Counted from the first letter of the whole stretch, positions 1 through 48,623 are shown. The stretch is DNA of 48,623 bases, filler included, from Catajapyx aquilonaris (GCA_000934665.2; 2 parts of 2 records of this genome joined end to end with filler, not necessarily neighbours in it), one strand, 5' to 3'. Translations and numbers: made by a program. Notes: generated by a model not told the origin, from the sequence alone.

Positions 1-1284
1 CTGCTCCCCTTTCATCCGTTACACTGGACTTGATTGGGAGTGGATGACATTCAATGTGGACCTTACATTAAATTGGCAGACAAGAGCATGTACCGGATTC
101 CTTCCCGATCATTCAGTAACTCCATGCATCCTGACTAATACTGGAAAGTGACAATAGTGTGATAATAAAGAATCGCCTTCTCAAAATAATATCCCCCTCA
201 GCCCGCTTATTCCGATGCCATGCATTGGTAAGCATGCACACACCCTTCGTCCCAGCATCAATCGCTACCTGCAAACAGTGGCAACGACAGAAAGAACGCT
301 AAGCACTCTCCACATGACGATGTCCGAACACGACCAGTTGCCAGGTAACGCCAAAGTCGTTGTTTACACTTGTTATATGCTATTGTGTCCAGCACTGTAC
401 AGTTTTAACCATTCCAAAATCATTACTGCAATAATATCAGATGAACACCTACAAACTGAATGCACAATTTTTCAACCCTCAGTACAGGTTATGCAAACGG
501 TGGTCATACACTACAGAGGCCAATTAGAGACTGGCCTACCAGGAAGTAGCCAAAGGAAGAAAATATGAGCACCCAATAATAATTTCATTGCTGCAAGGAA
601 GGGGACATGACAGCACGACGTCACAGTTCTGCAATTCACCTGTCACAGAGTCCAAGCCCAAGCAGCCCCCCTCTGCCATCAGGCTCAACAACAACTTCCT
701 TCACTTCTGTTCATTTCATTGATGTAAGTGAGGTGGTGGAGTACCCTCCATCTGACATCAACGAAGAACTCTACCGACCAAAATAGAGCCATGGCCTTCA
801 GCACTTTCCATCATAGTAAAAAAAAAAAAGAGGTCACGGTACATTTCCTTTGCTTGTGCCATCCTTTCAGCAGTCTTATTTTCACTTTCATCAGTCATTG
901 TCAAAAATCTTAATGAAATTGGCCCAGCACAACTTACTTAGTTGCCATGAGTTTTGTGTTAATTTTGTTTCCCACTGTGTCAGTCATGGGTGTTAAAATT
1001 AAGAAAAGGGTCATCTAGCAACACATATTTCCCAAAGGGAAGGGATGCCTCCTATTTATTCGGGCTGTAGTAGGTGCCATTACTATGAACCTCCGAAACT
1101 ATGTCTTTCAAAACATGCCACTGGCTGATGCATCTGTCATATTGTTCAGTGCACCCATATTTGTGGCAGTGCTTGCCAGAATATTTTTGAAAGAGTTCTG
1201 TGGAGTGATAAATACAGTATGCACTGCCTTCACTGTTGCTGGTATATTGTTGGTGGCAACACCTGACTTTATATTTGGAGACAA

Positions 1285-1568
1285 CAACCGAAGCAGGTTG
1301 GCATAGTGGATAAGGCGTCCGACTGCTAATCGGGAGGTCCTGGGTTCGAATCCCGGAGCCGGCAACTCTGACCGTGGTTTTCTGTGGTTTCCCACGGTCC
1401 TTCCAGGAAAATTCCGGAGTTGCTTCCATAATTAATAGGCCACAGCCGCTTCCTTCCATCCCTATCCTATCCCAAAAAGCGCCGTAAAATGAAAGCAAAG
1501 AGTTCCAGGCAAAACAAAAAACTTCCCCCCTAAAGAGCCGATAGGCTGATAACGGGGTATGAATTATA
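1285..1568 (+). mobile_element. tRNA-derived SINE (family A) inserted in the pseudogene
   Basis: A box TGGCATAGTGG, B box GGTTCGAATCC, tRNA-like head followed by a non-tRNA body and AT-rich tail. Exact 16-bp TSD TTATATTTGGAGACAA at 1269-1284 and 1569-1584. Confidence 0.92.
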
Positions 1569-1623
1569 TTATATTTGGAGACAATTCCCTGAACTCATCT
1601 GAACATTCTTACCTCTGGAAGGG

Positions 1624-1855
1624 CTGACGACCCAAGCAAAAACCCAGTATGTGTGGTTTTTATCATTTCGAGATAAGCGCATTTGAAGTTTTCACTTTCC
1701 ATTGAAAAAGATATACATACATGGTTTTACTATGCCCCTAACTTTGCAACGGAGACTCGTAGAGAAATGAGGTTTGTGTCATTACGTAGGCCACCTAAAG
1801 GGGATTGTAGTGGTCTGCTTAGCTGCGCGTACATGGTTTTTGCTTGGGGCGTCAG
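1624..1855. mobile_element. 232-bp MITE, 21-bp TIR, 4-bp TSD
   Basis: TIRs CTGACGACCCAAGCAAAAACC (1624-1644) and GGTTTTTGCTTGGGGCGTCAG (1835-1855), 1 mismatch. AGGG duplicated at 1620-1623 and 1856-1859. Removing the element and one TSD restores CTC TGG AAG GGG TTT GTT GCT GCC (LWKGFVAA), matching paralog WQG/WEG motifs. Confidence 0.9.
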
Positions 1856-2775
1856 AGGGGTTTGTTGCTGCCCTTACCAGTACTCTGTTGGCCTCTTCCC
1901 TGTTTATTGTGTTGAGGAAGCTCCGCAGGGTCCCAGTTGAAGTGGTCATTTTACACTTTGCAAATGTTGCATTGCTGCTTGCTGGCAGTACAGCTCTGAT
2001 AGTGAAGGGCCATTGTGCATGCCCACCTGCAAGTCTGATCATGAATTATGGTCCGACAGAGTATTGGTGGCCTTGGCTTTGGTAGCCAGATATTCCTCAC
2101 TATGGCCCTGAAGTGGGAAGAGGCAGGACCAGTGTCCATAGCACTTACATCAAATATCATCTTTGCTTTCATATGACAAAAGTTATTCTTTGATGAAGTT
2201 CCAAGCAACGTGACTGTAGCAGGAGCTGTTCTTGTGTCTTTCTCAGTTGTGGCCACTGGGGTGCAGAAGTGGATTGTTGCATTGCCATCTAATTCACCTG
2301 CAAAGAGAAGGTTAATATACTTGACTCAATGGTAACATGAAACTCACAATAATACAGAACCAGATATTGCATGTAATATTTTCCTTGATGTGTCATGAGT
2401 CATTTAACAATGTGGGGAAAATGCTAATTATGTCACAATAAATTGAATTTAATAACGTGCTCTGTACTTTTAATATACATACATGCAGTATTCCACTCTA
2501 AAAGTGAAAGTCATTAAAATAAATGAAGACGTCACTTGCCAAAGGGCCCAACTCCCAAAATGTCAAAAAACCATTTTATTGTGGATTCCTACTCTTGGAG
2601 TCGGGCCTCACAGCCCTGGTGAAGATGAAGGGCCCAAGTCAACCAGAATTGCCTTAAAACTGAATCATAAACTGCAAAACTCCATAATATGGAGCAATGA
2701 AGCATATAATTATGGAGTTTTTTTCTCTCTCCTGAAAACTTCACCTTGTGGAGTTAGGCCCTTTGGCAAGTGACA

Positions 2776-3256
2776 TCTTCAATTTATTCCTTTTATAGGG
2801 AAATGTCATCTATGATATTACAATCCTTGCGGTGTTTGACCGAGCCCTCTGATTGGTCCACAGCATTTTGTTCCCGCCACCTCCCCATTGGCCTGCATCC
2901 TAATCATACACAATGGGGTGTAAACAACAACTCTGTTGGGTTGCCAGGGAAACTGTCCATTACTTCTCTGTATTGTTGCCCGGTTGGCACTACTGTGAAG
3001 TTGTTTACAGAGTCAGTTCCTGTGGTCAGTTCCCTCTATGGAACGACAGACACAGGACAGACATGTTCTCACTTCTCACTAATCGGGCCGTTCGAAGACT
3101 GCTGGAGGGCTAACGTTACACCCTCCCCCGGGCCCCCCCACGATATGGTGCGCCGAATAGGTACCCAGGCCGCAGGCCTAGAAAAGAGCGAGCAAAGCGA
3201 GTGATTTTCTCGGCCTGTGCCCTAGGAAAATGCGAGCGGAGCAAGGGTTTTCCTAG
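2776..3256 (+). mobile_element. possible non-autonomous Helitron-like element
   Basis: GC-richer island ending in inverted repeat CTAGGAAAA...TTTTCCTAG followed by T (3253-3257), preceded by a similar decayed hairpin (~3178-3210). The A|TC 5' boundary at 2775/2776 is a guess. Confidence 0.35.
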
Positions 3257-3759
3257 TAACTTAATAGCTTATTTGTTCAGTTTTTGTTTGTTAGCATATA
3301 TATTTTGGTGATTTAATACATTCTTGCTATAACTGCAGTAGGATACTAATGAGAGATTGGTGCATGAGGGACACAATTCAGCAGTCCACATACAAAATTG
3401 ACAATTCTTGAGATCTGATTTTACTGCTCTATACCAATTATGTGCACATTAGTCTTCAATGTAGGGTCCATGAACACCTCAGGAGCAACCAGCCTCTCCC
3501 AAGGTGTCACAAAAATCTGAGGTATAATAATAATAATTGTAACTCTAGTAATGTTTTTCATCACACTTTTCACTACGGTACTATTGGTGGTAACAGCAGT
3601 GAAAATCATATGTAGAAAAATCACCCTTAGTTTTATGAAGAAACTTAACCAACCTGGCAACTACATAGAGATAGTCATAGCTATGAATTAATGACCTTAT
3701 ACATTCAAATCACAGCATCTAATAAAAAATTTAACAATTTATAGAGTAACACATTGGTG

Positions 3760-4081
3760 CAGTGGCGTCGCTAGGCAGGTGCGGACCGCACCGGGTGACA
3801 CCCTCAAAGGGGGTGACACCCAAGTGATTGTTAAAGAATTATTTCCTAATTTTATATCACCTAATACGCTAATAGCACCGCGACACCAGGTGACACGAGT
3901 GACACAGGGACACCCTCAAAGGGGGTGATAACATGAGAGCTTCATTAGTACTAAAAAATAACCAAGTATTCTGTACGGTCGGGCATGGGAGAGGGTCCTG
4001 GCCCTCGGGCCAGGGGTGGTGAAGGGGGGGTGACACCACGAGTTGCCGCACCGGGTGACAACAACACTAGCGATGCCACTG
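3760..4081. mobile_element. hAT-superfamily MITE (322 bp)
   Basis: 15-bp TIR CAGTGGCGTCGCTAG / CTAGCGATGCCACTG (1 mismatch); exact 8-bp TSD CATTGGTG at 3752-3759 and 4082-4089; repeated subterminal GGGTGACA(C) motifs. An 8-bp TSD with CAG termini is typical of hAT. Confidence 0.9.
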
Positions 4082-4319
4082 CATTGGTGTTCCCTTCTAC
4101 ACAAACATGAAACGTTTTACCAATAAATCTAACAGCAGTGTTTTTCATTCCAAGGTACTTAGAAGCCACAGAACCATAGCATCCAAGAGAACATGAAAAC
4201 TTCAACTGCAACTGCCAACTGGTTTGCATCAAACTTAGCACCTTCACACCAAGATAACACTCAGCTAAACAAGAACCTGTTACTTCAGAACGCAGTAACA
4301 AGCTCCCTCCAGTGCTTAC

Positions 4320-5360
4320 ATGGAACCACCCCAAATTTGTGCACAAGCGTCTTTACTGACACTGAATGCCAGTCCAGTTACAATATCTACCGTGCCTTCA
4401 TACCCTTCCGTGACTGGAAAAAAGAGGCGGTACCTTGGACTTGCCATTGCTGTCACTTCATCAATCTTCTTCTCCTTGTCTACAGTCATTGTTAAGAAAA
4501 TGGATAACCTCAGTCCAAACCTGATGACTGCATATCGCTTTGTAGGGATCCTACTGCCAACCCTTCCTATCATAACTATGACTGACTCAGTCAGAGAACT
4601 TTTATTTCCAAGAAACAAGAGGGCACTCTTGTTCATCCGTGGGGTGGCAGGCAGCACATCCATGATGCTAATCTATTACGCCTTTCAAATCATGCCGCTA
4701 GGAGATGCATCTGTCATCATGTTCAGCCAGCCCATTTTTGTGCCTATTTTTGCAAAGATATTTTTGCAAGAGAGTTGTGGAATCATGCATGGAATCTGCA
4801 TTGCTCTCACTCTCACTGGCTTAGTGCTTATTGCCAGACCAAGCTTTTTGTTCGCCAATCACGGACAGATGGTTGATAACTACTGGAAAGCATGTTTTGC
4901 AATCTTGGGAGGCACTGTCATCAATTCCACCATATTTGTTGTGCTGAGAAAGCTTCAAGACGTGCCAGTTAATGTAGTTTTGCTTCACTTTAGTGTCATT
5001 GCCATTGTGATGTCAAGTTTTGTAACAACAGTATTTGGTGGCTGGTGTATACCTGTATGTGGCAAGGAACGGTGGATGATTGTAGCCCTGGGTGTGCTCG
5101 GCTTTGGAGCACAGGCCTTACTCACATTGTCACTCCAACTGGAGCAAGCAGGACCTGTGTCTATTGCACTGACTTCAAACATCGTATTTGCTTTTATCTG
5201 GCAAATAATATTCTTTGAAGAAGACAAGGTCAATATTTGGAGTGTGACAGGAGCACTGCTAGTTACATCATCTGTGCTTGGCATTGGCCTCCGGGCTTGG
5301 GTTGCTGGACTTCCTACTAATTCCCGTACACAGCAGATGCTTCGCTGGATGATCAAGTAG
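4320..5360 (+). CDS. SLC35G1: SLC35G1-like EamA/DMT transporter, paralog 2 (346 aa, intronless CDS)
   Basis: Intact ORF with about 10 hydrophobic segments and family motifs YYAFQIMPLGDASVIMFSQPIF, IARPSFLF, VVLRKL, LQLEQAGPVSI, FAFIWQ. Confidence 0.9.
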   Translation: MEPPQICAQASLLTLNASPVTISTVPSYPSVTGKKRRYLGLAIAVTSSIFFSLSTVIVKKMDNLSPNLMTAYRFVGILLPTLPIITMTDSVRELLFPRNKRALLFIRGVAGSTSMMLIYYAFQIMPLGDASVIMFSQPIFVPIFAKIFLQESCGIMHGICIALTLTGLVLIARPSFLFANHGQMVDNYWKACFAILGGTVINSTIFVVLRKLQDVPVNVVLLHFSVIAIVMSSFVTTVFGGWCIPVCGKERWMIVALGVLGFGAQALLTLSLQLEQAGPVSIALTSNIVFAFIWQIIFFEEDKVNIWSVTGALLVTSSVLGIGLRAWVAGLPTNSRTQQMLRWMIK

Positions 5361-5540
5361 TTTTCAATGGCAAAAATGTACATTTTGGAAATACAGAAAA
5401 GGTGATGTGACTTTGCATTATTATCAAATGTGCATATCTGATGATAGGCTCTGTAATTCTTAGATTTACTATTTTGGATTTCCAAAACTGTACTATGCTT
5501 TACTGTTTTCTTACTTTTTCATTGCAATGAATGTGTGTCA

Positions 5541-5632
5541 TTTTCAGCTCGTATTTTGGGTTAACTTGCATCTCCTTCATCACTGACTACCCCTTTTAGA
5601 TAAAATGTTGGGATGAATGATAATGATGATGA
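5541..5632 (+). mobile_element. decayed 3'-terminal fragment of the RTE LINE family at 13067-14522
   Basis: TTTTGGGTTAACTTGCATCTCCTTCATCACTGACTACCCCTTTTAGATAAAATGTTGGGATGA-(GAT)n matches the reverse complement of ~13087-13165 and 16340-16420. Confidence 0.7.
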
Positions 5633-6429
5633 TATGTGGGATTGCAAGCAGCCAATTCCTGTCTGATGGCATTGTCTTCCTGCCACTGGTATTTGGCCAT
5701 CTCCAATGGGCACCTTACTTCTTCAACCCCCAACCTCTCCACTAACCACCACCTCCACCAACCACCCTCAACTAGCCTCAACCACCACATTCTCTCTCCC
5801 TCATTCTAAGCTCCTGGACCTACGTACAGCAGAATGACATTGTGCTTTATTGTCCCATCAATAGTTTTCAATGCATTACTGACTTCACAAGTTCCCATTT
5901 GTTTTCAGTTTTATTTAAATAGCAACCATTGTTATTCTAACAATATAATCAAACATATTTGAGGAAGAGTTGCAAGTTTATTTCATTTTGTGTGATCAAA
6001 AGAGAATTTCTCCAATAGAATTTGTTAGCTTTGACTTCTCTGCTGCCCAAGAGTAGCTTTTGTACTACTTCCCTCTTCTTGGCTGCTAAAATGGTGAGAA
6101 TAATGGCAGTGGAAGCAGTTCTAATGAAGCCAAAATGTACGGTGTGACAAGAAATTCTTCTGACACATGCCACACACATACATGATGTAATTATTTGACC
6201 TTCCAAGCTGACCTTCACAAAGGTAAGGTGATTGTTAACAGAGTTTATGGAAACACTTAAGTTCTTTTTATGTCACTGTAATTTCTCTTGATGCAAAGGT
6301 TAAAATAAGCAGATAATTACCAAAATGATGACACAAAAATAGTGGCAGCGGATACCATTAAAAGAAGAAAAAACCAGTTAACCACAAGACAACTATCACA
6401 CTGAAGGCCTTTCCATCCAAAGAGCTGCA

Positions 6430-7521
6430 ATGTCATATCCTCATCGCTGCAGTGGTTCAGTACAGACTGAGTTCCATCTGCAAAATGAATCAAACGTTGA
6501 CTACGAAATTACGGAAGTGATCGAGTTTTATGATGAAGGTTCCTTCCAAGAGTCAGATCATTCTGTCATTCAGAAGACAAGAAAACAGAGGTCTAGATAC
6601 TTGGGGCTCCTCTTTGCCATTCTTGCAGCCTTTTCAATATCCTTCGCAGGAGCCTTAGTTAAGACAGTGGACAATATCAGCTCCTTTCAAATAACTGCGT
6701 ATCGCTTCATGGCAATCTTGCTTCTTGCAGTACCAGTGTTGACTTGCCGAACAAGTGGGAAACCATCCTTACTGTCATACATATTCCCAAAGGGAAAGAA
6801 ACTACTGCTACTAATTCGTGGAGTAACAGGTGCTGCGGTGATGATGTCCAAATATTTTGCCTTCCAGAATATGCACTTGGCCGATGCATCTGTCATCATG
6901 TGTAGTTCGCCCATTTTTGTGACTATCCTTGCAAGAATAATCTTGAAGGAGAAATTTGGAATAGTCAACATAGCATGCATCTTCCTTACCATTTCAGGCC
7001 TTGCAATTGTTGCAATTTCTTCAACAAGAGAGCAAACAACAGCATGGCAAGGCGTCATGGCTGCTTTTGCAAGCACAATAATGAACTCATTTTTGTTCAT
7101 AGCCCTGCGAAAACTTCGTCAAGTTTCAGTTGAAGTTATCCTCCTGCACATGTCTAATGTGGCCATTGTGATTACAAGCTGTGCAACTGTTATAGAGAAA
7201 GGCAGCATGTGCATACCAGCATGTGACAAAGACCGTCTGATAGTCACTGCAATTGGATTGCTCAGCTTTGCAGCCCAGATGTTTCTGACTCTATCATTCA
7301 AGTGGGAGGAAGCAGGACCAGTATCTATTGCACTCACCTCAGATATAATGTTCTCCTTCATCTGGCAAAAACTAATCTTCAATCACGATTCCACTATCTG
7401 GAGCATCATGGGAGCAGTGTTGGTGGCATCCTCAGTCGTAGCCATAGGCCTCCGAAAGTGGATAGCTTCCCTTCCTCCTGGTTCACCTGGCCGGCGATGG
7501 TGTGGTTGGCTTACAAGATAA
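6430..7521 (+). CDS. SLC35G1: SLC35G1-like transporter, paralog 3 (363 aa, intronless CDS)
   Basis: Intact ORF; motifs RYLGLLFAIL, IFPKGK, YFAFQNMHLADASVI, IALRKL, KWEEAGPVSIALT; AATAAA about 20 bp after the stop. Confidence 0.9.
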   Translation: MSYPHRCSGSVQTEFHLQNESNVDYEITEVIEFYDEGSFQESDHSVIQKTRKQRSRYLGLLFAILAAFSISFAGALVKTVDNISSFQITAYRFMAILLLAVPVLTCRTSGKPSLLSYIFPKGKKLLLLIRGVTGAAVMMSKYFAFQNMHLADASVIMCSSPIFVTILARIILKEKFGIVNIACIFLTISGLAIVAISSTREQTTAWQGVMAAFASTIMNSFLFIALRKLRQVSVEVILLHMSNVAIVITSCATVIEKGSMCIPACDKDRLIVTAIGLLSFAAQMFLTLSFKWEEAGPVSIALTSDIMFSFIWQKLIFNHDSTIWSIMGAVLVASSVVAIGLRKWIASLPPGSPGRRWCGWLTR

Positions 7522-7845
7522 ACGACAGCTGTGGATGAAAAATAAACAGATGAATGTTTAAGGCCAAATTCAAGTTGCCCCTTTCTCGTCAAATGTACAC
7601 AGTAAGTTACAGTATTATTCACTTCCAGTTGTAATGAGCATGATCTCATGTGTAACACCTGAACTGTAATATCTGGTATAATTAACTTACATATTGTTAA
7701 TATTTGCCAAATTAAACTTTTAATGTAGATGTGTTGCATTTCTATCTCCTCCTTTCCCTTATATTGTTATCCTTGTCATTCTTTGGTCATTCCAAACTAA
7801 TGTCATTGCCCTTTCTCTTCTCCATTCAATTTCTTCCTACTCACA

Positions 7846-8456
7846 AGGGAACTGTAAGTGCTGTCAATTGAATTGCTGAATGAAACTTGGCGCAATAATA
7901 TGGGCACGTAAGTTATTAAACATATTCAAACTGTTTTGACAAAGTGCAACAAGGTCAAAAGTTATGACCTCTCGATGTCAGGCAGTAGAGCTTATCTTAC
8001 GAGCGAAGTTTCAGATATCACACTCAAAAATAGCAGACATTTTATTACATCACTGGAAGGGGATAATTACTCTGATTACAATGAGCTAAATTGCTAGATC
8101 TCAGCCAGATTTGAAAAAGTCACACTTAATTTGAGAGAAAATAATTTTTGTATAATTTTTTTTCCGAAAAAATTCAGAAGCGACTTTTTCAAATACGGCT
8201 GTGATCTAGCAATTTAGCTCGTTGTAATCAGAGTAATTATCCCCTTCCAGTGATGTAATAAAATGTCTGCTATTTTTGAGTGCGATAACTGAAACTTTGC
8301 TTGTAAGGTAAGCTGTCCTGCCTGACATCGAGAGGTCATAACTTTTGACCTCGTCGCGCTTCGTCAAAACTGTTTGAAATTTGTTTAATAACTTGTACCA
8401 AGTTTCATTCAGCAACTCCACTGATACCTGGGCTATGACAGCACTTCCAGTTCCCT
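7846..8456. mobile_element. ~610-bp foldback / long-TIR non-autonomous DNA element
   Basis: Arms ~7846-8128 and ~8176-8456 are reverse complements over nearly their whole length (e.g. TTATTACATCACTGGAAGGGGATAATTACTCTGATTACAA vs TTGTAATCAGAGTAATTATCCCCTTCCAGTGATGTAATAA), with a ~50-bp AT-rich spacer. Termini AGGGAACTG...CAGTTCCCT; TSD unclear. Confidence 0.88.
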
Positions 8457-9885
8457 AGTCCGCTTCACAATTTTTAAAATAGAAAACTTCACCCTTATTC
8501 CTCTCATTTCCAGCTTCAGGAAGTAACTGTGAATAAATTCTTAGAAGAAGTACACTACATTCCTTCCCCACACAGTCCTGAAAAGGCACCAAAAACATAA
8601 CCATTGGCTTGTGACGTACCGGTAACCTGAACAATTTTGATGCCCATAAGACAAAAAAATCAAGAGCCTGTAGTGATTAATATATTGTGACTGAAAGACA
8701 GCCCATTCCTTGGCAACTCGTGTTTACTTCTGTTACACTATTAACTTTTACATAATATTGTTATTCCCATTTTCTACAATTCTAAAAAGAGCTCAACACC
8801 GCACCAGATGGTAACACTTAACCAAAGGCAGTGTGTAGCTTATCTTAGGACTAGGCAGATGGAACTTCCTCAAACTCCAAGTCCTTCCTAACAAGCAAAT
8901 AACTAGAACCGTAAGTGTTGTGAAGTACAGGTATACTTTCTAAAACAAGAAATTTGACCAAACTAGGTATAAATGACACAATTTTTAAATGTGATGACAC
9001 ATTAACAAGTAGCCTAGTGTTATTTATTTACTGAGCCAGACATTACTGTGAAAATATACTAGATTACCGTACTAATCCTGAGCCTTTGGGTCACAACTAC
9101 TAACCCACTAAATGTTACAAGAGCAACTGCAGAGCCAATCTGTATATTTTTAACATCGAAACATTTTTATATCTACAGTAGCTGCCGGCACTTCCAGGAG
9201 AGAAATTAAATGTGGCAACCAATCTACTTTCGAATTGGAAAATCAAACTGACAAAAAATTGGTGTCCATGATTATTTTCTCTACCAATGGTATCACATTC
9301 AGGGTGAGTCAGAACTCCATGTCATTCTCCTACCAAAGTAATCTTTGGCCCACAACAGGTATAAAGAGGGGAGAGTAATGCCAAGAACATAACCAGTAAT
9401 GGCGTAAAGAATGACACACTTTTTCGAATACCCCTTAGACAAACACATTCACCTACATCATATCCTATGGAACATTTGCAAAAATAAGCCCCTTGGCAAA
9501 TTCTGTCACATGTTTCAGGCATTGTCTACATTCTAGACTTGTTTCAGGCCAACGAATATCTTGGTGGAAGATTGACCTTACTCTGTACAGATGTAGCATG
9601 TGCCATCAGAATAGGTGTGCATGGCATTATCACTAGAATCTGACTGCAACATTCCATGTATGCCACAGGCCTTCCCTCTGTGATATGTGAATGATTACTC
9701 AGAGCGACTCAGAGAGATTCAGATATGATCCCCATCATAGGCAGGCTAATTACTGCCATTACTACTTCTCTAATTGCAACCATGCTTGATGAAAAATTGA
9801 CATCCTGTATGAATGCACAATAACACTAGTCAACAAGGTTTGTGGCTCATGAACAATTTTAGGTGTTTCTAATGAATTCACACGC

Positions 9886-10120
9886 GCTGATTCCGAATAT
9901 GAATTTAGAAAGTGTCCATCACCCTCAATTTTTTTTGTAACAGCCATACATTATTTTGCGGAAAGTACACTGCACATTGCTCAATATGACTAATATACTG
10001 TATGGTCAACAATAGTTTTGTTAATTGCCCCATTTCACTTCTTACCATGTATTAGTATGTGCTGATTCCGAATATGAAGTCAAAATTTCAATATCGGCAT
10101 CCATTTTCTTGTAACAGGCC
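9886..10120. repeat. two-copy direct repeat (175-bp period), probably DNA-transposon internal/subterminal repeats
   Basis: GCTGATTCCGAATATGAA at 9886-9903 and 10061-10078, each followed about 35 bp later by TTGTAACAG(G)CC. Confidence 0.6.
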
Positions 10121-10532
10121 TTACTATACCGAGAAGGAATAGGAATCGCACATTCATGTACATGGGCCAAAAAAGAAGTTCAATTTTGTAATATAGGCTA
10201 CCTGAGGCTACTCAATAATGCACTTGGCAGAATGGCATGCTATCATTTAATGGCCTTTGCAGATGTTGCGTAAATCTCAAAGTTTACATCTACATTTTAA
10301 AAATGTGTGCAGTAATATCATGACTCACCTCTGTACTACTGTGGTTAAATACATTATCATATCCCTGTAATTGGTTTGTGAAACCATTACTTTAACAGAA
10401 CTCTCTCATGTTTATTTGCAGGGATCACAATACACAAGCCATTAATTTAATCAATTAACCAAAAAACTCAACTGCAAAAAGGATAAGGAAAAAAAAAACA
10501 CCAGCCACATGATTCAATGATCTCACGTAATA

Positions 10533-11699
10533 ATGGCAAATAATATGGCAGGACCTGCACACCGCAACACAGAAGATCCGGACGAAAGGGAAGAAGCCCT
10601 ATCGCCTCATACTCATGATGCCAATGAAAGAAGAGTAAGCATTACCGATGAAAGAAGAGTAAGCATTACTGAGGTGATAGAGTTGTTTGATGAAGGCTCA
10701 ATTACATCCCTTCCTACAACTGGGAAGCGAACAAACTGGACCAGGTACCTTGGCCTGCTCTTTGCTGTACTCTCTGCCCTGGCCCTCTCAATCACCTCTG
10801 TACTCGTCAAGCAATTGGACCAAATCCACCCATTCTTGTTGAGTGCATATCGTTTTACAGGAATCCTGCTCCTCCTAATGCCAGCTCTGGTTTTCAGTGC
10901 CAAAAGCCCTGTACCTCAATACATCTTCCCAAAGGGACAGATGCAGCTTCTCCTCATACGTGCTCTAGCTAGTGCCTTTAGGATCATGCTGATGTACTAT
11001 GCCTTTCAACATATGCCTCTGTCAGATGCCTCTGTCATAATATTTAGTGCTCCCATATTTGTCACCATCTTGGCAAGAATATTCCTCAAAGAGAAGTTTG
11101 GAATAATCCATATTGTCTGCATTATCCTCACCTTCATTGGCCTGATACTGAGTACAAGGCCAGTCTTCATATTTGGAGAGAGTGACCAATCAAAGGAAAG
11201 TGGCAAAGGAGTGACTCAGACTTCCTGGCAAGGAATCATAGCTGCAATGGGAAGCACCTTAATGTCCTCAGCACTCTTCATAGTTCTGCGCAAGCTTCAG
11301 CATGTCCCAGTCCTAGTGATCTTGTTTCATCTGGGATACATTGCCATAGTAGTGACCTTTTCTGTGGCCCTGATAGTTACAAACTTGTGCATGCCTGAGT
11401 GTGTTTCGGACCGTCCAAAGATTCTTGCAATAAGCATGCTCAGTTTAGCAGGACAGACATGCATGACATTGTCATTCAAGTGGGAAGAAGCAGGACCAGT
11501 GTCTATTGCACTTACTACTGACATCATTTTTGCTTTTGTCTGGCAAAGTTTATTTTTTAATGATCCCATCACTGTGGAGAGCATCTTTGGTGCAATTCTT
11601 GTGTCTTCCTCTGTTCTTGCAATTGGCCTCAGAAAGTGGGTGGCTTCACTCCCACCAAGTTCATCACGAAGGCGAAAGTTGTCTTGGCTGATGAGGTAA
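10533..11699 (+). CDS. SLC35G1: SLC35G1-like transporter, paralog 4 (388 aa, intronless CDS)
   Basis: Intact ORF; motifs YYAFQHMPLSDASVIIFSAPIF, TRPVFIFG, IVLRKL, KWEEAGPVSIALT. Probable 5'-UTR splice acceptor TGTTTATTTGCAG ending 10421. Confidence 0.9.
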   Translation: MANNMAGPAHRNTEDPDEREEALSPHTHDANERRVSITDERRVSITEVIELFDEGSITSLPTTGKRTNWTRYLGLLFAVLSALALSITSVLVKQLDQIHPFLLSAYRFTGILLLLMPALVFSAKSPVPQYIFPKGQMQLLLIRALASAFRIMLMYYAFQHMPLSDASVIIFSAPIFVTILARIFLKEKFGIIHIVCIILTFIGLILSTRPVFIFGESDQSKESGKGVTQTSWQGIIAAMGSTLMSSALFIVLRKLQHVPVLVILFHLGYIAIVVTFSVALIVTNLCMPECVSDRPKILAISMLSLAGQTCMTLSFKWEEAGPVSIALTTDIIFAFVWQSLFFNDPITVESIFGAILVSSSVLAIGLRKWVASLPPSSSRRRKLSWLMR

Positions 11700-11997
11700 T
11701 AAGAAGAATGTGCCAAATTCTAATATTTTTACAATGTAATGCTTTTAAAATGACACTAGCATGGAAAATAAATGTTGTTACAGAAAATAACACAATGCAT
11801 GTAATAACTCAAGAACCTAAGAAGAATACCATATTGTAATATTACACTATGTGGCACACATAGTTGCCACTCTTGCCAGACACTAAATCAACTACAGTAG
11901 AACCCCAATTATTTGACCGCGGAATATCCACCTTCTCGGCATATCTGACCATCCTGCTTTCTGCTCCAGTATGTAGAACAGCACTACTACTTCAACA

Positions 11998-12260
11998 GGG
12001 CGACACGGTGGCCGAGTGGTTATTGCCACAGCCTTCCACCTCTAAGGTCCCGAGTTCGATCCTCGGGTCGGACGGAGGATACTTATGTGGATAGAGTTTT
12101 GATGGGTTCTCGCCGTGTTCTCATGGATTTTCTCGGGGTTCCCCCATTTCTTCCCATAATCAAAATCCATCACAGCGCAGGCAATGATAAAAGTCTGTTA
12201 TTTAAAAAATTATCCCCTACGAGGTCCAAGGAGGCCTATCACAGGGTATCCATTATTATT
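11998..12260 (+). mobile_element. tRNA-derived SINE (family B) with V-domain-like body
   Basis: GGGCGACACGGTGGCCGAGTGG (A box), GAGTTCGATCC (B box), (ATT)n tail. Exact 15-bp TSD ACTACTACTTCAACA at 11983-11997 and 12261-12275. Confidence 0.9.
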
Positions 12261-12424
12261 ACTACTACTTCAACACCTATGGACATTTTGTGGCTAAATA
12301 AGTGGAGAGACTTAAGAGGCAAGGCTAGGATGTCGTCATTAAAATGGAAAGATGTTAGACTTTTTTTTACCAGAAATAAATCTTACGTTTTCTCATCAAA
12401 TACTACTGTATAATACACTCTATT

Positions 12425-12755
12425 GGGGAGGTGTAGATGGCCGTGATGGTAACGTCTCGGCTTGCTGAGTGAAAGGCCCCAGGTTCGATTCCCGCCTGGG
12501 GAACTTTCCCTTCACCTGCGTCAGGAGGGTCTCTGACCTGCACCAAGGAGGTGTCTGGCAACCTAACCTCCTGGGGGACAGCACATGACCCCTTTACCGA
12601 CATTGCACTTGCACCAATGTTCCCGCCCCAAAATCCCTACCCCTACCCTACATCCTAGACTCCTTGCACCGGTGTATGAAGTTAAACGGAGAGAAAATGG
12701 TGGTATCCCACCCCCCTAAAAAAGCTAAGCCTTATCACGGGGTAACGTAAAAAAA
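12425..12755 (+). mobile_element. tRNA-derived SINE (family C), copy 1
   Basis: A-box-like TGGCCGTGATGG, B box GGTTCGATTCC, poly-A tail. 13-bp TSD AATACACTCTATT at 12412-12424 and 12756-12768. Second copy at 42925-43271 (-). Confidence 0.9.
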
Positions 12756-13066
12756 AATACACTCTATTTACTACACATGTCTTTTGTTTTGTGCTGCCTT
12801 AGATAAATTATAAATACAGTACAGTAGTTGACTGTGTATGTAAAAGATAAACACTTCATTATTTCTTGGAAAACAATAAAACAATATTTCATGTTATACG
12901 AGAAGTTCCCGTTTTACACCATTAATTGGTTCCAGCAAAACGCGGTGTAAAGTGAATCGGTATAAAACGAGACAAAATTATAATGTAAGTAAATGAGATC
13001 CTGATAGGTTCCAAAATTTCTAAAAATTTTCCATAGGCAGTAGCCTACTAATATTGATGTTTTTAA

Positions 13067-14522
13067 AAAAACAAAAAAACAACAACACCATCACGACATT
13101 TCCCTATAAGGGGTAGTCAGCAATGACGGGAGTCACAAGCTAACCCAAAATATGAACTAAATTAAAACTTGTAAAAATCAGCTTATAAACAACCCATCCG
13201 GCCCCCCACCCCTGCCCATCTCAGACGACAAACTTTCAATATTAAATTTTCAATTTAAATATTACACGACTATGCAACACGGTACTTGAGAATTCNCCCC
13301 TCCCCTGGAAGAGGAATCAGCAACTGTTAAATTCCTCCCAGTGACTAGAATATTCTCCTCCAAACGACCAGAACACCCACAGGCCAGCGAGAAGAACCAG
13401 CACACAGAAATCCACACCCGAACTCCAAGCGTTGTGCAGGACAGAGAGAGAGGCAGACACCCTTGCAAGCCTGACACCGGTGTCAACCTATGCATTACTG
13501 TGCAAGAGATATTTGCCAAACTTGTAGTTCTGCACAGCACCTAGAGCCCGAGAATGAACTTCCAGATGCCGACTCCTCCCACCAACCTGCAAACTTTCTA
13601 TAGCCATTTGGAAAAATTCAATAGACACTGCCATTCCTCACAAACCCTTGAATATTCTACCCATTAATTAACCTACTATCCAAACAAACAACCTTAGCTT
13701 CAGCCACGTCCATGGTCCTATTGACACATGAACGTCTCGGCTTAACACTAGCAACACCCTTAAGACACTGACCCACCTGGTCCAAAGATGTCTTCCTAGG
13801 CCTCCCCTTGCCCCTCTTACCAACTACTCCACCCAAATAAACCTTATCACAATCTCCTCCTCCTTCATCCTCTCAACATGGCCAAACCACCTTAGAGTAG
13901 ACCTACACACCTTATCTTTAACAGTCTCCTTAACATTACACCTCTGCAAAATCTCCTCATTCCTAATCCTATCCAACTTGGTGACCCCACAAACAGCCCG
14001 GAGATAACTCATCTCTGTAGCCAACACCCTACTCTTATGCCTATCTGACCAAACCCATGCTTCACTACCATACATAAGTGAAGGAACAATAATGTGAGAA
14101 TAGACAGACAACCTACAGACAAAAGATAAGTCCTTATTTCTAGAAAACTTACTTGTGGCACCTATCACCTTCAACCCAGAACTAACTCTCCTATCCCCAT
14201 CCATTCTACCATTACTCTCAAGGACACTACCCAGGTATACAAACTGGTTGACCTGCTCAACCAGTTTTCCTGTACCTGCAACATACAAGGAGAAACCTCC
14301 TGTCCTCTCTCAAATACCAATACCTTAGTCTTATCTACGTTAATCCTCATACCCCTCTTTTCACAAACTGAAACATTATCTAACTTGCATAGGATCAACT
14401 GTAAATCAGCCTCACTCTCCACCAGAAGGGCAGAATCATCTGCATACAGCAAGTGACTAACTAACTCATCACCAAACTGCACTCCTACACCTTCAACCAT
14501 CGCTCCCCTTACACATGCATCA
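13067..14522 (-). mobile_element. 5'-truncated, frameshifted RTE-clade LINE
   Basis: RT motif HLLYADDSALL, then INVDKTKV, FVYLGS, YGSEAW, LRWFGHVERM and GRPRK, typical of RTE ORF C-termini, split over frames. ~600-bp 3' UTR ending in (GTT)/T-rich tail. 10-bp TSD ATGTTTTTAA at 13057-13066 and 14523-14532. Confidence 0.92.
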
Positions 14523-15510
14523 ATGTTTTTAATGCCGAAAATTTGAAACATTGATTAATGGGAGGTTCCAGGTTGAGGGCCACTGGGTTTTGAAGGCACC
14601 TTTCCTTATTTTGGCAAGAACTGCAGTACACCTTGGGTATTTAAAACGGTTCGAGAACTTCCGGGGGGGGGGGGGGGGGGNCCAACAATACAGTACTGTA
14701 TATTATATCGATAAAACCTGCCACAAGGCAGAGCATTTACAATATAGTTGTGTGTTTGGACTCACAACCAAAGTAACTCTTCTTACCCTCTTGAATTTTG
14801 AAATTTTTTGGATTTTCTAATTCTGCTTGGCCTACAGTGTCGAGAAAACATCACCTCCGCTGCTAATTTCCATGTTATCAAATGTGAAAGTACAGCCAAA
14901 AGTCGATATTCCGAAGCCACAACACCTGCATCCGGTCATGAGTCGCCGGTCCCGGCCCCCAGTCGTGGTCTCCTTTCACCGCGTCTGTAGCTCTCTCCAG
15001 TGCCGTGGAGGAGCAGGGTCATCTCGCACACATTTAAGTCGAAGGTGATTATAATAATGGCGAGCCAGGACTCCAAGGCTCTCCATTATTATAAGCGCTT
15101 TCGACTTCAAAGCGGGGGGGTTATTGTTGTCGCAGGTTACTTGACTATTGTAATAGGATGTCACGACCCGGGAAAGGTTGGGAACCACTGCACTAACCAA
15201 TGAGTTACCAGTGGGTTTATGTACACGTTTTTTTACACATAATGTTGTGATGAACTGTAACGCATGCATCATTAGAAAAAACGTGATAACCATGGCATTG
15301 CCTGGGAAGCAATATGTTGCCAATGTTTACAGTGCACATCCTCATTGTTGATACACACAGATATACATATTTTAAAGAAGCCATTTACTCATGTATCAAT
15401 CACTTCTGGAAGGATTTTTCCTGTTTCCCTTCACTGACATTGAATGGTAAGTACTCATACTTCTCTCTCATACTTCATCACTCTCTTCCTTGTCATGTCC
15501 TACACAATTG

Positions 15511-16244
15511 CAGGTAGACCTCATTTTACGACGTTTCATATTTATTAACGATGGTACCTTTTCAAAATTACCTTCAAAAAAAGAAAAATATGAAAGAAAA
15601 AATGGAAAAAAATCGTAATATTAACACAAAATAACTGATTCCAAACACACTGTAGCTGTTTCCTTGGCTTTTCATGGTGCATTGCTGGCAGGTCTATACA
15701 CAGGGTGAACTCACGGACAATCGCCAGATAGACTGATGGTACTCATAAAACTAATATAGGGATGTGCAATTAGTTTTGGGTGCCAGTGCGTAGTTAATGC
15801 TTACGGTGCCGTCAAAGTTTCATGACGTCACATCCGTTCCGCCAGCTATAAAGAAACAAAAGCCAGCTTGAGGGACTCCAAACAATCCAGCCTTGGGTCC
15901 GTAACACATCGCCCATGTGCAATAGGTGAACAAATCCTGCCAAAGTAAGAATCTGGGTACGACACCCATGCACTTGTCATTTTTGCCTTATATTTTACCA
16001 TCCAGCACCCTACACTTTGAAGGCACTGTACGCATTTACTACATATCGGCGCCCAAAACTAATTGCATATCCCTATATTAGTTTTACGAGTATTATAAGT
16101 CTACCTGGCGATTGTCCACAAGTTTCCCTTCACCCTGTATACAGTAACTTATACGCAGCAACGCAGGTATTCCTAATTATGCAACTTTTCAATTCACGAC
16201 AATTTTTCTGGAACCTAACACCCTTGTAAAACATGGCCTACCTA
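15511..16244. mobile_element. decayed pogo/Tigger-like MITE hosting a mariner-type MITE
   Basis: Left end CAGGTAGACCTCATTTTACG versus reverse complement of right end TAGGTAGGCCATGTTTTACA; TA after the right end. TIRs imperfect. Confidence 0.45.
15701..16137. mobile_element. mariner-type MITE with ~120-bp TIRs
   Basis: CAGGGTG...CACCCTG termini; arms match (AAAACTAATATAGGGATGTGCAATTAGTTTTGGG vs CCCAAAACTAATTGCATATCCCTATATTAGTTTT); TATACA on both flanks. Confidence 0.85.
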
Positions 16245-16304
16245 TACTGACAGTGAGTGTCCTTTGAATAGCCAAAAGTGGAATATCATAATTATAAACA
16301 TCAT

Positions 16305-16420
16305 TTTGGTTGTTTTTAGGTTTATTCTCATGAGTTTTATTAGTTCATATGTTGGGTTAGCTTGCGTCTCCCTTCATCGCTGACTACCCCTCATAGGGAA
16401 ATGTCGTGATGTTGTTGTTG
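16305..16420 (+). mobile_element. 116-bp 3'-end-only copy of the RTE LINE
   Basis: GGGTTAGCTTGCGTCTCCCTTCATCGCTGACTACCCCTCATAGGGAAATGTCGTGATG(TTG)n matches the LINE 3' terminus. Exact 12-bp TSD TATAAACATCAT at 16293-16304 and 16421-16432. Confidence 0.88.
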
Positions 16421-16989
16421 TATAAACATCATCACAATGCTACAGTGAATCATATAAAATGAAATGCATCTATCAAGGAGCCTGGGTACCCTGGAAACTT
16501 GCTTTGTATGGAACTTGAGAAGTTATTTTCAGTGGTTTCCTATTGCTCTAGTGAACCCATTGCCAAAACTGAGCAAAATTGATAATCATCATATCTGTTT
16601 ATCTGGGGTGAATCATTGCCTGAATTCACCCACCACCAATAAGAAGTCCGAGCAGTACACTGCCCCTTGCATAGGTAGTGCATCATCCCTCTCACCTCAC
16701 TCCTGTCACTGTCAGGGTCACGTGAGGGGTAGCAATACTATGTGGACAGGTTGGTGGTGGTGGCTGAATTGAGGTGATGACTGACCCCAGATAAACTGAC
16801 AGACATAGCTGATTATTAGTAGTATGATAATAATAGATACATGGTCAGTCCAGCTTTGGGAAAAGGAGAGAAACTATATGCAAGTTTTACTGCATCAAGT
16901 TTTGAGGAAGTCAATGACACCTAAACTAAACAAGTGCATCCAATGGTAAAGTACATGGCACTACAGATATCAGTAACAGATATAGTGCA

Positions 16990-17255
16990 TGATCTCATTA
17001 CAAGGTGTGCAACATGGACCTTTATGATACCAGAGGATAAACAAAGGAACCTCTTTACGAAAAGCCTGGGTCCATGGGTGAGTGGGAAAGGGTGTGCAAG
17101 ATGAAAGGCTTGGCCATTTTGTGAGTTCCCTTGCGTGGTTCATCTCAAGGAATCCCACACGAGAAAAAGCCAGAGACAGCCCAACTCCACACAAGATGAA
17201 AGGAGGGAAAGCTCAAGCTTGAGATTGAGGCCGTGACCACTACATCCATGTGCAC
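16990..17255 (-). mobile_element. possible old SINE remnant
   Basis: Minus strand begins GTGCACATGGATGTAGTGGTCACGG (A-box-like) followed by TGTGTGGAGTT; no clear B box or TSD. Confidence 0.3.
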
Positions 17256-17993
17256 ATATATTACCAGTTTACCACAATGCCACACTGCCTCCCCTGCAGA
17301 TGTCAGTATGTGGCTTCAAAATATGCTTGACCTCATTTAATTTTCTGATAATGTCCTCTCATTTCCTAATAATATTGAAGTCATATGATTATTCCCATAC
17401 ATCAGTGCAGGGTTACATTATTTATACAAAATGATTCTATCCCTCTGGAAAAATATGCCCATAAACGAGATTTGTTAATTTAGTGTTTATTGTCATTGAT
17501 TACCACTGAGAGGAGGTAGGGTTGAATTGGAAGCAGGGGTCGCGAATTTTACAAGACGATTTTCTGGGGTTGTTAACGAAAATGATTGGGAAGCACCGAA
17601 GCACCGCTATACATACATGTCTTTAGCAAAGTCTCTCCATTCCACAAAAACTATCGAGACTGAACAGGTATCTAGATTAGAAAAAAGAAAGAAAAGAAAT
17701 AAAGAAATTACTGCATTTGGAACAAACCAAAGTTCTTCTGTGGTCAAGTTTCCACTGTACATAGGATGCATAGTAGACAGGTTATCCTGCATTGCATTAG
17801 GTAGACGGCAATTACTCTGAAAACGGCAGGTGGGTGAGTGGTAAGGGGTCATGATAGGTATCAAAATTAACACATAATTTGTTTCTTGCAAGAAGCTGCA
17901 GCCAGTGTCTATTATGGGATAAAATTCTGTATTGCAAAAAGAGGCACAAGCCATCAGTAGCGAAACTATCTTCAGTTCCTGGTGGTCAAGACA

Positions 17994-20293
17994 ATGACGA
18001 TGACAAACCAAAACCAATCAAACACAACACTAAAAACCCAGGAAAGTGCTTTTGGCCTGATTTCATGCCACAGCATTGCAGAGAGACTGCATATGACCGA
18101 ACCTTCACGCACCTTCATCTACCCTTACATCGACTCAGTGGAAGTGCTTGAGTTTGCACCCAAGGATGTTGACGTAATATCTGTCAAGACAATTGAACAC
18201 TCCCTTTCATACTCTTCATTTACGTCTGTCCTAGGGAAGAGGAGGAGGTTTCTAGGATTAATCTGCGCAGTGTTGTCAAGCTTTGTGTTCTCTCTGACAT
18301 CAGTCATTGTCAGATACCTGACACATATCAGCCCACATCAGCTTGCTGCACTTCGCTTCATTATCATCATGATTCCAACCTTACCAATGCTGGCATACAA
18401 TGCAAAACAACCATTTCTGCAATATATTTTTCCGAAGAAGAAATTCTGGCTGCTATTTCTTCGCGCAGTGGCTGGTGCCTTCATTGTCATGCTGGAATAC
18501 TACTCATTTCAGGTCAGTATATTACAGAAGTGTTACTCCACATGTGTTTGTGCATGCAGTCCATTTTCTTTAATAATGGGAGCTTCACATTTACAAATTC
18601 TCTGATTTAATGGCATTAATTTCACCGTCAAATTACATCTTCCCACCAATGATAACAATTAAACTAATACTAAAACACTACCAACAGTGCGGAAAACGAA
18701 ACGACGATCTGACATCATAATTTTGTTCTCATGGAACAATGGGCGTAACTTATGGTTGACACTGTTTACTCATATTGTTGTGTGACGATGATGTCAGATT
18801 GTCGTTTCGTTTTCCGCACAGTATGTCAGACCCCAAATTTCAATGCTGGGCCTACAGGTCAGAATATATTCAATGTGGAGATTCTGTTTCCTAAAAATTA
18901 GAGATGAAAAAATAGCATAAGTGATGTAAGCCTAGCCTTTTATCTCTGAAGCCCTATGTTTGATCCTTGGGTCCAAGTATACAGGGTGTAGGCTGTAATT
19001 CGGGACAGACTTGTAGGGGTAATAGACCAAGACAAATATTTTTCACATAGGAACCCATGTCCACCATCTAGAGGGGGACAATAGACATGGAATGGGTATG
19101 CTTAGATGCGTCAGGCAGGAGACGCTAGACAAGCAGACCATTTAGTTGCTAGGTGGCAATCGGACAGTATACAATGGCGTGATGTGCAGTAACCTGGCCA
19201 AAACAAAGCCATTGTTTACTATCCTCAGACTACCTAGAAAGTGGGCTTTACTTGCTAGGTGCACACAAAGAGTTCTGCTATAATATACAGGGTGTAATTG
19301 AATCGATCAGTGAGGCCTGTACCCATGGCTTAATTGTCACTGTGTCAGAATTATGGCAACACGACCATAAAGGCCCCGCGCCATATTGTCACAGGGACAA
19401 GAAGTCCAAGCGCTTAATTGTCACCAGAGGATCATGTTATGTAGAGGAGTCATTACGTCTGGGCAGCCTCATTACTGAGATAATTATTGATCATTTACAA
19501 TTTAGCAATTGGGCCTAAGAGTGATTGTCAAATAGCAGTGTCAATGTCAGTGCTGGTGTGTGCCATGCGACAAACATGCAAAAACACGCTTCTTGTAAAA
19601 TTAATGTATCTCTACTCATTTCAGGAGATGCAATTGGCTGATGCCACTGTGATACAGTTCAGTGTGCCCATATTTGTGATTGTGTTAGCACGGTTCTTCC
19701 TGCAAGAGACATGTGGTGTGATCAACATTGCTTGCATCATACTCACCTTCCTTGGACTGCTGCTAATTGCAAGGCCCAGCTTCATGTTTAGCTCTCCTAA
19801 CAACAAGCCACCCAAATGGGAAGGAGTAGCGGCTGCATTTGCTGGAACCATTTTCAGCTCTGGAGCGTACATCATTCTTAGGAAGCTGCGGAGTGTCCCA
19901 GCAGAAGTTGTGGTGCTCCATTTGGTGGCTGTCGCCATGGTGATTGCGGGTGGGATCCTTTCAGCTCAACTGATGGAGCTGTGCATGCCTGGATGCTACA
20001 TCGACAGGCTTTTGCTGCTAGCTTTAGGACTTCTTAGTTTTGCAGGCCAACTCTTTCTCACCCTAGCCCTCAAGTGGGAAGAGGCAGGTCCAGTGTCCAT
20101 AGTACGAACAACCAATATATTATTTGCATTTGCGTGGCAAGCGTGGATCTTCCATGAAGTTCCCAGCGTCTTGACCATTGTAGGAGCATTCCTTGTAACA
20201 TCTTCAGTTCTGGCTGTTGGCATGGTCAAGTGGCTAACAAGACTACCCAGGGAATCAGCAGCAAGGCATTGGCTGGGATGGATGCTCAAGTAG
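17994..20293 (+). CDS. SLC35G1: SLC35G1-like transporter, paralog 5 (two coding exons: 17994-18512, 19625-20293; ~395 aa)
   Basis: Exon 1 ends ...YYSFQ at CAG|GTCAGT (18512/18513); exon 2 starts TTTCAG|GAG (19624/19625) EMQLADATVI. The phase-0 join reconstitutes the contiguous YYAFQxMxLADA motif of the paralogs. Start could be ATG 17994, 18000 or 18093. Confidence 0.88.
18500..19625 (+). other. 1112-bp GT-AG intron (18513-19624) flanked by exact 14-bp direct repeat
   Basis: CTACTCATTTCAGG at 18500-18513 and 19612-19625; both splice junctions fall at the CAG|G inside the repeat copies. Confidence 0.88.
18685..18821. mobile_element. 137-bp MITE inside the paralog-5 intron
   Basis: ~34-bp TIR CAGTGCGGAAAACGAAACGACGATCTGACATCAT / ATGATGTCAGATTGTCGTTTCGTTTTCCGCACAG (2 mismatches); TA on the right flank, AA on the left. 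Confidence 0.85.
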
Positions 20294-23200
20294 GAATAAT
20301 GGCATCTGGAAAATATTAAAGCAAGAAATACATACACAGATTATTTTTACATGTACATAACATCTACTTCCAGGAGCTTCCTGTTCTTGTGATTACCTAG
20401 TTTATTCAGCAAAAGTTAAAGTTTCAAGGTTTATTTACATTCATGTTCAAATGCAAAGCTGTGCAAATATAATTATAGCTTTTCATTCTTCATGTGAAGG
20501 TACTTGACACATTAAATAATGTTCTGATAAATAGACTACATTTATTTTATTAATGCAGAACATCACGTCATATTTAAGTCAATATGTTAACTCATTCTAT
20601 TTGATGGTGTTTTTGCTACTTTTTCGTCCACAACTTTTCAAATCTTCCAGCCAAAACCTTGTGTAACATATGCCAAAAGACCTATAAGCAGATAGATATC
20701 TGTCCTATCTCCCACTGATAAATTAATGACCTTGCATTTCAACCTAGTAAAAGCACGAGTGATTGCAATACACAGCTTTTCATTGTAATTTTTTCTGGCC
20801 AGAGTACAGTGTTTTGGTTTTCCTCGATTTGTAATAGCATAATTCCCTGTGTAGAACACTCATCCATATCAACAGCGGGTGAAGTATACATTTCTGTGCC
20901 TACTACAAATTTGAGAAGGTTCGTTTGATTCTTCTGTTATAGGCAGCACATGATAACTTCCAAATGATGTCATTATTTTTTTTCACCAATTCCTAGTCAA
21001 CTTAAATATGCTGAACACAATTGGGTGGGTGGACCTTTAACATTTATTTCCTTGCTCACCTATGTCGGCACAGGTGAATTTTTTTTTGTGTACAACATGG
21101 TAAGCGCTGCCGTAATGGCATAATGTGATTGAAAGTCTCATTTTTATAACACGTGTTACCGTACCTTAAATATTCATTAATGAAATTTTTGGAATTGCGG
21201 CTAAGTTCATCCTGGCGGCCAACGTCACCCCGTTTGATGGTATTGACAGTAATTTACTCCAAATTTCGTTTTGATAATAATTTTTAATTATATTCTTCCC
21301 ACATTTTCTGTGCTTCAAACCAGATGCTAGTATCATACTCACTTGACGTGGCATGGCTTCGTCCCTCATCTCGGAGACAATCTATTTCTAGTTAGGGTGG
21401 ACAACCAATCTGTGCTGTATGTCCTCACTAAGCCATGAAAATTAACAAAACTTCAGGGGGATGCAACATATCACTATGATCATGCTCCCCCTGCAGCAAC
21501 TGATACAGTCACGGAATGACAGCCTGGATTTTCCACCGACTCATGCGGCACTTTCGTGTCAAAATATCTGAACATGCTAACTGCACTTGCTTTTGCTGCA
21601 TTACTTTTCCTACATGTCTGTTGACGATGGCTCAAAATTCCTACCTATTCCATCCTACTGTATTTCGTTCTTTTCTGCCCATACGTATAATAGAGGGTAA
21701 TTCCACACCGGAAGAGTCATTAGCCAAAAATTAATCGCGCATTGTAAGGTGGCTATGCCTTATTGAAATCAGATCATTATGTCATTTTGTCTGATGAAGA
21801 AGGCGTAGCAATGTTCTGCTACCAGATAGCAGCAGAGCCACGGAATAGTCGAGATATAATAGTCGTAACTGACGCAACTTCGCAAGGTTTGTTGTCAGTT
21901 ACGTTAATCCTAATTTCTCCTGAAAATATGAATATTAACATGCGTGATCTAATAGATTGCATATCAGTTATAATATTACTTCTAAACACATTCATCTCAC
22001 AGGATTTCATTACATTACATGTCCTATTCATGTTACATCAGTTACATCACATTAATACTTTACAGAGTCCATTCAAGTTACTGTTGCGAAATTATAAAAA
22101 TATGGCAATAAGCTCCTACAAGGCGGCCGCATGAGAATAATTTTAAATTCCCTTTCCATTAACATTTGCCATCGCAATAAATATAAATACAGCATGAATC
22201 CTGTCCACGGGATGCGTCAGTTACGGTGGAATTGCCATAGACACAGTCCCTGGTAATGTGTGAGGGAGTTCGATGAGAACTTGATGTGGTCATAATATCT
22301 CACGAAACAAGCTAAGTCAGAACCCAAACTTCGGAAAATCCAAAATAATGCAAAGTAACAACCTCTCCGTGTCATGCCGATGTCGGCATCTCCTCCTGAA
22401 GCGCGTCCTGAAGCGTATCCCTGAAGAAACAGTCAAGCCCCGATCGCACTACGTTTCCTTTTTCCACAACTCTTCGCGCCATCTTGGAATCTTGGATTTC
22501 ATCTGTTTTCTTTTTCCCGCCGATCGGCAGCCGAATGAATCTACGTTATCATTTAATAAATCATTTGAATATATTCCCCATCTCACATTTTTACCGCAGC
22601 CATGTTTCACTCTCAAGTTATTATACTTTGTAATTCTCTGGAAATTGAAGCAAACTTCGATTGGCAACACTCATTGTTTTGGCAACCCTTATTTCAAAAT
22701 GGTGGGTGGATGCATTCCCCAAATGTGCTGCAATCTATTTTAATTTTTGCGTATTTCCGATGGGGTTTGCTGGGAGCAAGTGCGGAGGCATCTAACATGG
22801 GTGTGTGGGATGTTGTGGATCTTGGCCAGCAGCACCAAGTGTTTCTGGATCATTTGAAGTGGTGCACTGTATTACCCAAAATGATAAACCAAAAAATGTC
22901 AGTGGTATTATGTCGTTTCAGCACGTGCAAGTTTACTGTGCATTGGTGCAGCTGAATACAACAGACATAGTTGTGTAGCAATATCGAGGCATGAATGCAT
23001 GTGTATAATTATGGGCTTGTATTTCAGATGTATATACAGTAGCCCACATAGTATCGATAGTATGTATTTTTTAAAAGTTATGTCTGTATACCATTTTGAC
23101 GATGACTAGAGCGGCAGTGGCATACCTTTAGCAGCGTACATTACAGTGGCATACTCTTTATTAAGTTTGTGTGTCGTCTTGTCTTCACAGAAATTAATGA

Positions 23201-23361
23201 AGCATACCCAACTAGCCAACATAATCCAATGCTACTAGAACTTGGTGGTGATTACCGGTACCAAGCTCTTGCCGGTACTAATGTGTGGGATAATATGAGC
23301 AGATGTCCAGAGAACTGCAACAAGTGGTAGTGATAAGGGTCAGCAGACATAACTCCTAAAT

Positions 23362-23902
23362 ATGGCTTCCAGCATCACCATGGAAATGAGGCCAATATCA
23401 CCACACCAGGATGAGAGTGATGATTGCGAGGATCCACCTCCCTCAGCAGACCTTATTCAGAAGCCCAAGGCAAGGGGTGGAAAAACTAGATATCTTGGCC
23501 TGGTTTTTGCCATACTCTCTGGCTTACTCTCTACGCTTCAGTCTGCTAGTGTTAAGAAAGTTCATGGTGTCAGCACATTCCAGATAGGTACCTATCGATA
23601 TATTGGTATGCTCCTTCCAACTCTGCCCATGCTTATATTTAAAGTTGAAACCCCTGCATCTGAGCATGTACTTCCTAAAGGAAAGATACCACTTCTGGTC
23701 CTTCGTGGTGCAATCAGCTCCATAAGCCTCATGTTCAAGTACTATGCATTTAAGAACTTGCCCTTGTCTGATGCATCAGTCATAGTGTTCAGTGCACCAA
23801 TATTTGTAGTTGTGCTTGCTCGGATATTTCTTAAAGAAATGTGTGGTTTGGTTAACTTAATCTGTATCATTGTCACCACTGCAGGATTAATCTTAATTGC
23901 CA
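23362..23902 (+). CDS. SLC35G1: SLC35G1-like transporter, paralog 6, N-terminal half only
   Basis: RYLGLVFAIL, VLPKGK, YYAFKNLPLSDASVIVFSAPIF, through TTAGLILIA; homology ends about 23902 and unrelated sequence runs to the gap. Probable 5'-UTR acceptor TTGTCTTCACAG ending 23190. Intact versus disrupted status unknown. Confidence 0.8.
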
Positions 23903-24178
23903 TGGTTACGCCTGGGACCTGCTGCGAGTGCCTGACCTTCGCTCCAGTTATTTTCCTTTTTGGTCGAGAAGAGATGATCGGGAGAACCGCAAGTCATACT
24001 AATTTAAGTTCAGTTTCTCTCCTAGATTCTGGGAATGTTCGAAGTTTGGGGGTAGGTGGGGTGGGTAGTAAGAAAAGACTAAAAAAACTCCGAGGTTCGA
24101 CTTTCCATTGTTAATGTAAGAGGGATTCATAATAAGTGTGATATTGTTAGGAAAGCATTTGTTGATGCTCGTTTAGAT

Positions 24179-24278
24179 NNNNNNNNNNNNNNNNNNNNNN
24201 NNNNNNNNNNNNNNNNNNNNNNTTAATTAATTAANNNNNNNNNNNNNNNNNNNNNNNNNNNNNNNNNNNNNNNNNNNN
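24179..24278. other. artificial 100-bp contig spacer
   Basis: 44 N + TTAATTAATTAA (24223-24234; stop codons in all six frames) + 44 N. Confidence 0.95.
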
Positions 24279-27200
24279 TTTACGAGTAATGTGTTTGGCT
24301 TTCAAGCATCCGTACCAGTTTTGCGGAGAGGAAATTGTGCGAATTGTGTTGGGAATACCGGAGCAGAATCCCCCCCTTTATGGAATTCCCAACCGTGTCC
24401 AGGCAGAAAATCTCCCTTTTGCAGGATAAAGTATCTTATCGCGTGCAAGGGTCAACTTGGGAACTGCAGCGGCACACAATTCTCCAAGAGAAATGTTTTG
24501 TCACATTCCATTTCGGTGTGCGTGTTTCCAGAATTCCTGCTTTACTATCCCTGTAGTTCTGAACGAGATGTCCTTGCACTGTATAGGTGTGTGCTGTACT
24601 GTTTAAGTAAGATGCTGTTTAAACTTTAATTTTAGTGCGAATTTAAAAGTATGCGTCAGATAATAATTCTTGCACCGTCCTTTGGGTGTCCTTTGCATCT
24701 TAAAAATGTGCGCAGAATGGTAAAAAGTGCTGCATTCGACACCGCCAGAAGGAGCGACTTGTCCCTAGTGTCCCATCCGTTTACTAATCGCAAAGTACAG
24801 CACCAAGTCTAACCCTGAGAGTCCATACATCAACCCTAAGACGCCCTCTGGCACAATTTAATATTCTGGCCTAGTTGTTCGTTAAGGTTCACCGAAATTA
24901 GTGCCAATCGGCCCCGTGCACTGTGTTATGCAACACAAGCAAGCTCGTATAGTGTATTGCACGTCCTAATTACATCATTGGAAGTAGTAGGCTGGAGGAA
25001 GGCAGTTAGAGCGTCTTATCAATCGCGAGGGAGATAATGAGATGATATGGATGGTGCGCTTTCATCAGCGTTAACCTGGAATCGGGAAAGGATCCAATCA
25101 GCTTAATGACCCACACACGATCCGAGAGACGTCCAAGGATGACTAGTCTACAACTGGTTGATATAGAGATGATATTAACTGACACGGACCAAGATGTTCC
25201 TGCCCACTTATCCCGCAATCTGTTGGCTCCACAGTCTAATCCCTGGGTACACTTCTGGATTTACTCCTCTATATTAATACTCTCTGGAGAAGTCCTTTGG
25301 GGTTATCGCAATGATACGAGAATTTTTGTGGGACAGAATTTTAAAATAATATTTACACATATTTCTATCAAAACACTGTCCTTTGCTTCCGAAATTGCGC
25401 AGTAAGACACAGTCCACCCTTTGATACACTACCGAACTTCCTATTATAAACTAATAAGGTCTTCTACGTTCTCCTTTTGGTTTGTCTCAAAGATATAGTA
25501 CCGCTTCTAGTCTCGACCTGTCAGAGTCGGAAGGTGTCTCATTTGAAGCCCTACAAATTTGGACTGACTTTTCAGCGGATTTGGTATTTTTGTGTCTCCG
25601 AAGAAATGCTGGAGTGACTCTAAGGAATGCCAACAAAGTTTTTCAGGCTCCTTTTTTACCAAATATGAGGAGATGGGTTGTGATGAGCTTATTGGATGTA
25701 AGGGAGAGAGCTGGGACACTTTTTTGATCTTGTCTGAGGAGATCAGGCACACGTGGTTTGGTAGCAGAGGAAATGTTCATTTTTCTTGGGCGTCTTACTG
25801 TATATTGACGTTTCCGGTGTTTACACTCATCCTGTTCTGGAACTGGAACTCGTAAGTGACGGAGTTGCATGTATTTAGTTTATAAATCATCTGAAGCTAA
25901 AATATACACCGCCGCATTTTAAGCACGTTGAATTGACGTAGTTATGTTTAATAATATTTCCTCTTTAACAAAAATATTGGCAGACAGTGAATTTTTTGAA
26001 CAATTTTTTATTGGAAAATCATATGGAGGATGGAATTCTAAGTGTGCTTCTCATTGTCTTAAAGACAGGCTTTGACTTTCTCGGTGGAATCTGTAATAAC
26101 AGAAGAAAGTGGAAGGATAAAAGAACACTGTTATCATGGAAAGCCTGTGTTGTCAGCACCAGATCACAGATAACATTTCTGGAAGGGCAAGGAAGGTATC
26201 ATAACCCACATGTCACATTCATGTCTGACGAATAAGAGCAAACTATTTTTAGTCTTCTCCGTTTAAAAGTGTTGCAGTAAATATATAGCCTTTCGTCTGT
26301 GATAAACATTTTTATGTCCCAGAAATAACTTTCTAACCGGAGACAGTAATGTGTATTTTGAATGCCAAATATTCTTGAACAAGATTAGAGAGTTGATTAC
26401 ATTTGTGATTCCAGTACAATTATGCCATAATTCTAGGATTTTATTGTTTTTCATTCTCACATCTCACATAATATACGGTATAATCCGTATCTGTTTTCAT
26501 ATCCAATGGGAGTAGCTAATTATTCATTACACTTGGAGTATAACTTCATTTTTGCCTTTACATACTTACCACTAATGCACAGGCATTTAAAATCCTGCAG
26601 CAATAACAGTGGGCTAATACAACTGACAGTAATTTATTTATATCATGACTGGTAATAAGAAACAGTGGTGTCGTGTCAATGGGCAGTGTGCAGCTAAACA
26701 CTAAATGATGTTTCATTACAATATAATTGTGCACCATTTGAAGTACGAGGCAACTTCCATGTTAGCCTAATGCGCTTCAGTATTGATTTGTCACCTGCTG
26801 ATTCCACGGTTCAAAAAAATTGGAGTGGCGGTTTGTTGTGCGAATAATGATATGCACTGTATTAACTGCATTATTGGAGAGTTCTGTTTGGCAAATGTTG
26901 GTACCCTTACCATTAACAAGCTTGCAACTGAACTATTACTGAATATGCAACACAAATTAAATAATGTTGGAGGTGTATACATTATATGGTATCCTAAAGT
27001 TACATTAATGTCAACCAGCACAACCAGCAGTATAAAAACGTGCTGCTTTTGACCAGCCTAAACCCATTGAGGGCTGTCCACAGACTGGAACGTCCACTCC
27101 CGCGGTATCATATCACTCCAGCAATTAGCAAGTTAAATGCCTATCATTCCGAGGCATAACCGCAGAATATGTGCATTATGCATACGGGCTTCTGACAGAC

Positions 27201-29618
27201 CCGTATAGAAACTAAATGGCGTGTGCAATGGACATCTTCCGGTCTCCATAGAATCCCCCTCACTGTACTGTACTCGCTCAGATTTGAATTATGATGAACA
27301 CGACAAGTCCAATAACACGAATATCCGGTCGTTTGCCAAAAAGCGATGCCATGTATATTTCGCGGTTCTGGCATTATATTTGACATTCGCAATGTCGGAA
27401 GCGCATTGACAGGACGGAATAACTGATGGGCCTAGAGTTTGAGAATAACAAATGAGCAAAGGAAAAAAGTGAGCGGTTGAGGCTTAAACCCGGAGCGGAT
27501 TTCGCCAGCACGTAGGACCATCCTTCTCTCTGGAAAGTTTTAATCAACCGAGGTGGGGATAATGGCCTCCGTCTCTATTAGTCTCTGTAGGACCATCAGT
27601 TCTTGGGAAAAAGAGAACATGCTTCTTCGCTCTGGAGTTTTCGAATAATAGGATGCTGATTGATCTGATCCCTCTGCAGACCAACAATTTATAATAAGGT
27701 TTTGTTACAATCATAGATAGTTCTACTGCAGACTTACAGTACAATACATATTTCTGTATTATTCTTTCATCCTTACTCATATGAGACTCTCATATTATGA
27801 GCCGCTCTTTATCACTGTATGACATAATTAAAAGGCGTAACTTTCTGCCAACATGTTACATCAAATCCTGCGATATTAAAAGCCTTCGTTTGATTTGAAT
27901 AGCTGCTTTATACACTTTTGGTTCCTGTTGGAATGCGTGTAATTAAATCGCCCCTGGCACTCCGTTGTGCAACTGTATGTCTCCTCCGTATTGCCATCTC
28001 GGCAGCCAACTTTCCATTCTAATTTGTACAAGTAATAAAAGGGGAGCAATAAGGGGCCAGCCCATTATTAATACGTGCACAGTTTCACTATTACGGCTGC
28101 ATTATTCGCCATCGCACTGCGGGATTTTCCGGATTAGACATCCAGATCAGATTACACTTCCTGAATTCCACGAGTAAGGGATAAACACCATCTTGTGTGG
28201 TAATTCCACTTTACGATCCGATTGAGCACAACAGTGGGAATTGCGTTTTGAATTGAGTGTCTTACATTGTGCATTTGATTGCACAATACTGTGACCTACA
28301 GTCTGCGACGATTAATTCTGCGGAGGTGCAATCTGAAACCAGCAGCTTCTATAGGGTCTCTTAATTATTATTAAAATATTTTGAGCATATACTGTACTTC
28401 TAAAATTTTCTTGCAAAAATTTGTCTAAAAAAATCTATTGACATCAGCAGATTTAAAAGGAACATTTCAGGCCCATTATTGGAAAGCTTGGTTGTCTCTT
28501 TTGACATAAAAAGGGGCATTAACTGGGTCGTTGTCCTCAACTCGTTATTTCCGTTCCATATTTCTTTTTTTTTTCGTTGTTGTATCCGTGAAATAGCGTC
28601 GGCGCCTTGTGAGCAATAATTATTGCTGACACTCGGTGGATAATTGCTGCGATTAAACGGCGCGTTCGTCTTTGTCTGGCTTGGATGGCGGACACAAAAG
28701 TGGGGACCGAGAATTATCCGGAAGCCGCTTTGCTTTGTTCGGACTCACCGACGATGCCAGCCACCGGGTGTCTCAGAAAATGTCCCGACTTCCCAGGCAA
28801 TACTGTACACTATCAGGATGGCTACTCACCTGTTGTTTTGACACACCTTGTGTTTTGCAATATGTCTTGAGATGACCCGGGTCGGAATTGGGTACTTCAT
28901 TATACCTCGGCCTGCTTTACATGTTGCCCGTGTTTATTGCGCCAGACACAATCTTGTAGTGTTGCGCATAACAACCTTTTTGGCTCACTCTGCGATAACA
29001 TTTGGGTGGGCCATATTCAAGCTGTTGATGGCTCTCGGTTTTGGGCTATTTCAGGACCGGCCGTATTCATTGTCAAGGCTGTACTTTGTGTGCTAAGCCT
29101 AATGCGTGATTTGGTTGTGTTTTTACACCCGCTTAATTAACGGCGGGTTGACCATTAACCTTAAAGGCGAGCTGCCACCACAATGGTGTTGCAGTCAACA
29201 ATGCGGGAGCTGAAGTAAATATTGACTTATTTGGCCTGATTTTACAGTGCTTAGGACTGAAATGGCTGACTAGAAGCGTTCGTTTGCAATTTCATTTTTG
29301 CGATACATTTCAATGGTTTGGCATATTTGCCAGGCTGCTGCTTCATTCCGCCTTTATGTGAGTAGCTCATTGAACGTTATTTTTCAAAAGCGGGGGAATA
29401 TGACGAGATTTATTTGTGAGTTTTGCGGGGGGAAATATATTGTTACCCGGTTGAAAAGTGGCTCTGGAACGCTTTGATGGAACTTTTTAAAAAGTTTTAA
29501 ATTTTTATTATCAGTCCCTCTTTGTTGCGATAAAATTTTCAGATACAAAGTGCGCCGCTACATGCTGCCATTATCTTCCGTACACAACAGAAGATGCATT
29601 AAATTATTCTCATTTCAG

Positions 29619-32600
29619 ACTGAGCAACTGACGTTCCTATGGATTCTCTTCGCCATGATCGTGATGGGCAATTCGGCAGTGCTTTTAGCCCTGGGTCTAT
29701 CCAAGGGGCGAAAATCCAGGATGTCCTTCTTCATCATGCAGCTAGCTTTGGCAGGTATGTTTCAATTGCGACAAGCTGTGATATTTTGAGCAGAGTAGTC
29801 AAAGGGAGGCTGCCGAATAGATGTTGGTGTCCATGGATTTGTGGCAGCGGTTTCGTATAAGCTGTTGGTCATTGCGACGACCACTCAGTTTGGTTGAGAC
29901 TATAAATAAGCAGATTAATAAGCTAAAGCGGCTAGCACTGAATAGCGACGCGAGCAATGATATAGTTCAAAAGGTCAACCCGATCCATTCACCCTGGTCT
30001 CCCTCAAATGTCTCCAGGGATATTGCTGCTTGAAGCATATCTTAGGTTTCTATGGGTTCGCGGAGACCGACTATTCATGTCCTTTGAAGTGCATTTCAAT
30101 GACAGCAGCAGCATTGCTTTTATGTTCTGAATGCTATTTTAGCTCCAACCCTTTTCAGACCTCTCCGTTGGACTCGTCAATGTGCTGACGGACATAGTAT
30201 GGAAAATGACTGTTTCTTGGAACGCAGGGAACGTGGCCTGCAAGATCATCCGATTTTTGCAGGTACACTCACCCCTGGCTATGACGCTTGTTTTTTTTTA
30301 TTCTCATTCTGTGGGGGTGGTTGGGTGTCGAGTGGGTCTGCCCACTTGTTTGTGTGTGGGGGTGACTAATGGCCTGAAGCGACTTTGGAATGGATGGGTC
30401 TCCCCGAGGCCCGCACTGTCGCCCATTGTTCGACCTCTTTCAGGTGACCATTGTTCAAAAGACTCGGGCCAGATAAAAGGGATCCAATTTCTCATCCCAC
30501 CCATACAATCTCCTTGCATGTTGTCGCCCAAGTCCGGGTTTTAAATATGGGCCTGATTCTTAATTTGAATTCCAAGCTCGACACTTAATTGCGGCGACCC
30601 GGTTTCTATACTTAAATGCCACAAGCAACTGGGCATGACTTTGATTAATTGCTGGTACGCTAATGTTTCGATATAGGTGGTGGTGACCTACTCTTCGACC
30701 TACGTGTTGGTGGCCCTCAGCATCGACCGATACGATGCCATCACACACCCCATGAACTTCTCCGGAAGTTGTGAGTTACGTTTCTATCTTACATACATAT
30801 AGGCATACCATTTACTCATATTTTGTGGTTCCACCTTCGCAGCCATCCAAATTCGGTCCCCTCCGAGTCATTGTTCCGGAAACTCGATAAGCGTCAGGGT
30901 AGTCTAAAGCCTCCTAAAGCAGGGTACATTGTGTAAGGATCCACTACCCGGCTCTACGCAAACCAGCACCCGGAGGCTTACAGAGGCATTATTTCAAAAC
31001 TAGCAACTAAAATGTAATGCGCACTGCATTCTGGCAACAATGCAATGGGTATAATCTTGCCCGTTAATTAAAACCTCGGGGGTAAAAATTTCAATGGTAG
31101 GGTAACCAAAGGCAGGTGCTGTATACGAGATTGAATGATTAATGTAGAGGGAAATGACCTCCGAAGCTGTAAATCAGAGGGTCTGGACCGCTCCAAATTA
31201 ATTACACCGATTATTATCAAAGTCAACTGATGTCAATTTATTGGCTGCGGAGGGGGCAAATAGAACTGGCGTGTGCTGGTCCAGCTGAAATGATAGCTAT
31301 AGTCCTTAATGTCACCGATTACTGCACCATATTGTTCTGTAGAGAGTTGGAGACGTTGATTGGTATTTTCTCTGCAGGGAAAAGGGCGCGGATTCTTGTG
31401 GCCAGCGCCTGGCTCATAAGCATCCTATTCTCCACTCCCATTTTGATTTTCTACGAAGAGGCAGAGATACAAGGTGAGTTTAATGCCGTTTAAAATTAGG
31501 CTGGACTTTAAAATCGACTGGATGCCATTTAAAAAATTCTATTCACTATACTATCCCAGATAATATTCTTTTTACTATAGTAATAATCTGTATGTAGGGG
31601 CATAAAATCGGCAGCTTGGAGCCGCATTATAAAAACTTTCTGCGCGTAAAATTTTGCAATTAAATTTTAAAGCAACGGTGACTGGTCGTTTTGAAAGTCA
31701 GAATAAAAGCCGAGCACTCGGCTCTTGTTTATGAAATGCAAAAGTGGTCAGGGCTTGTTTCGGTATAAAAATCTATGAAGTGCTAGTTTAACTAGACAAT
31801 GGCCATAGTTTTATTATCACTCACGAGTAAGTACACATTAAAGGTGGATGAATGCTTTCAAAATTCAGTGGAGTGGTTGCTGCATACCACTGCAGCAATG
31901 CCTGTATGACGTGCTTGTGATATATCGTTAAAATAGTTATTGAGGACATCGGTGCATTCTTGATGACATAAACAAGGTCAGCCAGCGTCGAGACCTTTAT
32001 ATGCAAATTATTTGCGCGACTTCTCCGAATTATTCAATTTTAAAGATATTGGGGACGAAAAGAATCGGAGCGAAAAGTTTATGTAATGGTGCAGAATTAT
32101 CAGATTAATTTTCTTCAATTTACAGGTCAAATGCAGTGCTGGATAGAATTTAAGGAGCAGTGGAAGTGGCAGGTCTACATGACCACTGTGGCATTGGCCC
32201 TCTTCTTCATGCCGGCCATCATCATCATGGCCTGCTACACACTCATCGTATTCACCATATGGAGCAAGAGCAAGCTCCTGACTCCCAGCACGGGGAAAAC
32301 ATCTCGCCAGAAGAAAAGTGAGTATGTCCTGGTGGTATAAACACACCTGTCATTACACTAATGCCTTTTTTGTGTCAGATGGAGATCACAGGAGTGCCAG
32401 CAACTCAGAGGAGCAGGATTCCAGAAGGGCCAGTTCACGGGGGCTGATCCCAAAGGCTAAGATTAAGACAGTGAAGATGACATTTGTCATCGTGTTTGGT
32501 AAGGTTTCCGATTCATTTCAACCTGGCCGATTTCATCAATGCGGTATTTTGTATCGGCAGTGTTTATCTTGTGCTGGAGTCCGTACATTGTCTTCGACCT

Positions 32601-35430
32601 GCTGCAAGTGTACCAGTACATCTCCAACACCCAGTCCAATCTGGCCATTGCCACCTTCATCCAGAGCCTGGCGCCACTCAACTCAGCAGCCAATCCGCTC
32701 ATCTATTGCCTCTTCTCCACACACATCTGCAGGAACCTCAGGTAAATATGCCACGCTTGTTTTTGTACCCTTCTTGTGTCATCTGTGAGTCCAAGTGATC
32801 GCCTTCCTTTGCTCTGTCGCATTGTCACGTTACACTGTCACATATTCGTCGGGTGTGTCCAATGTCCAGCTTGATATGTTTGCAGTGAGTGGTGTCGGCA
32901 GTGTAAATAATATCTGTCGGTGACAGTACTCTTTACATTAATCAACACGTACTGTACAGTATGCAGTCACATGGTTCACATCGGTCGCGTCGGGCACACA
33001 ATAAAGCTACACTGCCACATAATCATCCTTGGCGAGCTAGTCAGATTCATTTGGTCGATGCAAAAATGAGTGCAAAATATTAAAGGAGATAGTGCGATCA
33101 TGCATATTAATTCGGGGAAGGGTATTTATTTCATTTAGTTGTCAGGATGTTTGTAATATCTACACGCACTTTGAACCATTTTAGTTACATGTGCTGGAAA
33201 AATATATAATTAGATATTAATTTAAGTTTGAAATTACAACAGTAAGGCGGATATGCAGATTACGGGCCAGAATATGCTGTGTAATTGAATAGCATTAAAA
33301 GGCTGATTTTTACTTGCCTAGGTATCTACCGATTGCGATTCCGAAAGTGTGGCTTTGGAGAGTTAAGAAGGACTTGATGGAAGGTGAGTAGTGAGAGGAG
33401 AGTTGTTTGAACCTTGAATAACCTGCAAGAGGCACTCGATCTATTCCAATAATGTGATGACGTTTATGCCCCCTAACACACTAGGAAGGCTCACTTTGAC
33501 TCACAGCTCTCAGCTCAGCTTTCACGTTTCGATGTGCCTCGTCATTTTTCGTTATAATATTCGCACTCCCACCTTTCATAATAATTCTCTTCGGTTTTAT
33601 TAACGTTCTTTTTCATTACGAACTTAGCCAAATGAATGGGAAAGAAAAGAATTTCTCCGACATTTCTTCCTCCCTCTTTCTTCTTTATCAGTTTTTTTTC
33701 TCGATTAATTTAATGCCTCTAGAGTTTGATTAAACTTTCCAACTGCCTGCAAAACTGTTCGATAACAAGCAAACGACCTTTACTTTTCTAATTCAATTGA
33801 ACTACGTCACATTATTCGCCTTACTGGTTTCCACAAGGTTAAAGACATGCTAATTAATTGATTCCTTTGACAGAAAAAAAAGCGAATCACCTTTGATAAC
33901 CAAGTCATCGAGCAACAACCTTACTAATTCACTTGTTCCGACCTTTGGGCAAGTTCACAGCCTGTAATCTTATTTCCAGCGTCTTCTCTCCAAGACCGTT
34001 TGTCCCAACTTGGACACAGTTTTTTTGTGTGTGTATGTCCCCATCTTCCATTTATTTGGCGAGGCTTAAGTGGACTGCCGGAATGGAAGAGGCGTCACCT
34101 CTAAAGTGTCGTGTGCTGTTTCATTTAAAACCAGGAGTCATGGCAGAGGGCTGGGGACCGTCCTTCACGGCTTAAATACTTATCGGGACCACCGCCACCT
34201 CTTCGCCACCATTAATCGATGGGCTTGTCCTCCTCCAAAAAACGCTAGAGAAAAGGAGAAAAGAGGTGCTTGGATTCAAAAAAATATTCTGTGAGGGATG
34301 AACCAGCATCCACACTGATATCAACATGATTTTAACCCAATTTTTGGACTCTAATTGCGCCAACTCATTAGGAGCAATTATCCAGCTCCTTCCAGCAAGT
34401 GACGCCTCTTTGTGTAAACTATCTCATTAATTAGGTGGGGATCAAACGGGTTTTAATTGTCTGTTTGTGCTCTTCCGTTTGTTTGTGACGCACGGTTGAT
34501 GCTACCTGTCGACCTTCAAAATTTAAATATTGAAGATCAAATGGCAGTGCTTGGATTCGGTGTGATTACTATTTTGGGTTATATCCGTCTAATATTCTGC
34601 ACTCTAGGGAGAATGACTAATTCGAGCTTCCTTTGCATTTATAACGGCGGTATGCATACTCAAGTTATTAATGTAGATCCGACGGGAGGATGATTTTGGG
34701 CTGCAAAAAGTTGATGAAAAGTACTCGTGGGTTATGGATGAGGGAGGGACTTCGATCAATTTTATATCCAGCAGGACTGTACATCTTCGCTGTCATATTT
34801 TGACTGTTAATTACTCCATGGGTGTTAATTTCTGACAAGTTTTTTTTTTGAGGGTGTTTGGTTCAGCATTTTCCTTCCCTTCCCGTCTTGTTGTGTCGTT
34901 TGTACGGCAGGCGCATCCCCATTTGCAACTGGGCAGCCACGAAACTGTGCTGCTGCTGGTCAAGCATGCGAAGACCTCTTCCTGAAGGAGGAGGATTCAT
35001 GCGAGGACGGACCGAGTACTCCTCCATGTCGGACGCCTTCTCCAGATCCACCAGATCCTCCAGGTCCTCCAAGAGGGTCCACTACGCAGCATCCGTCATG
35101 CGGCCAGTCAACGGAGCTGCTACCTCATGCACCAGGTACAATAAGCCACTAACAGGTGGAGCAGAGGTTCCCTCTCTGCATACTACTGCCCTTCTCGGTG
35201 GGAAAGAAGTACTACATGCACGTTGGTGATGAGAAAATATTTTGTACCAAACATATGTAATTTACAGCTTGGTCAGTGCACCTGCGGGCATGCCCCTAGC
35301 CGTACAAGGCAGCAAGGGAGGGTCATCTGGAAGCGGACGCTTCTCCAGCGACCTCAGAAACCATTACTACAACGGTGACAGCATTAGCCACAGCAAGTCC
35401 TCTTCAGCGGTGGAGGTGTCCATTGTTTGA
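29619..35430 (+). CDS. CCAP-R: Crustacean cardioactive peptide receptor (class A GPCR, NPS/vasopressin-receptor-related), 5'-partial; exons 29619-29754, 30159-30262, 30677-30770, 31378-31473, 32126-32317, 32379-32498, 32561-32741, 34911-35135, 35268-35430
   Basis: All introns GT-AG and phase-consistent (1311 nt, 436 aa + stop). Motifs characteristic of CCAP receptors: [119 protein letters not shown]. The last two exons are less certain; N-terminal exon not located. Confidence 0.92.
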
Positions 35431-38400
35431 AGATAAAACTACAAATTTCACACCCTACGTTTTTTTTAAATGTCGTGAATAGAGTGAAGGACCGAATATG
35501 GACGAGAAGGATGTATACGCTACCCGGCGGTTTTATTTTTCTGGACGTTGGATGGAATGGATGTGCCATATTTTTGCTCACTGTTGTCAAGATCACTTTA
35601 ATGTACTGTACAATTTTACTCTCTACAGTATAAGAGCTGCTTAGAGATTATGGCGCTGCGTGATTGGTGTCTGGAGGCTTATATTTCATGCTGGTGAAAA
35701 CAACCAAGCCATTCAGAAGGGAATTGGCGAAAGTCTTCCACAGCACAGTTAATTCAGATTTCTAAGCGGCGGAATCAGCTGCTTCCAGCATCCTTTCAAG
35801 GGGGAACTGCCATCGAAATCGAAAGCCACTAGCTTATTTTTAATCGCCCAAATACCCGGGAAGTAGTCTTACGGATATGCACTAAGACAATGCATGAATT
35901 TCCAAATAATGGCAGAACGAGTCTTTGTCACGCGTTAAATCTCGAGTGCAAATCCGTGAAGACGTGTTTCCATGGGTCACACTAACCTCAAAGAGTCGGA
36001 TTGAGACCCGCAGTTCCCCATGCAAGTCAGTTCAAGCTTTATTTCAGGGAGACATTGCCAACTGCAATGGACATGTGTGTGTAACAGGAACTTTCCATTT
36101 TCTAGTCATGTGAGGGTAAACATGTTCAGTTCTTTTTTATTCTATACTATTATTTATGCTTGACCGCAGGCACCATTCACGACGCTCTCTGATATGATTG
36201 TACTGTATCAGAACCTCTCAATGTAATTCTTGCCAGGAAAGTACATTCTTGTTTCTATTTATTCCTCTGGTCTGAGTTGCTTCCAGGCATTGAATTTTCA
36301 GATCAACACTGCCTCACAATGGACAACAGGATTGTGTCTTGAAATTCTGCAAGTCTTTCTACTGAGTTCCATTGTTATCAATACAGTCCTCTTTAAATAA
36401 GAAAAGTTAGTTTATTATAGGAAGTTAATTCATGCCTCGATATGCATGAGCTAGAAAATTGCGATGAAGTTTCTGAAACGAGTTTCGAAATTGGGTGTCC
36501 ACTACCAGTCCAATTCAACCTCTCTGGAAGTGTCAGGTTGTTCGTGTTGTCTGAGTCCAATCAGTACAGTGGCCGTGTGGCAATTGGCGCGTGGACCGCA
36601 ACAGAGGCTGCTGGGTCCTCTGGAGAGATGCCAGTGGATCATTCACACCCCATTAGTGCAACAAGGGACCGACCACCGGGGTATGTAGCTCACTTAATGA
36701 CTGCTTGCGGCCCTTTTTGATCTGCGGCCAATTTACATGCTAAGGCTCCGTGGAATAGATCCTCAAATTCTCCATTAGTGACGGGAACTAAAGAGTAAGA
36801 GTCCCAGTTCAGAAATACTATGGCGGGCCAATTCGTAAGCAACAAAACACATTTTATAGGAACCACATCTGCAATCAAACCTTGTGAAAAATAATGGAGG
36901 TACAATGATTATTTCACAGTTTCATTTTCGATGCATATTCGTCTGGGAGGTTATCTATTTTGATTCTGTTCTACTGCTGGGATATCCAGTGTGTCCCTGA
37001 CAGCATGCAGCTGAGACCTTCAGTAATTCGCCACTTTTATTTGATTATGGCGTCAGGGCAACTTTGCGGGAAGGTGTTTCCGCAGACGGGAACAAAATTG
37101 CCAGTAGCGAGGACACAAAACTGGTCCCAAGACGCCTGGCCAACTATAAAAAGTAGCTTGAAGTATGTCGATGCTGGTAGAAACTCTGTTGCAAAAGTTT
37201 TAGGCTCCCTGCAATTTCCATTGAAGGGTGGTAAAAAATCGAGCATAAAAGAAGTACCAGTCCACTGATGCAGAAGTAACAACTATAGCGAAATAAATGG
37301 CATGCAGGCTCACGTGTAATTCATTTGCAGAATAATTGGCGCGTGACACTTGTGCCCGACGCTACAGTGAAGTGTTTTGTGGACAGCTAATTGATGTAAT
37401 TCTGTTATCTTTGGTTGACATTTGAACAATACTCTTTATAATATGCTGACAGCGCTAATACAATACCAGCATGGATGAGAAACGACACTGCCTGATAGGC
37501 CTGCACTGCGGCAAAATTACCCACGCTATCAATACTTTCGGTTACACTAGAGATCCAGACGCGCTCGACACGCGATCACAATGTATACCTAAACAGCGTT
37601 TGGCCCTGCACTGTAAAAAAATTACAGCAAAAAGCGTAACGTCCGTAATGACATTTGAGGTGGATTTGCCAAGTGCATGAAAGTACTACACGTGACCGTG
37701 ACCACGTCTCGAACGCGTTTGGCTGCATTCAAATATCGGCGCCCTCTCTCATTGCCAAAATTCCCGCCAGATGCCTCTGCGTTCATCCTACCTGCTGCCA
37801 TCTACCGCTCATAATTCAAAACTCCACCGAATTCAACTTTGGTCATTAACCAGGGCTATTAACAATCCGCGAACAAATTAAGAGCAAGCATCCAATTTCT
37901 AAAAAAACTAAAATGCTTTCCAGATGGTGCCGTACATCAAGTTCGCGATTAGCTTTGAAAATGTCGATAAATGAGGTTTGGGTCGATTCGGCAACCCTGT
38001 TTGGAATCCAGTCTTTTAAAGATGGCGGCTTCCCATTGATGTTCTTTCTCTCTCTCCTCTTCTCTTCCTCCCCGTCCACCCACCCTCCCCGTTCTATTGA
38101 CCCGTCCTCCGCCCCGGGGCAGGCACCACGGGCCAGCGCACTGCAGGCATCGGAAGGAATAGGGGAGCCCAGGGTGCAGGGAAGGTTGGCCAATTTGCGG
38201 GAGGGGGTGGGTTGTTCGGTGGGGGAAAAAGGCGAGGAGGTGGGTGCGGGGCAGCAGAAGAAGGGAGGAATCCTGGGGAGTGACGGTGGGGGGGAAAAAG
38301 AGTGGAAGAGGCTGTGTTTGGAAGGGTGCCGTTGCGCAACCACCGATTGTTGGTGGCTGACAGAAGTGGAAGGACGTATCTAGAGGATCAGGCACAGCTG

Positions 38401-38628
38401 ACAACTGCAGGTAAATAATGGTGGGCTGGTTTGAAGGAGAAGCAGTCATGCCCAATACACTCATGAAGTCCTTCGTACACTGCGACTGAAGTCCGGACAC
38501 AGTCCGTGAGGTTCAAGTTGTTGGAAAGTCTGACACTACAGAATCAAGTGACTTACGCCTTGGTCATGCCCACACAATTGTGCGCATGTGGTGAATTTAA
38601 TTTGATGCATAATAATTTTTTTGCAGAT

Positions 38629-41600
38629 ATGGACGGTGTCGGTAGGAACATGGAGCTTATGCAGGGGTCTGAATCGACAAGTAACAAGATGGCAGCCTTG
38701 CTTTCCTTATGTAATAATCCGACACCAGCTCCCAAGAAGGTGTCGTGTCCTGTATGTACCCTGTACCTGAGGGAAGGGATGACGCTTCAGGACCACTTGC
38801 TGACGCATCCTAAGGAGCAGATAATATCGGCGCTGGTTAATGCAACCACTTTACCTTCACCTGCAGTCCAGGAACCTCCGCGCCCTCCAACACCACCGAC
38901 CTCTTCTCCTCCCTTGCCCATGGTCACCTCTCTACCGCTTCCCACATCACCCTCAACACCATTTCCATCTCAAGGGATGTGTCAACCTTATCCTGTTGGC
39001 TTACCATACGCTGCCATGTACCTATGTGCAGGTAGGGGACTTCCACCTGGCGTTCCAATGTTGCCGATGCCCTCAAGAGGTGCCACGGTAACCCCAATCA
39101 CTGCCAATGTTGAGGAAGTAATGGACGAAAGCTTGCCTGAAGCTGAAAATGCTGAAAGTGAGACTGAGAACGTTGAAAATGTTGGTAATGAAGCCGAAAG
39201 TTTAGGGAGTCCTGTGCCGTCACCTGTCAGAAAGGAAGAAGTGCAGATAGATGAGGAGGTGCCACCTGGTGGAGACTGCCTGGTTGAAATCAATGGGACT
39301 CATTTCCTAGTCCCCATGGACCTGCTGGCTGGGAAGGCATGTGTTAATGATAGTGTGAATGAAGCACAAAAAACTCTGGAGCAAGGGCAGGACCTACCGC
39401 AAGAAACAGAGCATTACGTGGTACCAGAAGACATCAACACATACGAGTACAACAATGAGAGTGACGTGAACGAGGATGTGAGAAGAGATTCGGAGGATGC
39501 GTGGGCTCCTCTGGCAGTTAGTAATTTTTTTCACCTTAAGTTGACTTGACAGCTCATGTTTTCTGCATGTACAGAAAGACTGCCCAAGTTTATATCTCCT
39601 GGAGATGTTAACTTACGCAGCATTGCATTTTGCATATTACTGAAGTGCATTTCTTTTTAAGTTTTAAAATTGTCATGTTATTTTTTCAAATTTCTCCCAC
39701 TGATGTTAACTAATCCTTGTTTCGATTTTCAGAATGTGGACATTTATGGGTCTGGCTGCTGGACATCTCCATCTCCAACCAGCATTGCCAACATGTCACC
39801 CCCAAGGCCACCGTCAGAGGCGCCTTCATCCCCTAACTCTTCCATCCTGGAGATGGAAGTCAGACAACACGCTAGTGATCCTCTCACAAGTGAACACTCT
39901 TATGATCTGCCTCGTCCTGTTGCTCCCAGAGTACCAGATGAGAGCAACATACCAGCAGCAGTCACCCGCAGGCGTAAGCGTAAGACAGCAGCAACTACTC
40001 GCAGGAGGTCACTTCGTCGCAAGGCAGAAATGTCACCTGCTGAGAAAGAGGAAGCAGTAGTGGATGAAGTGGCAATGGTTCTGCCTGCACCATCATTGTC
40101 ACAATTAGTGGCCCAGCCTGAAGAGATGTCAATGGCTGAGATTAAAAATGTGTCGTTGCTTTCATCAGACATTTCCAGCATCGAGCGGGCAGTGACGCCG
40201 CCATCTGTGGAGGTTTCCAGCAAATGTGTTGGGAGGCAGCAGAAGCCCTACGAGTGTTTGGAATGTGGAGCTTGCTTCAGGAGAAAGGCGGGGCTCAAGT
40301 GAGTATGCACTGAGGTCGAAATGGTTCTACCATAACGATGTGTAGATTTGGTACCACAATGGCTGTCACGCTTTGGTAGAATAACACCTGTATATGACAT
40401 ACATAAAATCTAATGGCCTATCTGTGGGGTATTGTGATATGAGTCCCATCTTGCATATTACCACTCTTCTAACAAGTAATCTTTGGCAGGCTTCACAGCA
40501 TGCGGCACAGTGGGGAGCGCCCTCACCGGTGTTCCTTCTGCCAGAAGGGCTTCCTTACTCGGCAGAAGCTCCAGGAGCATGTGAATGGCCACACAGGCGA
40601 AGCACCTCTCCGATGTCCTGTCTGCCCTAAGACATTCCGCCGCTACAGTAACCTCATCCAGCATCGCTCCACCCACTCTATGCCTGCCGCAAAAATCACT
40701 CCGACACCACCTGGTAGTGGGGGTGGAGGAGGAAGAGGGCCTGTTGCATCCTCATCCTCCACAACAAGAAGGCAGAGAGACTTTTTGTGTGACGTGTGCC
40801 ATGAAGTGTTCCATTCCCTGCGGAAGCTTGCCTGGCACAAGGAAGTCCACTCCCGCAAGCCCAAAGTGTGCTCTCACTGTGGGGAGTGTTTTGTCCATGG
40901 GTCCAGTCTCACAAGGCACGTGAGAGTGGTGCATGACAGGGAGTTTCTGCCTGATGAGTCCAGGGCAAGATTCAACACTAGGTGTCCTATTTGTTCAGGG
41001 ATGTTTCTCAAGTCCTCCCTTTCTGCACATATACGGACACACACTGGTGAGTCTTCTGGCATTACTTGATTGCAAGTAGCATGCAACTGAAGGAGGAAGT
41101 TGGTGGTGCATGTGATCTTGTCGTAGGTATAGCAATAACACATCTCAAGGAGGGTTTGCTGTATATGCAACCAGGGCAGGGCCTGACAGAATCCTGCTTC
41201 AGTTCAAGAATTTCTTTGCATAACTCAGCTGTGTAGTTTCACTGTGTTTTGCAATTCCTTCTCCAGACCAAACAAATACAGTAAAACATCGATATAACGC
41301 TCTGCATATAAAACAATTAAAATCGCCACTTTCGTGGAACCTAGGATGACATTCCTTTTTTTGTTTGATAGCTTTTTTGAAGACGTTTTCAGCCGTACCG
41401 TACACTTTTAATTTTTACCGCAAGTTTAAGCTTGAGAAATGAAAAACCACTCTGTGGGGGTAGTCTTAAATTTCGGGAAAGACTACATGGGCAGGTCAGT
41501 TCAGGTTAATGTGGTTTATAGGCTTCAATCTACATAGCAACAGTGAAGGCATTCATTTCCTGAGAAAAGGGTGAATGAAATCGTATGTCCCGCTTATAAC

Positions 41601-42205
41601 GCTACTTTTGGGCGCTCCCTTGAAGAGCTTTATATCAATGTTTCACTGTATTCCCTGGTTGACCAGTTTCTGGTGAATCTAGGCTTTAATACTGACATTT
41701 CACATTATGCAGTGCTGGTTCCTCACATGTGATGTAATTCTTCCCTTTAGGTGAACGACCCCACCGCTGTGAAGTGTGCGGAAAGGCTTTTGGCACCAAA
41801 TCCAATCTGAGTGCCCATCGCTGGCTGCATGCATCCCGCAGTGCAAAGCCTTTCAAGTGCACGCTCTGCACACGGGCATATGTTCGGGAGAGTGACCTAC
41901 AGGCTCACTTGCGTTCACATCGCAACCTACGTCCATTCACCTGCAATGAGTGTGGGATGCAATTTGTCCGCAAGCATAACTTCAAGCGGCATGTATCTGA
42001 GCATTCTGGAGTGAAGCGTCACCCCTGCCCAGTGTGTGAAAAGACCTTCTTCCGCTCCTACTACCTCAAGGAGCACTTACGCACTCATTCAGGGCTCAGG
42101 CCCTTTGTCTGCCATGTGTGTGGCAAGACCTCGGCTACAAAATCAAATCACAACTCACATCTGAAGATACACCATGCCAGGGAACCTGTTAACCTCGAAG
42201 GTTAG
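38629..42205 (+). CDS. C2H2 zinc-finger protein (~821 aa; 1 isolated N-terminal finger + 11 C-terminal fingers); exons 38629-39516, 39733-40298, 40490-41046, 41751-42205
   Basis: Phase-consistent GT-AG joins (2466 nt) rebuild fingers across introns (CLECGACFRRKAGLK|LHSMRH; HTG|ERPHRCEVC) with TGERP/SGLRP linkers; Pro- and Glu-rich spacer. Acceptor at 38626 and donor at 38411 suggest an upstream, probably non-coding, exon. Confidence 0.9.
41279..41648. mobile_element. 370-bp Tc1/pogo-type MITE in last zinc-finger intron
   Basis: TIR CAGTAAAACATCGATATAACGCTCT / AGAGCTTTATATCAATGTTTCACTG; TA TSD at 41277-41278 and 41649-41650. Confidence 0.88.
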
Positions 42206-42924
42206 GAACATTGTATGGTAGGTACTTTGGAGTGATGATCATGGCAAGTGAAGAAGTGGCACATCAATTTTATAGTTTTATCAATCCAGTGAATTTTGTG
42301 GTATTGACTGTTCTGCATCACATTAGGGTGTGCGAATTGTCTTGGTGATTTCAGTTCACAATCATGCTATAAAATGTCAAGTAATATCTTGTTGCATAAA
42401 AGGCTGAGCATATTATTTGAGATATGTGAGATCCATATAAAATTAATATTGTGGTTGGCCTTACATGTATCATTTTAAAGTTACATTATAATTTGTACAT
42501 ATTTTTATTTAGTGGCCACTTGAGTGTCAAGCATTCTTAGGAATAGAATAATTGGACCTGGTTGCATGGTCATCTTGTCTCACTGTCCTTTGAATACATT
42601 GTGTACATAATTTTATTGCTTACAAGCAGTGTCTACAAGACAGAATTTTGGACAAAATTGGACAAGCTTCAACAAGACATAGAGTCATGTACAAAATTTT
42701 TATGAGAAAGGTTTAATTTCTCCACAATTTTAAGAATGTACATTTATAAATTTTTATTACTTGAGATTTTATGCTCCTGAGAGCATCATAGCAATTTCCC
42801 CTTTGTTGGGGCACTTATGAATAGTGATTTCACTACTGTACATAGCATTGTTGTAATATGGACCTTTTAATGCAAGACAGGATTTTGCCAACAGTTTTTT
42901 AAGCTGCCCAGTACATCTTAATCT

Positions 42925-43271
42925 ATTTTTATTTTATTTTTTATTTTTTTAAATTTTACTTACCTCATTGGGAGACATTGCTCCTTTAGGGGGGTGGAAC
43001 ACCACCATTTTCCATCACTATTTTCGTATGTATTTTCTTCGGACACTGTGCAAGGGAGAAAGGACATGGGGAAGGGAATCAGGATTTTTGGGGAGGAGAC
43101 ATGGGTGCAAGTGCAATGTCTGAAAAAGGGTCACGCGTAGTCTCCCTGGAGGTTAGGTTTCCAGACGCCTCCAAGGCGAAGAGACCCTCCTGACGCAGGC
43201 GAAAGGGAACTCCCAGGCGGGGATCAAACCAGGGAAGTTTCACTCAGCAAGCCGAGTCGTTACCGCCTCCC
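42925..43271 (-). mobile_element. SINE family C, copy 2
   Basis: Reverse complement shares CTCGGCTTGCTGAGTGAAA, CCTGCGTCAGGAGGGTCTCT, AACCTAACCTCC, GACATTGCACTTGCACC and AAAATGGTGGT with 12425-12755; A-rich tail; degenerate ~16-bp TSD. Confidence 0.88.
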
Positions 43272-43542
43272 TGCATTTTAGTATATTACAATCGCATTTG
43301 TCAACATTAGTTGGGAGGAGAGAAGTATTATGTAGAATAGAGGATATCTGCAAAAGACCTTTTTAGAAACTGATTTCAGCTGCTGTTTATGAATTTATGC
43401 TTAACAACACCCATATCAGTGCAGTGGACAAGAATGTAAAAGAAAGTGACCACTGTTATCTGCTACACACTGGATTGCTCATGTATACTGCTTGTCTTGG
43501 ACAGCCATGTTGGGACACCAGGATAGTACCTATTGTGCACTG

Positions 43543-43845
43543 CAATAGAACCCCATTCATCCGACGGTCCCGCTTCAGCAATAAATGTTTGTTTTCTCAT
43601 CGAATACTGTAATGCATGTCTACTAATCATTTGTTCTGTATTGCCTTATTTAAATTTTAAACAGCAGAGTGTGTACGTAAAAGATAAATGCTTCACTATT
43701 TCTTAGAAAAGCATAATATTATACATTATTTCAGGATTTTTAAATCCCTTTGTTGTGTTTTCCTTTGCTCCTCAGATTATCTGACCTTTTCTGTTATCCG
43801 ACAATGACCCAGTCCCGTGGGTGAAGGATAATTGGGGTACTACTG
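43543..43845. mobile_element. Tigger/pogo-like MITE, same family as 11895-12890
   Basis: Ends CAATAGAACCCCATTCATCC / GGATAATTGGGGTACTACTG|TA; internal homology to 12387-12880. Confidence 0.75.
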
Positions 43846-46800
43846 TACTTGATAATGTGCACAACTCCTTACTTCTGCTCTTGTTTATTTTGTGCTTACA
43901 TTGCCATATGTTCCAGGCATTTGCAAGATAATAAATGTGGTTTATGGTTTGTGCCAGTTGGTTACACAGCAGACGGGACAAATCTCCTGTCATGTAAAAA
44001 TGAACTACTTCCAGAGAACTGCACTTACAATAAATCTGGTGTCCCAAGATGGCTCTCAGAGAAAACTAAAGTATAGATTGTGACAATTGCAATCCAGTGC
44101 CTAGTACAGGTTGGTGAAAGTGACCCAGTCAATTATTGCATTGGACGAAGGTCTGTGTATAAAAAGATCACAGTAATTCTGAGGCTTTTATGTAGTCTAG
44201 TCTATCCACTGCTCAAATTTTGTTCGTACTGGAGACAGTTTAGACCACAAATATTAATTCAGACCACCTGTCACGATAATATGCAGTAGGAATACTTCGC
44301 TGGAGGAAAGGGCAACAGTGTGAAAGGGGGGAAGACCTTCCATCTCGAGACCCAAGAGGAACAATCCTCGGTATCAACTAATTTACTCTTCCACTGTGGC
44401 CACAGAATGAAAAGTTGGCAAATTCTTACCTCATAAATGCAAAATTGTTTGTAAGTAGGATTTTGGACATGTCCGTGAAGTACTGCTGTTGTGGTAATAC
44501 CAGTACGAAACATTATGTGGTGAGCATTTTAGTTCCCATGCATGTTTTTCAAATATTTTCAAATATTTTAGTTACCACGCATGTTTTAAAAATATTGCAC
44601 TTGAAAGTTATTTGAACTTTCAGTCTTGTTTGTTTGAGTGGGAAGGAGCCAGAACATCTAAGGTTACCTGGCTACTTTTTAGTCTTGCATTAAAAGTGCC
44701 TACATTATAGGGTTGGTATGTAGTGATGCAAGTATAGAGCAAATTTTAAATGAAAAACTGTGTGAATGGTGAACTGTGCATTTATTTTCTCTTGAAGTAC
44801 TTTTGAGACTTGTAAAGTATTGAAATAGGCACGTAACGGGACTTAAGCTCCAATGCAATTTTAATCGTTGGGCTTATATGTTGCAAAATGAAGGTGACAT
44901 GCACTGCAAGTTCCCCCATATCGCCAGAGCAACTGCTTCTCTAGAGAGGTGACAGGCAGCATTTCACTTTGCTCAAGTCTGATCAGTATTCGCAGCAATA
45001 CAGAGCACCCGTTTTTACAGTTCTGGTTGACAGTTATTACTCTAGGAATGGTTACCTGAGATTAATAGTTGAGGCCATGTTTGCCAATACCATAAATGAA
45101 GAACCTTTCACAAGTGTAAGTGTGAGTAAATGTAATTAAACTTGGCTGAGATATGTTGTTGTGCCAGTGTTGCTTCTGTCACTTTGGTAATATTTTAAAA
45201 TGAGGCAACATTGTTTCTGACAGTAAGTAGAGTTTTTCTCAGTTGAATTGCAGCCTCAGTAAGAAACTTATTGATCTCAGGTAATTCTGACCATTGCTAG
45301 TTCATCTCTTACTGAAAGACACCCAGTGTTTTTTTATTAGTTTAATACCAGCTTTAAATGCCAGATTACAGTTATTCTGTATCATCCAGCAACTGTGTAG
45401 TGATTCACAAGAAATATGCAGAGCTACTTGATGCTTACGATACCAGTGATCAAGTGCAGTGCGCGAGGTTTCATTTTTAGAGCACACAAATCAATGAGAG
45501 ATATAGCAACTTTTGCAGCTGTTTTGATTGACATATTTATTTCGCATATCTTTATAGTGGACTTGACATGTATTTTATTTGTGGAAACTATGTGCAGCAA
45601 AAGAAGAACATAAACTATGCAAATGTTTTGTTCTCAGCAGTTTGGGATATGTGTGTTGTATGATGTGTATGTAGTAACATTACTACCAAAAAATGTCGAG
45701 GAAAAAAAAAACTTGCTGTTTTACCCCCTTTGTGGTTCCCAAGGTGCCAAAGTGGTGATAGATTTTAATAAAAATTTTCACTTTAGTGAAGAAACAAATA
45801 AGTTGTACCAAGTGGAAAAAAAAGAAGTTGTGTTGTGGTCGATTGATTTTTTTTTGACGAATTTTTCCAACCAAATACAAGATGGTCAGATGCCAACTTT
45901 AAATTGATGTCTCACATGCAGTTTCATATACAGTGTAATAATAGCGTACCTGGTAATGCAGGTTTGTTTATGGAAGGCACTGTTGTGACCTAATGCCAAG
46001 TTATTACCGGAAGTCTAATTGATGTGCTTTGACACACGATGAAATATGCATCAGCAAATTCTCCAAAACATAACAGAATATCCCCTTAAACATTCCCTTT
46101 TTTTAACACAATGACCCCCTTTGCATGTGAAAATATCTGGCAATCTGAACAATCTTTTGAAAAGCTACAGCTTGTCGCTGCTGTTCTGCAGACCTGTCCA
46201 AAGGGTTCCACGAATGTAATTGAGGTAAGGGCTTATATGTACAGTACTAGTCCAGTCAGCCTAATACATACTGCAATAGTTTTTTTTATATATTTTATGG
46301 CGAGGGTTCCAGCCAAGTTTTGTAGAGAAAATAGCTAGGGACCCGCTGCCCCCAACTGTCAATTGTGGATAAGTACTGTACATGCTGGTTATTTTTACAG
46401 CATTGAGTCATACCTCCTCTCTCGACGTTTTTGCATAATAGAATATTAATTTTCAACATTGCACATGTTGCAATATGGCTGAATAGCACTTCAGAAAAGT
46501 GATGACTAATACGTAAGTAACCTAAGGTGCATTCTTATGCCACCAAATGTCCAGTGTGGAAGCATTTTTTGTTTCATTAACAAAAAGCATGGTAATTAAT
46601 TGTAACTGCATATTAGGAAAAAGAGGATTACCATGGAACATATTAATAAATGATGACTGCTGCAGTGTATATAATAATTTTCAGTGGTGCAATGGAAAGG
46701 TAACACGAGCTACAGCCAACGGCTCCTCTAGAATGCACTTCTGTAACCTCCCACTTTTCAATATTCCACCAATGGGGAATGGGGGTTGCCAGTTAGAAAA

Positions 46801-47354
46801 TTGATATTTTTGAAGTAATGTTGTTACTTTATAAAACGTTTACATACAGAAGTATATCATACCTCAATATATTTACATATGAGAAGCACAAACATCTGAG
46901 TAATATTTCCTTTGCCAGTGGAATGCTATTAATGAGATAATGTTCGCTTCACTTGGTATAGCAAATAGTTCTCCCGATCCATTAAAATGAAGCGCTTGAT
47001 AAAAAATATTGACAGACAGAAATTACAGTGAAACTTGCCAAATTTTTAAAGTGTTGTAGGGATACGGTTGCGAGATAGACGCGTCAATATGGCTGCCTAA
47101 TTTCTCTACACAAGGTTCAGCGTGTGTTGCCACTTGTGCATAGGGTCAAGCACATGTGACAATACGCGTTCTGTGCGGAACAGTACAACAGAAATTAGGG
47201 CCTGGGCAAGACAAAAATGGCGCTTGTAACAGGCTGAAGGGTGTATCCTGGTAGGTGGATAACCCATCGGGCATAAGTGGCACATTGGTGGCCCTCAATG
47301 CCAAGGATGAACGTCGGTGGAGGCTGGAGGGGAGCTACACTTTACAATCTTGCT

Positions 47355-48010
47355 GTATTACACCGTACTAGTCCGGGCAGATTTGGTCAAAAAATCAGTT
47401 CCGCTCATATTGCGTGTTAATTTTGATCTGTTTGTTGGAAGTTGTTAAGCATAATGAGAAGTTTCAAAATCGACTTGTCGCCATTTCCCACCCGGCATAT
47501 TACGGCCGCCATCTTGGAAAAATGGCGGAAAAAACAGGGTGTTCAGTTGTATCTTTTTAACCGTTCATTTTCTGAAAAATAATTAGACATTAAACATGAC
47601 GGTAACTATATGTCGCATCGAAGAGTACTCTATCAATATTATGATAACTGTAACCGTTCAGCCAGAATCGAGCGGACAATGTCCATTACTACCTTCTCCT
47701 GGATTAGCGCGGGAAGAATTGTTCAAAAATTCCGTGCCGCTGTAATTTTAATGATAATTTTGATCTGTTTGTGGGAAGTTGTTAAGGACAATAAGAAGTT
47801 GCAAAATCAACTTGTCGCCATGATTTTAGCTACCTATTACAACCGCCATCTTGGAAAAATGGCGGCAAAAAGAGCTATTTTTGCTTCATTTTTTGAACAG
47901 TTAATATTATGAAAAGACGACTGAAACAAAAGTTAAAGAGCATGAAATTTACAGTAAATATGTACTTATCAATGTTTTGATAAGTGCAACTGTTCAGCTG
48001 AAATTCATGA
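47355..48010. repeat. two-unit tandem repeat, ~337-bp period
   Basis: TAATTTTGATCTGTTTG at 47418 and 47755; both units carry ACTTGTCGCCAT and CCGCCATCTTGGAAAAATGGCGG. Outer boundaries approximate. Confidence 0.8.
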
Positions 48011-48623
48011 TTAAGATTTCTCCTATCACAGGATTTCTAGTAGAGCATAAGAAACATATTTTAAAATGTTGTAATACATATTTCAATTTTCTTCAAGCTT
48101 TCTAGTGCTGACTATTATAGGCACCTTATCAACAGAACAACTTGGTTGTGTGCTGGTCACCTAGAGTCACTCAATGAGAATTTTATGAAATAAACATATG
48201 TTACGCAGTTTTGTGTCCTCTTATCAATGGTGCAAAGAAAAATACACGTCACCATGCAAATTAGCGAACTAGAGGGCTCAGAAGTTCGCGATTTAACATG
48301 GGCCCTTATGGCAGAATTTTCAATAGTCCACAAAAAAATGATAAGCAAATGAGAATTTTAAAATTTAATGTGTAATATGTCGGGAATTATATACTGATCG
48401 CAACCGCAAAAAGAAAAACCTACCTCACCATGCTCTTTCAATTTGTATTGCGGAAAAACGATCCGAAAATGATCCAGTGACGTCACATTGCTCCACTCGA
48501 GTGAGGACGTGGCAACACAGCGTTGCTTACGGTAGCGTGATACGGTTGCATACGACCGCGAAATATGAGTGCAAGTTAGTATGATGGTTTTCACAATGGC
48601 TCACACAGGATTTTCGTTTGGCG

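Follow-up and report, generated by a model that had tools for sequence, protein, structure and literature searches.

One of the transporter genes in the analysed stretch of DNA (48,623 nucleotides, filler included; referred to here as the window) is interrupted by a 1112-nt candidate intron, both junctions of which lie within the copies of an exact 14-nt direct repeat. In our reading, this intron was probably gained in an ancestor that lacked it, by an insertion with duplication of the target, of the Daphnia neointron type and via the repair of a staggered break, and would now be removed by splicing. The insert has single-copy ends, it is flanked on both sides by undecayed coding sequence, and its geometry allows a GT-AG removal that leaves no scar. 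To our knowledge, there are few clean, datable animal cases of the origin of a spliceosomal intron outside Daphnia. The locus is probably a well-preserved further example of an already known route of intron birth, with the footprint of the origin still visible in the form of an intact target duplication that would double as splice sites.

The interrupted gene is of the SLC35G1/EamA transporter type, one of six such genes in the window, and lies on the + strand. Exon 1 (17994-18512, + strand, 519 nt, codons 1-173) and exon 2 (19625-20293, + strand, codons 174-395 and the stop codon) were delimited by their open reading frames and by tblastn. With exon 1 comprising 519 nt, or exactly 173 codons, the interruption is of phase 0. 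When 18512 is joined to 19625, the resulting frame has 1188 nt, 395 codons and no internal stop, and the scarless, phase-0, GT-AG geometry of the original prediction was thereby recovered; without the removal of the 1112-nt insert, the frame hits a stop at 18605. In exon 1, residues 87-170 align to positions 2-82 of the Pfam EamA profile, and since this match breaks off at position 82 of 135, the interruption falls inside the first EamA domain. Exon 2 matches Pfam EamA with an E value of 4.8e-15 and the HMM built from outgroup proteins with 234.5 bits. Matches to PF00892 are thus present in both exons, in agreement with the two EamA domains by which an SLC35G / EamA (DMT) transporter is recognised. 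The closest named relatives are the SLC35G1 proteins of a beetle, ticks and a mantis shrimp, with 44-47% identity (47% is the best identity in the full scan of representative proteins), and the exon 2 query gave one match only among longer proteins, a fungal one with 23% identity. Exon 1 terminates in CAG, a proto-splice site.

The 14-mer CTACTCATTTCAGG is present twice without a difference, at 18500-18513 and at 19612-19625 (both on the + strand, 1112 nt from start to start), which reproduces the exact 14-bp repeat that had been predicted on both junctions. The left copy consists of the final 13 bases of exon 1 and the G of the donor GT; the right copy holds the pyrimidine tract as well as the acceptor CAG and, with its last base, opens exon 2. 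The candidate intron itself (18513-19624, + strand, 1112 nt, GT-AG, phase 0) begins with GT at 18513-18514 and ends with AG at 19623-19624. The general donor consensus is MAG|GTRAGT; the donor observed here, CAG|GTCAGT, matches this general consensus, which may not be the one of this species, at 8 of 9 positions. The acceptor reads CTACTCATTTCAG|G, with pyrimidines at 8 of the 10 positions from -13 to -4.

The chance of such a junction was estimated from the window, where all AG|GT sites of the + strand (151) were combined with every AG located 60-3000 nt downstream, giving 25,714 pairs. The number of pairs drops ~3.5-fold with each matching base before the junction, from 18,862 at 2 bases to 1 at 10, and the sole pair with more than 10 matching bases is the junction of the split gene, with 13 bases and the shared G. 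The probability of a 13+1-nt match by chance is of the order of 1e-5 to 1e-6 per intron. Beyond the 14 nt, the flanks of the two repeat copies are no more similar than shuffled sequences (the observed score was equalled or exceeded in 223, 47, 32, and 256 of 500 shuffles), and the unique parts of the insert show no match beyond chance; the trace of a longer duplication, or 'echo', proposed in the original prediction is therefore rejected. A 12/13 repeat of CAGGTCAGTATAT at 18855 was dropped as well, as by our own arithmetic chance alone would yield ~0.7 near-matches of this kind in 1.6 kb.

A direct repeat bearing AG|G and overlapping both splice sites also resembles the model of Rogers (1989), in which an intron is reportedly gained through the tandem duplication of an exon segment that bears AGGT. 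Here, however, the two copies are not adjacent (they are 1098 nt apart), the shared sequence is limited to 14 nt, with the similarity ending there on both sides, and the start of the intron is unlike the start of exon 2. We consider a tandem duplication of this kind highly improbable.

In the favoured reading, the coding sequence of an SLC35G1-type gene that had no intron would have received ~1.1 kb of DNA, or less if the repeats were acquired afterwards, at a landing site that ended in ...TTTCAG|G and of which 14 nt would have been duplicated on insertion. The empty site would have read ...TACTCATTTCAG GAGATG..., with one copy of the 14-mer. The left copy, together with the first inserted base (T), would then give rise to the donor CAG|GTCAGT, and the right copy would supply the pyrimidine tract and the acceptor TCATTTCAG|G. 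The spliceosome could in this way excise one repeat copy and the insert exactly, with the original frame restored. Most likely, non-repetitive DNA was captured here while a staggered double-strand break was being repaired, and the insertion may have persisted because it chanced to be spliceable.

All six SLC35G-like copies found in the window by tblastn are on the + strand. Three of them are uninterrupted open frames (4320-5360, 6430-7521, and 10533-11699). Copy 1 (774-2329) shows frame changes and an insert, and copy 6, which starts at 23362, loses similarity after 23901, ahead of assembly gaps at 24179-24278, and is truncated. At the position of the candidate intron all five other paralogues read through, as had been predicted, and so do 13 of 13 aligned outgroup proteins. 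The sequence CAG|G is found at this position in the split copy only, the other five having CAA|A, CAA|A, CAG|A, CAA|C, and AAG|A. The insert of the decayed copy 1 is a tRNA-like SINE (1269-1584, + strand, with an ARAGORN tRNA-like match at 1293-1364), located 17 kb from the split gene between the two exact copies of a 16-nt target duplication (1269-1284 and 1569-1584). The SINE lacks a poly-A, and its scarless removal as a GT-AG intron is impossible. The tandem family thus supplies its own controls, namely the intron-less copies and a SINE insertion that cannot be spliced.

The coding potential of the split copy was compared with that of the intact ones at 58 alignment columns that are at least 90% conserved among the outgroup proteins. 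Of the 58 conserved residues, 49 are retained in the split copy, compared with 48, 48, and 50 in the three intact ones. Against the outgroup HMM it reaches 325 bits, with both halves scoring, within the range of the intact copies (287-352 bits). As the conserved residues and the HMM score are in line with those of the intact copies, the gene does not appear to be decaying, and the sequence favours a working, undecayed gene. Decay does happen in the array, as seen in the frameshifted, SINE-bearing copy 1 and in the truncated copy 6.

In respect to the splice signals, 14-nt-duplicating insertions of random non-coding DNA from the window were simulated at random sites of these coding sequences (200,000 draws). 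Of these draws, 5,757 (2.9%) permit scarless GT-AG removal, and a donor matching at 8 or 9 of 9 positions, at least 8 of 10 pyrimidines, and a pyrimidine at -3 occur together in only 2 of the 200,000, a figure to be read with the fact that the locus came to notice through its intron-like look. Signals this good are expected if only spliceable insertions persist in a gene under selection. Their rarity speaks against the view that the same insertion is unspliced and that we are looking at a young pseudogene, broken by an insertion that duplicated 14 nt of its target, with splice-like signals present by accident. The 395 open codons over both exons and the conserved residues, retained as in the intact copies, argue in the same direction, and so does the true disruption of the array, the SINE in copy 1, which offers no GT-AG solution. 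What makes a pseudogene conceivable is that gene death is common in this array, with two copies out of six dead or truncated by now, that the branch of the split copy is the second-longest of the paralogue tree (1.16, against 0.68-0.82 for the intact copies), and that the perfect 14/14 repeat permits a young age. Taken with the signals and the open frame, we regard it as unlikely.

The composition of the insert was analysed with Logan contigs from three DNA runs (X1, X3, and X4) of one sample, aligned to the locus at 80% likeness or more. These contigs probably come from the sample used for the assembly and are not independent of it; all the DNA evidence is that of one sample. Both junctions are matched with 0 differences, over 17900-18784 and 19511-20400. 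The summed contig depth is at the exon level (35.2/20.6/30.9 for X1/X3/X4, respectively) at both ends of the candidate intron, that is, over 18513-18683 (171 nt) and 19531-19624 (~94 nt). The single-copy 5' part of the insert (18514-18683, + strand) has the same contig depth as the exons; the small excess of depth in the bin 18488-18571 is accounted for by one repeat-bearing contig, which contributes its 21-nt side (29.7 x 21/84 = 7.4). The single-copy 3' part (19531-19611, + strand) is covered by a 1552-nt contig that matches 19511-20400 with 0 differences, and the bin 19580-19663 is at exon depth. A possible branch site, TTAAT, can be read in this 3' part ~20 nt before the AG.

Between the two ends, the insert contains a high-copy hairpin element of MITE-like appearance (18684-18823, + strand), with inverted arms of 35 nt that are 94% complementary. 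Its depth in X1 is 4647-7298, versus 35 for single-copy sequence, and contigs diverge at both of its ends (34-35 at 18684 and 23 at 18823). No target duplication was found around it. The next stretch (18824-18975, + strand) is unique at the 31-mer level by contig evidence, and a 212-nt contig of single-copy depth spans 18794-19005 with 0 differences. It is followed by a mosaic of dispersed repeats (~18976-19530, + strand), with X1 depths from 642 to 38,218 versus 35 and a very high copy number at 19328-19495; at the joints of the mosaic, other copies of the repeat lack 84-91 nt, from 19330/19340 to 19422/19425. For the MITEs predicted inside the intron, the locus thus offers the MITE-like hairpin element, with further dispersed repeats beside it; these repeats may have arrived after the insertion, as the original prediction has it, or together with a captured fragment. 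A 13-nt repeat at 18978/19284, considered as a second long target duplication, was dropped, being probably part of a repeat family: the unique contig ends at 19005, hence the 30-mer that holds this repeat recurs elsewhere. The contigs of a further run (X5) match only the repeats of the locus and none of them lies on the exons. Among the 14 joints listed, none links 18512 to 19625 as an intron-less allele would (three covering runs, one sample).

No terminal inverted repeats and no poly-A were seen in the insert, as stated in the original prediction, and the other searches for hallmarks of mobile elements agree with this. ARAGORN found no tRNA-like head in the insert, Pfam domains were found in 0 of 6 frames, and Rfam gave over the insert only sub-threshold hairpin matches, located on the MITE (mir-787, 35.1 bits versus a gathering score of 57). 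Inside the window there is no further copy of any part of the insert, the two short blastn matches being at chance level (E values of 0.18 and 0.014). When the unique parts of the insert were compared with the exons and the paralogues on both strands, 2 of 42 tests were nominally positive, and the score of the best one, a heavily gapped alignment, was reached by 27 of 2000 shuffles; templating from the exons or paralogues was therefore rejected. Both ends of the intron, for which further copies were searched in the contigs, are single-copy at 80% likeness or more (three runs, one sample). This is the outcome anticipated in the original prediction. As only the middle of the insert consists of dispersed repeats, with ends that are single-copy at this likeness, it is probably not a multi-copy introner, more diverged copies being conceivable.

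Introners, as described in PMC12130899, are families of transposons that make introns and whose target duplication is co-opted as a splice site, a multi-copy family being required. The present insert is similar to those described there in that its target duplication would supply a splice site and its removal would be scarless; unlike them, it has ends that are single-copy at 80% likeness or more, and neither terminal repeats nor transposon domains. Neither further copies at 80% likeness or more nor transposon hallmarks that would place it in an introner family were found.

The neointrons of Daphnia offer a closer comparison. In PMC4202315, the end of the adjacent exon is repeated directly at the far end of the intron in 33 cases, over 4-12 bp, and a likely source of the insert is given for only four. 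The duplication footprint of neointrons in Daphnia, Drosophila, and Aspergillus is ascribed, in PMC3020277, to the repair of staggered double-strand breaks with capture of DNA. With the Daphnia cases, the present locus shares a lineage- or copy-specific candidate intron, an insert with no identifiable source, and an arthropod host (as judged from the best protein matches). It differs from them in the length of the repeat (14 nt versus 4-12 bp), in the length of the intron (1112 nt), half of which consists of dispersed repeats, and in being a candidate known from the DNA of one sample.

The long duplication brings the machinery of retrotransposons into consideration, in which case a SINE, a LINE fragment, or another RNA would have been inserted by target-primed reverse transcription and the intron would be the product of a non-LTR transposon. 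Target-primed reverse transcription typically leaves duplications of ~7-20 nt. The 14 nt of the split gene resemble the 16-nt duplication of the SINE in paralogue 1, which is likewise without poly-A, so an insertion of the retrotransposon type stays a live rival. The repeat also falls outside the 4-12 bp range of Daphnia given in PMC4202315, and introners from many transposon orders have been described (PMC12130899). On the other hand, the tail of a SINE or LINE should be multi-copy, and no other contig shares either end of the insert at 80% likeness or more. Unlike the SINE in paralogue 1, the insert lacks a tRNA-like head, a shared tail, and further copies; the SINE, for its part, is unspliceable. 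A poly-A or other tail, an Rfam family above threshold, and a Pfam domain in any of the six frames are all missing from the insert. A retrotransposon origin is therefore rather unlikely, though to be kept in mind in the light of the duplication length, and capture of non-repetitive DNA during break repair is preferred.

A single locus adds an example and not a principle, and would be more telling if the process were active genome-wide. It is doubtful, but conceivable, that the genome is in a phase of active intron birth like that of Daphnia pulex, with insertions that duplicate their target at proto-splice sites and repeatedly split intron-less tandem genes. If this were true, the unusually long duplication seen here would hint at nicking of the retrotransposon type in addition to break repair. 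Should the splicing be real and further such loci be present in the genome, the species might serve, next to Daphnia, as a second arthropod in which intron birth can be studied, and such a system could help to tell break repair from transposon-driven intron gain.

Gain and ancestral presence of the intron were compared in a tree of the paralogues. The six copies form one clade (100/99), and in the best tree, (copy 2,(split, copy 6,(copy 3, copy 4))), the split copy is nested within the others (82/76). A tree constrained to keep the four intron-less copies together has a lnL lower by 5.78 and is not rejected (p-AU 0.094). A nested split copy would fit the gain put forward in the original prediction; with the four intron-less copies as one clade, one ancestral loss is as parsimonious as one gain. 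As the AU test gives no rejection, the tree alone cannot separate one gain from one ancestral loss, and the case for gain is carried mainly by the 14-nt repeat.

Under an ancestral origin, the other copies would have lost the intron, either once in their common ancestor or on several occasions, and the repeat would be a coincidence or a secondary patch (for instance, a partial spliced-cDNA or paralogue copy joined before exon 2). Besides the unrejected clade of intron-less copies (p 0.094), some homologues of exon 2 have open frames that start near the site. Among the best 150 representatives, 81 were tabulated, those with a match starting at query residue 1-5 (down to P0110), and 6 of the 81 begin at most 3 residues from the site, on contigs of 1.2-9.5 kb. 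In the mite subfamily (Dermatophagoides, Sarcoptes, and oribatids; 51 proteins), 6 begin 0-3 residues after the site and 10 further down. Three of the homologues whose frames start at the site lie on contigs of 3.1-9.5 kb. Seen in predicted proteins, these starts could mean that distant relatives have an exon boundary at this codon; equally, they could result from gene callers picking a Met that is common in one of the two codons following the site. The conserved Met may explain the pile-up of frame starts. The site is uninterrupted in the other 35 of the 51 mite-subfamily proteins, including one whose contig measures 44 kb. A 401-aa uninterrupted homologue is likewise found on a 37.6-kb contig. 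The nesting of the split copy and, above all, the 13+1-nt match, very improbable for an old intron at its chance frequency per intron, point the same way, so that gain would be preferred even if an intron at this site exists elsewhere. Overall, an ancestral intron is improbable and gain is clearly more likely.

The paralogues are old, with branches of 0.7-1.2 changes per site, hence an intron specific to one of them need not be recent, and 'de novo' is not to be equated with young. The 14/14 identity of the repeat extends to three synonymous positions on the exon side and, on the intron side, to bases under weak constraint. By our rough estimate, this identity points to well under ~0.3 substitutions per site since the insertion.

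The candidate intron of the split SLC35G copy (18513-19624) carries several dispersed repeats, the most abundant of which, at 19328-19530, reaches a summed read-contig depth (80% likeness or more) of up to 38,218, against 35 for single-copy exons. This very high-copy repeat contains ATTGTCA-like sub-repeats, and an exact 13-nt repeat (at 19328 and 19412) brackets an 84-nt segment of it that is missing from other genomic copies (joints 19340->19425 and 19330->19422). Another exact 13-nt direct repeat, with copies 306 nt apart (18978-18990 and 19284-19296), flanks a mid-copy repeat. Since a unique contig stops at 19005, the 13-nt sequence probably belongs to the element itself instead of representing a target duplication. 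Against microRNA precursor models, the hairpin element at 18684-18823 scores 35.1 bits with mir-787 (gathering score 57) and 20.2 bits with mir-59, both below threshold; these matches most likely reflect no more than its hairpin shape.

In many mite SLC35G1-like homologues (P0180, P0186, P0202, P0190, P0172, P0181, P0201, P0182, P0183, and P0198), the predicted open frames start 35-44 residues upstream of the 18512/19625 site, suggesting a conserved exon boundary at this distance before the site in acariform mites. As to the splice signals of Catajapyx aquilonaris, three successive open frames at 38566-41069 (327, 199, and 189 aa), ending in C2H2 zinc fingers, resemble the exons of a single gene, with short candidate introns between them. 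These read GTTAGT...TTTCAG and GTGAGT...TGGCAG, which suggests that splice signals in the species are conventional.

The similarity in paralogue 6 (23362-24278) is restricted to the first half, up to 23901, beyond which the frame continues through unrelated sequence as far as 24114; two 44-N assembly gaps come next. A search further downstream at E up to 10 gave no second half, so this copy is truncated or misassembled.

Paralogue 1 (774-2329) is a decayed copy, with tblastn pieces in frames 3/2/1/2. It harbors a tRNA-Ser-like SINE without poly-A (1285-1568; tRNA-like part 1293-1364, by ARAGORN), whose 16-nt target duplication is exact, with copies at 1269-1284 and 1569-1584. Residues 160-221 of the uninterrupted copy 4 match paralogue 1 in two places, at 1019-1297 and at 1693-2016, a hint of internal duplication.
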